The position numbers were made by a program, and so were the translations under genes. Of a stretch of DNA of 64,000 nt, positions 1 through 64,000 are shown one piece after another; position 1 is the stretch's first letter; every line of letters begins with the position of its first letter. The DNA is from Hypanus sabinus (Eukaryota). The notes under the pieces are model-generated. The model saw only the letters and a list, made by a program, of their open reading frames with translations. It had not been told where the DNA came from and did not search any database. The stretch lies in the NCBI RefSeq assembly GCF_030144855.1, contig NC_082708.1, forward strand, positions 102,114,001-102,178,000. The letters run 5' to 3'.

Positions 1-185
1 AAATTGATCTCAATGCTGAAATCAGTAGGATGAAACTGGGTTAGAAATTTTCATATGCAAGAGGGAGGTGTGATGGATATTCATTGTCCTGGAACAGGAG
101 TTCTTATGTTTGCTAAGCTTGCTCTCTAATCACAAGCAGCTACCACCTGTAAAATCAAAAACTGATGTAAGTAAACTTCCAGACA

Positions 186-515
186 ATGAATAAACTCCTC
201 TCGGGCTTCCAGCTGGGGGGTGGGGAGGGGGAAGGGGAGGAGGAGGGGGAGGAGGGGGAGGAGTAGAAGAAGCGGGGAGGGGGAGGAGGGGGAGGAGGAG
301 GAGGAGGAGAAGACTGCCAACTTCATCAGGAATAATACCTGAACATGTCTAGTCAGGTGGTATTTATACCCCGGTCATCCGTCTCTCCTGAGAACACTGG
401 ACTAGACATGCCCAGGCATCATCCTTGATGAAGATGGCAGAGTTTGTCATCAGAAATGTTGGTTTAAATCAACACCTGTACCCGGCTGGAAGCCCATGAA
501 GAATTTATTCTTCAT
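186..515. mobile_element. Short non-coding Penelope-like derivative made of two inverted terminal-repeat (pLTR) arms
   Basis: aataaactcctctcgggcttccagctggg (~190-218) is the near reverse complement of cccggctggaagcccatgaagaatttatt (481-509). ctgccaacttcatcaggaataatacctgaacatgtctagtc (~314-354) pairs with gactagacatgcccaggcatcatccttgatgaagatggcag (~400-440). The right arm carries a hammerhead-like motif. Confidence 0.65.
214..312 (+). repeat. G/A-rich low-complexity tract with (GGA)n and G-runs
   Basis: Directly visible purine tract; it explains the Leu/Pro/Ser ORF 126..326. Confidence 0.95.
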
Positions 516-535
516 ATACTGTACACCAGGAAAGC

Positions 536-724
536 ACTAGGTTCTCTTTCCAGTTAACAACTTGATTAACTTCTGGTCATAAAATGAAGTTAGTCTTTAG
601 TTCTTAAAATATAAATGGAAAGCAGCAATCAGATTGAGGTTAAAAAAAACTCTCTACAGAAAGAAACTGTATATATAAGCTCTGTATATACTCTGTGGGA
701 ATTCACTGCACCTGCTTTATTATT
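536..724 (+). repeat. 189-bp direct repeat, copy 1
   Basis: Matches 984-1172 except gtgggaattc vs gtggaaattc (one difference seen). Confidence 0.95.
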
Positions 725-983
725 GCACAAGGTAGAGTGTAAGACAATGGGTTGTTTAATTTGGTTTGTTTCAAACAGACAAGTTGACTCTTAGGTTGCT
801 TCGTTCAAGGAATGTTGAAGAAAAGATGAACATTATCATTTAGCATATCAATAACTAATGTGTCTATTATTGGAAGAGGTTTATATGCTCAAGGAGGTTA
901 GCTTTACAGCATTAATTGTGAAATCTGAGGTCTGTGTTTCTGAAAATGCTTTTAGACAGTTTGTGCTAGAAGTATATCTGAGG

Positions 984-1172
984 ACTAGGTTCTCTTTCCA
1001 GTTAACAACTTGATTAACTTCTGGTCATAAAATGAAGTTAGTCTTTAGTTCTTAAAATATAAATGGAAAGCAGCAATCAGATTGAGGTTAAAAAAAACTC
1101 TCTACAGAAAGAAACTGTATATATAAGCTCTGTATATACTCTGTGGAAATTCACTGCACCTGCTTTATTATT
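984..1172 (+). repeat. 189-bp direct repeat, copy 2
   Basis: Near-identical to 536-724; offset 448 bp. Confidence 0.95.
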
Positions 1173-3681
1173 CAGTCACTCAAGTGGCTGAAAAGAATAT
1201 AAACGTATAGAGCAGCTCAGGCTTACTAGGAATAGGGTAAGCAACATCAAAAAGCAACATGAGGAATCCATTCCTCTCACTTTGGTTTTTGTGACAGACG
1301 ACTTGTTTGTCTGTAACTTGAGGGTACTTTATATTTTAGTTAATAGGAATTACACCTGTGTTTTGGAAATCCTTTTTCTTTTATGTTTAAGAAATGCTTT
1401 ATGTTTATGAAATAATTGTAATTTGGAAATATTTAAGATAGAAATTCTCTGTGAGTTTTAAATGTGTGTGAAGAATGTATGGATTTAAATGTGTGGCACT
1501 GTAAGTTAATGAACTGTGTTTTAAACTCCTTTGATTGCTGGATGTATCTTCTCCTTGGTAGGAAGGATGGAGTGACCACTCCAATGGTGGGTATTAGCAG
1601 TTAAACTTGCCATGGAGAATAAAGAGGGAGGTAAAAATGTCATGGAAGATTGGGTAATTGCGGTATGCTTTCCCTTTAATGAGAATACTCATGTGGCTCT
1701 TTACCATACTGTGCAAAATTCTTAGGCATATATATGGAGCTAGACTGCCCAAGATTTTTGCACAGTACTGTACAAGAAAAATGTACATTTACAAAATTGA
1801 AAAAAGAGTACAGTTCTCCTACTGAGAATTCTGTCTATATCTTTAATTCTTAATTTTTCAGGAAAAAAAAGTCATTACAAAGGAATTGGTTATGTCCCTC
1901 CCATGGGAGTGAACAACCATTGGTGTGCTGTTAGCTTGATATTCTGATACCAATCATATCATCTGCAAAAATTTCTTCCCATTTTGATGATTCTGGATTC
2001 TAGTATAATTAATCATGTCTTTCCCCTTTACTTTCTTGAGGATTGGACCTAACTGAGAATAATTGACACATCTTCCCAACTTTTCTACTTTCCCAGAAAA
2101 CTTTAACTGATCAAAGCTACACAGGCAGGATGCTTTCTACATGGAGAGCTTACTTGCAAAGCTCTTCTATAGAAAGTGCTTTTAACTTCAACCTGATTAC
2201 TGCTTTCCATTTACATTTTAAGAAATGAAGACTGACTTCATTTTGTGACCACAGTTAAGCAAATTGTTCATTGGAAACTTACATGTGTTTTTGATCTTAC
2301 AAGTAGTAGCTGCTTGTGTTTAGAAAGGAAGCTTAGCAAACTTAAGACCTCCTTTCGCAGGATAGTGAATATCCATCACAACCTATACTCTCACTTCATT
2401 TCTTTTCTGCATATTTGCAATAAGGCCAGGAGCAGAGTGAGTTGGATGATTTTCCAAAATTCTCCAGGTTGTAAGATGGAAAACATGATGGCAATTTTCA
2501 AACACTGAAGAACAAGGCAAATTAGCACCTTAAACCAGTCAGCTTAGCGCATGTAGTCAACGACATGATGGAATCCTTCTCTCACGATGTGCTAATGAGG
2601 TACTTAGAGAATCATGGCGTGATTGAGCAATGAAAACTGCATTGCTCCTGCATAATATACTGTATATGGTTTAGCTAGGCCAAGACATGCCTGTTTTCTG
2701 ATTCTGATGTCTGGTTACTAGCAGTTATAGTCCAGGTTACACGTGTACACTTCCCATGGTACTTCATAGGATAGCTCCTTGTTAAAGAACATTAGTGCTC
2801 ATCTGCCTAAAGACAACCATAGGGAATCAAAGCAGATAGGAAAAAATGCAAGTCATGACAAAGCATTGGTGCTGCTGATTTTCATCTATAGAATGAAAGG
2901 ACGTAGTATTTGAAAATAAACTCATTCATCAGCTGTTCTCAGATCATCGATCTCCTTCCTGCACTACATTTATATCTAGAATTGATACTCCGACCATTGA
3001 TATTCACTATTACTTCTTCATACTGCCTCCTGAGCTTCCGCCTTGAAGCCTTCCACTCCATCCCAAGGTGGGTAGAGCACATCTCTCTTTCTTTTCACCT
3101 CTTGCAACAAGATCTATAGAGCACTGTTAAAAATGCTTGACCTTGTTCACTTCCACGTTCAGCCATTTCTGTAGTATCACAGCCTGAGATTCACTCTATA
3201 AAAACTCTTATCATTACTTGGAGCCACAGTCCACATATGTCTGCATGTAGTGTGCATGCAGTTTACTGTCTCAGGCAGTCTGTGAACAGCACAGTAAATG
3301 CAAGCTGCACACAGAAACCATTTAACACAGCAGCAGCACCTTTGCCATAATGTAGCTAACATATTGAGCAGGTCCAGTTTAATTATGTACCACAATCCCC
3401 ATGCCTAACATTATCAGGAGCCTATCTAATCCATATGAAATCTATCTTGTCTCAAACCCTTAGACACCTATTTGATTAATGGCTGTTCTAAACAAAGGCA
3501 GTCAAAGGCAATCAAGCAAGTCTCCTGGTTATTTATCCATCTTGTGTATTCCATCCTCTGTAGGTAAACTCTTTTCCCAAACACATTTTGTACATGGATA
3601 ATTATGTTTATTACCTGCAATTTGATTGACATTTTTGAAAATACTTAAGGAAGGAAATAATTGATGCAGTATTAACAGGCT

Positions 3682-4891
3682 GCACACACAAATCGCTGGA
3701 GGAACCTGTTACTTGTAAAAATGCTATTCCTTTCCCTCAATTCTTCCATCTCTGCCGCATCTGCTCTCAGGATGAGGCTTTTCATTCCAGAATGAAGGAG
3801 ATATTCTCCTACTTCAAAGGAGCCTACCTTCCTCCACCATCAATGCTGCCCTCAATCTCATTTATTCCATTTTTTGCATGTCACCCATCCTCCTGCCACC
3901 AAACCAGGGATAGGGTCCCTCTTGTCCTCACCTATCACCCCACCAGCCTCTGTGTCCAGCAGGTAATTCTGCGTAACTTCCGCCATCTCCAATGGGGTCC
4001 CACCACCAAGCACCCCCCCCCCCCCCACTTTCCGCTTTCCACAAGGATCCCTTGTCCAATTATCCCTCCCGGCACTTATCCTTGCAAGTGAAACTAGTGA
4101 TACATCTTACCTACATCTCCTCCCTCACTACCACTTAGGGCCCCAAACACCCCTTCTAGGTGAGGCAACACTTCACCTGTGAGTCTGCAGGGGTCATCTA
4201 CTGTATCCGGTGTTCCCGGTGTGACCTCTTCTATATTGCTTAGACCTGACGAATATTGGGAGACCGCTTCGCTAAGCACCAATGCATCATCTGCTACAAA
4301 AAGTGGGATCACCCAGTGGCCAACCATTTTATTTCCACTTCACTTTCCCATTCCGTCATGTCAGTTCATGGCCTCCTATACTACTGAGACGGTGCCATAC
4401 TCAGGTTGGAGGAGCAACACCTTTTATTTTGTCTGGCATGAACATTGATTTCTTGAACTTCTGGTAATGCCACTTAATCCCTTCACCATTCCCCATTTCA
4501 TTTCCCTCTCTCGCTTTCTCTTCTTACCTGCATATCACTTCCCTCTGGTGATCCTCCCCTTTTTCTTTCTTCTATGGTATTCTGTCTTCTTCTATCAGAT
4601 TCTCCCTTCTCTATCCCTGTATCTCTTTCACTAATCAACTTCCCAGCTCTTTACTTCACCCCTCCCTCCTTCCTGGTTTCACCTATCACCTTGTATTTCT
4701 TCCTCCCCTCCCCCAACTTCTAACTCTGACTCCTCATTTTTTTTCCCTCCAGTCTTGATGAAAGGTTTCAGCCCAAAACATCATCTGTACTCTTTTCCAG
4801 AGATGCTGCCTGGCCTGCTGAATTCCTCCAACATTTTGTGTGTGTTGCTTGGATTTCCAACATCTGCAGATATTCTCTTATTTGTGATTTG
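3682..4891 (+). mobile_element. 5'-truncated Penelope-like element (GIY-YIG region plus 3' pLTR) with a short inverted pLTR piece at its 5' end
   Basis: Peptides RDRVPLVLTYHP and PGTYPCK match the long copy at 35743-38604. 3' tail ...gctgcctggcctgctgaattcctccaacattttgtgtg; inverted cacacacaaatcgctggaggaac at 3683-3705. TSD agtattaacaggct (3668-3681) / agtattaagaggct (4892-4905). Confidence 0.9.
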
Positions 4892-5485
4892 AGTATTAAG
4901 AGGCTATTTTGTTCCACATAGACACTTGTTGAAGGGAAAACAGAATTAGCCTATTTGTCTCACTTGAATAAATGTAGTTTATTTTATGAAAACAAATGCA
5001 CGTTATCTTAATGAGATGTACCAGCTTAGAAATTTTCTTTCAGCTTGTAACATTGTGTTTTTTGTTGATTGCTGTGATTTAAAAGTCCCAGGAGGCATTA
5101 AAACCAATATCTCAACATTGAACACTTGTGTAGTAGCAGCTTTCCTAGACCAGTATATCTAACCTCCACATGAGTCACTGCACTGAGAATGTGGTGGGCA
5201 CTAACTGATACAGGGTACAAAGTAACAGGAACACATGAGTGCAAGTTTGCCAGGAGCAACAATGAAGATCTTAATGAGTAAAAGTTAGCAAAAGAAGATT
5301 TTTTCATACCGAAGACTGAGGGGAAATAGCAAATGTGGGAGGAGATTACTATGGATATTATAGATAGCAAACCTACCTGATAAACATGGCTTCCTAGCTG
5401 CAAAAACAGTGATTTGGTAGGATTCCATCTCATAGAGTATTCTGTTGTAAGTACTGGGTATACTTTTGTTTATGACTATGATCCA

Positions 5486-5909
5486 CCCCTCCAACAACCT
5501 TGTCATAGGGTTTGGAGGCTTGCGTGCCTCAATGACCCAGAGACCTGCAGTATATTGGCTGGAGTCAGGACCATGTGTTTTGATTCTTGGCAGGGTCACC
5601 TATGCCTACAGGTCAAAGGGTAGAGGTCAAAGAGTGGCCCACTGGTTCTCCAGGTTCAGAATTTCAACTCAGGGCTAACAACCCTGACTGTTAAAAAAAA
5701 GTTACAGAAACAGCAATGAAGAATCGTATATCTGTGTGCGATAGTATTCCTGAATCCTCATCCAGACAGTAGCGAAAACCAAGAGGAAGCTACTGGCATG
5801 ATGAAGGAAGCCCTGAACACCACCAAGATCAAGACCAAAATTGGCCAAGGAGAGACAGAGATGGAGGACCTTCATTGATGCCTAAATGCTATTTGGCTAA
5901 CAGGCAGTA
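5486..5909 (+). mobile_element. Short non-autonomous RTE-derived element (5' region fused to 3' end)
   Basis: Perfect 11-bp TSD actatgatcca (5475-5485 and 5910-5920). RTE-like segments gggctaacaaccc and gagatggaggaccttcattgatgcc...cagtaa. Family assignment is by resemblance. Confidence 0.65.
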
Positions 5910-6169
5910 ACTATGATCCAGTAAAATCATAGTCATAATCAACAATAAGCACAGAGCTCACACCTCCTTGCCCTTCATATTCCATGTCCCTGCCAATATA
6001 CTCCTGCACTATCACCATTTTTCTCTTCTGTGCAAGAGACACTTTAAACTGCAGATTGAAATAAGGAGACATTTTGATCCTACTGTTTGTGTGAGGAATG
6101 GATAGTTTATTGGTCTGCCAAAAGCAAAATAAATAATCTCAGAAATATAAAATAAGAATATTTATGAGC

Positions 6170-7000
6170 AACATGAATCAGATGGCGTTTGGCAAGCATA
6201 ACTAAAACTGATCAGTGAGCAAGTGAATTGGAGAAGAGGAATTTTACAAAGTTAAAGAGAAAGAAAAGGAAAACAATATGAGAGCAGCAAAGTAGTAATG
6301 TTAACTAGACTCTGTCAGGGAAGGACAGAGTATTTAGACAGAGATTCTTCAATTAAAGTCAGAGTAGGAATAGGTGGTAAACAGGTAAAATATTTTTACG
6401 TCACAGTACATACAGAATTGTAAAAAGATAGATGCATCCATAACACAAGTATAAATAAAAGGGTGTTTTCCAATAGCCTTTACAGAAATAGAGTTGCAAA
6501 ATGACCTAGAGTGGTATTTTCATTTGGGAAATAAGAAAATGACAAAGAAATATATATTTAGTGCTATTTTTCCACAAAAGAATACACAGAATATATCCCA
6601 AAATCATGGTGAATAACAGCTTCAGAGTAAATCAGTAGATAAAAAACATAGCAGTAATTCAAAAATAAAGAAATTAATGGGTTTAAAAGTCAATAAATCC
6701 CCAGGGATTTATTGATCATATCCATCAAGGATTTGAAAAAGGCGGCGATGGTGATAATAGTTGCACCCACTGTCATTTTCCAAAATTCTACAGATTATCA
6801 AACATTTCTTACAGAATTAGAGGAGAAAAAATATATCCTGGCCATTTAATAAAAACGCCGAATAAAAATTATGAATCACAAACCAGTTAGCTTAAATTCA
6901 GGTATAGGGTCTTTAGGAAAGAAGTGTTAATGAAGCCCTTAGAAAATAATAATAGAACCGGGCAGATTCAGCACAAACTTAGAATTCCTTGATAGTTGAT
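6170..7000 (+). mobile_element. Highly decayed CR1-like LINE ORF2 remnant
   Basis: Remnants such as aaattaatgggtttaaaagtcaataaatccccaggg and aaccagttagctta resemble the KxDKSPGxD and YRPVSL regions of the younger CR1 copies in this window. Confidence 0.5.
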
Positions 7001-7029
7001 AATGAGATAGGAACAGTCTCTCCCTCAGC

Positions 7030-7970
7030 ATCAATAAAATTAAAGAGCTTCAGAAAGGGGAAGGAAGACAATTCTACAGCAGTCTACATCGGGGGAATGG
7101 GCGGTGGAGACAGTCAGCAGCTTTAAAACTGGGTGACCTGTGATGGGCCCAGCGCATAGATGCAGCCAGAAGGAATGTGCACCAGCCAGGGTCTTTACTT
7201 CATTTGGAGGTTAAGGTTTATGGCTTGTCACTAAAGACTCTAATAAAATTCTGCTGATGTATTGTTCAAATTATTCTGACTAATTGCTTCATGGTCTGGT
7301 ACAGCTGTTCAAATGCACAGGAATGTGAGAAGCTGCAGAGTACTGGATTTGGCCCAATACATCACAGGAACATCCTCCCCACCATTGATAATGTCTACAG
7401 GAAGTGCTTCCCCAAGAAGGCCATACACCACCAAAAATGCCCACCATCTGGTCCATATCATCTTCCTGTAACTACCATCAGACAGCAGGTACGGAAGACT
7501 GAAAAACCTTACCACCATGTTCAGGAACATCTACCATTCAGTTCTTGATTCAATCAGCAAAACCCTAATCACTACAGTTTAGTAACACTTTGATCATTTT
7601 GATCACTTTGCATTAAAATAGATCTGTTTTTGTTTTGTTCTATATAACCATATAACAATTACAGCACAGAAACAGGCCATTTCAGCCCTTCTAGTCCGTG
7701 CTGAATGCTTACTCTCACCTAATCCCACTGACCTGCACTCAGCCCATAACCCTCCATTCCTTTCCTGTCCATATACCTATCCAATTTTACTTCAAATGGC
7801 AATACCGAACCTGCCTCTATCATTTCCACTGGACGCTCATTTCACATAGCTACCACTAATTGTGTACTTTCACATAAAATTTGTACATAATTGATGTTAA
7901 TTTAAGTTTCACTTGTGAAATTTGCTGTTATGTGCCTGTGATGCTGCTACAAGCAAGGTCTTTTTGTCAC
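7030..7970 (+). mobile_element. Rex1/Babar-like LINE 3' fragment, interrupted by a minus-strand CR1 3' end (~7645-7857)
   Basis: ORF 7291..7548 (WYSCSNAQECEKLQ...LPTIDNVYRKC) is homologous to the C-terminus of the Rex-like copy at 33405..33641. The insert begins ataaccatataacaattacagcacagaaacaggcc. Confidence 0.7.
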
Positions 7971-9589
7971 AATCAAGAATCATTTTTAAAAGAAGAAATG
8001 TTTTTTCAGTTAGCAAGTGGACTGTATGTTCTTGGTGTCACCTCCTGGGTTTGTGATGTTCCTTGGATTGTTTACCTTTTATGTCTAATTGTTTATCCTT
8101 GACTAGCTCTGGGTTTTCACTTTGTTTGCAGGTGTCTCATTTGGGATCATAGGGATTTGTAAGCTCTCTGTGTATTTATCACTTTTAATCAATTTGGGCT
8201 AATTTAATGAGCACGGTATTTTCAATGCCTTACTCAGTCATTGTGGTTCCTTGTCTGGTGTATCTCAGACCGAGTTCTCCTGTGTACTGTGAGTGATTTC
8301 AAGTTGTCACAATTCTGTGCAGTTTGCCTGAGTTACTGTTAGCTTTGTTAATTTCTGCAATAAATCTTTAGTTTTGTTTGACTTGCCAATGTCTCTGTGA
8401 TTCCTGCACTTGAGTTTGCTGTGACCCTTACACTTTCATTCCATCTGTGCATCTATGCACTTGTGCATGGCACAAGAGACTTTATTACTGCCACATATAC
8501 TTCCGTTTTGCATGTTATCTAGACAGATCAGTACATTGGGGCAGTACAAAGGGAAAAGCAATAATGAAATGTAGCATTTAATGAGAGTGATGGGCAAAGT
8601 CATTTCAGGTTGAAAGATAAGATTCAAGGACCATGATGAGACTGACTGAAATATCAAGATTTTACCTTTATCATTTTCACATTTGTTTATTTATCACATG
8701 TACTTCAAAACATACAGTGAAATGCAGCATTTACACCAAAAACAAACAGAACCTAAGGTTGTACAGGAGGCAGACCGCAAGTGTAGCCACACATTTTGAC
8801 ACCGACATAGCATGTCCATCGTGTTTGCAGAACATACTGAACAACAGCAGCAACAAAACAGGTCTCTTACTTCCCTCCCACCCAGCCAGCCCTGCGCACA
8901 CAGAGACAGTCCTGTCATCCCAGGACAGGCTGCTTCCTGCCTGCAGCCTCCAGTGGACTCAGATTCATAGAATATTGGGCCTTTGACTTACCCAGCCGAC
9001 TTGCAGGCTAGCTTTGGCCATTACGCCAACTTCTTATTGACCTGCAAGCTTTTTATTGACCTTTGGGCTTCTCTCCTTGGTATTCATACCAAGATGCACC
9101 AATGACATCAAATGAGGACCCTGATGAGGACTCCAAACTGCAGGCCTCGTACTCTGGTCTTGTCATAGACAGGACCCAGAAAACTAGTCCTTGACTTCTG
9201 TTCTCACTGACTTGCATCGCTAGGGCTTCACAAACCTTCATGCCTCTTGCCCACATGGAAATCTGATCCGAGAACTCACTGATAACTCTCTTGCCTGGAG
9301 GGCAACGAGCCCTTGTTCTCACTGACTGTCCTGACATCTGACCATGATCAGCTCAAGAGTCTTATCAAAGTGGGTTAGCAGCAGTTTCTTCTGCCCAGTA
9401 GAAACAGAGAGAAGAGACAATGGCCATAGTGGGAGGAGTCTAAGCTTTTTTTAAAGTTCAGTAGTCCTCCTATAGTGCTACAAGAAGTTAATAAATTAAA
9501 CTAGAGCAGATGGCTTTGAAGTCTATATACTGGGTTGGATTAAAGGGCAAAGGACAAAAATTGGGAACAAAAGAGATTGGCCAGCAGTA

Positions 9590-10180
9590 TGAAACGTGCT
9601 GGCACCAAGTCTTCCTCCATGGGAGTGGATTGCTCAAAGTTGTCACGGGACTTTCATTGAGGAAACCAAGCACAGATTGGGTGATTACCCTATAGAAAGT
9701 CTTTGTTCAGTCTGCAAGGGCAGCACAGAATTGTTTGTTGCCTTTTACTTTGATTCTCTGTTCCATTTCCACTCTGAATTCTCTATACAGTATTGTTTCA
9801 TGGATGCTCAACATAAGCTAGAGGATCAGAGCTTCAATTTCCATTGGGTTATTTTGTGGCCTTGGGACTTCATATTGGACTTACCAATTTCAAGTGGCCA
9901 CACCTTTTCCCTCTCTCTGCATTTATGACTATGTTTTTCTATTCAACTATTTTTCATTTTTTTTCTTTACCGTCTCTGCAATTTTTATGACAACTCTGGT
10001 CTGCACCTCATCATAGGCATTCCCTAGGTTCTTTGTGTCCTTCCCCACACCTGCCTCAATAACTTAAACATGGCTGTTTCCTTACATTTTCATTTCTGAA
10101 GAAGATTTCTTGACCTGAACCTTCAGCTCTTTCTTTCTCTGTGGATGCTGCTTGGACTGCTGACAGCTTCCAACACTTTC
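9590..10180 (+). mobile_element. Old, degenerate Penelope-like fragment (GIY-YIG plus tail)
   Basis: ORF 9596..9928 (FIEETKHRLGD...FHFHS...KLEDQ). Tail ctgaagaag...ggatgctgcttggactgctgacagcttccaacact. Confidence 0.65.
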
Positions 10181-10379
10181 TCTCTACCGTTCATTCTCTC
10201 TTAGCAGAGCCCAAAAGTAGATAGAATACATAAAGTTGCCGGGACAGTTGGCTTCCAAATACATAGAATCACATTTTGTAAATGAAAAATGAGCATTTAT
10301 TGTTGATCCATATTTAATGTTGAACTGAAAAGTTAAAAGGCAATCACATTCCTGTGGAATTGGAGTCACACAAAACCCT

Positions 10380-11127
10380 AAACACCGGGAGTTTTACAAA
10401 GTCACTCCCTCCTGGCACTTGCCCCCGCAAGCTGGAGAAATGCTACACCTGCCCACTCACCTCCTCCCTCACCTTCATTTAGGGCTGCAAAGAGTCCTTC
10501 ACCTGCAAATCTGTTGGAGTCATTTATTGTGTCTTGATGCAGGCTCCTGTGCAGTGGTTAGACCCGACGTAAATTGTGGGACTGCTTTGTCGAGCACTTC
10601 TGTTTCATCCGCCAAAAGTGGAATTTCTGATTCACCAATCATTTTAATTCCTATGCCCATCTGGGTTCTGGTGACATCCTCTTCTGCCATGCTGAGGCCG
10701 CACTCAGGGTGGAGCAGCAACACCTCATAGTCCATCTATGGCAGCCCTCAACCTGATGGCATGAGCATCGATTTCTCTTTCCATTATTTTTTTCTCTGCT
10801 TTTCTTTTCCCTTCCCTTTTCTTCTATTCCCCTCTTGCCTCTTCTCCTCAGCTGCCTATCTCCTCCTCTTGGTTCCCCTCCTTCTTCCCTTTCTTCTATG
10901 GTCCACTCTCCTTGCCTATCAGATTCCTTCTTCTCCAGCCCTATACCTTTCCCATTCATCTGGCTTCACCTATCACCTTCAAACTTGTCCTCCTTCCTCT
11001 CCTTCCTGCTTTTTTTATTCTGGTGTCTTCCACCTTCCTTTCCAGTCCTGATGAAGGGTCTTGGCCTGAAGCATCAACTGTTTATTCATTTCCTGACCAG
11101 CTGAGTTCCTCAACATTTTGTGTGTAG
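10380..11127 (+). mobile_element. Penelope-like element 3' fragment (GIY-YIG plus pLTR with hammerhead motif)
   Basis: Colinear with 35743-36600 on the minus strand; cagtcctgatgaagggtcttggcctgaagcatcaactg at 11043-11080. Confidence 0.88.
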
Positions 11128-11765
11128 TGAGGAATGTCAGCATTCTTTTCAGGAGGTCTAGAATACAAGAGCAGGGATGTGATGCTGAGGCACTGGTGAG
11201 GCCTCACCTTGAGTATTGTGAACAGTTTTAGCCTTCTCATCTAGGAAATGACGTGCTGGCATTGGAGATGGTTCAGAGGAGGCTCACAAGGATGATTCCC
11301 AGGAATGATGGTTGTCATATGAAGTACATTTGGTAGCTTTGGATCTGCTTTTGCTGGAATTCAGAAGGATGAGGGGGAATCTCATTGAAACCTTTTGAAT
11401 GTTGAAAGCCCTAGACAGAGTAAATGTGAAAAGGATATTTCCCATGGCGGCAGAGTCTAGGACAAGAGGGCACATCCTCAGGATAGAGGGGTGTCCATTT
11501 AAAACAGAGATATGGAAACATTTCTTTAGCCAGAGGGAGGTGAATTTATGGAATTTGTTGTCACAGGCAGCTGTGGAGGCCAAGTCATTGGGTGTATTTA
11601 AAGCAGAGATTGATAGTAGGTTTTTGATTGGACATGGCATCAAAGGCTACGGGGAGAAGGCTGAGGAGTGGAGCTGAGGAGGCGAAAAAAGTATCAAGCA
11701 TGATTGAATGGCAGAACAGACTCAATGGGCCAAATAGCCTAATTCTGCTCCTATATCTTATGGTC
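11128..11765 (+). mobile_element. CR1 LINE 3' end
   Basis: ORF 11399..11677 (SRTRGHILRIEG...FFSQREVNLWNLL...FKAEID) is the CR1 ORF2 C-terminus; 3' tail gggccaaatagcctaattctgctcctatatcttatgg. Confidence 0.92.
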
Positions 11766-12094
11766 TTAAGTTGCTCTGGACTTCCAGGACCTGGAGAATC
11801 TCTTGTGTTTACTATTATCAGTATTAGCTTTAGATTTAATTCTGTTAACTGCACCTAAATTCCCAGTTGCTATAGTGAGATTTACATTTATGCTTTTGGG
11901 ACACTTGTCCAGATCTCTGGTTTTAGTCTAGTGATTTAATTATTATGTTGTCCTCCCCTTACTGTACTGAGTTCGCAAACCAGAATCAAAAGGGTTCAGT
12001 TTTTGTGACTTCTAGGCATTGTCTGATCATCAAATGTGAATCATGTAGATCAGTACTTTATTTCCGGATGCCTTTATTCTCTTGCATTCCACAG

Positions 12095-12204
12095 ACAAGG
12101 ACGCTATGTCACCGGAATTTGAACTACCGTGGTATACCGAGAAGGGCTATGAAGCCATAAGGCACATTCACCAACAATATCCAACAACAAGGAGACCAGT
12201 GTGA
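12095..12204 (+). CDS. Candidate terminal coding exon of an unidentified host gene (xKDAMSPEFELPWYTEKGYEAIRHIHQQYPTTRRPV*)
   Basis: Strong acceptor ctttattctcttgcattccacag| at 12094. Phase-1 frame is open for 35 codons to TGA 12202-12204. Non-repeat context with several retained CpGs. Protein not recognised. Confidence 0.35.
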
Positions 12205-14869
12205 AATCTATGCACGTATGCAATGTTGACATAATGGAAATCTTGAGCAGACCAATCCATTCCCCTCTAGGTCATTCTGAGGCCACACAGCAGAATGAAG
12301 TAGAATTAAATAGTCATTGCAGGTTGTGTGCTGGATAGTCTTACCACCTTCTCGTCACAAACCAAATGTGAACCTAGACTTGTAGATGAAGGGTACAAAA
12401 AAAGATAGAAAACCAAGTGGCCCTTTTCATCCTAAGATGTCCTTGAAGTTACCTGTGTACAATAATAACAACATCAGTTTTTCTTTCACCAACATCTACT
12501 TAATCTACCCATTACTTATCCATTTTATGCCAAAACTAAGGCAATCAAGAAATATTTTGACCCAAGTTCATGACTGAAATCATGGCATGATGCATGCCAA
12601 AACTGAATAACCTCCATTGGGCTTTCATTCATGGCTTGTCTTCTGTGCAACTTGTCTGCTCTACTGCTACCTCAGTGATTGCAGCATGACTGTGTGATCT
12701 TCTCCACTCAAATCCTAGCGCTGTATTATCTAGAATTTTTGCTAACGTCATCAAACTGTGGTTAACTTCCATTGTTCCATTCAGTTGTGGTCAAATAGAT
12801 GGCTGCCACTAACCACCGTGGCAAAAACTGTTAGATTACACCCTATTGTGCTTCTTGATAAATCTGCTATATTTTACTTAATTGATCATGAGGCTCGTCT
12901 CTGCTAATTATTCTCCATTATCTTGCTACTTAAGATTCCATTTCAGACATCCTGAGCTGGAAAAAACCCAAATGGCATAGCTGCCAGACTGGCTTTTCAG
13001 CTGATAATGAGGGAAGGGATATGAGAAAATAATCTACTTGAAAATTCTATTGTGTATTTGCTCATGACAGGACTGTTAAGAACGAAAACTACATAATAAT
13101 TTAGAGAATTTGTCTTGCCTTCATAATACAGACATCCTCCATTGTATCATATTGTACTTTGTAAGTTAGATTTAAAACAGATACAGCGGATCAAAACAGG
13201 GCATTTTGTTTTCACTACGTCCTCACTCATTATTTACATTTGGTTAGGTGACCAGCACTGATTTAATAAGTTGTACATGAGAAAATGCTTAAAAATAATG
13301 AACATCATATGCATTATAAATATTAGAACTGGAAGCAAGTGTTAATGCAGTAAGTTATTGAATTAAAGCTTTGAGGTCCTGGAAAGTCCAATGACTGGTG
13401 GTGGACAATTGTGCATCTGACTGAAAGGACCTTCATGACTACCACATCGGAGCACAGTGACTGAGTGACCACCGCAAGGACAAATGGTCAGAATCACCTT
13501 CAAACAGAATTGCCACGTGATGAAATATTTCACTCTTCTCCTGAGATCCTCACACGATGCTAGTCTTCGTGTGGTCTAATTCATTCCATATGATATTAAG
13601 AATTAGCTGAATATACAAGACATATAAAGGACAAGGTTCAAGGTTCAAACTACATTTATTATCAAAGTTTGGATACATTAACCAACCTTGAGATTCATCT
13701 ATTTACAGGCAGCTACAAAACAAAGAAATCCAAAAACATTTTAAAAACGACTGTCAAACTCCCAAGGTGCAGAGATAAAAAAAAATAGTGCAAACAATAA
13801 AAGTAAGCAAATAGTATTCAGAATGAAAGCGAGTCCACTGACATAAAGCCCAGAACAGTCAGAGCAGGCCACAGCATCAGCCTCCATTCAGCACAGGGCT
13901 GAGCAAATGTCATGGAGCAGTGGGCAGAACCAGCCCGATCCTTACCCTGTCTTTCCTATCAGGCCCAGTGTTTAAACTGTCCAAACCAAAAGGTTGTTTC
14001 TTGCACAGGGACTTGGGCCCTATCACTTCAATATGCTCTGGGTCCCAGAACCGCCGTCACAGTTTGGCCATTACACAAATTTTCCAAATCAACCTGGTGC
14101 TTAGATTTATCACACTTTGGGTCTTTCTTCACTCACAATTCAGGTGGACAGCCTTGATTCTTCCTCGCATCCACTGGCCCCTACTTTGCCTCGAATCTGC
14201 CTTGACCTTGCCCCAACTTCACCTCACATCTATTCACTTCAATCCTTGACTCCTCCTTGCCTCCGTCCACCTCTCCATTATTTGGTGCGATTGTTTACCT
14301 TAGATCTCACAAGAAAAATTGTTACTAATTAAGTATTTAGTTGTATTCTTTGTAATGTTTGTCGCTGAGCTTCACCAGTACCAGCTTAAACCGGAAGCGT
14401 TGTCAAATGTTTGGCTATACTGCTGAACAAAACAAACTCCAGAATTACCTTCATGTCTAAGTAAGTTGTTCCTAACCCAGATGCAACACTAGCATCTACG
14501 TAACAATGTGGACGACCGAATCGATGTGAACTCCCTACAAACAGCAGGACAGATAAAAGACAGCATTCTGCCACCCTGTTGGCCTACTCCCAATGGAGAA
14601 TGCAATCAAGGCCATGCCTACAAATCCTAGAAGTAACTTGATGAACGGGTTCAGTAACTTCACTGTAAACTTGGTTACTCAGTGATCAAGAAGTAAAACT
14701 TCATATTGTGATGCTCTTGGGGGTGGTGGGGGGGGGGGGGGCGAGCCAGACAGCCCGCCCTTCATTTCTAATGACTAACAATGTTTATTGTTCTTGTGTT
14801 AAAATGCTTTTGTGGGATTATGGTGGGAAGTTCCAGTTCATTTATTGTTACATTTTGGCCTGGGTTATA

Positions 14870-15555
14870 CATAGAAACATAGAAAATCTACAGCACAATA
14901 CAAGCTCTTCGGCCCACAATGCTGTGCCGAACATGTACTTACTTTAGAAATTACCTAGGGCTACCCATAGCCCTCTATGTTTCTAAGCTCCATGTACCTA
15001 TCAAGGAATCTCTTAGACCTTATTGTATCTGCCTCCACCACCGTCGCTGGCAGCCCATTTCATTCACTCACCATCCTTTGTGTGAAAAACTTACCCCTGA
15101 CATCTCCTCTGTACCGACTTCCAAGCACCTTAAAACTATGCCCTCTCATGTTAGACATTTCAGTCCTGGGAAAAAGTCTCTGACTATCCACAAGATCAAT
15201 GCCTCTCATTATCTTCTACACCTCTGTTAGGTCACATCTCTTCCTCTGCCTCCAAGGAGAAAAGGCCAAGTACACTCAACCTATTCTCATAAGGCATGCT
15301 CCCCAATCCAGGCAACATCCTTGTAAATCTCCTCTGCTCCATCTCTGTAGTTTCCACATCCTTCCTGTATTGTGCTGTAGATTTTTTTATGTTTCTATCA
15401 ATGTGTTTAGTCAAATCTTCAGAAAATTCAATCAGGCTTATAAAGCACGACCGGCCTTTGACAAAGCCATACTGACTATTCCTAACCATATTATGCCTCT
15501 CCAAATGTTCATAAATCCTGCCTCTCAAGATCTTTTCCATGAACTTACCAACCCT
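14870..15555 (-). mobile_element. CR1 LINE 3' portion with internal deletion
   Basis: Tail catagaaacatagaaaa at ~14870. ORF 15232..15540 fuses RNSQYGFVKGRSC (RT N-terminal part) directly to QRRFTRMLPGL...LGLFSLE (C-terminal part). Confidence 0.88.
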
Positions 15556-15589
15556 TGAAGATAGAATTACTGCATACTGTTTTTGTGTT

Positions 15590-15612
15590 TGTGGGAAACC
15601 CTAAATGTAACC

Positions 15613-15643
<31 letters not shown>

Positions 15644-17700
15644 CAGATAGTCACCTACCCCGTCTGTATGAGACTGTTAGGGTTCACTCTCCGGGTCATG
15701 ATGCCCGGTCTGTTTTGTGTTTATCACAATAAAAAGGTTGTTGAGTTTAACGAGCTTCCTCGTCTGTCATTATGGACCAAGTGCTCGCCACACTGATGTC
15801 AGCAGTGGCATGCGAGATTGACGAGCTTCGACTTTGGATCGAGTGCCTTAAGACGTGGGACTGTGCAGTTTATGTCTCCCCCGTACCCAGGGTATGGCTC
15901 ACGAGGACGACACCCAGTGGAAGGCCCTGGGAACCAAGCATTGTGCCCCGACGGAGGAGCGTGCCCAGGCTCCCAGCCCGGGGACAGGACGGAGCGCCTC
16001 AGTCGCCTCCAGAACTACCCGCACCGGGGAACCCAAGACGCCGAGGACATAGGAGACACTGCTGGAGCAAGAGGAAGACCAAAGGGCCTCGATGATTTGC
16101 GCCTCAAGGTCAACCCTGAAGCTCCAGATACGACTTGCCGCATGGCACAACGGGTGGAGTCCCACCGAGGTGGCAGTGCACCTTGCCTTGGCACTGGAAG
16201 GAGATGCCTTGCGGGTCCTCCTCGACCTAACGCCGGCGGAGCGGCATTCCGAGCAGAGGCCCCGGGCCGAAGCAATGAGGGAAGAACTGTGCAGCAGACA
16301 GCGCCGTATAGGAGGAAGCTTTGGGGCACTCTCCGCCACTGTGCTCGTCGTGGCTACCCCGAGTTCCCTCCCGCGGCCCAGGAAGTGTTTGCCCTCCACA
16401 CCTTTGTAACGACGCTAACGCTGGAGCCCTTTCGGCAGCATGTTCGCCTTACATTATCGTCATTGCTGGACAAGGCAGAGAGGGTAGAAATAATTTTAGT
16501 TCCCCAAAATGTTCCAGTGTCACCCCGCTCGCAGCGAGCCCGGGTTTGTGTCACCGACGCGGAGGAGGAAACTGACGAGCAGGAGCCGTGAGGCAAGTCT
16601 GACCAGCGCCAAGCCAACCCCGCAGGTGGCCACGAAACGATCTCTGCTCCCGGTGCGGTGGGCCCGAGACAGCCCCGCACCGGCGCCACGCCACAGCTCC
16701 AGCACAGCCATCGGGAATCGCCGAGCACCGCCTGAATCCTCCAGCTGAACCCCTCTGTTGTCGCCCCTCCAGGTGGGCCGACATCCGTTCCGGTGTCCTC
16801 CCTGAGACGGACCAGCCGTCCCCGTCTGGGTGGACAACGACGGTGGTCCAGCTGGTGACTGTGTGGCGATGAGAGGGAAGAGGAGGTCGCGCATCGCAGT
16901 GGTGGGAAACACGGCAGAACACGAGGTGTGGCTGGCCGACATCCGAGACCTGCTGCCCCGTGGGAGGACGGGGAAACAGTCTACTTCGATGCTGGCGCCG
17001 TGGCACACTGGCAGGGCAGCTCCGGGAAGCGGTCGCACCGGGGGCAGCGATCACTGCCGGTTTCACAGCGGCCCAACACCACACAACTGAACCAGGAGCA
17101 AGTGACGGTGTTTCAGGTTTCAGCCAGCGACAACCTCCCCACCATGGATCAGCAGCTGCGCAGGGAACAGGTCAGCGATTCTGTGCTGGCCCGGGTAAGG
17201 GGATGGTTGACTGTGGGACGACGGCCGGAGTAGGCAGGGGGCCTCCGCGCAGGACCCAGAGATCAAAGCCCTGTTCTCGGAGTGGGGAACGCTGGAGTCC
17301 ACGACAGGTTTCTGTTCAGGCGGTGGTAGTTGTCCGATGGTGACAGACTCTTGCAGCTGGTGGTCCCCCGGAGGCTGGTGGGGGCCGGACATCTCGGAGT
17401 TACAAAGACGTTGGGTAGGCTGCGTGAACGCTTCTACTGACCTGGGTACAGGCAGGACTTGGAGCTGTTCGTGCACTGATGCGACGCTCGCACGTCCCAG
17501 AAGGGGCCAGGCCAGACACCGGTGCCAATGCAGCAGGAGATGGTGGGAGGCCCAGTAAATGTCTACTGCCCCTCCCGGAGGAAGGGAGCTACAGTGGAGA
17601 GGTGCTTGACCGTATCTCCGATGTGGGATCGGGTGCGGTTGCCTGAGCGGCGGAAGGCAGTCGTGCTGCACCAGGAGACGCACCAATTCCACCCCACCTC
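15590..17700 (+). mobile_element. Internally deleted Gypsy LTR element: 5' LTR 15590-15792, PBS, gag, protease and integrase remnants; no RT/RNase H or 3' LTR seen
   Basis: LTR TGTGG...CCACA with AATAAA and (TG)n. PBS-like tgatgtcagcagtgg (15794-15808, resembles tRNA-Leu PBS TGGTGTCAGAAGTGG). Gag-like AAWHNGWSPTEVAVHLALALEGDA. Integrase Zn-finger HLGVTKTLGRLRERFY*PG...V..CDA at ~17390-17490. Confidence 0.8.
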
Positions 17701-19035
17701 CGCGACACCGCAGGTTGATGCTCACACCTCGTACATACAAATCAACAAACCCATATAGAATATTAGTAAAATACCACATAGAACATGCATGTATATATTC
17801 CAGACCTCCCATCACCTCTCGACCAGCCACGATCCCCGCTAGGTGATACCACAATTTACAGTCCAAGTCCTTACCTGTACAGGCACTTAAAGAATATTAG
17901 AGACAACCAGACAAATCTACAGTATATACATTTATAGTCCAGACCCCCTCACCAGTCCATCTGAAATCTTCCGTTGACCATATCTGCGCTAAGCCGCCCC
18001 CAGTAGATCATGATGGCTCGCATGCCTTTCACCTGGCAGCTGGAAAGCAGGTGACCGCGCAGCGTGAGGCCCGAATGACTTCAGTCGTGGGCCTCGCTGT
18101 GGCCGAGGCCAGGGAGCTCCCCTGCTCTCATCCAGCAAATTAGGCAATCAGATTTACGGCATACCAGATTGACAATTTCCAAAAGGGTCTGGCAATCACA
18201 AGGGAAGTGACTATGAGGGCCACTCTCGAATTGACTGTGAGCCTCCATCGACTCGGGCAGCAGTATGATGCGCGTTACATCATTATCTCAACCAGTGAGC
18301 AACTCGCTGATGGTGTGGACCTGCAGTACTTTTAAGTTCTTAATGTTCCCATATTACTGTTCTTTGATTCTCGTCGCCATTTCTCAGCCTTGTTTTCAAA
18401 TTCTATTCCTGCCTTACCAGCTCAAGGTCAATACAGTACTTTTATTGCCCTAGAGATGCTTTGCTCTATTTTAACATTAGAATTCTCCACACCATTCACT
18501 ATCTATTCTACTATTAGCAGCTGTCACTTATGCTCTCTGCTACCACCTAATATTTTCATCCTTCTTAATTAACTGTCTTCTAGCTTTGAAACATATTTCA
18601 CAAAACTCTTCCCTGAAAGCTATGTTTTCTTTGGGCCTTCTAGCCTTGCAGTTTCTTTTCGCTTCTCATGATAGATGTCCACACTATTGTTTGATCATCC
18701 CCCCATGAATTATCTTTTAGATATGAGGAGTGTTAAATGAATGCATGCTGTTGTATTTTCTAGGCTTTATTGCTAGCAAGTTATTGCAAGAAGGAACATT
18801 AAAACTAATTGTAGACTGTGCATAAAAATCAAGAATTTGATTAGTTGGTATAGTTGAGATAAAAGCTTTCTGACTGGCTTGCCAAACTAGCGCTACTGAA
18901 TGATAAAAGCAAACCTTACAACTAGGTTTATAAATTCTGGTAGATTTGAGATTAGGTACAAAGGTATTTATGATGTTATCATTGGTATTTCTCAACAAGA
19001 CGGCATTGATTATTTTAATGTGATGTTATTAATAT

Positions 19036-19407
19036 TTGTGTGGTGGGGTGGAGATATGTCTCTACCAGAGGAGCGATGTGCTCCTTCCCTCCACAAGCCT
19101 GCAGGTCACCCTTGGGCAAGGTGTAGCACCTACTTAGCCACCGTGATGAGGGTCATATGAAACAATGAGAGCAGGCTGTATGAGCAACTGGTGCATATCA
19201 CAAGTCCTGGTTATAGGAACACTAATGCCAGGCAGACAATCTCAAAAGAGTATTGAAAATGGCTGTGGCTGCCCGTCTTGTAAAGACACTGCCCAGAAGA
19301 AGGCAATGGTAGAGCACTTATGTAGAAGGATTTACTAAGAACTATCATGGTCAAGACCACGAATACCCATGTCATATGACATGGCACATAATGAATGAAT
19401 GTATGAA
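19036..19407 (+). mobile_element. Short RTE-derived SINE-like element
   Basis: gaagaaggcaatggtagagcactt resembles the RTE/BovB motif GAAGGAAATGGCAACCCACT. 3' (aatg)n tail. Approximate TSD ttattaatat (19026-19035) / ttattaatgt (19408-19417). Confidence 0.6.
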
Positions 19408-19479
19408 TTATTAATGTCTGTTTTTACTGAATTAATTTAGTGCACTATGTGAAGAAAACTTGCAACTGGTCATTATGAG

Positions 19480-22400
19480 TGCACCAGCATTAGGATGGTT
19501 AGTTTGAGGCTTCAGCTCAAGAGGTTTAGATGAAAATAGCAAAGGCTCTTGGTATGTTTCCGCTGAGTTTCTTTCTTTGTCTATTAGTGCATAGCTAGTG
19601 CAGTGAGAATGGGTCCAGGATAGTGGTGTGTTCTTGATGTGAGATATGGAAATTGTGGGTGATCTCCAGTCTTCCTGTAACTACATTTGCATGAAGGGCA
19701 CCGAGCTGCAGATACTTACAAACCATGTAAAGGAACTGGAGGTGCAGCTGTATAACCTTCAGCTCATATGGGAGAATGAGGAGGAGGTAGATAGGAGCTG
19801 CAGGGGGTAGTCACTCCTAAGTTACAGGAGGCAAATAGTTGTATGTCTGTCAGGAGACGGAAAGGTAATAGGCAAAGAGTGCAGTATCCTTTGGCCGTTC
19901 CCCTCAGTAACACTCGGAATACTACTGGGGATGCAGTGACCTGGCAGGGGGGATCTGCAGTGATTTGGTCTCTGGCACTAAGTCTGACCCTGGAGCTCAG
20001 AAGGGAAGGGTGTGGCATGGTGAAAGGAGATTCAATAGTTAGACGAACAGATTCTGTGGATGTGAAAGAAACACCCAGCTGGTATGTTGCTGCCCAGTTG
20101 CCAGGGTCAGGGATGACTTCGATTGAGTCCGCAGCATTCTGAAGGAGGAGGGTGAGCTTCCAGAAGTCATGGTACATATTAGTACCTACGACATTGGTAG
20201 GATGAAATCATGAAGAGACAACATAGGGGGTTGGACAGAGAGCTGAAAAACAGGAACTCAAGGGTAGTAATCTCTGGATTGTCGCAAGTGCCATCGGCTT
20301 CTAAGGTTAAGAGGCTGACTCGGTAGATGAATGTGTAGCTGAGGAATTGGTGTTTTGGACAGGGTTTCAGATTTCTGCTTCACTGGGATCGCTTCTGGGA
20401 AGGCATGACCTGTACAATAGGGATGGGTTACTTCTGTACCTGAGAAGTAGCAACATTGTTGTGGGCAGGTTTGCCAGACCTGTTGGGGAGGGTTGAAATT
20501 AATTTATCAGGGCAATGGGAGCCAGAGCAACTGGGTATGCAAGTAAATGCCACCTGTAGTGAGCCTCTGAGGAAGGATAGGCCAGTGACAAGGAAAAATT
20601 GCAGTCAGTGGGATGAGTTGAAGTGTGTCTTTAAGTTAATAATGAGGGCTGGGTTCAACAGTTTGAAAAAGTGAATGAAGTAAAAGAGGAGAGTGCAGAG
20701 AAGGTTATCAGTGTCTCCAGAACAAATACAGAGACAAATATTTAGAATGGGATAAGAATTTAACTTACAGTATCATTGATACAAAATTGAAAAGAATGAT
20801 GAATACAGGACTGAAGGGGTTATATTTGAATGCACACAGTATATGGAAGAAGGTAGATGATCTTGTAGCGCAGTTCCATAGTGGCAGGAATGTGTTGTTG
20901 GATTCACTGAGTCGTGGCTGAAAGGAGACCATAATTGGGAGGTAATATCCAAGGATATACCTCTTATTGAAATCACAGGCAGATAGGATGTCATGACTCT
21001 GTTGGTTAAAAAAAAATTGAAATCCAATCCTAAGAAACAGGTGATGTAGAATCTTTGTGAGTAGAATTCAGAAACTGTAAGCATAGAAAGACTCTGATGG
21101 GAGTAATATACTAGCCTGTGAAGAGCATCCTGTATTTGTAGTACAAATTACAACAGAAGATAGAAATGGCATGTAAAAAGAGTAATGTCACAATAGTCAT
21201 GAATGGGGGGGGGGAGGGGGTTTCAGTATTGGTGAAATCAGGTTGGTGCTGGATTCCAAGAGAAGGAACTTGTAGAATGCCTATGAGATAGCTTTTATGA
21301 GCAGCTTTATGGTTTAACCTATTAGGGAAAAGGCATTTCTGGATTGGATGTTGTGTAATGAACTAGATTTAATTAGGGAGTCAGTGATCATGATATGATA
21401 AAATTCACCCTGCTGTTGTGAGGGAGAAACTAAATTCAGGTACATCAATATTACAGTGGGAAAAATGGAATTACAGAGGCATCAGAGAGGAGTTAGTGAA
21501 AGTTGATTGGAAAGGGACACGAGCAGAGTTGATGGCAGAACAACAATGGCTGGAGTTTCTGGGAGCAATTCAGAAAGCACAGGATAGTTTCATCCCAAAG
21601 TACTCTAAATGGAGGATGAGGCAACCATGGCTAACAAGGAAAGTCAAGGACAACATCAAAACAAAAGGAAAGGATATAATATAGCAAAAAATAATGGTTT
21701 TACAACAGAAGCAAATAAAAAAGCACAAAGCAGCAGAAGGATGAAATATGAAGGAAAGCTAGCCAATAATGTAAAAGAGGATGCCATAAGTTTTTACAGA
21801 TATATAAAGAGTAAAGGAGCGGTGTGAGTTGATAATGAATCACTGTAAAATGATGCTGGAGATGTAGTAATGGTGGACAAAGAAATGGGAGATGAACTGA
21901 ATTCATATTTTTTGTCAGTCGACACTATGGAAAACATTTGAAACATGCCAGAAATTTGGAATTGTCATGTGGTAGAGGTGATTGCAGTTAATATTACTAA
22001 GGAGAAGTTGCTTGGGAAGGTTTAAGATTTGAAGGTAGATAAGTCATCTGGAACAGTTGGACTACATCCCAGGGATCTGAATGAGGTAGCTGAAGAAATT
22101 GTGAAGGCATTAGTTGTGATCCTTAAAGAGTTACTAGGTTATAAAATAGTTCTGGAGGACTGGAAAATTGTAAATGTCACTCCATTCCTTAAGAAGCGAG
22201 GAGCTAATAGGTAGGAAAGTGTCAACCAGTTAGCCGAATTTCAATGGTTGGGAAGATAATGGAATCCATTATAAAGAATGTGGTTTTGGAGTATTTTGCG
22301 GCACATTTTAAAATACCCCAAAGTGAACATGGTTTCCTTAAGGGGAAATCTTGCCTGACAAAGTTATTCAGATCCTTTGAGGAAATAACAGGCAGTATAG

Positions 22401-23695
22401 ACAAAGGAGAGTCAGTTGATGCTGTTTACTTAGATTTTCAGAAGGATTTTGGCATAGATAAGAGCCTATGGTACTGCAGGATAGGTACCTGCATGGATAG
22501 AAGATTGGCGGACTGGCAGGAGGCAAAGAGTGGGAATTAATGGGGCCTCTTCTGGTTGCTTTTGACTATTGGTGTTCTGCAGGGATGAAATTGGAACCAC
22601 TTCTTTTCACGCTATATGTTAATGATTTGGATGACAGAATCGAGAGGTTTGAGGCCAAGTTTGCAGATGATACAAATATAGGTCGAGGAAGGGTGGTATG
22701 TGATGTTGAGGAATCAGGGAGTCTACAGAAGGACTCAGACTAGAAGAATGGCTGATTGAATACTGTGTAGGGAAGTATATGGTCATGCACTTTAGCTGAA
22801 GGAATAAAGTTATACATTATTTTCTAAATGGGAGAAAATTTAGAAATCAAAGGTATAAAATGACTTGTTCAGGATTCCTTAAAGGTTAACTTGGAGGTTG
22901 AATCAGTGGTAAGGAAGGGAATGAAATGCTAGCATTCATTTCAGGAGAACTAGAATATAAATCTAGGATATAATGCTGATGCTTTATAAGGCATTGGCCA
23001 AACTTGCACCTGTAGTCCTGCCAAAGGGTTTCGGCCCGAAATGTCGACTGTACGTTTTTCCATTGATGCTGCCTGGCCCGCTGAGTTCCTCCAGCATTTT
23101 CTGTGTGTTGCTCAGATTTCTAGCATCTGCAGATATTCTCTTGTTTGAAATATTGTAAGAAGTTTTAAGCCCCTTTTCTAAGAAATGAGTTACTGACATT
23201 GGAGAGAACCCAAAGGAGGTGGACAGCAATGAGACTGGGAATGATGGGGTTAATGTATGAAGAGTGTTTGATGATTCTGCTTATGTACGCACTGGCGTTC
23301 AGAAGAATGATGGGGGAGTCTTACTTAAACTATTGAATATTGAAAGGCCCAGTAGAGTGGATGTGGAGAGGATGTTTCTTATAGTGAGGTGTCTATCACT
23401 GTAGGGCACAGCCTCAGAGTACAAAGATATCCCTTTAGAACAGAGACGAGGAGGAATCTCTTTAACCGGAGGGTGGTGAATCTGTGGAATTCATTGCATA
23501 AGACAGCAGTGGAGGCTGAATCATTGGAGATATTTGAAGCAGAGGTTGACACTTTCTTGATTAGTTAGGGTATCAAAGGGTATGGGGTGAAAGCAGGGGA
23601 GTGGGGATGACTGGAAGAACTGGATCAGCCCATGACTGAATGGTGGAGCAGACTCAATGGGCCGAATGGCCTACTTCTGCTCCTATGTCTTATGG
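19480..23695 (+). mobile_element. Near full-length decayed CR1 LINE (ORF1 with esterase motif, ORF2 endonuclease-RT)
   Basis: ORF1 GDSIVR (19843..20142). ORF2 pieces VDKSSGTVGLHPRDL, QSEHGFLKGKSCLT, YLDFQK, LFTLYVNDLD, KFADDT. 3' tail gggccgaatggcctacttctgctcctatgtcttatgg. Confidence 0.93.
23009..23147 (+). mobile_element. Isolated Penelope pLTR tail inserted in the CR1
   Basis: tagtcctgccaaagggtttcggcccgaaatgtcgactg...gctgcctggcccgctgagttcctccagcattt interrupts the CR1 LYKAL..P.LEY region. Confidence 0.85.
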
Positions 23696-24789
23696 TTAGG
23701 GGGAATGAAAACTTGAATTGAACTATTATCAGCCTGCCAGTCTGTGATCTTGTTTGATATTGAACAGACTTCCATGGCAAGATAAATCAAACCAAAAAAA
23801 CAGGTATGCAGTTAACACTGCTTAAAAAAAAATCTTTAAAGTTCATTTTATGACCCTATACTTGTTAGGATGGTTAGGATCAGAAATGTGCTCACTTTGC
23901 ACCTATTACTTCTTTTGTGACTAGGGCTCAAGAGAAAGCATTATTGCTTGGTAGGTTTTCAATGAAAAGGAATTAGATGACAAAATATTGCAGGGTTTGT
24001 ACAGTATCCTTCAGATTGCTATCATCCAAAGGCATTAGGAGCAGAGTAATTAATAAATTTCTGACTATAGCTTGGGTGAAATACTGTGGAGTTATCCTCT
24101 TTCGTATGCCTGACCACAGGCATTGGTTAAAAATTCTATATTGAGTTTTCAATAGACAAAGATGGTCACAGCTCAACCCTGAAAAAAAAAGTCTAACTTT
24201 TAACAATTTGATGGAATAAAAATTTAGTTTGAAGCGGACATAAAGAACCATAAACTGCAAGAAACTAAGAAAGGAAGATCTATTACATATGGAGGAAATA
24301 AACATAAGTAATTTTTATATATATATATAGCCATAGTGGTACCTTCCAAGAATAGCTGCTGAGTAATAATGGGTGACAAGCAAAGTAAAGATGCTTGTTC
24401 ACAAATTATCTCTATCATATTGCTTTACTTGAACTTGGGCAGAATTGAAGATCAATTTGGTTCTATAAAGGTAAGTGATCTACTCTGCTGAAATACAAGA
24501 TGAAAACACGTCTCAATAAGTACAATCTCTTTTGAATGTTCCTCAGATCCTATGCACTATGCCTCGGAAAACAGCAATCAAAATTCTTTTTTGATATATC
24601 TGGGAGCCTTTTAAAACAATCTATATTGTTCGTGATGCAACAGTTGCCTTCCTCAGTCATTTATTCCACAAGCCTCTTTGAATTTAAGTACTTTACTATG
24701 GAATATGGTTGTCACTGAATATTGAATGTAAGTAAGGGAAGGAAGAAATGATGGCATTAAATAAATTGATTAGTTATAATTACTGTTTT

Positions 24790-26775
24790 AAGAAAGGCAT
24801 GGAGGGGCAAGTGATGTCTTGCAGCTCTGGTTGGGTTTAATGGAAAACAATGGTAAACTCATGGTGATCAGCTCTACGGCAAGTATCTAGCTTGAGAAAA
24901 TTTGATTCAGAACTGATGATCTAGAATCCAAGATCCAGACTCTCCAAAGTATTGGAAAATAAAGGGAAAACTACCTAAGTACCTTGTTCCAGGAGGGTAA
25001 ATATTAAGGAATTTGAATGTGAAGAGTGACAGAGGAATGAGTGTTCAAACTGGGTATAGAGCTGAGGAAATTGGCCTTAGAGGAGTCTCCATATGAGATT
25101 CTATGTGATGAGAGGAAAGACTCCAGTGTAGTTCTGCAAGCTGACAATACTGGGGGCCATTCCAGTTAAGAGAGTGGAAAGATATGTGTGTAGGAGCCAT
25201 GTATCTGTTCTCTATCTAATTTGTATTTTGTGCTGCTGGGTTTATTATGTTTATTATGGTAACTAGTTACATGAGAGAGAGCATGGTAAAAGTGAAGTGA
25301 GTAAGTTTTGTATTCTTGCTTATTTTGTGACATTTCATTGCTTGGGACCAACTGAAGTCATATCTTTGCTGACTGGTTAATGTCGCTTCAAGATTATATG
25401 TTTGCTAATTACTAATAAAGAATTCAACTCTTTGGAACAATCGTTTCCTGGGAGCTGAGAGTGTGTCATGCAAATATAACAATCATGGTGGTCATAAGCT
25501 ACCAGAGATTGTTTAGATTTTGGATTGGTTTTGCTGCCATGGTGTAGTACCCATCTGATTCAAGGCTTAAAGACTTTACCACAGAGCCGAAGAGGAATTT
25601 GGAGTGGAAGAGTAAAAATTCAGTTGTCATGATCCGTGTTGGATTGAAGCCATAGACAGGATAAAGAAACAGGTTATGTTTAATGAATAGGAGCTCCTAG
25701 ATTCAAATTAGAATGTAGACATATAAAAATAATAATCTTAAGATTATTACCTGAGCCACATGCAAATCGGGTGGAATGAATAGGATCACTGAATTGATTG
25801 TGTAGCTTGAGGTTGGTATAGGGAGAGTTCGATTTAAACTTACAAGACATCGGCACCAATTTGGGGAAAAGGGGACTGCTCCATTAGAGTAGACCATATG
25901 AATTGAGCTGGAACCAATTTCTTGCTGATTTGATGAATTAATGTTGCACGTAAAGCTTTATAGTATGTAGGGGTGAAATGGGGTAGAGGTGAATAATTCC
26001 AGAGAGGTGGAATTTAGAAAACGTGAAATGGACGATGATGAAATGGGTAATGATGACCAGAGTCTGTCAGGAAGGTGACAGGACGTACAAATATAACAAT
26101 ATGTCTCCAATTAGAATCAAAGCAGAGGAAAGTAATAAAATGACAAAATTGATTATATTTATCTGAATGTAAAAAAAAGGTCAACATAATGGCATAAACA
26201 AATATAAATTATATGATTTAATAACATTGAACAGTGTGTCAAAATGCTGTAGAAGGTGGGGTAGATCTGACAATGAAGCATGAGAAAAATTAGCAGACAG
26301 GAAGGAGTTTAGCTCAGATGATTAACACATAGAATCTCTCTGAATGAAGCTAAGAGACAAGAAGTGTCAAGAAACTTTGTTAGGAATTATATCTAGTCTG
26401 CATACAGTAGTGTTTCTTTTACAGGGATTTGTATAAAACATGAAATTAGATGCACGTGAAACAAAAGTAATAGAATAATCATGGAAGTATTAAAACCATG
26501 GAGCCATGTAGCATAAAATAGATTATATACTGATCTACCTTGGAGAGAAAAGCCTGTTTTAGTACTACAGTTGTATAAAGAGAAAAAGTTAAATGATTAT
26601 CTACTATTCTAAGGGTCTTTGAGGTAAAGTGATGATATGGTAACATTTTATACATATGGAGTTTAGAAAAATAGAGGTCTATGGCTAAGCCTAGGTAGTT
26701 CTAAGGTAAGGACATGTTCGGCACAGCTTTTTGGGCTAAAGGGCATGTATTGTGCTATAAGTTTTCTATGTTTCT
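24790..26775 (+). mobile_element. Ancient CR1-like remnants plus a younger CR1 3' tail (~26668-26775)
   Basis: Faint ORF1, esterase and endonuclease resemblance to 19480-23695. Tail acatgttcggcacagc...ttctatgtttct is the reverse complement of the tail at ~14870. Confidence 0.5.
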
Positions 26776-27271
26776 GTATAAAGATTGTATGTGAAATTGA
26801 GGTGAAAAATAAGACATCATCTCATTGGACGCTGGAAGAGACATAGAGCTGAATGGTCCTCTCCTGCTATTTCCTACTTCCTTATGGTCATATCTGCCTT
26901 ATGATCTCACATTAATATGTATTTGGACTGTTCAGGATTATGAACTATTTGTTTGATCAACAATCTTTCAAAACATTATAAGCTCAATTCAACCTATTGG
27001 ATATTCCTATTTTCCTGTTGGATATTCTCCAGAAATAAAGTTCACAGAAATTGTGAAAACGTTAAATTCTTGGCTTCTTCATCTTGGGAAAAGTTAGAGA
27101 ATGCCTCAGTAGATTAGGGAACCTCAGAGAAACCGACCTAAACTTTCAGATCAATGATCTTCAACCAGATGTTAAGATGAATCTTAAGTGCTTTTAAGAT
27201 GAGGCAATATTGCTTTGGTTTTAATACACTGTGTCCTTGTATCCCAGTACTGTCTTGAAATAATGTAATAC

Positions 27272-27485
27272 TGTGGTGACCCACTTTCTGCACAGGCAAA
27301 CCGGCTCACAAATAGCCAGCGCACGGGGAGAGACTTTGATAATGCACCCCTGATGTCAGTTCCGCCCAGAGAGGGCGGGCGCTAGAGATTAAATGCCAGC
27401 GCCGTGAAGTTTGAATAAACTAGTCTCAAAACGACTTAACGACTGCGTGTCATTATCTCAGCACTGTGTGTAGCATATCGCTATA
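27272..27485 (+). repeat. 5' LTR
   Basis: TG start, AATAAA, colinear with 31254-31467. Confidence 0.95.
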
Positions 27486-27486
27486 T

Positions 27487-27498
27487 TGGTGACCCCGA
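27487..27498 (+). promoter_or_regulatory. Primer-binding site complementary to the tRNA-Trp 3' end
   Basis: TGGTGACCCCGA immediately after the 5' LTR matches the start of the known tRNA-Trp PBS (TGGTGACCCCGACGTGAT). Confidence 0.85.
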
Positions 27499-27524
27499 TG
27501 GTCCAAACGGGATTTGGGCCAAAG

Positions 27525-30500
27525 ATGACCGACTCTTCAACTGTTCACGCAGTTTTGCTAAAACTGCCGACTTTCTGGACGCTGCGACCATGCGTGTGGT
27601 TTAGCCAAGCAGAAGCCCAGTTCCAGATTCGGCAGATATCTTTTGATTCCACGTGTTACTATCGCGTGGCGAGTGCCCTTGACCAGGAGACGGCCACCCA
27701 AGTTGAGGATTTCATACAGTCACCCCCGGAAGAAGGCAAATATGAAGCATTCAAAGCGCTGCTCATTGGGAACTTTGGCCTCTCACGGCGTGAGCGGGGT
27801 GCCCGCCTGCTTCACCTGGATGGTTTGGGAGGCAGACTGCCGTCAGCATTGATGAACGAGATGCTGGCCCTGGCCGACGGACACAAGCCCTGCCTCATGT
27901 TCGAGCAAGCGTTCCTAGAGCAACTGCCCAAGGACATACATCTGCTGCTGGCTGATGCAGATTTCAGCGACCCCTGGAAGGTGGAGGCCCGGGCAGATGT
28001 GCTGTGGAAAGCCAAGAGGGAGAGTATGGTGTCCGTTGGTCAGATTACCAGGCCACGTGCCCAACAGCGGACCAGAACAGGCCCGGCAGGGAGGCGCACA
28101 CAACCCAGAGGCAGGAGTGAGGAGGCCAGTGAACAGTGGTGTTTCTACCACCAGCGGTGGGGCACAAAAGCCTGCATTTGTCGCCCGCCCTGCAAGGGCC
28201 AGGGCCAGCTGCCGCTAATGACTATGGCGGCTGGCCACCAGGAGCCTCTTGTACATCTGGGACTAACAGTCGGGACGTCGTTTCTCGGTCAACACCGGAG
28301 CGGAAATTAGCGTCTGGCCCCTGACGGGGTACGACACCCGCAACAGGAAGCCAGAACCCACCCTGAGGGCTGCAAAAGGCAGCATGATACGGACCTATGA
28401 CACCCGCACAGTGCAACTGCAGTTCGGCACCAGCCGGTTCACGTGGGACTTCACACTGGCCGCGGTGGCCCAACCACTCCTGGGGGCGGACTTCTTGTGA
28501 GCTCACAGCCGGCTGGTCGACTTGCAAGGGAAAAGACTGGTACATGCCGAGACTTTCCAGACGTTCTCCCTGGGTGAAGCCAAGTTGCCGGCCCCACACC
28601 TGAACTCCATCACCCTGTCGGACAACAAATCCACCAGAATCCTGGCGGACTTTCCATCGATTCTGGCACCGCCGTTCACGGTAGCCATGCCCAGACACGG
28701 GGTTCAGCACCACATCCCAACCCAGGGACCACCCCTCCAAGCCCGCGCATGATGGCTCCCCCCAGAAAAGCTCCGCCTGGCGAAGGAGGAGTTCAAGAGG
28801 ATGGAGGAATTGGGGATCGTACGGAGGTCCGACAGCCCATGGGCCTCCCCCCTGCACATGCTGCCCAAAGCAGCCGGGGGTTGGAGACCATGCGGCGACT
28901 ACCGCAGACTGAACGAGGCTACAACTCCAAACCGCTACCCCATGCCGCACATACAGGACTTTGCAGCAAACCTGCACAGGGCAAGAATCTTTTCCAAAGT
29001 AGACCTTGTCTGGGGATACCATCAAATCCCGGTGCACCCTGAAGACATCCCCAAAACAGCACTCATCACCCCGTTCGGCCTGTTCGATTTCCTCTGAATG
29101 CTGTTCAGCCTTAAGAATGCCGCATAGACGTTCCAGCGGCTAATGGATGCGGTGGGATGCGACCTGGACTTTGCGTTCATCTATTTGGACGACATCCTTA
29201 TAGACAGCATTAGTCGTCAGGAGCATCTGTCCCACCTCCGCCAGCTCTACTGCCGCCTGAGTGATTTCGGCCTCACGATCAACCCAGCCAAATGCCAGTT
29301 CAGTCTCGATACCATCGACTTCCTGGGCCACAGGATTACCAAAGACGGGGCAACACCTCTGCCCACCAAGGTAGACGCGATCCGCCACTTTGCCCGGCCC
29401 AACACGGTCAAAGGCCTGCAGGAGTTTGTTGGTATGGTGAACTTCTACCACTGTTTCCTCCCCTCAGCTGCCCGTTTCATGCGCCCTTTGTACACCCTAC
29501 TTGGGATGAGGAGGCCGCGGCCACTTTTGTTAAAGCCAAGGAAGCCTTGCAGATGCCGCGATGCTGGTGCACCCCAGAACAGACGTTCTGACCGCCCTCA
29601 CGGTGGACGCATCTGACACAGCAGTCGGTGGGGTGCTGGAGCAGCTCATTGAAGGGAGCTGGCAACCCCTGACGTTCTTCAGCAAGCACCTAAGGCCACC
29701 CGAACTCAAGTACAGTGCTTTCGACCGGGAGCTGTTGGCACTGGATCTGGCAATCCAGCATTTCAGGTACTTCTTGGAAGGCAGGCCATTCACCGCATTC
29801 ATGGACCACAAACCGTTGACCTTCGCGTTCACGAAGGTGTCCAATCCCTGGTCGGCTCGCCAGCAGCGACATCTGTCCTACATCTCCAAGTACACGACGG
29901 AGATCCAGCATGTCTCGGGAAAGGACAACGTAATGGCGGACGCACACTCCAGACCAGCTGTCCAGGCCCAGTCCCTGGGGTGGACTATGCAGCACTGGCG
30001 GAGGCACAGAAGGCAGACGATGAGATGCCCAACTACAGGACCGCAGCCTCGGGTTTGCAGCTGCAGGACTCTCTCATAGGCCCAGGTGAGAGGACCCTCC
30101 TGTGCGACGTGGCTACCAGCCAACCTCGCCCCATCGTCCCGGCAGCCTGGAGGCGATGAGTTTTCGACTCCATACACGGTTTGGTGCACCCATCTATCAG
30201 GACAACCATCCTGCTGGTCTCCAGCAAGTTCACGTGGCACGGACTTCGCAAGCAGGTCAATGAATGGGGCAGAACGTGTGTGCAGTGCCAAACAGCCAAG
30301 GTGCAGCGGCACACTAAAGCCCTGCCACAGCAGTTCGAACCCACCCACCAGAGGTTCGACCACATTCATGTGGATATCGTGGGCCCCCTACCAGTGTCCT
30401 GAGGAGCGCGGTACCTCCTAACTATGGTAGACCGGTTCACGAGGTGACCAGAGGTGGTCCCGCTCACCAACACATCTGCCGATTCCTGCGCCCGAGCACT

Positions 30501-31240
30501 GATCACAACCTGGGTAGCACGCTTCGGGGTACTGGCCCAAATTACCTCCTACAGAGGCGCCCAGTTCATCTCCAGCCTGTGGTCGGCTGTGACCAACCTG
30601 TTGGGAACGCAGCTACACCCACACAACTGCCTACCACCCACAGTCGAACGGACTGGTGGAACGCTTCCACCGTCATTTGAAGTCGGCTCTCGTGGCCCGC
30701 CTGAGAGGACCTAACTGGGTGTACGAGCTTCCCTGGGTCCTGCTTGGAATTCGCACAGCGCCCAAAGAGGATCTGCACGCCTCGGCGGCCGAATTGGTGT
30801 ATGGCGCGCCCCTGGCCCTCCCGGGAGAGTTCATACCAGCCCCAAGGGGGCAAGAGGAAGAACTCGCAGCTGTCCTGGACAGGCTACGTGAAAGGCTTGG
30901 CAATCTGGCCCCCATACTGACTTCACAGCACGGACGGACCCCAACCCATGTACCCAAAGACCTGCAGGACTGTAAGTTTGTGTTTGTGCGAAGGGGCGGA
31001 CACCGGGCACTGCTACAGCAGCTGTACGAAGGGCCATTCAAGGTGATCAGCAACAACGGGTCCACGTACGTTCTGGACATTGGGGGGGAAGGAGGAGGTT
31101 TTCACGGTGGACCGACTCAAACCAACCCATGTGGACTTGGCGCAGCCGGTCGAGGTTCAGGCACCGCGGCGCAGAGGCAGGCCTCCCAAACAGAGGCTGA
31201 TCCAGACTGTGGACATTGAGGGGTGTATCGCCGATTCTGG
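27525..31240 (+). pseudogene. Gypsy gag-pol (disrupted)
   Basis: ORF fragments 27486..28310, 28801..29097, 29143..29616, 29561..30079, 30181..30402, 30656..31219 in the order gag-PR-RT-RH-IN. Confidence 0.93.
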
Positions 31241-31253
31241 GGGCGGGGGGTTC

Positions 31254-31467
31254 TGTGACGACCCACTTTCTGCGCAGGCGAACCGTCTCACAAATAGCCA
31301 GCGCAGGTGGGGAGACTTTGGTAATGTACCTCTGACGCCATTTTGGCTCAGAGAGGGCGGGCACTAGGGATTAAATGCCAGCGCCGTGAAGTTTGAATAA
31401 ACTAGTCTTGAAACGACTTACCGACTGCGTGTCGTTATTTCAGCGCTGTGTGTAGCACATCGTTACA
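31254..31467 (+). repeat. 3' LTR, preceded by polypurine tract 31239-31250
   Basis: TG...CA ends; G-rich tract gggggcgggggg upstream. Confidence 0.95.
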
Positions 31468-31679
31468 ATACCTAACTTTTTGTGGTTGATGAACTGAGAC
31501 TATTAAACAAGCAAATCAAATATCCATTTCATGAATCTGGTTCCATTTGTGACAGATTTTGTCAAGATATGATCAAATTGATATGGTTGGTTTAATAAAT
31601 TATTTGGAGATACTGAGAGTTCATAGCCTGTGTTTTCATGTCAAATAAAGACAACAAAGTTAAATAGCCAAAAGGACAC

Positions 31680-32680
31680 ACTGAGTAAAGATAGGCAGCA
31701 ACCTCTCTGCCACAATTATTTCAAAGACTTGTGCTCCACAAGATTGTGTCTTCAGCCTGCCCCTATTCAACTCCCTATATACTCATGAATGTGTGGTCAG
31801 ATTCTGCTCTAGCTCCATCTAAAAGTTTGCAGATGATACCATCATAATGGGTCATATCTCAAGTAATGATTAGTCAGAGTACAGTAAGAAGATAGCTTAG
31901 TGATACAGTGTCATGACAATAACATTGCTCTCAATGTCAGCAAAGAACTGGTCATTCACTTCAGAAAAGAGGCAGTGCACAAACCCCTGTCTACATCAAT
32001 GGTGTTGAGTTTGAGAGGGTTGAGAGCCTCAATTTCTCAGGAGTGAACATCACCAATTGCCTGACTTGATCCAATCATGTTGGTGTCACAGCCAAGAAAG
32101 CTCAGAGATGCCTCTACTTCCTTAGGAGACTAAATAAATTTGTCACATGGATAATAGGTGCAGAAGTAGGCCATTTAGCCCTTCGACCCAGCACCACCAT
32201 TCAATGTGATCATGGCTGATCTTCCACAATCAGTACCCTGTTCCTGCCTTCTCCCCATATCCCTTGATTCTGCTGTCTTTAAGAGCTCTAACTAACTCTT
32301 GCTGCCTCACTGAAGCAGCCAGCATTACAAAAACCCAACTACCCCAGACGTTCTCTCTTCTCCCCTCTCTCATCGGGTAGAAAATATAAGATTCTGAAAG
32401 CACATACCACCAGTCAGCTTTTATCCCAGTTACTGAGACTCTTGAATAGACTTCTTGTGTGATAAGATGCACTCTTGACCTCACAATGCTACCTTGTTTG
32501 CACGTTATCATTTTCCTACACTGAACTTCTTTGGAATTGTTTACACTTTATTCTGCATCGTTAATTTTTGCCTTATTCTACCTCAAAGTACTATGTAATT
32601 ATTTGAACTGCATGAATAGTATGCACGATGATATCGTCACAGTATTTTGGTGCATATGACAATAATAAAGTAATACCAGA
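31680..32680 (+). mobile_element. Rex1/Babar-like LINE fragment with nested minus-strand CR1 3' end (~32150-32297)
   Basis: aagtttgcagatgataccatc (KFADDT) and AKKAQRCLYFLRRL. Insert gtgcagaagtaggccatttagccc is a CR1 tail in reverse. Confidence 0.8.
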
Positions 32681-32995
32681 AGTAATATCTACCCCTGTAA
32701 ATAGCAGGTCACATACTTGATATTTGAGGCCATTCAGGTGTCACTCCATTCATTGTAATGAGCTTAACAGATTCAACTTTCATTAAGGTTTATATATAGC
32801 TCATCTGATGTAAAATAAAATTTCAAAGCATCTTGCAAGGAGTGAGTGGACACTGCAACAAGTGAACAATCTTAAAATGGGAGATTAATAAATCAGCAAA
32901 AACACAAGCCTTTAGGGACAGGAGACAAGTTAAGCAGCAACAACTCATAAAGTAAATGTGGAAAGACATGTTTATATAGTACATAACAGAAACTC

Positions 32996-34698
32996 AAGTC
33001 AAGTCAAGTCAAGTCACTTTTATTGTCATTTCAACCATAACTGCTATGTACAGTACATAGTAAAAATGAGACAATGTTTTTTCAGGACTGTGATGTTACA
33101 TGACACAGTACAAAAACTAGACTGAACTATGTAAAAAAACAACACAGAGAGAAAAAACAACTACACTAGACTACAGACCTACCCAGGACTGCATGAAGTG
33201 CACAAAACAGTGCAGGCAATACAATAAATAATAAACAGGACTATACGACAGTAAGGTGTCAGTCCAGGCTCTGGGTATTGAGGAGTCTAATAGTTTGCGG
33301 GAAGAAACTGTTACATAGTCTGGTTGTGAGAGCCCGAATGCTTTGGTGCCTTTTCCCGGATGACAGGAGGGAGAAGAGTTTGTGTGATGGGTGCATGGGG
33401 TCCTTCATAATGCTGTTTGCTTTGTGGATGCAGCATGTGGCGTGAAGTCTGTAATGGCAGGAAGAGAGACCCCAGTGATCTTCTCAACTGACCTCACTAT
33501 CCACTGCAGGGTCTTGTGATCCGAGATGGTGCAATTTCTGAACCAGGCAGTGATGCAGCTGCTCAGGATGCTCTCAATACAACCCCTGTAGAATGTGATG
33601 AGGATGGGGGGTGGGAGATGGACTTTCCTCAGCCTTTGCAAAAAGTAGAGATGCTGCTGTCTGTCTTTGCTATGGAGCTGATGTTGAGGGAACAGGTAAG
33701 ATTCTCCGCCAGGTGAACACCAAGAAATTTGGTGCTCTTAACGATCTCTACCGAGGAGCCGTCAATGTTCAGTGGGGAGTGGTCACTCTGTGCCCTCCTG
33801 AAGTCAACAAATATCTCTTTTGTTCACATTCAGAGACAGGCTGTTGTCTCTGCACCAGTCCGTTAGCTGCTGCACCTCCTCTCTGTAAGCTGACTCATCA
33901 TTCTTGCTGATGAGACCAACCACGGTCGTGTCATCGGTGAACTGGATGATATGGTTCGAGCTGTGTGTTGCAGCACAGTCGTGGGTCAGCAGAATGATCA
34001 GCAGTGGACTGAGCACACAGCCCTGGGGGGGCCCTTGCTCAGTGTGATGGTGTTGGAGATGCTGTTCCTGATCCGGACTGACTGAGGTCTCCCAGTCAGG
34101 AAGTCTAGGATCCAGCTACAGAGGGAGGTGTTTAGACCCAGCATGCTCAGCTTTCCAGTCAGTTTCTGAGGGATGATTGTGTTGAATGCTGAACTAAAGT
34201 CTATGAACAGTATCCCAACGTATGTGTCTTTTTGTCCAGGTGGGTTAGGGCCAGGTAGAGGGTGGTGGCAATGGCGTCATCTGTTGAGTGGTTGGGCGGT
34301 ACGCTAACTGCAGGGGTTGCAGTGAGGGGGCAGCAGGGTCTTGATATGCCTCATGATGAGCCTCTCGAAATACTTCATGATGACGGACATTGAGGCAGGA
34401 CACTGAAGACTTCTACACGGGGTCAATGGTGGTAGTCTTGAAGCACGTTGGAATGGTGGCGCTGCTCAGGGAGATGTTGAAGATGTCAGTGAGAACATCT
34501 GCTAGCTGGTCTGCACATCCTCTGAGCACTCTGCCAGGAATATTGTCTGGTCCAGCAGCCTTCTGTGGGTTGACCCTGCACAGGGTTCTTCTCACATCGG
34601 CCACAGTGAGACACAGCACCTGGTCATTTGGAGGAGGGGTGGACTTCCTCGCCGCCACATCATTTTCCACCTCAAAGCCGGCGTAGAAGTTATTCAGC
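32996..34698 (-). mobile_element. 5'-truncated Rex1/Babar-like LINE with (CTTGA)n tail
   Basis: [62 protein letters not shown]; (caagt)n at ~32995-33015. Confidence 0.93.
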
Positions 34699-34843
34699 GG
34701 TCACATATGTGGCCCACGCTCCTAGAAGATAGCAGTGTGGTTAATGTAGATGAACTGAACACTCTGATGAGGGAGAGGGAGGAGTGGAGTCCGTCACCTT
34801 GCTCGATACCGGACCCCTAGGCCTGAGTCAATGTAGTAGTAGT
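34699..34843 (+). mobile_element. Probable RTE-like LINE 3' end with (TAG)n tail, opposite in orientation to the adjacent Rex1 copy
   Basis: gtggcccacgctcctagaagatagc resembles RTE C-terminal coding (VAHVLED-like); ends gtagtagtagt. Lies inside the TSD acagaaactc (32986-32995 / 34844-34853). Confidence 0.5.
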
Positions 34844-35519
34844 ACAGAAACTCGGGATCAGAGCTCAGTGGTGGACAGCTCAGAACTATCTTGAATGAGG
34901 GGGAAAGGGGAGGTGCATGGAGGTTGGAAGTGGGATTGTAAAGGATATGTATAAATCTTAAAAGGACATCTGAGTAGGGGAAAAAAATTACCTACAGAGG
35001 TAAGAACTGCTCCAGGACTTGTGAAATCTGACTTCTATAGGTGAGGTCCATGCGATTTGTGGATCATACATGCAAAAATTAATTCAGTGCAAACCATATG
35101 TAAACATGCCCTTTAACACTGTTGCATATGTCCAAATCCCTGTGCCCCTATGTGTAACATACACAGATAGAACAGCGAGCACTTTCAGTACACAATTTTG
35201 CTTTGATTAAATTACTTCAGCTATCATATGTACATATGTATGCTGCATGAAATAATTTGTAAGCTCTTCTATCCAGATGAGTCAGAAGTAAAAATGTTAG
35301 GTGGAACCCTGTTAGAAAGATGTATTCGTCAGTGATAGTATATATATTGATAAATCAAAGTAGGCTGCTGCCAGAAGCACAAAATAAGAAAATTATTCAA
35401 GCCTGATGTGCTGGTGCTTTGATCCACAGGGTAGGAAAGTAATTTGGCAAAATTCTTGTAACTGCTAGCCTCACAGCAGCTTATGAACCAAGCCTAATCT
35501 ATGAGGAACTGGGGACAGA

Positions 35520-38500
35520 TCAGAATCAGGTTTATTATCACTGATATATGTTATGAAATGTTCTGTTTCACAGTAGTAATACAGTATCAGTGCAATACAT
35601 TAAAAATTACTGTAAGGCATAATAAAAATATATAAAAACTAAATAAATAGTGCAAAGAGAGAGCAAGCAAGTGTGGTAATTTTCATGGGTTCATAAACCA
35701 TTCAGAAACTGATGGTGGAGAGGAAGAAGCTGTTCCTAAACTACACACACAAAATGCTGGTGGAACGCAGCAGGCCAGGCAGCATCTATAAGGAGAAGCA
35801 TTGTCGACGTTTTGGGCCCTTCGTCAGGACTAACTGAAGGGAAAGATACTTTGAAAGTAGTGGGGGGAGGGGGAAATGCAAAATGTTAGGAGAAGACCGG
35901 AGGGGTGGGATGAAGCTAGAGCTGGAGAGGTGATTGGCGAAAGTGATACAAAGCTGGAGAAGGAAAAGGATCATGGGATGGGAGGCCTTAGGAGAAAGAA
36001 GGTGGGGGGAGCACCAGAGGGAGATGGAGAACAGGCAGAGTGATGGGCAGAGAAAGAGAAAAACACAAACAACTAAATATGTCAAGGATGGGGTAAGAAG
36101 GGGAGGAGGGGCATTAACGGAAGTTAGAGAAGTCAATGTTCATGCCATCAGGTTGGATGCCGGTATATAAGGTGTTGTTCCTCCAACCAGAGTGTGGATT
36201 CATCTTGATAGTAGAGGAGGCCATGGATATTCATATCAGAATGGGAGTGGGACGTGGAATTAAAATGTGTGGCCACTGGGAGATCCTGCTTTCTCTGGCG
36301 GACCGAGCGTAGGTGTTCAGCGAAACAGTCTTCCAGTCTGCGTCGGGTCTCACCAATATATAAAAGGCCACACTGGGAGCACCGGACGCAGTATAACACA
36401 CCAGCTGACTCACAGGTGAAGTGTTGCCTCCCCTGGAAGGACTGTCTGGGGCCCTGAATGGTGGTGAGGGAGGAAGTGTAAGGACAGGTGTAGCACTTGT
36501 TCCATTTACAAGGATAAGTGCCAGGAGGGAGATCATTGGGCAGGGATGGGGGTGTTGAGTGGACAAGGGAGTCGTGTAGGGAGCGATTCCTATGGAAAAA
36601 AGAAAGGGTGGGAGGGAAAGATGTGCTTGGTAGTGGGATTCCGTTGGAGGTGGCGGAAGTTACAGAGAATTATACGTTGGACCTGGAGGCTGATGGGGTG
36701 GTAGGTGAGGACAAGGGGAACCCTATCCTGAGTGGGGTGGCAGGCAGATGGGGTGAGGGCAGATGTGCAGGAAATGGGAGAGATGTGTTTGAGAGCACAG
36801 TTGATGGTGGAAGAAGGGAAGCCCCTTTGTTTAAAAAAGGAAGACATCTCCTTCATCGTGGAATGAAAAGCCTCATCCTGAGAGCAGATGCAGCAGAGAC
36901 GGAGGAATTGTGAGAAGGGGATAGCGTTTTTTGCAAGAGACAGGGTAGGAAGGGGAATAGTCCAGGTAGCTGTGAGAGTCTGTAGGCTTATAGTAGATAT
37001 CAGTAGATAAGCTGTCTTCAGAGATAGAGACAGAAAGATCAAGAAAGGGGAGGGAGGTGTCAGAAATGGACCAGGTAAATTTGAGGGCAGGGTGAAAGTT
37101 GGCGGCAAAGTTAATGAAGTCAACGAGCTCAGCATGCGTGCAGGAGGCAGCGCCAATGCAGTCATCGATGTAGCGAAGGAAAAGAGGGGGACAGATACCT
37201 GTATAGACTTGGAACATGGACTGTTCCACAAAGCCAACAAAAAGGCAGGCATAACTGGGACCCATGCGCGTGCCCATGGCTACACCCTTGGTTTGGAGGA
37301 AGTGGGAGGAGCCAAAGGAGAAATTATTGAGAGTAAGAACTAATTCAGCTAGATAGAGGAGAGTGGTGGCAGAGGGCAATTGGTTAGGTCTGGAATCCAA
37401 AAAGAAGCGAAGAGCTTTGAGACTGTCCTGTTGGGGCATGGAGGTATATAGGGACTGGATATCCATGGTGAAGATAAGACGGTGGGGGCCAGGGAACTTA
37501 AAATCATTGAAAAAATTCAAAGCGTGAAAAGTGTCACGAACATAGGTGGTAAGGGATTGAACAAGGGGGTATGAGTTCGTTGGGGCAGGAGCAAGCTGAG
37601 ACAATAGGTCTAGCTGGACAGGCAGGTTTGCAGATCTTGGGTAGGAAGTAGAAATGGGAAGTGCGGGGTGTGGGAACTATGAGGTTGGTGGCAGTGGCTG
37701 GGAGATTCCCAGAGCTGATAAGGTTGGTGATGGTATAGGAGACAATGGCCTGGTTCTCCTTAGTGGGGTCATGATCAAGGGGTAAATAAGAGGAGGTATC
37801 AGCTAGTTGTTGCTGTGCCTCGGCCAGGTAGAGGTCAGCACGCCAGACTACAACAGCTCCCCCCTTATCAGCAGGTTTTATAGTGAGGTTGGGACTGGTG
37901 CGGAGGGAGCGGAGAGCAGAGCATTCGGAAGGAGTGAGGTTGGAATTGGAACAGGGTGTGGTAAAGTCAAGACGGTTGATGTCCCATCGGCAATTAGCAA
38001 TACAGAGATCTAGAGCAGGTAGAAGACCAGAGCGGGGTGTCCATGAAGAGGAGGAGGGTTGAAGACAGGAGAAGGCATCATCGGTGGGGGTAGGAGAGTC
38101 CTTGTCAAGGAAGTAAGCTCGGAGACGGAGCCGACGGAAGAAGAGTTCAGCGTCATGGCCTACGCAGAACTCACTGAGGTGTGGGCGAAGGGGTACAAAG
38201 CTGAGGCCCATACTGAGGACTGAGCACTCTGCCTCAGAGAGTTGAGGGTCGGAGGGAATGGTAAAGACCCGGCACGGATGAGAGATGGGATCAGAGGGGG
38301 GAGGGAGGCTGGTAGTGTCAGTGGAGAGGGGAGGGTTGGGGTGAGAGGAAGATGGAGCCTCTGAGGGCCCAGGTGATGATGGGATCTGAGGGAGAGGGGA
38401 TTGCAGAGTGGTGGTGGGGGAGGGGGAGACGGGAGTCACAATCTCAGCATGTGAAGACCCGGCCTGGAGTTCAAGGCTGGAGTCGCAGTTGGTGGTTGCG

Positions 38501-38910
38501 CAATCGCTTTGAAGCTGTCCATGTCCGTTGGAACCCGTGTTAATGGTGCTGGAGTCTGGGTTTTCAATATGCCCTGGGTCGCTGGGGCAGCCGAGATCGA
38601 CTGGTAAACTGTTGGTTGTGTTTCATCAGGCTCCTGTACCTCCTCCATAATGGTAGTAGTGAGAAGAGGATATGTCCTGGATGGTGAAAGTCCTTCATAA
38701 TGGATGCCACTGCCTTGAGGTATTGCCTTTTGAAGATGTCCTTAATGGGGAAGAGGCCTGTGTCCATGATTGAACTGTCTGAGTTTACAACACTCTGCAG
38801 ATTTTTCCTGATCCTGTACCTTGGTACCTCCTCAATACCAGATGCTGATACAGCCAGTCAGAATGTCCTTCATGGTGCACCTGTAGAAATGTTCCTGTCT
38901 TTGGTGACAT
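35520..38910 (-). mobile_element. Rex1/Babar-like LINE 3' fragment split by the Penelope insertion (parts 35520-35742 and 38605-38910)
   Basis: Tail cagaatcaggtttatt; ORF 38564..38767 (IMKDFHHPGHILFSLLP..RRYRSL). The two parts read through at ctgttcctaaact|gttgg. Confidence 0.85.
35743..38604 (-). mobile_element. Penelope-like element (Neptune-type): RT, Cys-rich linker, GIY-YIG endonuclease, 3' pLTR
   Basis: IKPADKGGAVVVW, QTKGVAMGTRMGPSYACLF, LRYIDD, TDIYYKPTDSHSYL, YCVRCSQCGLLYIGETRRRL. 6-bp TSD TAAACT (35737-35742, 38605-38610). Frameshifted. Confidence 0.96.
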
Positions 38911-39129
38911 GTTCTTTATCTTTCCATCTCCCTTTGCTTTATTTTTACTTTCACTGTTTTTGAAGGGAAATACTTTGCAGTTTCAGGATCCTTCTTATAG
39001 ATGTTGCCGCTGGAGGTTCCTTAAGTGCGTGAACTTTCAAACCTTCAGTCTCAGTCCCACATTTCTCTATTGATGGTTTGAGGGTATGCTTGCAATATGT
39101 TTTCTGAATTCTGCTTGGGTTTCACTCTT

Positions 39130-41097
39130 TTTTAAAAAATCTTTTTTATTGTATTTCAAGTAGTTACAAAATAAAAGTGTGGAAAAAAATGTATATTACC
39201 CATTCCCTCTCCCCCCTAGCATCCCTATAGAAAAAAAAAGAGAAAGAAAGAAAGAGTGCCTGGATATTGGAAGATCCACACATGCTCCATGGAGTTCGTA
39301 ATAACTTTAGTATATATATTTATTTCTTTCCCCAAATAACCAATTATTTCATCTTTGGAGCACCTATATATTTAATCCTGTCTTTTGTAAATAAGGGTGC
39401 CAAACTTTCAAAAATGTTTCATATTTATCTCTTAAATTATAAGTAATTTTTTCAAGTGGAATACAGCTATACATTTCTTTCTTCCAACGATCTATACTTA
39501 AACATGTATCCGATTTCCAAGTAACTGCAATAGCCTTTTTGGCTACTGCCAATGGAATTTTTATAAATTCTTTCTGATATTTATTCAATTTAGGTATCGG
39601 TTTTATCCCTTCAATATCACCTAGTAAAAATAATATTGGATTATGTGTAAGTTGTATTCCAATAATTTGTTCCAATAAAACTCTTAAATTTGTCCAAAAA
39701 GGTTGAATTTTAGAACAAGACCAAGTAGAATGTAAAAAAGTACCAATTTCTTGGTTACATCGGAAACATTGATCGGATAAATTTGGGTTTAATTTATTTA
39801 TTTTTGTGGTGTAATATATAATTGATGTAAAAAGCTATATTGCACTAATCTTAACCGGACATTTATTGTATTTGTTATACTCTCAGGACGTAGTCTTGAC
39901 CAATTTTTTTCTTCAATTTTAATATTCAAGTCACTTTCCCATTTTTGTCTTGACTTATGGACTCCTTGTTTAATTGCCTGTTTTTGAATCAAATTATACA
40001 TACAAGAAATGATTTTTTAATCTTTCCTTTTTGAATTAAAGTTTCTATTTCATTAGATTCGGCAATAACATTGTTTGACCTAATTTTTCTCTTAAATAAG
40101 CCCTTAGTTCAAAGTAACAAAAAAGAGTGTTGTTTGATACTTTATGTTTATTCTTTAATTGATCAAATGACATTAATATACCTCCTTCAAAACAATCACC
40201 TATATACCTAATCCCTTTTTGAAACCAATTATATTAAAGTTGATTATCCATTGTAAAAGGAATAAGTCTATTTTGAATTAAAGATCTCTTTGCTAATAAG
40301 GATTTCTTTATCTCATCGTCAACATTTATCTTATTCCATAAGTCAATCAAATGTTTTAATATAGGAGATTCTTTCTTTTCCCGTATCCATTTAGATTCCC
40401 ATTTATATATAAAATCTTCTGGTATATTTTCTCCTATTTTATCTAGTTCTATTCTAATCCATGCCGGTTTATCTTTCTCAAAAAAAGATGCAATAAATTT
40501 AAGTTTATTAGAATACAAGATTAACTTATTTGCTGATGATGTTCTGCTTTATCTAACAAACCCATTACACTCATTGTATAAATTATCCTATAGATTAGAA
40601 GAATATGGGAAAATATCAGGTTATAAAATAAATTGGGATAAAAGTGAAATTTTACCTCTTACTAAAGGAGATTATAATCAATGTCGATTAATAACCCAAT
40701 TTAGATGGCCGGCAAATGGTATAAAATATTTAGGTATAAGAGTTGATAATGATATAAAGAATTTATATAAATTAAGTTACCACTATTGAAAAAAATTCAA
40801 GAAGATCTTGATAAATGGATGGTATTACCAATAACATTAGTAGGTAGAGTAAATACCATAAAATGAATATATTTCCTAGATTACAATACTTATTTCAAGC
40901 ACTACCAACACAAATACCCCAGAAGTTTTTTCAAGAGTTAAGTAAATATGTGAGGAAGTTTCTTTGGAAAGGTAAGATGTCAAGAATATCGTTGGAAAAA
41001 TTGACATGGAAATTTGATCTAGGAGGGTTACAACTTCCAAATTTTAAGAATTATTATGAAGCAAATCAACTTAGATTTATTGCATCTTTTTTGGGGG
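39130..41097 (-). mobile_element. L1/Tx1-clade LINE, 5'-truncated with 5' inversion (non-inverted 39130-40505 minus; inverted 40506-41092 plus)
   Basis: AATAAA and poly(A) on minus at ~39130-39150. ORF2 C-terminus AKKAIAVTWKS...LEKITY on minus; LFADD, SGYKINWDKS and GGLQLPNF on plus. TSD gggtttcactctt at 39117-39129 and 41098-41110. Confidence 0.93.
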
Positions 41098-41364
41098 GGG
41101 TTTCACTCTTGACAAAACTCAGAAGAGAAATCATATTTGTTGCTTTTCATTCAAGAGGTACAGACACTACCCAGCTAACACAAATTTTCTTGGAGGTATA
41201 AGAATGCAGGTGTTGAAGTTCAGAGTTCTTGAGGTGGACAGGCATTCGTGTGGGTTGATTTTACAGGCTGAGGCGCTGCATCAAGACCTTGGTCTGGAAT
41301 TTGCGCATGAAACTAGTAATGTGGTCTTCCCATTTGATTCTGAAAATGTAACCAAGGCATTACT

Positions 41365-41700
41365 GTTGTGGTCATCTATTGTATCCAGTGCTCTCGATGC
41401 AGCCTCCTCTACATTGGTGGGACCTGTCACATATTGAAGGAACTGCTTCATCAAGCACTCCACACCACCTGCCACACGTGGGACTTCCCGGTGGCCAAAT
41501 GTTTTAATTCCGATTTCCATTCCCATTCCGATGAGTCAGTCCATGGCTTCCTCTTGTGCCAAGCTGAGGCCACTCTCAGGATGGAGGAGCAACACCTTAT
41601 ATTCCATCTGGGTAGACTCCAACCTGATGGTATGAATATTGATTTCTCCTTCTGGTAATAAATTCCATCCTCCCCCACTCTATTCCCCACCCTGACTTTT
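41365..41700 (+). mobile_element. Penelope GIY-YIG fragment
   Basis: ORF 41368..41658 VIYCIQCSRCSLLYIG...EEQHLIFHLGRLQPDGMNIDF. Confidence 0.9.
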
Positions 41701-42029
41701 GCACTAGTGATGATATTGCTCTAAGGTCTTTTATTGATCCAAAATCTGAGTTTCGCAACCCAAAGGAAAAAAGAGCTTTGATACAACATTGTACACGATA
41801 AGTTCTGTTGGGGTTCATAGGTCTTGATGTTGAAGATGCATTGTTAAACTTAGCTCTGTCAATATTTGCTGCTTGGGAAAAGCAATGGGAAGGACAACTA
41901 CCTGGGTAAGGAAGTGGCCTACGTTTATGCATTAATTTTGACCAAAGGTGGCAGGAAGGTAAATTCCTTCAGCTTCCTTGCGATCTATCTCACTGGCTAC
42001 TTTATCGCAATACTATAATGAGCTGGATG

Positions 42030-43678
42030 GGCTTTGTAAAACTTGTGTGTGGCATTTTCATTTAACATAATTTAACCCTTGATGTTTTTGGGATTTCCAA
42101 CACCTTCCTAAAACACTACTGTGGTATCATCCAGTACCTTCTTTAATTCACTTTCAATTGTCTATTACAGAGGATGTGGCATGCAAATTGCGGATGGATC
42201 TCCAATCAAGTTGTGGTTGTCTCAGCCATTCACACCCCTGCAATGCTGGCTCTCCTGTTTTTACCACGTGCAAGCCCAATGTGGTTTGTTGGATTTTTCT
42301 ATTTCACTGTTATGAATGTCACTCCCAGAGGAGTTATCTTTTCTCTAGTATAAGTTCTTAGTTGGATATCTGCAGGCTTCAGTTCGCTATCTTTGAAATG
42401 CCCTTCAAACTGATTTTGTGGAATGACTAAAACAGTCGAGTCCATGTCCAATTCCATTTCAATTAATTTCCCGTTCACTTCTAGCCTAAGCAATATTGCT
42501 TGTCTCTTGTTAGCTTTCACATAGTAAATCTCAAGTCTATATCAGTCTTGTGTCATTGTCATCATTTTCAGATTTTTCATTAACAGCATGCAAGTTAGTA
42601 CTCTTTTTGAAACTGCAACTTGACTTTTTTTTAATTCCTTGTGCAATGTATTTATTTTTATCTGCCCAACATGCTCTTTGATGTGTCTTACCTTGTTGCA
42701 TTTTCTGCAAGTTTCACCTTTAAACTTGTTTTGGTCTGGTGTATGAGAGCCCCACCACAAATATAACACGATTTGTTCAGCCAGGCTATTTTCTGCTTAG
42801 ACTTTGCAATTTTGTTCACACTCACATTCGTTTCTGACTGTAACTCAATTGTGCCTTTGTCTGCTCTCTCCTTTGATACAGCTACTTCAACTGTTCTTTT
42901 AAGTACAGGTTGTGTATCAGATAGGAGTTATTTGTGAATGCTTCTTGTAAAATTCCACATAGTAAATAATCTCTCAGTGCATCATTAAGCCCATCACTAG
43001 CAATTCTCAATCTCTTCAATTTTGCTACATACACTAAAATGGACTCCCGTTCCTTTTGATTCTGTTTATGAAACCTAAACATTCTGCAATAAACATTGGT
43101 TTCAATTCTAACTGTTCCTGCATTACTTTCACAATATCAGCAGAGCTCATTTTGGCTGCTTTGGTTGAAGCAGTCAAACTTCTAAGCAAACCTGATGCAC
43201 GCAGCAAAACTGCCACTTGCTTTTCATTGGCTGTTTCATTTGCTTCAATATAGTGCTCACAGTTTATGAGCCTGTGAATTTGTCCATTTTCTGCCTTTTT
43301 TAACTTGAATATCTTCACCTGTTGTGAAGAAAGCGTGGTGTCTCTTTTTTTCTTTGGAAGTGTCGCTGCACTTCAACAGGTAGGTTGTTATCTTGGGTTT
43401 GTGTAAGACCTCCTCATCCCCATTGTTATGGTTTGTAACCCCAAAATATAAAACTAAATGAAAATGGAAATACGGGAGTTCAGGAGAATGTTTCTTAGTT
43501 GGTTTTTACTTTAATGAGACTTGTGCGTATGATGTGGTGGCATGACGACATATATCATTCAAGTACTTTTACATATAACCCATAATGAATTATTTAAATG
43601 TGCAAAGAATGATTAATTAGACAATGTACAGTATTTACAATAGTACTTAAGTATTACTAAAATATTAAATATACAACA
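42030..43678 (-). mobile_element. Decayed Gypsy 5' half (5' LTR 43424-43678, PBS, gag, protease)
   Basis: FRFHKQNQKERESILVYVAKL, CRKCNKVRH, LEVNGKLIEMELD. LTR with TG...CA ends followed on minus by tggggatgagg (decayed TGGCGACGAGG, tRNA-Ser-type PBS). Confidence 0.82.
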
Positions 43679-45645
43679 GTAGGCTGTGGAGTACCTTGTT
43701 TTCTTAACATTATCGGTGAGTCCCAAGAATTTGAATGTATTTGGGTTTTCACCTAATCTGCAACATCAAAATTGAGCTAAAGTGCTCTGGGTCTTCAGAG
43801 TTAAGAGCCAAAGGCTTTAGAGAAATCAATGAAAGCCACAAAGAGTTCTTGGTGATGTTCTGAACACTAGGACAGAAGATGGGGAAGGCTTATTAAAGCA
43901 AATGAAACATGTTTTAAGTTACAAACCAGTGGGAGTAGTGGACAATCTGCAGACCAATAGCAACTGAGTGATACAAATCATGGTGATTTAAAAGGGAGTG
44001 TTCACTGATCACTGTGGTCATTCTGCAGAAAGCATAAATAGAAAGAAATGAAGAGAAAAAGACATGGCAACAGCAGGAATCTCAAGCAAAGTAACAGTAC
44101 TTAACAAACCTTTGAGGGCCTGGCCCTATGTCAGGTTTAGGGCACATTCTTTCAGTAAATGTCAAGTAAAGTAACTTTGAGCCAACATTAGGAAATTCAG
44201 TAATGATAGCTGTAGCTGGCTTTGCTCATTTTCTGGGTAATAAAGGTTCTGCTCCAGTTGACCATGACGTGATTTCAAAAAGTCATAAATGACATTTGGT
44301 GTAAGTTCATATTACCCATTGCTCTTGTATGTGCCCCAGGCAAAATGTGACCTGAAGTGTTCTATTAATGGAAACAATATGTGGAATTATGTGTAAGAAG
44401 ACCTAGAAATCAAAAGCACGATTTTATTTGCTGAAGATTTCCTAGCCCCTGTGGCTAGAAGATGTTATTAACAAATTTGGTGAGCCATTGGACCAAATAT
44501 TGTGTAGCAGTGATTGACATCAGCTTCTGACATTTCTTTAAAGCAGTGGAAGTTCCTCACCTTTGATAGCATTTTAGGATATTAACATTTGTTTATAATT
44601 TAATGTCCAGAATAGGACAATGTTCAATTGGTCTTAACAAATGAATTATGGAAATTTAAATTTTTTTTTACATTCAGGCTCTGTCTTGCCTAATAGTATT
44701 ATCACCTTCTTCAACAAGCCCTGCATTCTTTGAAGATGTGTGCACGAGTGCTTTGTCTGAAACATAAAAAATTAGGAGACCATCCAGCCGTTCAAACCAG
44801 CTCACTATTTAAAAAAATCATGGCTGATCATGTATCTCAATACCATAATCCTGTTCTCTCTTCTTTCTGCTTGATACCTTTCGCACGTAGAAACTTAGCT
44901 ATACCTTTTCTTTAACATATTCAGTGACTGGCCTTAGGAGCACTCCATGGTAGCAAATTCCATAAGTACACCACCAATGTAAGCAGAAATTTCCCCGATA
45001 TCATCCATAAGTGGAAACATTTCAGCTATCCAGGCTGACTAACACTGCCAAATTTCAGTAAATTTCAATTAGATCTCTATTCCTCAGCACTATAGAAAGT
45101 ACAAAGTCAATTGGCCTAATCTCTCTCATGTTAGAAATGATAGTGCAGAGGATGAAGCAGTTGGTTTACAAGTAGATACAGCGCTCAGTGAGATTGTAAG
45201 GAAGGATAGGCTGTTGATGTGGCAAAATTGCAGTCAGTGGGTTGGGTTGAAGTATGTCTGTAAACTGAATAGTCAGTCCAACAGTTTTAGAAAGTAAGAA
45301 TAAAGTAAAAGAGAAGGTAAGTGCAAGAAAGGTTGCAGAATTCTCCAGAACAATTAGAAATACAAAAAAGTTAAGAGAAGGAGAATAAATTAACTCTGGG
45401 AACATGGGGGCAAAATTGAAAGGGGCGCTGAATACAAGACTGAAGGTGTTTGAATGCAAGAAATATATGAACTTGGGTAAATTATCTTGTAGCACAGTTA
45501 GAAATTGGCGGGTATGATGTGACCATCACCAAGTCATAGCTGAAAGAAGATCACAATGGTGAGCTTAATATCCAAGGATATACATTGTATCAAAAGGACA
45601 GGCAGGTAGGGAGAAGGGGTGGAGTGGCTCTCTTGGTAAAAAAAT

Positions 45646-45915
45646 GTAGTAGTAGTAGTAGTAGTGTACTAGCAGTAGTCTCTTGAAGTCCGAGGAAGAC
45701 GAATGTGTTGCGCAGTCAACATCTGTTGGCACGCATATGACTTCTGAGGCTGAAGTCCGAAGCGCAGATGCGGTCACAGATGGGACAAGGAGCACCGCCT
45801 GTTGGGGCAGGAGCGGAAACCTTCCTGTGTCTTTCTTGACTCGCTTTGAGGTGCTGCATGCGCCAGTTGGCTTGGAAGTTGTTTGCTGTTCCAACTTCCA
45901 AGCCAACAACTTCCC
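45646..45915 (-). mobile_element. RTE-clade LINE 3' end with (CTA)n tail inserted in the CR1
   Basis: ORF 45716..46012 ends CPICDRICASDFSLRSHMR (C2H2-like RTE C-terminus); gtagtagtag tail at ~45646-45665. Confidence 0.8.
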
Positions 45916-47513
45916 AAAACTGTAATAAAGGCATGTAAACTGGGGTTTCAATATGCAGGTAGATTGGGAAATTCATTTTGGTGCTGGATCCCAAAAGAAG
46001 GAATTTGTACAATGCTTACAAGGTGATTTTTAGAGTAACTTGTGGTTAAGCCCACTAGGAAAAGATAATTCTGGATTAGGTATTGTGTGATGAACCATAT
46101 TTGATTAGTGAGCTTAAGGTAAAGAACCCTGTGGAAGCAGTGATCATTGAGGATTTGGCCGAATTTGATTGGAAGTGGGTACTAGCAGGGATGGCAGCAG
46201 AACATCAATGGCTGGAGTATCTGGGAGCAATTTGGAAGCTGCAGGATAAATTCATACCAAAGAAGAAGTATTCTAAAGAGAAGATGAGGCAACCATCCTT
46301 GACAAAGGAAGTCAGAGACAGCATAAGAACAAAAGTGGGGGCAAATAATATATCAAAAATTGGTGTGAAGTTAAAATATTGGGAAGCTTTTAAAAAGCAA
46401 CAGAGGGCAACTTAAAAAAACAATAAAGAGAGAAAAGATGAAATATGAAGAAGGTAAGCCAGCCAATAATGTAAAGGAGGATTCCAAAAGTTTCTTTCAG
46501 ATATAAAGAGTAAAAGAGAGATGATGGTGGATATCAGAACTCTGGAGAATGGCACTGGAGAGGTAGTATTGGAGGACAAAGGAATGGAAGACAAAACCCT
46601 CCAGTATTTTGCATCTGTCTTCACAATGGAAGACACGAGCAGTATGCCTGAAATTCAAGAGTGTCAGGGAGCAGCGGTGACTGCGGTCACTATTACCAAG
46701 GAGAAGGTATTAGGAAGCTGAACACTCTGTAGATAGATAAGTTATTCAGGCTAGATGGATAACATCCCAGGGTTCTGAAAGACATAGCTGAAGAGGTAGT
46801 GGAGGCATTAGTAGAGATCTTCCAAGAATCAATAGATTTTGGAATGGTTCCAGAGAACTGGAAAATTGCAAATGTCACTCCACTCTTTAAGAAAGAAGGA
46901 AGGAGAAGGGCAAGAAAATTATATGCCTGACTTCAGTGGTTGGGAAGATATTGGTGTCTATTATTAAGGGTGGGGTTTTGGTGTACTTGGAGGCATATGA
47001 TAAAATAGGCCAAAGTTAGCATGTTTTTTAAAGGGAAAATCTTGCCTGACAAATCTATTGGAATTCTTTGAAGAAAGAACAGGCAGAGTGGATAAAGGAG
47101 AGTCAATGGATGTTGTTTACTTGAATATGAGAAAGTCTTTGACAAAGTGGCACTCATGAGGCTGCTAAGCAAGATAGGAGTCGAGGGTATTATGGGAAAC
47201 ATAATGGTACAGATAGATCATTGGCTGATTGGCAGGAGGCTAGGAGTGGGAATAAAGGGATCCTTTTCTGATTGGCTGCCATAATTAGTGGTGTTCCACA
47301 GGTGGCAGTGTTGGGGCCGCTTCTTATTGTAAATCAATGATTTGGATGACGGGATTGATGGTTTTGTGGCTGGGTGTGCAACAATACAAAGATAGATGGG
47401 GGGTGCAAAGTCGTGGTGAGGAAGCAGAGAGTATGCTGAAGGACTTAGATAGATTAGGAGAAGAAGTGGCAGATGATTGTGCGTTTTTGTAGAAGGAATA
47501 AAGACATAGACTA

Positions 47514-47932
47514 TAGTACTGCAAAGGGTTTCATCTTTGAGGGTGTTGAAGGTTTTCATCACCACTGTGCCTTTGATGATACATGGCTGGGACCGTGAAA
47601 CTGCAGTAAACCCTGAGAACCTGAAAGACCAGTGAACAAAGGGTGCAACTCATGGGGGGTGGTGGTTTGAGCTGGAGCTAATGTGGTAGTCCACTTACTG
47701 AGCATTTTAGTGGGTGCAAAAGTACAGAGGTTGTGGGTTTGACATCATGAATATGCTGGTCATGAATAGGAGGTGTGTGGCACTGAGAAGGGCCTGTGCA
47801 CACCAAGATAATTGTTCTAATGGTAGCTCATCTGTCTTAATAAACAAAGTTCTGTAGTTCTAAGTAGATAATTTGAATTTGGAACTTCTGCCTTACTGAG
47901 CCAGACTATAAACCTTTTGGTATATTATAACA
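47514..47932 (+). mobile_element. Probable solo LTR inserted in the CR1
   Basis: 419-bp non-CR1 block with AATAAA, ending ...taaca and flanked by ACTA/ACTA; the 5' end lacks the canonical TG. Confidence 0.5.
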
Positions 47933-49514
47933 ACTACTTTGTATTTAAACCAGGAGCAAATTCAGAAATCAGAGCTGCAATGGGACTTAGGAGTCCTCGT
48001 GCACAATCCCCTAAAGGTTAATTTGCAGATTGAGTTGGTGGAGAGGAAAGCAAATGCGATATGAGCATTCATTTCAAGAGGACTAGAATATAAAAGTAAG
48101 GATGTAATGTGGAGGCTTCATGAAGAATTGGTCAGACTGAGCTTGGAAATATTGATAACAGTTTTGAGCCCCTTTCCTGAGAAATGATTTACTAGCATTG
48201 CAGAGGGTACAGAGGAGGTTAATGAGAATAATCATAGGAATGAAAGTGTTAATGATTGAGGAATGTCTCTGAGACTGTACTCACTGGAGCTTAGAAGAAT
48301 GAGGGGGACATCATTGAAACCTAGATAGAGGTCATGGAGAGGATGTTTCCTACAGTGGGTGAGTCTAGGATCAGAGGACAAAGCCTCAGAATAGGATGTC
48401 CCTCTTGAACAGAGATGAGGAGGAATTTCTTCAGCTAGAGGGTGGTGAATCTGTAGAATTCATTGCCACAGGCAGCTGTGTAGACCAAATTATTGGGTAT
48501 ATTTCAAGTGGAAATTGATAGTTTTTAATTAGTAAGGGTGTCAAAGGTTACTGGGAGAGGGTTAGGAGAATTTTATTGAGAGGGATTAAAAAACATCCAC
48601 AATGAAATGCAGAGATTTGATGGGTCAAATGGCCTAATTGGGCTCCTATGTCTTACAGTCATGTGCCTGTCTTAGTGTTACTGGAATAAATCTGGTGAGC
48701 CTGCACATGATGCTTCAAGTATAGCAAGCCAGTTCTGGTCCTGTACTCAAATTCTCTTCCTATGACACCAATTGCCTTCTTAAATGCTTGCTGCAACTTA
48801 CGTCAGCAAGGTGTACAAGCATACATGAGTATCTTGCAGATGAACATTTCTCACTTTAACCGCCATTCAAATAATGTATATCTATTCTGATTTTTTTTCT
48901 TTCCAAGTGGATAATCACATATTCATCTATGTTTACTGCATCTGCCGTTTATGCCCACTCTATCACCTTGAACCATTCTAGCACTCTCCTCAAAATTCAC
49001 AAACCCAACACTTAGCATAACCAGCAAACATTGTAATACTATCTTCTGTTTTTATTCATCGAGATTAATGATACATTTTATGAATAGCAGAGGCTCAAAC
49101 AGTCTACTAGTTGCCACCTTTTAAAGTTTAATTCTTTTCAACTTCCTTCATACTCATGACATGTTGTAAACTTCCTGGCTCTAATTTTCTTGAGAAATTA
49201 TTTTATTAGTAAAATGCAATAGTACATATAAAAATTGTAAGAAAGTGAAACAACTTTCATGTCTTAGAATACACAAACAGAGAAAATAACACATTTCTAC
49301 ACTGTCAGAAGTTCAAAGTTCTCACAACCTTTTTCATGACAACCATATTGGAGTGTTTACCTTGAATATCCTTTGGCACCACTCATGATCCTGGTCTGAA
49401 GGTGAAGTTGTTTCAATCATTCCTGATGATGGAGGAAATAACCAGTTCTCAAGAGGTTCACACAGCATTCATGCATCATTTGTCCTGTTGTAGTTCCTTG
49501 AAATAACAGTAAAT

Positions 49515-49660
49515 GTGCAGCAACACACCCTTGCTGGAGGAACTCGCCAAGCCAGGTGTCCGGATAAGGCCTAATGAATGGTCCTGGCCTGAGACATCAG
49601 TTGTTCTTTCCAACTACAGATGCTGTTCTACTTGTTGGGTTCCATCAGCATTGTCTTGTT
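49515..49660. mobile_element. Short inverted pair of Penelope pLTR fragments
   Basis: caacacacccttgctggaggaactc...ccagg (reverse tail) followed by ctaatgaatggtcctggcctgagacatcag...gatgctg...ggttccatcagcatt (forward tail). Confidence 0.6.
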
Positions 49661-51469
49661 ACACATTCACTGTTGTCTCGAGGAACAGCAACAGAAGAAA
49701 TAATACATGAATACAGTGTCACAACGTTTAAAATATATTTGAACAGGTATATTGATAGAAAAGGCTTAGAAACATCTGGATCAACTTCAGACAAATGGAC
49801 CAGCTCAAGATGACAATCTGATTGGTGTGCTAAAGTTATGCAGTATAATTCGATGAATCTATGTATTTAGAGACTCAAAAAATTTCTAATAAACTAAGGT
49901 AGAATGCTTGATATCACTATTCCAAACTGATTACAATGCTCTTGCTGTCTTCCCCATCATGCTACACCAGTGAAATGAATCACCTCATACATCATGCATT
50001 AAGTTGGCCTGGTCAGGTGTCTCCTGAAATCTGTTAAGACTTTTGTCACTTCAGTATATTCCTTGCTATCTTTAAACTAGAGAAGCATGCCCCATATGCA
50101 AAATTCATGATCTTTAATGATATAAACTTCAATTAATATGGGAGGATGAAAACAATACATACATTTTGCATAAGGATAAATGCTAGTTTTCAATATATAG
50201 CTGGTAATCCCAGATCATTTTTATTTAAACATAAAATCTATGCATTAGCAGAAAGCACAGCATTTGGTGTCTGCTTCTAATTTCCCTACAGATCAGATCA
50301 TTAGTCTGTGAGCATCCAGAGGGCAGTTTAAAGTTTGATACATAAATTTGGCTCTGAAGCCAACTGGTGCCATTATAAGATTCCTGGATAGTGCTGTGCA
50401 TTCCAAACTGGATGATATGAGTTTTGGTTTTTACAATTTGTCATTCCAGAATTAAATCAAAGTTATTGTAACAGTAAAGTTTTAATAAAAGCAGTGGTGA
50501 CAAATAATTATTTCTAAATAGCATACATGTGTACTTGTAGAAATGTTTTGATTTTCTAAATTTTCATATATATTTGATTCTTGTGGAAGTCATTATCGAG
50601 TATTCATTTGTCGATTAGGTTCAGCGAAAAGGACAAAACTGGAATCAAAACTCACAGATAAAGTTATTTTTCTACTTAGATTCTTTATACTTTATTCACA
50701 AGTTTCATTTGCAACTTGAGTGCAACCAAGACTAAAGAGAAATACTTTGTCTTTCTATTGGCTATTGGGCACCAATATGAATCAGATTAATTTATCAGTT
50801 AATATTGATCAAATCTCCCAGCACACAAGTGTGAAATTCCATAACAATTACCTGCATCCATGAAGAAAGAATGTTGAAGCAATTAAAGACAATGTGTACC
50901 TGTCTGGCCAAAGTCGTGTCTCAGCCTTTCTCTCAGAACTTTGTCATTTGCTGAAATAATGGCAAAGGAAACTGATAATTGACTATTATTTAAAGTGTGG
51001 TTATTTTTAACTGGTTTGTATCTTTATACCAGCTGGTTTGCTTCTTTGATCATGTACTTTATAGGAGATAGTGTATTTCTTTATAATGTATGCTTCTTTG
51101 TAGTTAGTCGGATGCTTTGTGATTGATGGCACCCTATCTCCAAAAAGCTTCCTGCTGCAGTGGACCCAATCTACATGACAAAATTGGAGACCATTATACA
51201 TACATCCTCTCCATTTCAGGACCATAGTCATCCCAGCTTACATTATTAAGCTATAGAACAACACTGTGCTTGTGTATATATTGTACATGAGCTTATATGC
51301 CAAATGAGCAGTGGTTCATCGAACTGTATAAGAAGATACACCTCGTAATTAACATCTGAAAACACATCTACCAAACTTGCTGTGCCAAAAAGCACTATAA
51401 AAATGAACATCTGCAGCAGACCCTGTAAGGTTGGACTACACTTATGTTCACGCTCACATTCAATATACA

Positions 51470-51770
51470 ATGTACCAGTATAGATAGACTTTGCCTGTGA
51501 GTAAAGAGAGTATTGGTAGTGTTTGATCTACATTCCAAACCCTGATCAAAGCTCATGGTCTGCTTGGAAACAAAGCTCCCAAGGGTTGGATTACTCATAG
51601 TAGTCACATCAAGGCATTCCAGGGGTACTACCAATGCTGTCTTCACAAAAACCTGAAGATCTAGGCACTTGCAAAATTAGTGAACCAATGTAAAGAACCT
51701 CTCCCAGGTTAACATCCGCAGCACTAAGAACCAGGTTTTGCACAGGTGGCTCTGATAGGCACTACAAAAT
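51470..51770 (+). mobile_element. Ancient RTE-clade LINE ORF remnant
   Basis: A plus frame reads WITHSSHIKAFQGYYQCCLHKNLKI, resembling the RTE motif RHxKxLExYHQRCLRKILxI. Confidence 0.6.
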
Positions 51771-51824
51771 GATTGATATCACGCAATAGATCCCCAAAAC
51801 AGACAGTGCATTCCAAGGAAAGAA

Positions 51825-52555
51825 AAGCATAAAACTGCAGATGATGAAGTCAAATCAGAACAGAAAAATACTGGAAACAGGTCAAGCAAATTCCAATGCA
51901 AAAGAAACAAATTTTCAACTTGAAAACCCTTTGTTAGAACTGGAAAAGTGATAAAATGGGTTAAATGGTGGAGAAGGTGAGGGAAGGACTGGATAGGATA
52001 AAGGGACTGCTTCTGAAAGGGTGAGGAGAAGGTGGCTGTTGGGTTAGATTGTTTGGTGAAGCTATCTCATTTACAAGTTAAAGGGGACAGTTAGGAAGAA
52101 AGCATAAAAGAACATGCAAGAGCCAAGAAAAGAAGAGCATAGGAAATGTTCAGAGGGTCAGGCTGTGATAATAGAAAAAGAAAAGCTGAGTCGACCTTAT
52201 AATGGATGAACTACAGCTGAATTTCCCCATTCAGATACAAAGAGAAAATGCAATTCACCTGACATTACATTTGCTTTTAGCTTTGGAAGGCTGCACAATG
52301 CCCAGATGAAAGATGAGGCAATGATCCTCAAAGTGACAGTTAACCTCATTCAAAAAAACTCAGGAGGCAAAAAAGAGATACATCTAAGTGGGAGTGTTAA
52401 AGTGACAGACATTTGATAGCTCCAGGTTGCCCCTGTGGACTCCATGCAGGTTCTGTGCATAGCAGTCACTCAGCATTTAGTTTCTTCAATGTAGAGGAGA
52501 CTACCTGGTGAACATAAAATAGATGGAAGAATTAAAGTGAATTACCACTTCGTTG
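51825..52555 (-). mobile_element. Old degenerate Penelope-like fragment
   Basis: Reverse tail ctgcagatg...aaatactggaaacaggtcaagc, purine-rich spacer and GIY-YIG remnant (caatgtagaggagactac). Confidence 0.6.
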
Positions 52556-53569
52556 TTCAGATTGAATTGTGAAGAAAATGGTCATTTTGCCACCTCTATA
52601 ATAGTGATTGTATTAGTGTAAAAAGTAAGTTGGGCAATATAGCATTTTAACTTTTGTATATACCTTTAAGAACATGTGTACCATGCAATTCAGTATTGTC
52701 ATATTGATGTCTGCTATTAGCTGAATGTTGTTAGTCTAGTTACTTGCCTGACTGAATCACAATATAGAAAATAACCTCTAAATGCTACAGAAAGAAAAAA
52801 AAATCAAAGATTTTGATTTATATTGCATCTTTCAAGACCTCAAAACATTTTAGGGTACTTTATAAAAAAGTGTAATATTTTCTGAAGTGTCACATGTGTT
52901 TGCAATGTAGTACGTGTGCAATATAGTGGTGGCATTGTAATGACCTTTTTTGACTGATTTTGATGGGAGTTTTACTCATTAGATTGATGAACCTTGAATA
53001 ACAAGCCAGTTGTAAAAGCTTCAATAAATATTGAGGAGGAACTGAAGTTTAATGTTCTGATTTCTACCATCTAATTTTGAGGACTTTTTATTTTTTTGTT
53101 CATACATGGAATTGCTGACAAGAAAATTATTTAATTCCTATCTGTAATTGCCCTTGAGAGAACAATTGCATTCTTGGATGGCTATAGTCCTTGTCATGAA
53201 GACGTGCAAAATGTTAAGAAGAAAATTCCAGGACTTAACCACTGCAGAGCGGTGCAATGTTTAAAAGCAAGTTGACAATTATAATAGAGTTGTCTTCTAA
53301 TTGTACCCAGCCTGAGAAAGTAAGCTTTGTTGAAACATAACTAAATCAAAAGGGCCTATTTCATGAACTATAGTTGTGAAGCCAACAAGTTAACCTAAAT
53401 GTGGCAAGTTAAGCTAAATGTGTTCATAACAGGAAGGCAATTAACACTTCCTCTTGTTTGTAGCAAAAAAGGAAATCTGATCTTTCAATGAATCAGCAAT
53501 CATGAGACAGCGCACCCTGATGTTTTCCTGATCATTGCGGGGGACTTCAACCAAGCCAGCTTGAAGCAG

Positions 53570-56167
53570 TTTTGTGGACGTGTCAGCATGTTTTGAATAG
53601 GAGCTGCGGAGACGAAGAACCTCGCATTCGGATGGCTATGTTCGGGACTATCAGTGAATTTGTGGAGGGAGCCGAGGACTGGCTGGAGTATGAGGAAAAG
53701 TTGGGACACTTTTTCTGTGCTTCTGGAATTACTGAGGAGGCTAAGAAGCACTCTATTCTCCTGAGTGTGTGCGGGGCAAAGACATACAAGTTGATAAGAA
53801 ACTTAGCCACCCCATAGAAACCAAGAGAAATTCCACATGACGAACTGGTCAAGCTCATGGTGAACCAACACAATCCGAAACCTTCGGTGATAGTCCAATG
53901 GTTCAAGTTTCACAGCCGTGTCCGAAAGCCAGGTCAGTCTGTGGCTAATTTTGTGGCTGAGCTTCAGCAGCTATCAGAGCATTGCAATTTCGGAGCCGTG
54001 TTGGATGACATGCTCCGTGTTAGATTAGTATGTGGCATTAATAATGACACCGTACAACGCCGCTTGTTGGGGGAAACCCCACCATCGACTTTCAAGACAG
54101 CCCTAGAGTTTGCCCAAGGCATGGAGATGGCTGCTGATAATGCCAAGGATATACAGAAAGGACATGGGGGGTCGCAGTCAGCGGCAGTGCTTCAGGTCAG
54201 GAGGGAGATTGGTAAACAGGCAAAGCAGGTGGAATGCTTTCAGTGTGGAGGGGCATACTATGCAAATGTTTGCAAATTAAAAGATACTGTCAAAAAGGGA
54301 CATTTAGCTAAAAAGTGCAGGAGCATAAAGGGTAAGGTTAAGCCTGGGCGGGGTAAAGCTCAACAGGTTCAGGCAGCCACACACCACCTAGGGGAAGCAG
54401 ACGAGGAGGCAGCGTGTGCCTACAACATGTCTGGGGTGGAAGTGGATGAGGAGCCACCTGAACCATATCATGCCATATCATGCCACAGTCACTGTCGGGG
54501 GAAGGACATTAAGTTTGAGATTGATATGGTGGTTACTGCATCGGTCATTAGTGAGGAGACCTACAGGAGGACATGGGGGTCCAACCTGCCTCCCATCAGA
54601 CAGTCAAAGCTCAAACTCAAGACCTATATGGGGCAGCCCGTACCTCATTAGGGGTGTTATATGTGGATATTTCAGCCAGGGGTCAGAAGGCTGAAGCCAG
54701 GCTGGTGATAGCTAAGGGCAGTGGGCGCAGTCTTTTGGGCCGCAATTGGCTTTGCAAAATCCGGCTCAACTGGCATGAAATTAAGTATGCACGCACGACG
54801 GAGGACATTCTGCAGTGGTATAGTGACGTTTTCAGGGATGAGCTGGGCACACTGAAGGGTGTGACTGTGAAACTCCATGTTGACCCTGAGGCCACACCAC
54901 GTTTTTTAAGCCCAGGTCGGTGCCCTATGCCATGAATGGCAGCTGGTACGTTTACAGAGGCTGGGCATCATTGAGCCCGTACAGTTTTCAAGGTGGGCGG
55001 CTCCTATTGTTCCAGTTTTGAAGGTAGATAAAACGGTGAGGATATGCGGAGACTACAAGCTTACGGTGAATCAGGTCTCTAAGCTGGAGGAGTTCCCATT
55101 GCCACGGGTGGATGACCTGTTTGCGACCCTGTCAGGGGGTAAGCTGTTCACAAAGCTGGACATGAGCCACACCTACCAACAGCTGCTGCTTGATGAGGGT
55201 TCAAAGGAGTACGTCACCATCAATACGCACAAGGGTTTATTCAAATACAATCACCTGGTGTTTGGAGTGGCGTCTAGCCCCGCCATTTTCCAAACGACAA
55301 TGGACTCTTTGCTGCAGGGGATTCCGCACACAGCAGTGTATCTTGATGATATTTTGATCACGGGAGCCATGGAGGGGGAGCATCTGGTTAATTTAGAACA
55401 GGTGCTGAAGAGACTCTCAGACGCAAGGCTGTGATTGAAACACAGAAAAGTTGTGTTCCTGGCTCCAAGTGTGACCTACCTGGGACACCAGATTACAGCT
55501 GAGGGGCTCTGCCCAGTGGAGGACAAAGTGAGAGCTATCAAGGAGGCCCCAAGCCCCAAGAGTGTCTCTGAACTCAGATCGTTTTTGGGAATGGTGAATT
55601 ATTATGGCAAGTTTCTTCTGGACTGTATAAGCTGCTTCACAATGACACTAAGTGGTGGTGGGGTGAAGAGCAGGAGGAAGCTTTCAAGGAAGTGAAAGAA
55701 CTCCTGCACTCAGCAAAGCTGCTCGTTCACTATGACCCAGAGAAGGAGATCACCCTTTCACACAACGCTTCACCCTATGGAGTCGGGGCAGTTCTCTCAC
55801 ACGTAATGGAGGACCGTTCAGAGAAGCCTATTGTTTTTGCTTCACATACCCTGACGGTGGCTGAGAAGGAATATTCACAGCTAGACAAAGAAGATCTGGC
55901 TGTTGCTTTTGCAGTCAAATGCTTTCATCAGTATCTCTATGGACGTGCATTCACAATTTATACGGACCATAAACTACTGATGAGCCTTTTTAGTCAGACC
56001 ACATGCATCCCACTGCTAGCCTCAGCCAGGATACAACATTGGGCTCCCACATTGTCAGACTATCAGTATACTATGGTGTACAGAATGGGTGGGGATAATG
56101 CAAACGCTGATGCGCTGAGTCGACTACCTTTACCTGAGATGCCTGTTACTACATATGTGCCTCCAGA
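53570..56167 (+). mobile_element. Gypsy element, plus-strand part: gag-PR-RT-RNase H, no 5' LTR
   Basis: EDWLEYEEKL...LLSVCG, FKFHSRVRKPGQSVANFVAEL, VRICGDYK, YLDD, ASPYGVGAVL, TDHK, NANADALSRLP. Confidence 0.95.
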
Positions 56168-58062
56168 TGTGGTAACTTCTGCTTTACAAAAGGACCACTC
56201 GACAAGTTCATGGCCAAAAGATCATCTTTATCTGGGGTGGCAAATGATATCGACAGTACAAAGGCTTTCAGGTACCTCGTGCAGCATGGGTGGTGGAACT
56301 ATATACAATGCATACCGGAAATAAAACCCTGCTGACCCCAGAATCAGCCTCTTGTTACCAACAGCTTCCTGATTAGTATTAACTTGCTTTTAATAATAGT
56401 CACGTTACAACACTTCTCCCCCTTTAAATTCCAACATACCCCAAACATAGAAGAACTAGGAAATAAAAGCAGTGGTATTGTTAACAGGTTACCAATACAA
56501 AACACCTAAGAAGGTGGCAAATTCAACATTCAATCTAACAACTTAAAAAAAACTATCCAATGAAAGATTCAGTTTGTCAGGAGGTTTGCAAGGGTGCTGT
56601 CATCTACGCACTACCCCCGGTGACCCGGAAGGCACCACCGGTGAGGATGTTTCGGGTGGATCTGGTGTTGGGGGCAGGAGAAGGGTCAGTGTATCTGTGT
56701 GAGGATGCCCATCCTCTTCAGGGGACTCTGCACCCTCGGCCAGCATCTCTCCCTCAGGCAAAGTCACTGGTGGACACACTTCCCTAGTAGTCTGTCTTAC
56801 CATTGGGAACTCCACGGAACTGTCTACCTCTGAGCCGGAATCATGATGCAAGTGCACATGGTCCTGATGACTGCGGAAAACACGCCCATCAGTCAGCTTA
56901 ACACCATAGGAGACTGGACCACTCTGCTAAAGAATAACCCCAGGTAGCCATTGCTGATTATTGCTACTGCTGAAGTTTCTCTCATAGACAATTGTCATCC
57001 AGTTTTAACTGTTTCTCTAGTGCATGTTGATCATGTCCTCCTTCTGCTTTTCCTACTTTCTCTCCATTTTCGCCTTCATGTCCAGGCGCAGCAGGTCCAA
57101 TCTTGACTTAGGCCTACACCTCATCAGCATCTTTGCTGGAGTGTGTGCGGTTGTAGTTGGTGGTGTGAGGTGGTACTTAAACAGGAAACGTGAAAGTCGG
57201 GTACTAAGAGAGTCCCCTGTCATCCGCTTCAGGCCTTCCTTCACTGTCTGAACAGCCCGCTCAGCCAAACCATTTGAGGCTGGGTGGAAAGGGGCCGTCT
57301 GAATGTGACAAATGCCATTCTGCCCAATGAACTCACCGAACAGCTCACTGGTGAACATCGGGCCATTATCAGTGACCAGAGAGTCAGGCAATCCGTGGAC
57401 TGCAAACACTTGCCTGAGTTTGTCTATGGTTGAGGGGGCTGTGTTGTTGCTCATGATGTGAGTTTTGATCCATTTGGAGTGCACATCTACCATTACAAGA
57501 AACATCTGCCCCATAAAAGGGCCAGTAAAGTCCAAATGTAGCCTAGACCAGGGGTAGACTGGCCACTCCCATGGGTGCAAAGGAGCTGGTGGTGGCATCT
57601 TCTGATTGGTCTGACATTGCATTGCATGTTCTCCAGACCCTGATCCATTCTTGGCCACCAGATATAGGATCTTGCAAGGCTTTTCAATGGAGACACCCCT
57701 GGGTGAGTCTCATGAATTTCCTCCAAAATCTGTGAATGGCCAGGGGGAGGCATGATGACCCTCGCCCCCCAGAAAATGCAGCCATCCTGCAAACTCTATT
57801 CCATCTTGTGTTTGGCATAAGGCCTCAGTTCCTCTCCTTCCATGACTCTGGGCCAACCTTGTAAAAGGAAAGTCTTGACTTGAGACAGGACTGGGTCCCT
57901 CTCTGTCCATTGCTTGATCTGGGTCACCTTTACTGGTGTCTCTGACAGCCTGTCCAATGAAAACACTGTCTCTGGAGGCACATGTGTAGTAAACAGGCAT
58001 CTCAGGTAAAGGGAGTCGACTTAGTGCATCGGCGTTTGCATTATCCCCACCCACTATGTACA
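56168..58062 (-). mobile_element. Gypsy element, inverted part: end of RNase H, integrase, PPT (56413-56427) and complete LTR (56168-56412)
   Basis: HETHPGV...ARSYIWWP, PWSRLHLDF.GP, VTDNGPMF, HPASNGLAERAVQTVK. Minus-strand aaagggggagaag|TGTTGTAAC...GTTACCACA. Confidence 0.95.
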
Positions 58063-58396
58063 TGCACTTAACCACTGTTTTACCACCATCAAGAATGTTT
58101 ATCATCCTATCCCACGCCTACATTTTTGCAAGTCTGATCACCTGGCTGTACTTCTACTCCTGGTGCACACACAGAGAATGAGGACCATAAAGGTATAGTC
58201 AAGGGAGCGCAAGAGTGCTTACAGGACTATTGTGAATCAGTGGAATTGATAATATTCGGGGACTCATCTTCAAATTTGAATGAATTTGCTGCAGTTTTCA
58301 CAAACTTCATCGAGACATTTAAGGATGAATTTGTGCCTTTGAGAACATCCTAGACATACCCAACAAGATGCCATGGGTGACCTGTGAGATTTATAG

Positions 58397-59207
58397 TGTT
58401 ACGAACACCATAACTGGGTCACTTACCAGCAAAGATAGAGAGGTCCGTTGAAGTCTGATGGTACTATTTTTAACAGTATTTATTGATAAAAATACACAAA
58501 ATAATATCAATGCAAACATACAGATAATCTATGTCATCAATACTAAATCTAAAAGCGTGGGTATAATAATAATCGATAAGGAATAGCTCTAATGTTGTCT
58601 AGGGGATAATGTATTATCCAATGGAAATATAAAAGTCACTCAAGTTCATTCAAGCTGCAGCTTTTTGGTTGGAGAGAGAGACGGAGGTTTAACTTGCCCG
58701 TTCCTTTTATGATGTCAATCCTTCGAGAGCCGTCGGGGACTGGTTTCCCCTTTGTTGTTAGCTAAAGCCATACTCCCGTGGTACAGGCCCACCAATTTCG
58801 AGGCAAATGGAAAAGGACGCACGTGGGCTTTTCCACCGGCTTTCGTTATTACGCTGTTACAGGAGTTCTAGCATTGCTTCTGGTGCGTCTGAAGGGGTTG
58901 TTCCCCAGACCCACTTTTATCCTGACTCACAGGGTCTCAGATGTCAATCAGGTTGGGAGGATGCAATCCCTCCACCAACCCCCCTCGGTTCATTGCCTGG
59001 GGGCTTCGATGAATCATACAGTATTCAATACCCAATTCCATCTCCAAGAGACAATAGCCATTATCAACGGCTCCGCCTTTCGGAGGCCAAGACACATTCC
59101 AAACTCTTTGTGGATTCTGCATGTCTTTCTCTCATTTCCTGGGTCTCCTGACCTGACTTAATAGTGATCTTGCGATTCTCAAAAAGGAGGGGGCCACGGG
59201 CGTAACA
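58397..59207 (-). mobile_element. Solo LTR (811 bp)
   Basis: Terminal inverted TGTTACG...CGTAACA; 4-bp TSD atag/acag; AATAAA on minus near 58480; interrupts the Rex1-like LINE. Confidence 0.85.
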
Positions 59208-62002
59208 ACAGTCTGCCAAGGACTAGATCTTGACATACAAGACTGGTGATCCAGAACTCTGCAAGAAGTCCAGCTATGATCAATGGAAGGATTTCTAAAG
59301 AATAAAAGAGCAATTTTTAGTAATGTTTGAATAAGAAATGGATGCAAGTTGGCTCTGGCAGGGATGGCAGGCCATTATTTCCTAAAAGGCGAAGCTTAAA
59401 ATCATGAATGGTTGTGATGCTTCACTCCCTGATGAGCTCAATGCCTTTTTAGGTACACTTTGAAAGGGAGGATAAAACTAAACCTGTGTGAATCCCTGCA
59501 GCATTGGACACCAAGTGATATCTGTTGCAGAGGCTGATATCAGAACATTTCAAGAGGGAGATTCCTCACTAGGCATCTGGCTCGATGGTGCATGTGTCAG
59601 GGTACTAAAAACCTGTGTCAACCAACTGGTGGGAGTGTTGAAGGACATCTTAAATCTCTCATTCTTACAATCAGAGATTCCCACCTACTTCAAAAGGGCA
59701 CCTATCATGCCAGTGCCCAAGAAGAGCAGGGACAGCTGCTCCAATGACTAATGCCCAGTTGCACTTACATCTACTGCGATGAAATGCTTTGCAAGGTTGG
59801 TCATGACCAGAATCAATGCCTGCCTCAGCATGGACATGGACCTGCTGTAATTTATATCTGACCGCTATAGTTCTGCAGTGGATGCAATCTCATTGACTCT
59901 CCACTTGACCTTGGACCATCTGGATGACAGCAATACCTACATCAGGTTGCTGTTCATTGACTACAGCTCAGAGTTCGAACATAATCATCCCCTCAATACT
60001 AATCAACAAGCTTCAAAACCTGGGCTTCTGTACCTCCCTCTGCAACTGGGTATATGACTTCCTCATTGAAAGACCACAGTCAATGTGGACTGGAAATAAC
60101 ATCTTCTCTTTGCTGACAATCAACATTCTAACTCTTTGCATCACCACTTGGTATGGAAGAGCCACTGCATGGGATTGGAAAAAAAGCTGCAGAGGATTGT
60201 AAGCTCAGCAATCTCCATCATGGGCTTCCCCAACATTGAGGACATCTTCAAAAGATGGTGCCTCAAGAAGACACCATCTATTATTAAGGAACCTCACCAC
60301 CCAGAATATGGTCTCTTCTCATTACTACCATCAGATAGGAGGTACAGAGGCTGAAGGCACAGACTCAAAGCGTCAGGAACAGTTTCTACCCCTCCACCAT
60401 CAGATTTCTGAAAGGACAACATTACCTCACTGTTTTTGCTGTCATTTTGAACTACTTATTTAAATATATACAGTATATATTTCTTATTGAAAGTTATAGC
60501 TTTTATGCATTGCACTGTAATGCTGCCACAAAACTAAAAAATTTCACACCATTTGTCAGTGATAATAACCCCTGATTCTGATTCAATGTGATTGACAGAT
60601 GCATGTGAAATTAGCAATGGAGTGCAGTCTTTCTTGTAAGTGAGCCTGCTTGACATCTCCTCAGACTGATGTTAGGGCCCTTGAGTTCCAAACTAGCTAC
60701 CTTTTCTTTACATCGAGTCGCTAATGGAAAACAGACATGAAACTCATTGTTTTACTAATATTTCAGTGACTTTGGTTCATTAATATTTGAAAACATTTGT
60801 ATTTGTAATATACTGTTTTATATCATAGAAGTGTTATTTCTTCATCATTGACCTTGAATTCTGCAGGGATGCAATGACAAAAGAACAAGAATTACCAAGT
60901 CATGTGTGTTGGGAGGGGGTAGTACTATTCCCATATATTTCCTGTAATTGTCCTAGATGGTAGAGTTTAGTTTTAGGAGGCTGTTGATGAAACCTTGGGA
61001 AGCTGAGTGTTTTTATTTAGTATAGAGGTTACCTATTGTGTCATAAGGATATTCCTGTTGGAGGGACTGAATATCAAAATTGTTGGATAAGATGCCAGTA
61101 AGGTGTATTGTTTTGTATTAGAAAATAATAAGTTTCTTTAATTTTGTTAGAACAACAACCATTCAGATGCGTAGAATATTCCATTATATTATGATTGATT
61201 TCTTTAGGATGATAGATACATTTTGGGATGTCAGGGGTGAGTTATTCAGCACAGGAAGTCTCAGTATCTAATCTACTTTAGTTTTTACATGTCTGTCCAG
61301 TTACATTTCTGTTCAGTAATACCTCTGAGATATCAATGGAGGTCTACATTGAATATCACAGCAATCCGATTAGATCCTTTCTTATCATGGCAGGCATATT
61401 TTAGATATGAAATTGTTTGCTACTTATCAGCCCAAAACTGGTTTCCAAATTGCACTGCATGCGCACATTGCACACAGACTGCTTTGTAACTGATGCGCTT
61501 GCAGATGAAATTATGACTTTTGCAGTTATCAGCAAACATTCTAACCTCTGACCTTCTGATTGAATAAGTTTGTTAATCAGCTGGCAGAAGGTGGATGGGC
61601 TGACAAAAACAACATCTCCAATGAAATTTGGTCACGGGTGACAGGACTTTAGCAGACACTATCAGTCTCAGGACACTGTGTGACTCCAGAGGGTGGAATG
61701 TTTTCCCCTTGATTGCCACTTGTTTCAGTTATCCTAAGGTTTTCAGATTTCTTCAGGACAGGAACAGTCCCATCAGCCTACTGGGACATGCCAATGAAAA
61801 TGCTCCATCTAAAGCTAGTCCCATTTTCTAGCATTTGGCAAGTACCCTTCATAATCGTTCCAACCACCAGCCTGTTCAACTGTCTTCCAAAAGTTGTTAT
61901 TGTACCTGACTCAATCACTTCATCAGTCCTCGTACATACCATCCATTATAGAAAATAGTTGACCCAGAAGTTCCCATTAAATCCTTCCCCTCTCACCTTA
62001 AA

Positions 62003-63040
62003 CTATGTTATTCCCTATTCTCAGTTCTGTTACCTCTGCTGCATCTATTTCCAGGTTGTTCCTTTCATTTTCATGTCATCTGAGATGTCCTCCTTTTTCC
62101 CTCGCTCTACTATTGATGCTGTCCTCACCCACACCTCCTCCATTTCTGAAATATCCACACTCAGCCCATTTTCCCACCACCTTAAAAGGAATAGAGTTCT
62201 CTTGGTCTTTCTTACCACCCCATGAGCATCCTCGCCCAGCATATCATTGTCTGCAATTTCCACCATCTCCAAAGGGATCATACCACTAAACATATCTTTA
62301 CACCCTGACTCTCTGCATTTCACAGGGATCATTGCCTTCGTGATTCCCTTGTCCATTTGTCCCACCCCACTAATTGCCCTCCTGGTACTTATCCCTGCAA
62401 GCAGCCGAAATGCTCCACCTGCCCATTCACCTCCTCCCTCACCTCAGTTCAGGGCTCAGTTCTTCCAGGTGAGGCAACACTGCACTTGTGGATCTGTTGG
62501 AGTCGTTTATTGTGTCCGGTGCTAATGATGTGGCTTCCTCTACATTGGTGAGACATGGCGTAAATTGTGGACTGCTTCGATGAGCACCTCCACTCCATCC
62601 ACCAAATGCAGAACTGCTTGGTGGCCAAACATTTTAATTCCCATTCAAACATATCAGTCCATGGACTCCTCTTGTGCCACGATGAAGCTGCTCTTAGGGT
62701 GGAGCAGCAACACCTTATATTCCTACTCTGCCTTCAACCTGATGCCATGAATATCAATTTTTCCTTCTGGTACCTGCCTATCTCCTCTGCATGAGTCTCC
62801 TGCTCCTTCCCTTTCTCCTATGGTCCACTCTCCTTTCCTTTCACATTCCCTCCTCCCAGCCCTTTACCTTTCCTACACACATAGCTTCAGCTATCCCCTT
62901 CCGCTCCCCCCTCTTATTCTGACATCTATCCCCGTCCTTTCCAGTCCTGAAGAAGGGTCTTGGCCCTAAACGTCAACTGTTTATTCATTTTCACTGATGC
63001 TGTCTGACCTGCTGAGTTCCTTAAGCATTTTTTGTGTGTT
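62003..63040 (+). mobile_element. Penelope-like 3' fragment (linker, GIY-YIG, pLTR with hammerhead motif)
   Basis: PGTYPCKQPKCSTCPF, VVYCVRC, VAKHFNSH...EQQHLIF; cagtcctgaagaagggtcttggccctaaacgtcaactg at 62942-62979. Confidence 0.9.
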
Positions 63041-63091
63041 GGTTTGCTCTCTGGTTTTGATGCCTGAACTTTGAGAAAATGCTTCTCATGA

Positions 63092-64000
63092 TTTTTTTTC
63101 TTTTTCAATCTTTTTATTATTATTAATATCAACAAAATAAAATTGATACATAGAAAATGGGATTACAAACATACACATTTCAACTGAACATGAAAGAATA
63201 CATAAGCAATGGTTACAGTGTAAATGAGTTTTCCCAAATCATGGATGATACAAGTAACAAATAAACAAGGCAAACCTAGGTATATCAAAATATATGTTAA
63301 AAAAAACAGAAAAAATAAAAAAAATTGCAAAAAAAACTAATCTAATAATCTAATAACTAATAAGGAAAAAAAAAACAAAAAAGGAAAAAGGAGAAAAAGA
63401 ATAAATGAAAAAAAGGGCTGTTTATAATATCTCACAAAAATACAAAATCGTCAGTGTCGTCAACTCCGATCCTCTCAACATATATAAAATCGAAACTGGA
63501 AAAACAAATAGGCTTGGAACAGGGTCATATTACATCATATGAAAATATTGAATAAATGGTCTCCATATCTTTTCAAATTTAATAGAAGTATCAAATACAA
63601 CACTTCTAATTTTTTCTAAATTTAGACATAACATAGTTTGAGAAAACCAATGAAATACGGTAGGAGGATTAATTTCTTTCCAATTCAACAAAATAGATCT
63701 TCTAGCCATTAATGTAAGAAATGCAATCATTCAACAAGCAGAAGAGGATAAATGGAGTGAGTCCATCATTGGTAAACCAAAAATTGCAGTAATAGGATGA
63801 GGTTGTAAATCAATGTTCAATACCCTAGAAATAATATCAAAAATGTCTTTCCAATATTTTTTCAAAAGTGGACTCGACCAGAACATTTGAGTTAAAGACG
63901 CTATCTCAGAATGACATCTGTCACAAATAGGATTTGTATAGGAATTAAAATGAGCCAATTTATCCTTGGACATATGAGCCCTATGCACAACCTTAAACTG
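63092..64000 (-). mobile_element. L1/Tx1-clade LINE 3' end (runs off the window)
   Basis: ORFs 63731..63988 (CDRCHSEIASLTQMFWS) and 63530..63730 (ARRSILLNWK...LEKIR); A-rich tail on minus at ~63092-63120. Confidence 0.9.

What the first reader, a model, noticed from the sequence alone, without database searches (positions are those of the whole stretch)
32986..34853. Two different LINE 3' ends head-to-head inside a single 10-bp TSD
Seen in sequence: acagaaactc flanks both ends (32986-32995 and 34844-34853). Between them lie a minus-strand Rex1-like copy with its (CTTGA)n tail at the left TSD and a 145-bp plus-strand segment (34699-34843) ending in a (TAG)n tail at the right TSD. No TSD is visible at the internal junction. 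Inference: both target-DNA 3' ends may have primed reverse transcription on different RNAs (Rex1 and an RTE-like RNA), a two-template form of twin priming that yields a cross-clade chimera. The RTE assignment rests on resemblance only.
Basis: partly seen in the sequence, partly recalled or inferred. Interest (0 to 1): 0.7.

Follow-up and report, generated by a model that had tools for sequence, protein, structure and literature searches.

The report
Two LINE tails sharing one duplication
Two dead jumping-gene fragments of different families lie tail-outward between one repeated target sequence; this is more likely one element landing in the edge of an older one than a rare double-template copying accident.

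Summary
ACAGAAACTC occurs only at 32986-32995 and 34844-34853. Between the two copies lie a 5'-truncated, frameshifted minus-strand CR1/Rex1-like LINE with a (CTTGA)n tail, and a 145-bp plus-strand piece ending in (TAG)n.

New here: the 145-bp piece is the coding C-terminus plus tail of a different LINE. It is 73% identical over 33 aa to a database protein that resembles endonuclease-RT C-termini. It shows no similarity to the Rex1 C-terminus. Its stop codon is the first tail unit, which is RTE-like. Both pieces are high-copy repeats, and the flanks are single copy. Three related organisms at 2-3% divergence carry the filled junctions. No empty or one-piece allele was seen.

The single-event reading is not established. 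The two bases after the Rex1 5' end (GG, 34699-34700) match the two bases after the right repeat. So a 12-bp TSD, ACAGAAACTCGG, is intact on the right and split 10+2 on the left. The simplest reading is an ordinary truncated RTE-like copy with a clade-typical 12-bp TSD, later hit by Rex1 inside its left TSD copy. That accounts for every base (about 0.55). Two-RNA twin priming remains possible (about 0.3). It is known for L1 with small RNAs, so it would be a new variant only.

The parts
32986..32995 (.). Left copy of the direct repeat ACAGAAACTC. Under the sequential model these are the first 10 bp of a 12-bp RTE-type TSD.
   Evidence: present in contigs of organisms F and H (records 9 and 25)
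32996..33016 (-). Rex1-like tail, (CTTGA)n on the minus strand. The last TC of the target is in register with the repeat, and AACTC matches the unit AAGTC at 4 of 5 positions.
   Evidence: TRF 32994-33016, period 5, 4.6 copies, 100% matches
33017..33258 (-). Rex1-like 3' UTR, about 240 nt, with a hairpin near the tail that is not statistically significant
   Evidence: ORF stop at 33259-33261; fold z-score -1.44
33259..34698 (-). 5'-truncated, frameshifted ORF remnant of a CR1-superfamily (Rex1-like) LINE. It runs from LNNFYAGFE, just upstream of the RT domain, to the C-terminus.
   Evidence: RVT_1 and PF09004 hits; 59 RT fragments, mostly teleost, 50-89% identical; their alignments stop at 34697 and the upstream motif MWQGIQ..ITNYK..LPDA is absent; at least 5 reading-frame pieces; depth 1e5-1e6 against about 10 in the flanks
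34699..34700 (.). GG at the internal junction. It matches GG at 34854-34855 just after the right repeat, so it is a candidate last 2 bp of a 12-bp TSD split by the Rex1 insertion. C at 34698 could be the Rex1 5' end or a 1-bp Rex1 TSD.
   Evidence: direct reading; interpretation is inference
34701..34833 (+). C-terminal coding end of a second, RTE-like LINE. It reads ..MWPTLLEDSSVVNVDELNTLMREREEW, has a frameshift at about 34788, then reads VRHLARYRTPRPESM.
   Evidence: P0063 is 73% identical over 33 aa (tblastn E 1.7e-10 against the window); the frame after the shift matches P0063 RVRHCA; P0063 resembles endonuclease-RT C-termini, RVT_1 / DUF6451 clusters; repeat depth 4e3-4e4
34834..34843 (+). 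(TAG)3 tail, or (GTA)4 counting 34833-34844. The first TAG is the stop codon of the restored frame, so there is essentially no 3' UTR.
   Evidence: the 30-mer 34815-34844 is shared with other copies in organisms F and G (contigs start at 34815)
34844..34855 (.). Right copy of the repeat: ACAGAAACTC (34844-34853) plus GG (34854-34855). 34854 is A in relatives F and G, at a CpG.
   Evidence: table 3 (34854 G>A in X15 and X18)

Best explanation
Two ordinary retrotransposition events, not one. First, a 5'-truncated copy (about 143 bp, 34701-34843) of an RTE-like LINE, or of a short non-coding element sharing its 3' end, inserted on the plus strand by target-primed reverse transcription. It made a 12-bp target-site duplication, ACAGAAACTCGG. 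Later a Rex1-like (CR1-superfamily) LINE inserted on the minus strand inside the left TSD copy, between its 10th and 11th base. The top-strand end ...AAACTC-3' paired with the element's (CUUGA)n tail. That insertion produced a 1.7-kb 5'-truncated copy with a TSD of 0-1 bp. The outcome is that 10 bp of the older element's TSD appear to bracket both elements, with both tails facing outward. Shown: the identity and boundaries of both pieces, the 10+2 split repeat, and that the insertion predates the split from three relatives. Inferred: the order of events and that there were two events.
For: The right flank reads ACAGAAACTC|GG, and the two bases between the Rex1 5' end and the RTE-like piece are GG. 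So every base of 32986-34855 is accounted for without filler. 34854 is A in two relatives, but it lies in a CpG, so G is the likelier ancestral state. TSD lengths then match each clade: RTE peak 10-12 bp, L2/CR1 peak 3-5 bp with shorter ones common (PMC4245944; PMC6007223). The TSD starts with A, as in animal RTE LINEs, and medaka RTE-3_OL has a (TAG)n tail. Both families are abundant: depth 1e5-1e6 and 4e3-4e4 against about 10 in the flanks. By rough inference, tens of Rex1 insertions per genome should fall in the last few bases of another element's 5' TSD copy. No step needs an unprecedented mechanism.
Against: It requires a positional coincidence, a Rex1 hit within one particular 12-bp stretch. 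It also requires a Rex1 TSD of at most 1 bp, and the TSD habits of this Rex1 family are unknown. The GG match is only 2 bp: about 1/16 by chance, nearer 0.2 if junction offsets are allowed. It would vanish if the RTE family consensus itself reads GG before TCACAT. No relative with the RTE piece alone was found; organisms F, G and H show only filled junctions. The visible private substitutions are similar in the two pieces, 17 in 1703 bp against 1 in 145 bp (table 3). So the RTE piece is not clearly older.
Confidence: 0.55

Rival explanations
1. This is the first reader's model: single-event, two-RNA twin priming. One staggered break with 10-nt 3' overhangs was used twice. The bottom-strand end (...TTTCTGT-3') primed reverse transcription on the (UAG)n tail of an RTE-like RNA. 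The top-strand end (...AAACTC-3') primed on the (CUUGA)n tail of a Rex1 RNA. The two cDNAs, 145 nt and 1.7 kb, were then joined at 34698-34706.
For: One exact 10-bp repeat brackets both pieces, with each tail abutting it. The pieces are in opposite orientation and each starts at its own 3' end. They come from unrelated LINE families. No separate TSD longer than 5 bp was found for either piece. The 10-bp stagger fits the RTE range. There is 2-nt (TC) and 1-nt (A/T) microhomology to the two tails. Inverted chimeras ascribed to twin priming on a second RNA are published for L1 with snRNAs (PMC4476161) and with tRNA, 5S rRNA and mRNA (PMC13174262). Earlier scan notes report twin-priming-like copies of L1 and RTE in this genome (unchecked).
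Against: It leaves GG at 34699-34700 as a chance match to the flank. It needs two different LINE RNPs, or one RT copying a foreign LINE RNA from its tail, at one break at the same time. No precedent for that turned up in five full-text searches and the seven papers I opened. Published two-RNA cases are rare; my rough estimate is at most about 1e-4 of L1 insertions, and those prime internally on small RNAs. No empty site was recovered.
Confidence: 0.3
2. Sequential insertion in the other order or at the exact boundary. Rex1 goes in first with a 10-bp TSD, and the RTE-like element later inserts between the Rex1 5' end and the right TSD copy without making a TSD.
For: The geometry is compatible.
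Against: Both elements would then show clade-atypical TSDs: 10 bp for a CR1-like element and 0 for an RTE-like one. It needs an exact-boundary hit. GG stays unexplained.
Confidence: 0.05
3. One Rex1 event whose template or repair partner carried an antisense RTE 3' end. This could be 5' transduction from a source locus lying next to an inverted RTE copy, a template jump to an antisense transcript, or capture of a stray fragment at the 5' junction.
For: Chimeric 5' junctions and extra nucleotides are common for L2-type LINEs.
Against: The captured piece would have to end exactly at the last base of the RTE tail and abut the TSD, which is an unexplained coincidence. The flanks are single copy. 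No second copy of the junction occurs in the window.
Confidence: 0.05

Closest known systems
Nested or adjacent retrotransposon insertions (one LINE landing in the flank or TSD of an older one)
   Same: Two independent TPRT products; each TSD length fits its clade (12 bp RTE-like, 0-1 bp CR1-like); the split 10+2 repeat is explained.
   Different: The hit lies inside a 12-bp TSD copy and so mimics a shared TSD. The order of events is inferred, not observed.
Classical twin priming of L1 (Ostertag and Kazazian 2001; described in PMC2912911)
   Same: One TSD around two segments in opposite orientation, with both target 3' ends acting as primers.
   Different: Classical twin priming uses one RNA, and the second primer anneals internally. 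Here the two pieces are 3' ends of unrelated LINE families, each with its own tail.
Two-RNA twin-priming chimeras of L1: inverted U1/U2/U5/U6-L1 (PMC4476161) and antisense tRNA, 5S rRNA and mRNA-L1 (PMC13174262)
   Same: A second RNA reverse-transcribed from the other end of the break, in opposite orientation, inside one TSD.
   Different: Those cases involve one RT (L1 ORF2p), small or cellular RNAs, and internal priming by microhomology. Here both RNAs would be LINE RNAs of different clades, primed at their own microsatellite tails, in a non-mammal.
RTE-clade LINE 3' ends (RTE-3_OL of medaka with a (TAG)n tail, PMC6007223; Rex3 with its stop codon 3 nt before the tail repeats, PMC6274825)
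   Same: Trimer tail, stop codon at the tail, TSD of 10-12 bp starting with A. From my own memory (not tool-tested), the C-terminal motif ..RRL..GH..R...G.P..T....EL..LM.EREEWR resembles the BovB C-terminus.
   Different: Only 145 bp are present. No RT domain is available to place it in a tree. The single relative found (P0063) is unnamed.
Rex1/Babar LINEs (Volff et al. 2000; review PMC6274825)
   Same: RT-encoding element related to CR1, frequent 5' truncation, and a 3' UTR followed by short tandem repeats.
   Different: Clade placement was not tested here. The best protein matches are unnamed teleost RT fragments. The review calls Rex1 teleost-specific, whereas earlier scan notes say this genome is a stingray.

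Membership tests
Twin priming (any form) | A single TSD brackets the whole insertion | tested here: inconclusive
   An exact 10-bp repeat brackets both pieces. However, the repeat is 12 bp on the right and split 10+2 on the left, which fits a TSD belonging to the RTE-like piece alone.
Twin priming (any form) | Two segments in opposite orientation, each continuous with a target 3' end | tested here: met
   Rex1 antisense on the top strand follows the left repeat; RTE-like sense on the top strand ends at the right repeat.
Classical (one-RNA) twin priming | Both segments derive from the same element RNA | tested here: not met
   The segment's relative P0063 shows no similarity to the Rex1 C-terminal pieces. 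hhalign against the Rex1 N-terminal profile gives probability 0.6%. There is no DNA similarity between the pieces.
Twin priming (any form) | Empty orthologous site with no intermediate one-piece allele | tested here: inconclusive
   Organisms F, G and H (2-3% diverged) carry filled junctions. Organism A did not cover the site. Only 4 runs could be laid.
RTE clade LINE (145-bp piece) | Very short 3' UTR ending in a short AT-rich tandem repeat | tested here: met
   The restored frame ends ...PESM, and its stop is the first TAG of (TAG)3. Compare Rex3 and RTE-3_OL.
RTE clade LINE (145-bp piece) | TSD of about 10-12 bp, often starting with A in animals | tested here: met
   TSD of 10 or 12 bp with first base A.
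RTE clade LINE (145-bp piece) | RT/EN phylogeny places the element in the RTE clade | not testable with these tools
   Only the last ~45 codons are present. Pfam finds nothing in P0063. Atlas neighbours are EN-RT fragments with RVT_1/DUF6451.
Rex1/Babar LINE (minus-strand copy) | RT-encoding non-LTR element with a 3' UTR followed by oligonucleotide tandem repeats | tested here: met
   RVT_1 hit, about 240-nt 3' UTR, (CTTGA)4.6 tail.
Rex1/Babar LINE (minus-strand copy) | RT phylogeny groups it with Rex1/Babar rather than CR1 or L2 | not tested
   No named reference sequences were obtainable. The hits are unnamed teleost fragments.

The most novel reading that the evidence does not exclude
One staggered break made by the RTE-type machinery (10-nt overhangs) was used by two different LINE RNPs at once. 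The RTE-like RNA was copied from one 3' end and a Rex1 RNA from the other. That would be a cross-clade, two-tail form of twin priming. It would show that a 'stringent' LINE can integrate from a nick made by another clade's endonuclease.
Probability: 0.3. Interest if true: 0.6.

Novelty: already known. Interest (0 to 1): 0.33.

Why it matters
If it was a single event, it would be the first case I found of two autonomous LINEs of different clades sharing one integration. That bears on how strictly LINE reverse transcriptases choose their templates, and on whether one clade's nick can serve another clade. As it stands, the locus mainly teaches a caution. A TSD that seems to bracket two elements can be the older element's TSD cut by the newcomer, and the few bases at the internal junction decide between the two readings. 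The locus also adds a clean example of an RTE-like 3' end whose stop codon is its first tail repeat.

Tried and rejected
(1) Is the 145-bp piece a colinear upstream continuation of Rex1? Rejected. Homologues align only to 34697, and their upstream motif is absent on the minus strand.

(2) Is it an inverted upstream part of the same Rex1 (classical twin priming)? Rejected.

(3) Protein searches with the 39-aa peptide. The search of representative proteins gave only bacterial repeat proteins sharing an ERE.W motif. The word search with 40 aa found nothing. Atlas gave nothing usable. Only the search with region 65-104 of the 104-aa open frame found P0063.

(4) Rfam on 32800-35000 gave no family, including no HDV-like ribozyme. 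Folding of the piece was not better than shuffles.

(5) Other copies in the window: none. A 14-nt match at 45643-45656 is a (TAG)6 microsatellite inside another LINE's endonuclease region.

(6) Exact 24-mer and degenerate 39-nt pattern scans of metagenome and prokaryote genome contigs returned 0 hits.

So neither the P0063 contig nor full-length Rex1 loci could be read.

(9) Sequence look-ups in earlier scan notes came back blank.

Full report
**Observation.** The 10-mer ACAGAAACTC is at 32986-32995 and 34844-34853 and nowhere else in the window on either strand. At this offset it is the only 10/10 match among about 62,000 positions. Exact 10-mer pairs 500-5000 bp apart occur at about 2e-6 per position pair. 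The left copy is followed at once by (TCAAG)4.6. The right copy is preceded by GTAGTAGTAG.

**The minus-strand element.** Positions 33259-34698 carry at least five reading-frame pieces of a LINE ORF on the minus strand, with hits to RVT_1 and PF09004.
- The most 5' piece finds 59 RT fragments, mostly teleost and unnamed, at 50-89% identity.
- Their alignments stop at 34697, at LNNFYAGFE. Their conserved upstream stretch (MWQGIQ..ITNYK..DASLPDA) is absent. So the copy is 5'-truncated at 34697/34698.
- The ORF ends at 33259. A 3' UTR of about 240 nt and the pentamer tail follow.
- This fits a CR1-superfamily LINE of the Rex1 type (PMC6274825). I could not test the clade by phylogeny.

**The 145-bp piece.**
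- *Searches that failed.* The peptide read from 34701 gave nothing in Pfam, in the search of representative proteins, in the first word search or in the Atlas.
- *The hit.* Searching residues 65-104 of the natural 104-codon open frame 34506-34817 found P0063. This is a 90-aa protein from an ENA contig, 73% identical over 33 aa (tblastn E 1.7e-10 against the window).
- *What P0063 resembles.* Its Atlas neighbours are eukaryotic fragments, including 'endonuclease-reverse transcriptase' and RVT_1/DUF6451 clusters. From my own knowledge (not tool-tested), its motifs (RRL..GH..R, G.P..T, EL..LM.EREEWR) resemble the BovB/RTE C-terminus.
- *The reading frame.* After EEW the window copy is frameshifted at about 34788. 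The other frame reads VRHLARYRTPRPESM, matching P0063's RVRHCA. It stops at the first TAG of the tail. There is therefore practically no 3' UTR.
- *Literature match.* This is as described for Rex3/RTE-type elements. Medaka RTE-3_OL has a (TAG)n tail.
- *Not Rex1.* P0063 has no similarity to the Rex1 C-terminal pieces. A Rex1 N-terminal profile does not match the peptide.

So the piece is the 3' end of a different, RTE-like LINE, or of a non-coding derivative sharing its tail; earlier scan notes report such derivatives in this genome (unchecked).

**Related genomes.** Twenty public runs hold parts of the locus. I laid contigs of four organisms on 32300-35500.
- *Depth.* The Rex1 part has depth 1e5-1e6 and the 145-bp piece 4e3-4e4. 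The flanks at 32728-32941 and 34868-35500 have depth about 10. Both pieces are repeats sitting in single-copy DNA.
- *Left junction.* Single-copy contigs cross it in organism F (32375-33025) and organism H (32452-33024).
- *Right junction.* Single-copy contigs cross it in organisms F and G (both from 34815).
- *Divergence.* These contigs are 2-3% diverged from the window.
- *Contig ends.* The contigs end 30 nt inside the repeats, as 31-mer contigs should. This places the repeat boundaries exactly at the inner edges of the 10-mers.

The structure therefore predates the split of these organisms. No empty or one-piece allele appeared in what the tool printed. Organism A did not cover the site.

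**One event or two.** Two-RNA twin priming is a published idea for L1 with snRNAs (PMC4476161) and with tRNA, 5S rRNA and mRNAs (PMC13174262). It would give exactly this geometry. But the bases at the internal junction matter.
- *The split repeat.* The right flank reads ACAGAAACTC|GGGATC. The bases between the Rex1 5' end and the RTE-like piece are (C)GG, followed by TCACATATG. So a 12-bp repeat, ACAGAAACTCGG, is intact on the right and split 10+2 by Rex1 on the left.
- *Ancestral state.* 34854 is A in F and G. It lies in a CpG, so G is probably ancestral.
- *Sequential reading.* An RTE-like copy with a 12-bp TSD was later hit by Rex1 with a 0-1 bp TSD. This gives each element a clade-typical TSD (RTE peak 10-12 bp; L2/CR1 peak 3-5 bp with shorter ones common). 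It leaves no base unexplained.
- *Twin-priming reading.* Under this model GG is a coincidence of about 1/16, or about 0.2 if junction offsets are allowed.
- *Rough expectations (inference, not measurement).* Assume about 1e5 Rex1 copies, several 1e5 TSD-bearing partner elements and a genome of several Gb. Then tens of Rex1 insertions per genome should fall in the last few bases of another element's 5' TSD copy. Two-RNA twin priming in L1 seems to account for at most about 1e-4 of insertions (my estimate). Here it would also need two different LINE RNPs at one break.

I therefore put sequential insertion at about 0.55 and two-RNA twin priming at about 0.3. Other routes take the rest: the reverse order, or 5' transduction, template jump or fragment capture.

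**Limits.**
I could not read the P0063 contig or full-length Rex1 loci.
- The host name (stingray) comes from earlier scan notes.

Noticed in passing
window 34416-34670 (-): The Rex1-like RT piece is 75-80% identical at protein level to fragments annotated in catfish (Hemibagrus guttatus) and electric eel (Electrophorus voltai). It is 89% identical to a fragment filed under the bacterium Aeromonas cavernicola, presumably fish contamination. If the host really is a stingray, that identity is high for about 400 My of vertical descent. It hints at horizontal transfer or strong conservation.
   Followed up: no
window 34699-34714: A 16-nt near-palindrome, GGTCACATATGTGGCC, sits exactly at the internal junction (repeat finder I19). 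Its meaning is unknown: chance, or a junction-formation footprint.
   Followed up: no
window 45530-45700: A LINE endonuclease N-terminal fragment (..GYTLYQKDRQVGRRGGVALLVKK) is interrupted by a (TAG)6 microsatellite. The microsatellite shares 14 nt (AATGTAGTAGTAGT) with the end of the RTE-like piece. It is probably just a microsatellite.
   Followed up: partly
window 36150-38620 (-): Long minus-strand ORF pieces just downstream of the locus (..KPADKGGAVVVW.., ..YIDDC..) look like a Penelope-like or other non-LINE reverse-transcriptase element. This was judged by eye only.
   Followed up: no
window 32300-32727: The left flank beyond about 260 bp is itself a repeat, with depth 1e3-1e4 rising leftwards. 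Relatives show recurrent 74-127-bp skips there (joints 32369>32461 and 32413>32540).
   Followed up: no
window 59400-60600 (+): A second, older and more diverged Rex1/CR1-like LINE copy (..SLPDELNAF.. to ..NSFYPSTIRFL..). It is only 69% identical over 134 nt to the copy studied here.
   Followed up: partly

Follow-up and report, generated by a model that had tools for sequence, protein, structure and literature searches.

A dead copy of an L1-clade retrotransposon, ~2 kb long, lies within a stretch of 64,000 nucleotides from the stingray Hypanus sabinus (the whole of this stretch is referred to here as the window). The copy is a functionless molecular fossil. Very probably it is the product of one L1-clade retrotransposition event, in which twin priming generated a 5'-inverted, 5'-truncated and dead copy. 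An earlier note on this DNA had recognized the geometry of twin priming, and the components of that geometry are indeed present: adjacent, overlapping parts of ORF2 on opposite strands, one target-site duplication (TSD) around both of them, and an empty site in related organisms.

The copy is delimited by the TSD GGGTTTCACTCTT, a perfect (13/13) direct repeat located at 39117-39129 and 41098-41110, where a 13-bp TSD around both pieces had been reported. A 13-mer repeat at both ends of the L1 homology, to within 5 nt, would be expected only ~8e-6 times given the local base composition. Thus, a single TSD encloses two opposite-strand pieces of one L1-clade ORF2. The left TSD copy ends on the plus strand with …CTCTT-3', which would be the primer for the first strand. 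Next to it lies the non-inverted, minus-strand piece (39130-40509, 1380 nt), composed of the C-terminal part of ORF2 (39364-40509, corresponding to approximately residue 880 of human ORF2p through to the end) and a 3' UTR of 234 nt (39130-39363). The ORF2 reading of this piece starts with …NKLKFIASFFEKDKPAW and includes …NKLKFIASFFEKDKPAWIRIELDK…; it passes through a CCHC motif (39768-39715) and terminates with the stop codon at 39366-39364. The 3' UTR ends with …AATAAAAAAGATTTTTTAAAA, in which AATAAA (39150-39145) is followed by 15 nt and then by A4 directly against the TSD. This segment is thus sense-oriented, and its 3' end lies at an endonuclease-type nick, which would be 5'-CTCTT/GA. The earlier description of a poly(A)-tailed 3' part on the minus strand was correct as to the strand and the 3' end; the tail, however, is just four A (39130-39133, T on the plus strand). 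Decay of the non-inverted part of ORF2 is evident from two or more frameshifts and from an in-frame stop codon (40236-40234).

The inverted 5' piece occupies 583 nt of the plus strand (40510-41092), running from FADD into the thumb region (~695-885 of human ORF2p). It reads …KINLFADDVLLY…, with FADD at 40529-40540, GGLQLPNF at 41022-41045 and NQLRFIASF at 41064-41090. This piece is also decayed, by a stop and frameshifts near 40777-40862; the frameshifts in both pieces are of one base. While the two pieces lie on minus and plus strands as claimed, their junction is at 40509|40510 and not at 40505|40506. The internal-priming end of the inverted piece adjoins the 5' copy of the TSD, and between this end and the right TSD copy are five extra G (41093-41097; C on the strand that would have been extended from the second nick), a feature absent from the earlier description.

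The two pieces share a short segment. The non-inverted piece begins with 29 nt (minus strand, 40481-40509) that recur, reverse-complemented, as the outermost 29 nt of the inverted piece (plus strand, 41064-41092); this outer end would be the internal priming point. This inverted repeat matches at 27 of its 29 positions and is the sole long one of high identity; when it is laid in register, identity drops at once beyond both of its ends. The inverted duplicate of ~25 nt that had been proposed is therefore real and slightly longer. Within the overlap, the inverted copy retains the Q…R codons of relatives, and both changes are in the non-inverted copy. Two differences in 29 nt would be compatible with decay after insertion, which falls short of proving a single RNA template. 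Since the comparison of the two pieces as to RNA or subfamily is confined to this 29-nt overlap, the 2/29 mismatches leave room for RNAs of slightly different subfamilies. At the inversion junction itself, no microhomology was found from the non-inverted side.

The ORF2 features of the copy are an L1-type reverse transcriptase (RT) with FADD, followed by the thumb, the wrist and a C-terminal segment with the CCHC motif. Pfam places RVT_1 on 40514-40786, and this same region matches residues 696-785 of human ORF2p (E 3e-13) among solved structures, while 40863-41066 matches residues 815-882 (E about 1e-12). Human L1 ORF2p chains are the sole structural matches below 1e-3, except for one weak, unrelated chain at 7e-4; with a cut-off of 0.1, the structure search with 40863-41092 also returned two weak unrelated chains, at E 7e-4 and 0.08. 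In phmmer comparisons with human ORF2p (residues 696-1248), E ranges from 1e-12 to 1e-18. Judged by these alignments, the element is an L1-clade LINE that is far from mammalian L1, and the RVT_1 and human ORF2p matches, distant as they are, bear out the earlier assignment to a non-mammalian L1-clade element.

Protein relatives also indicate how the two pieces belong together. A word-based protein search with a 94-aa piece spanning the junction gave no matches, and an exhaustive search with the same piece gave 10 distant fragments of at most 39% identity, with no full-length ORF2 among them. Among these ten is P0003, an uninterrupted 457-aa ORF2 C-terminal protein, which aligns to residues 815-1248 of human ORF2p. 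Its residues 1-74 map to the inverted piece (40863-41084, plus strand), and the rest maps to the minus strand: residues 66-208 to 40515-40090, residues 225-306 to 40046-39801, and residues 296-441 to 39831-39388. According to this mapping, the pieces lie next to each other in one L1-clade ORF2 and overlap by ~9 residues, and it is at approximately residue 880 of human ORF2p that the inversion point falls. In a contig of a second, distant relative, Exo_endo_phos lies upstream of RVT_1 and is followed by the C-terminal ORFs, all on one strand, as is normal for a colinear element. The present copy is truncated within the RT and lacks ORF1 and the 5' UTR.

Contiguity of the two pieces in uninverted copies is seen directly in contigs of other members of the family. 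Joints classed as 'opposite strands' (40470/41092 and 40484/41086) come from such contigs, which run from ~41086-41092 straight into ~40484-40470. Thus, uninverted copies are contiguous exactly where the present copy flips. A search of metagenome contigs for a 24-nt pattern spanning the uninverted junction found no match.

The site before insertion is preserved in relatives. Contigs of four runs, from four related organisms, were compared with the window over 38300-41900. In no public run did the share of this stretch's sampled words exceed 46%, so that these runs represent relatives rather than the source, and the internal junctions (40509|40510 and 41092-41098) were read from the assembly. 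In three of the organisms, single contigs (X15 record 1, 711 nt; X16 record 10, 656 nt; X17 record 15, 776 nt) join 39116 directly to 41098, with no intervening letters. Their flanks are ~3% diverged from the window; in these contigs the 13-mer occurs once, and there are just three G. In the fourth run, the contig match ends at 39116, with 48 letters beyond it that are unaligned. Given the precise empty site in three relatives, for which the earlier note had called, the 1981 bp are a derived insertion of the window's lineage. These 1981 bp comprise both pieces, the G5 filler and one TSD copy, and thus the whole composite arrived in one event, after the split from those lineages.

These empty sites bear on several other ways in which opposite-strand pieces could come about. 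The 5' 583 nt of an ordinary 5'-truncated insertion might have been flipped afterwards by an inversion in the chromosome; inversions do occur, and nothing specific to this locus speaks for one. This would require one of the breakpoints to fall precisely on the TSD boundary, a simple inversion yields neither the 29-nt outer duplication nor the G5 filler, and an orthologous non-inverted copy, which the earlier note had named as evidence against twin priming, is found in none of the three relatives, all of which have only the empty site. We regard a later inversion as extremely unlikely. Two independent L1 insertions at the same spot would also place the pieces on opposite strands if their orientations were opposite. 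This account fails because the piece on the plus strand stops inside ORF2 and is without a 3' UTR, tail or TSD of its own; in addition, one TSD surrounds both pieces, the pieces are adjacent in L1 coordinates, and the three relatives examined have neither of them. It has hardly any probability in its favor.

A further possibility is that reads of different L1 copies were misjoined during assembly, and the abundance of the family lends this some substance. In all four runs, the word depth of both ORF2 pieces exceeds that of the single-copy flanks by about four orders of magnitude. Contig-derived depth is a coarse measure, but this excess indicates that the L1 family is very abundant in the related genomes. 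A perfect TSD, an exact empty site, a filler and an overlap in twin-priming register would not be expected together from misjoined reads, however, and we consider such an artefact highly improbable. Depth is uneven along the element: over the terminal 3' UTR (39130-39267), it is far below that of ORF2 in the contigs of the four related organisms. These last ~140 nt are far less represented, and the ratio of UTR to ORF2 depth varies strongly between organisms. The low-depth segment may mark a subfamily-specific 3' UTR. The target, itself single-copy, is flanked by short, extremely abundant repeats at 38542-38662 and 41567-41687.

Twin priming would produce the observed structure in the following way. 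The endonuclease of the element would nick the plus strand of the window at 5'-CTCTT/GACA, a pyrimidine/purine site that resembles the TTTT/AA preferred by the L1 endonuclease. The nicked 3' end would then prime on the first residues of the L1 RNA's poly(A), giving a cDNA of ~1380 nt (39130-40509), and the other strand would be nicked 13 nt away. The minus-strand 3' end, …GAAACCC-3', would receive five untemplated C, and a second cDNA would start inside the same RNA, just upstream of …GCAUCUUUUUU, and extend 583 nt further 5', beyond FADD. The first cDNA would overrun the start point of the second by 29 nt, which would leave the duplicated segment. Finally, the cDNA ends would be joined at 40509|40510, and gap repair would generate the 13-bp TSD. 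That the nicks came in this order, that a single RNA molecule was used and that G5 is untemplated are our inferences.

The outer junction is the unusual part of this copy. Complementarity between the target end and the internal priming point, which the earlier note had raised, is absent: the overhang …GAAACCC-3' does not pair with the RNA directly 3' of the priming point, UGAGAAAG, and a 5-nt G filler lies between primer and cDNA. In hominid 5'-inverted L1, extra nucleotides at this position are present in only 3.9% and microhomology is the rule (PMC2912911); relative to these, the present copy is in an unusual class. The G5 sequence (41093-41097) matches neither the target nor L1. It cannot be assigned to the target, whose left flank has just GGG and whose counterparts in the relatives' contigs have no extra letters. 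Templating by a G6 run in the 3' UTR fits neither the number of letters nor their continuation, and annealing of the overhang to an upstream CAUCUU would delete sequence that is still present. Expansion of a G3 run after insertion was deemed unlikely. The filler appears to be an untemplated addition that preceded priming.

Both the G5 filler and the missing microhomology at the outer junction resemble end joining, as would be expected had two molecules contributed to the copy. The second-strand 3' end could have primed on a second L1 RNA, or end joining could have attached a separate fragment of L1 cDNA to an ordinary 5'-truncated insertion, at its 5' junction. The differences at two of the 29 overlap positions point the same way. 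So may two LINE-like 3' ends, the right-hand one putative, that lie ~5 kb away, with different tails, head-to-head within a 10-bp repeat; these would mean that in this genome both ends of a target can prime on, or capture, different RNAs. However, a random fragment has a chance of only ~1% of ending so close (within 30 nt) to the position where the first piece is truncated, while one shared template predicts just such near-exact adjacency together with an overlap of 29 nt. The 2/29 differences, moreover, fit decay after insertion in a copy that has stops and frameshifts. An origin from two molecules is thus unlikely, and twin priming on one RNA is the preferred reading.

To our knowledge, twin priming has been characterized almost entirely with human and mouse L1. 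The model for mammalian L1 is summarized in PMC2912911, and its application to human and mouse 5'-inverted L1 is credited to Ostertag and Kazazian (2001), as cited in PMC2912911 and PMC5668948. Inversion affects approximately 18% of the L1 insertions that are polymorphic in humans (PMC5668948, PMC11484939). Among human 5'-inverted L1, small duplications at the inversion junctions are known (PMC5668948), and the TSDs are reported to span 10-20 bp (PMC4245944). The present copy shares with human and mouse 5'-inverted L1 a TSD in the range of 10-20 bp around an inverted 5' segment and a non-inverted 3' segment, the adjacency of these segments in L1 coordinates with a small duplication, a 3' end at a pyrimidine/purine nick, and a product that is dead on arrival. 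Unlike them, it belongs to an L1 family that is only distantly related to human L1 and resides in a stingray host; it also has G5, lacks microhomology and ends in a tail of only A4. With ordinary 5'-truncated L1, the copy has in common the TSD, the 3' end, truncation within ORF2 and decay, and differs in having the additional, reversed 583-nt upstream segment and the 29-nt overlap.

A second comparison is provided by Yamaguchi et al. (2014), who studied LINE inserts in DT40 and HeLa cells (PMC4245944), the sole comparative cell-culture work in the literature collection searched. In that work, 5' inversions were seen only with human L1 in human cells and in one insert of zebrafish Nimb-2_DR in DT40, and it was concluded that 5' inversion depends on both the host and the LINE species (PMC4245944). 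Extra nucleotides at the 5' junction, frequent in chicken DT40 (PMC4245944), are a further likeness to the present copy, whose TSD length is within the range tied to 5' inversion. In contrast to those inserts, the present copy is a natural, germline insertion of a non-mammalian L1 in its own host. In the literature collection searched, there was no report of a natural 5' inversion of a non-mammalian L1 (fish, reptile, cartilaginous fish, Drosophila or plant), and the matches for those lineages were reference-list citations or mammalian work only.

Thus, the mechanism is already known, and it is the lineage, that of cartilaginous fish, that is new. A clean germline case with an orthologous empty site shows that the reaction also takes place outside the pairing of mammalian L1 with mammalian cells, and it also offers a concrete case of second priming without microhomology. 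The earlier note had held that a fish-lineage L1 can twin-prime and that this bears on when the mechanism arose; the lineage does yield the product, but one insertion gives no date. The copy is a single fossil, and its value is as a motive for a genome-wide census in elasmobranchs, where the L1 family appears to be very abundant. More speculatively, and on balance doubtfully, the second-strand 3' end in rays might routinely prime reverse transcription without base pairing, after untemplated C-tailing, in which case twin priming would be ancestral to the L1 clade. If this were true, twin priming would be more than 400 million years old, perhaps shared by other LINEs, and independent of mammalian host factors. 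The head-to-head LINE-like 3' ends at 32986-34853 are a supporting lead for this idea.

At that locus, a 10-bp direct repeat, ACAGAAACTC (32986-32995 and 34844-34853), surrounds two putative LINE 3' ends arranged head-to-head. The left-hand one belongs to a LINE on the minus strand that has an RVT_1 match, a C-terminal match of the ALKBH8_N type and an (AAGTC)n run at its end; the right-hand one, a putative LINE, terminates with (GTA)n. Provided that each is indeed a LINE 3' end, the two 3' ends of the target would have primed on different RNAs.

The rest of the window is largely transposon-derived. Pfam searches of its large ORFs returned retroelements only, including DUF7041 at 27486-28307 and RVT_1 at 29143-29613 and 36876-37604. 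No host gene was found in the 64 kb, and Rfam gave no matches in the window, which is CpG-depleted (observed/expected 0.34). The only other copy of the L1 family in the window is a fragment at 63545-64000 on the minus strand, an L1-clade ORF2 C-terminal segment that runs off the window end and matches P0003 residues 293-443 with 27% identity. Many of the relatives' contigs extend past 41648 into a long C run, and homopolymer G/C runs of 10-14 nt are found in the window at 4013-4026, 14728-14741 and 21205-21214.

What the first reader, a model, noticed from the sequence alone, without database searches (positions are those of the whole stretch)
53570..58062. Gypsy cDNA whose 3' LTR end is joined, inverted, into its own pol: candidate single-end autointegration product captured in the chromosome
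Seen in sequence: on the minus strand the insert reads [last ~91 bp of RNase H/linker]-integrase-PPT-complete LTR ending ...ACCACA. It then continues with no spacer into antisense pol of the same family (junction ctccaga|TGTGGTAAC at 56167/56168) and runs back to the gag leader. The ~91 bp before the junction occur twice, inverted (56077-56167 and 57971-58062; about 8 differences by eye). Neither outer end has an LTR or TSD, and the host Rex1-like LINE appears to have lost roughly 50 bp between ...ASLK and LNHC. Established: integrase joins the LTR CA-3' end to target DNA, and autointegration into the opposite strand creates inversions. Inference: this is the continuous strand expected if only one LTR end attacks its own cDNA. 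A fragment of that suicide product was then patched into a break without integrase and inherited.
Basis: partly seen in the sequence, partly recalled or inferred. Interest (0 to 1): 0.85.

Follow-up and report, generated by a model that had tools for sequence, protein, structure and literature searches.

The report
Captured suicide product of a Gypsy retrotransposon
A decayed 4.5-kb piece of a stingray Gypsy retrotransposon, whose LTR tip is joined upside-down into its own polymerase gene, looks like a failed self-integration by-product that was patched into a chromosome break and inherited; it is a neat molecular fossil with no sign of function.

Summary
On the + strand, 53570-56167 holds leader-gag-PR-RT-RNase H. 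It abuts, with no spacer, the exact TG terminus of an inverted 245-bp LTR (56168-56412). PPT, integrase and an RNase H tail follow, ending at 58062. The two halves overlap by an inverted 92 columns (7 substitutions, 1 indel). There is no outer LTR and no TSD. The host LINE lost about 38 bp, not about 50.

New points:
- The left end starts 1-2 nt after the family's PBS, so the 5' LTR and PBS are missing.
- The central junction lacks the 6-nt spacer that separates CA from the PBS. This indicates a processed CA end, which fits integrase better than end joining or RT run-off.
- The overlap begins at the element's only internal copy of the PPT core motif. It may therefore be a plus-strand overlap ("central flap"), the structure Ty1 autointegration targets.
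- A contig from a related species spans the left junction at 95% identity, so the insertion is old.

Limits: no independent read or contig spans the central junction. Same-molecule origin rests on 92 bp (3 versus 5 private changes, 1 shared minority variant, 1 conflicting site).

Verdict: autointegration-type by-product captured at a break, about 0.5. It combines two known processes in a new way. The scan holds no earlier report of it.

The parts
53470..53570 (+). Left flank: endonuclease-domain part of the host LINE (...IIAGDFNQASLKQ). Sequence left of about 53467 is single-copy.
   Evidence: Translation. Depth jumps from single-copy to repeat level at about 53467 (table 2). Other LINE copies align up to 53566-53572 (table 5).
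53567..53572 (+). Left outer junction between the LINE and the retroelement leader. G/TT is shared by both partners, giving 2-3 nt of microhomology.
   Evidence: The window reads ...GAAGCAG|TTTTGTGG. LINE copies continue ...CAGT+CTCTGAC (table 5c). The family leader reads ...CTGG+TTTTGT (table 7).
53570..53632 (+). Leader remnant of the Gypsy element. It starts about 26 nt after the 5' LTR end, which is 1-2 nt 3' of the PBS (TGGCGACAAGGTGAAC..). The 5' LTR, the spacer TATTTT and the PBS are absent.
   Evidence: Loose-end consensus before 56167 in four runs. Sister families L004 and L005 show LTR..ACCACA+TATTTT+TGGCGAC.., and window 53570.. aligns just after that. An X20 contig has 76 nt between the LTR end and 53620.
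53633..56167 (+). Half A: degenerate gag-protease-RT-RNase H, with at least 2 in-frame stops and at least 3 frameshifts. It ends at point P, 56167.
   Evidence: ORFs; Pfam RVT_1 and RT_RNaseH. Normal copies continue from 56167 into the sequence found at 57970 downwards (joint 56167<->57970; loose ends 'behind 56167').
56077..56167 (+). Overlap copy A (RNase H C-terminus, ..GGDNANADALSRLPLPEMPV..).
56091..56100 (+). PPT-like motif GGGGATAATG, 14 nt inside the overlap. Its mirror copy is at 58048-58039 on the - strand. Candidate internal (central) PPT.
   Evidence: GGGGA-N-AA-(N)-TG occurs in the element only here and at the 3' PPT, plus once more in both strands of the whole window.
56167..56168 (.). 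Central junction. On the - strand the LTR ends ...GTTACCACA and is joined directly to antisense pol (TCTGGAGG...). None of the TATTTT spacer is present, with a 1-nt ambiguity (T).
   Evidence: The LTR terminus is defined by random-flank loose ends 'before 56168'.
56168..56412 (-). Complete 245-bp LTR, TG...CA, with an imperfect 9-nt terminal inverted repeat.
   Evidence: Border clusters at 56168 and 56412.
56413..56425 (-). 3' polypurine tract AAAGGGGGAGAAG.
56426..57970 (-). Half B interior: integrase (rve core 57658-57056) and the C-terminal region. Degenerate, with stops and frameshifts.
57971..58062 (-). Overlap copy B. This is the outer (5') end of half B, at P-91.
58063..58400 (+). Right outer junction with 1 nt of filler (T at 58063), then the host LINE resumes at 58064 (ALNHCFTTIKNVYHPIPRLHFCKSDH). 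It is colinear and in frame with the left flank once the 38 missing nt are restored.
   Evidence: translation, table 5c.

Best explanation
This is a dead-end by-product of Ty3/Gypsy reverse transcription that was captured in a chromosome break.

Shown:
- The insert is one LTR-bearing right half (P-91 to the U5 end) joined at the exact CA terminus of its LTR to the opposite strand of pol at P.
- From P the left half runs backwards to the 3' edge of the PBS.
- The insert sits in a LINE that lost about 38 bp, with no TSD.

Inferred:
- Integrase processed the U5 end by removing the TATTTT spacer that lies between CA and the PBS. It then transferred the CA-3'OH to the minus strand of its own, or a sibling, cDNA at the RNase H/integrase boundary. 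This is inversion-type autointegration by a single end.
- The 92-nt overlap is most simply the overlap between two plus-strand segments. The downstream segment is primed at an internal PPT-like motif at the start of the overlap, and the upstream segment stops at P. Strand transfer opposite that discontinuity gives a linear, inverted molecule. One of its ends carries the 92-nt flap, which is filled in.
- The far end at the PBS edge marks where minus-strand synthesis or its template ends.
- The linear product was then joined into a germ-line double-strand break by end joining, without integrase. It has decayed for roughly 4% per lineage since.
For: (1) The junction lies exactly at the LTR terminus. 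That terminus is defined independently by contigs of four runs that diverge into unrelated flanks at 56168.
(2) Normal copies and two sister families have CA+TATTTT+PBS. The junction carries none of TATTTT. End-joined Ty1 cDNA ends in yeast usually keep their cDNA-only extra nucleotides (40 of 56; PMC11372161).
(3) The left end lies 1-2 nt after the PBS. Chance expectation for a hit within a few nt of any replication landmark in about 5 kb is around 1%.
(4) The overlap starts 14 nt before the only internal copy of the PPT core motif. Ty1 autointegration is reported to occur near the cPPT using the DNA flap (Garfinkel 2006 as cited in PMC7197481). [quoted passage not shown]
(5) The outer junctions show a 38-bp host loss, microhomology, filler and no TSD.
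(6) Nothing suggests the halves differ in age. In the overlap there are 3 A-private and 5 B-private changes, plus 1 minority variant (T at 56086, 0-17% of the family) shared by both. Near-fixed private differences run at 6.5 per kb in A and 7.4 per kb in B in the listed rows. Disabling mutations have similar density.
(7) The left junction is present in a related species' contig, and the two arms differ at 8 sites, so this is not a fold-back read artefact.
Against: - No independent contig or read bridges the central junction.
- Same-molecule origin is untested beyond 92 bp. At 56126 versus 58013 the two copies carry alternative states of a site that is polymorphic in the family (A copy = minority state in species J/L/M, fixed in run X13).
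- CpG depletion differs between halves (observed/expected 0.42 in A, 0.25 in B).
- Purine-rich stretches are common in the element. The PPT-like motif lies in a conserved, purine-rich coding motif (RxGxDN) in sister families too, so its position may be coincidence.
- Removal of 6 nt by integrase is inferred, not known for this family.
- How the product became fully double-stranded is speculative.
Confidence: 0.5

Rival explanations
1. End joining without integrase. A linear cDNA, or replication intermediate, broke at its central plus-strand discontinuity. Its two halves were ligated in inverted order, P end to U5 end, and patched into the break in one multi-fragment NHEJ event.
For: All four fragment ends sit at candidate replication landmarks: the PBS edge, P, P-91 and the U5 end. 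Capture of Ty1 cDNA and its intermediates at breaks is well documented. The outer junctions are of NHEJ type.
Against: The U5 end at the junction is trimmed exactly to CA (+0/1 nt), although the family has a 6-nt spacer before the PBS. End-joined Ty1 cDNA ends mostly keep such extra nucleotides. The model needs three ligations in one repair event.
Confidence: 0.15
2. Ordinary chromosomal history. One copy integrated normally, in inverse orientation, into the pol of a resident copy. The present fragment is either what deletions left behind, or a piece of such a nested locus copied into the LINE as a templated repair patch.
For: Nested insertions are common in this TE-rich genome and the family has thousands of copies. 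A normal integration also gives an exact CA junction. One overlap site carries different family-polymorphic states in A and B.
Against: The LINE flanks are colinear with only about 38 bp missing, so in-place deletions would have had to end within 38 bp of the original site on both sides. It explains neither the PBS-edge end nor the fact that half B starts only 91 nt upstream of the insertion point (about 4% by chance). The inserted half B is not younger than the target half A (5 versus 3 private changes; CpG o/e 0.25 versus 0.42).
Confidence: 0.12
3. Reverse-transcriptase template switch. Plus-strand synthesis ran off the 5' end of the minus-strand template and jumped onto a plus-sense template ending at P. 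It copied that template back to the tRNA-occupied PBS. No integrase was involved.
For: It accounts for a junction at a template end and for the stop at the PBS edge. End-to-end jumping by RTs is established general knowledge.
Against: Run-off at the minus-strand 5' end should include the TATTTT spacer, and usually the PBS copy. Neither is present.
Confidence: 0.05
4. Assembly artefact: a chimeric join of two repeat copies.
For: The central junction could not be confirmed in any other data set. The family is highly repeated.
Against: The break lies exactly at an LTR terminus. The two arms differ at 8 of 92 columns. The flanks are one colinear LINE. The left junction is bridged by a contig of another species.
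Confidence: 0.03

Closest known systems
Inversion-type autointegration ('suicide') products of retroviruses and LTR retrotransposons. Examples: MoMLV inverted circles; Ty1 (Garfinkel et al. 2006); SISYPHUS in Arabidopsis VLPs (PMC7197481); 1-LTR rearranged circles of nomad, HMS-Beagle and mdg3 in Drosophila testis (PMC12951756); MAGGY in Magnaporthe (PMC9694575).
   Same: An LTR terminus is joined to internal sequence of the same element in the opposite orientation. The junction is at the processed CA end. The position near a candidate internal PPT or flap matches the Ty1 case.
   Different: The known products are extrachromosomal circles, or reads from VLP or ecDNA preparations. This one is a linear 4.5-kb piece fixed in a vertebrate germ-line chromosome. 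Only one LTR end is joined. The overlap is 92 bp instead of a 4-6 bp target duplication, and there is no 5' LTR.
Capture of retrotransposon cDNA at double-strand breaks by NHEJ. Examples: Ty1 in yeast (Teng, Moore and Gabriel work as cited in PMC11372161 and PMC1976456) and retrotransposon or mRNA-derived inserts at CRISPR breaks in mouse zygotes (PMC4516963).
   Same: No TSD, a small target deletion, and microhomology or filler at the junctions. Fragment ends lie at replication landmarks (PBS, central priming site, LTR end).
   Different: Reported inserts are mostly simple colinear fragments. Here the captured molecule carries an internal LTR-end/antisense-pol junction and is an ancient inherited allele.
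Central DNA flap (cPPT-CTS plus-strand overlap) of HIV-1 (about 99 nt, from my own knowledge) and of Ty1 (PPT2).
   Same: The overlap is about 92 nt, lies in the middle of the element, and begins at a motif resembling the 3' PPT.
   Different: Nothing shows a plus-strand discontinuity in this family. The overlap is inferred from one rearranged fossil.
Ordinary nested LTR-retrotransposon insertion.
   Same: An LTR CA end abuts internal sequence of another copy.
   Different: There is no second LTR of the inner copy, no TSD in pol, and no remainder of the outer copy. The host flanks are almost contiguous.

Membership tests
Ty3/Gypsy LTR retrotransposon | Domain order protease-RT-RNase H-integrase | tested here: met
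   RVT_1 then RT_RNaseH on half A and rve on half B. Normal copies join 56167 to 57970.
Ty3/Gypsy LTR retrotransposon | LTR with TG..CA ends, an adjacent PPT, and a PBS after the 5' LTR | tested here: met
   LTR and PPT are present in the window. The PBS (TGGCGAC..) is seen in same-family contigs and sister families, but is missing from this copy.
Autointegration product (inversion type) | Junction at the processed CA-3' end of an LTR | tested here: met
   ACCACA is joined directly to pol antisense, and the TATTTT spacer of the family is absent. There is a 1-nt ambiguity.
Autointegration product (inversion type) | Target is internal sequence of the same element, on the opposite strand | tested here: met
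   The target is the RNase H C-terminus of the same family, and the overlap is 91% identical.
Autointegration product (inversion type) | Both parts derive from one cDNA molecule | tested here: inconclusive
   Over 92 bp: 3 versus 5 private changes, 1 shared minority variant, and 1 site with different family-polymorphic states.
Autointegration product (concerted inversion circle) | Second LTR end joined at the same site with a 4-6 bp target duplication | tested here: not met
   The overlap is 92 bp, and host LINE rather than a 5' LTR follows 58062. Only a single-end event fits.
NHEJ capture of extrachromosomal DNA at a break | No TSD, a target deletion, and microhomology or filler at both junctions | tested here: met
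   About 38 bp of the LINE is missing, there is G/TT microhomology on the left and 1 nt of filler on the right.
Nested LTR-retrotransposon insertion | Inner element complete with two LTRs and a TSD inside the outer element | tested here: not met
   There is one LTR only, and no other copy or LTR of the family anywhere in the window.
Central PPT / DNA flap | Internal copy of the PPT at the start of the plus-strand overlap | tested here: inconclusive
   The core motif is shared only with the 3' PPT. However, it lies in a conserved purine-rich coding motif, and loose purine-rich windows are common.
Central PPT / DNA flap | Physical plus-strand discontinuity in replicating cDNA | not testable with these tools
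   This needs VLP or ecDNA sequencing of an active relative.

The most novel reading that the evidence does not exclude
The 92-bp inverted overlap is a fossil of a central DNA flap. On this reading, this vertebrate Ty3/Gypsy family primes a second plus strand at an internal PPT at the RNase H/integrase boundary, and its integrase attacked that flap, as Ty1 does. The resulting linear 'suicide' molecule entered the germ line through break repair. Genomes would then keep readable records of retroelement replication intermediates, from which cPPT, CTS and PBS termini can be mapped without any biochemistry.
Probability: 0.25. Interest if true: 0.65.

Novelty: new variant of a known kind. Interest (0 to 1): 0.47.

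Why it matters
Autointegration is known as a dead end seen in virus-like particles and in extrachromosomal DNA. Break repair is known to swallow retrotransposon cDNA. A chromosomal, inherited copy of an autointegration product would link the two. It would show that 'suicide' DNA made in germ cells can still reach the genome. It would also give a way to read replication landmarks (PBS stop, internal plus-strand start and stop, end processing) of extinct elements from genome sequence alone. The practical value is modest: this is one decayed, non-functional locus, and the key inference about molecule identity and integrase is indirect.

Tried and rejected
1. Same-family reference copies. The window has no other copy. 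Protein-guided fetching gave only sister families at 70-78% DNA identity (L001-L006). The ray chromosome records (Hypanus, Mobula) could not be delivered because the files are too large. So there is no kilobase-scale subfamily test of the two halves.
2. Independent confirmation of the central junction. The last read-laying run on 56040-56215 in four runs found no bridging contig. Contigs there are only 60-157 nt, so this is a hole, not a refutation. A protein search with the junction-spanning ORF found only RNase H-tail matches.
3. No run of the source species was found. The best holders of the unique flank have 0.38-0.52 of its words.
4. The joint '53620<->56167, opposite strands' first suggested that 53570-53619 was foreign filler. 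I rejected this. It is the normal 5' LTR-to-leader continuity, with a poorly conserved 76-nt leader.
5. A loose purine-tract scan is not specific, with 31 hits. Only the exact PPT core motif is.
6. CpG depletion as a clock is not interpretable, because the starting composition is unknown.
7. The Garfinkel 2006 paper itself is not held. I cite it only through PMC7197481.
8. Earlier scan notes: nothing on autointegration or break capture.
Full report
**Observation**

Reading the window and its ORFs confirms the layout.
- On the + strand, 53570-56167 holds a leader and a degenerate gag-protease-RT-RNase H. Pfam finds RVT_1 and RT_RNaseH.
- At 56167/56168 this runs, without spacer, into TGTGGTAAC. 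That is the reverse complement of the end of a 245-bp LTR (56168-56412, - strand). The LTR reads TGTTGTAAC...GTTACCACA and is preceded by the polypurine tract AAAGGGGGAGAAG.
- Integrase follows further right on the - strand (rve core 57658-57056). Then comes the last 92 nt of RNase H (58062-57971).
- That last stretch is an inverted copy of 56077-56167: 92 columns, 7 substitutions and 1 indel, blastn E=1e-30.
- The window holds no other copy of the family.

**What the family normally looks like**

Contigs of eight public runs from related species were laid on the region. The scan's own notes and protein hits to Hypanus and Mobula say the genome is a stingray.
- The family has thousands of copies.
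- Normal copies continue from 56167 into the sequence found at 57970 downwards. This shows as the joint 56167<->57970 and as a loose-end consensus GACTGTGTTTTCATTGG behind 56167.
- Contigs that end in unrelated flanks cluster at 56168 and at 56412. These are therefore the true LTR termini.
- Contigs carrying a 5' LTR continue after ...ACCACA with T ATTTT TGGCGACAAGGTGAAC TGG TTTTGT (four runs).
- Two sister families fetched as Logan contigs (L004 and L005, 70-73% DNA identity) have the same architecture: ACCACA, TATTTT, then TGGCGAC... So a TGG-initiated PBS lies 6 nt after the LTR.

**The four ends**

1. Left outer end. Window 53570 (TTTTGTGGACG...) aligns to the leader immediately 3' of that PBS, both in same-family contigs and in L004 and L005. 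Half A therefore lacks the 5' LTR, the spacer and the PBS, and starts 1-2 nt after the PBS.
2. Central junction. The LTR ends at CA and none of the TATTTT spacer is present. One T is ambiguous.
3. Target point P (56167). It lies at the RNase H/integrase boundary.
4. Right outer end (58062). It lies 91 nt upstream of P in element coordinates. Fourteen nt inside it sits GGGGATAATG. The pattern GGGGA-N-AA-(N)-TG occurs in the element only here and at the 3' PPT, and only once more in both strands of the 64-kb window.

**Host site**

The flanks translate as one LINE endonuclease domain...IIAGDFNQASLKQ on the left and ALNHCFTTIKNVYHPIPRLHFCKSDH on the right. Other copies of that LINE in related species carry 38 nt between 53570 and 58064/5, which restores the reading frame (table 5c). 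The insertion therefore removed about 38 bp and made no TSD. G/TT is shared at the left junction, and one unassigned T sits at the right one. This is the signature of end joining at a break, not of integrase.

**Age and reality**

- A 534-nt contig of run X20 covers 53300-53641 colinearly, with 18 mismatches and no gaps. Sequence left of 53467 is single-copy there.
- Runs of the same coded organism (J) and of two others (L and M) hold 0.38-0.52 of the words of the unique flank.
- The left junction thus exists in a relative that differs by a few percent, so the insertion predates that split.
- The two overlap copies differ by 8.7%, or about 4% per lineage if they were identical at insertion. 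That is compatible with this age.
- The central junction could not be checked. No contig bridges it (contigs there are 60-157 nt long), and a protein search with the junction-spanning ORF found nothing across it.
- An assembly artefact is nevertheless unlikely. The break is at an exact LTR terminus, the arms differ at 8 positions, and the flanks are one LINE.

**Are the halves one molecule?**

Only the overlap allows a direct test.
- Three differences are private to copy A: 56085, 56108 (a CpG site) and 56126.
- Five are private to copy B, including the indel.
- At 56086 both copies carry T, where 83-100% of family contigs carry C.
- Against this, at 56126/58013 the two copies carry alternative states of a site that is polymorphic in the family.
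- Among the best-supported near-fixed private differences listed, the density is 6.5 per kb in half A and 7.4 per kb in half B. Stops and frameshifts have similar density.
- Half B, the 'inserting' partner, is not younger than half A by any measure (CpG o/e 0.25 versus 0.42).
- Taken together this fits a contemporaneous origin and speaks mildly against insertion into an old resident copy. It does not prove one molecule.

**Mechanism**

- The outer junctions and the nearly intact host site make in-place nested insertion plus deletions very unlikely. A free DNA fragment was captured.
- Its inner junction is what integrase makes when the processed CA-3'OH of U5 attacks the opposite strand of the element's own DNA. 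This is inversion-type autointegration, known from retroviruses, Ty1, plant and fungal elements and Drosophila testis.
- A concerted two-end event is excluded, because the overlap is 92 bp and no 5' LTR follows.
- The missing TATTTT argues for integrase processing rather than end joining or RT run-off. In yeast, 40 of 56 end-joined Ty1 3' LTR ends kept cDNA-only extra nucleotides (PMC11372161).
I think it is better explained as a plus-strand overlap. A downstream plus strand is primed at the internal PPT-like motif, and an upstream strand ends at P.
- Strand transfer to the minus strand opposite that discontinuity directly yields a linear inverted molecule with a 92-nt flap at one end. Filling in the flap gives the inverted duplication.
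- Ty1 autointegration is reported to use just such a flap near its cPPT (Garfinkel 2006 as cited in PMC7197481). [quoted passage not shown]
- This part is inference. Loose purine-rich windows are common in the element, and the motif lies in a conserved purine-rich coding stretch in sister families.

**Rivals**

- End joining of the two natural halves without integrase: 0.15.
- A chromosomal nested pair as the source: 0.12.
- An RT template jump: 0.05.
- An assembly error: 0.03.

**Verdict**

It combines two known processes in a way I did not find reported in the paper library. It is a single decayed locus without function, so the interest is moderate.

Noticed in passing
L004:1527-1560 and L005:438-471; same-family contigs at window 56167 (loose ends): A 6-nt spacer TATTTT between the LTR CA end and a TGGCGAC.. 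PBS is conserved in this family and in two sister families that are only 70-73% identical. If the primer is a tRNA 3' end, the cDNA would carry 6 extra nt that integrase must trim, which is unusually long.
   Followed up: partly
P0002 (L003:10001-11008), P0124, P0007: The closest named relatives of the integrase and gag pieces include teleost proteins at identities similar to or above those of ray proteins. Examples are Centropristis striata at 79% aa for integrase and Siganus at 65% for gag. The family group is shared between rays and bony fishes, and horizontal transfer is conceivable.
   Followed up: no
L002 (ENA contig labelled human gut metagenome): A 2.8-kb contig from a human gut metagenome assembly carries a Gypsy RNase H-integrase-PPT region 75% identical to this element, plus an Ig_VWA7-like ORF. 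It is probably dietary fish or other animal DNA in the sample.
   Followed up: no
window 55619-55623 and 57620-57627: Contigs of other copies carry about 23-30 extra letters at these two points. This copy therefore has small private deletions, which cause the frameshifts in RT and in integrase.
   Followed up: partly
window 56075: This site is tri-allelic in the family (G here, A or C elsewhere). Many short contigs start at 56076, two nt from the homologue of half B's outer end. I read this as a graph break at a variable site, not as truncated copies, but did not test it.
   Followed up: no
same genome, other pieces (notes s1-207049, s1-236316, s1-146822): First-stage notes list other Gypsy copies with inverted cores or inverted LTRs in this genome. 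If real, some could be further autointegration-type products.
   Followed up: no
window 53467: The host LINE fragment starts only about 100 bp left of the insertion, and sequence further left is single-copy in related species. The LINE is therefore 5'-truncated inside its endonuclease domain.
   Followed up: partly
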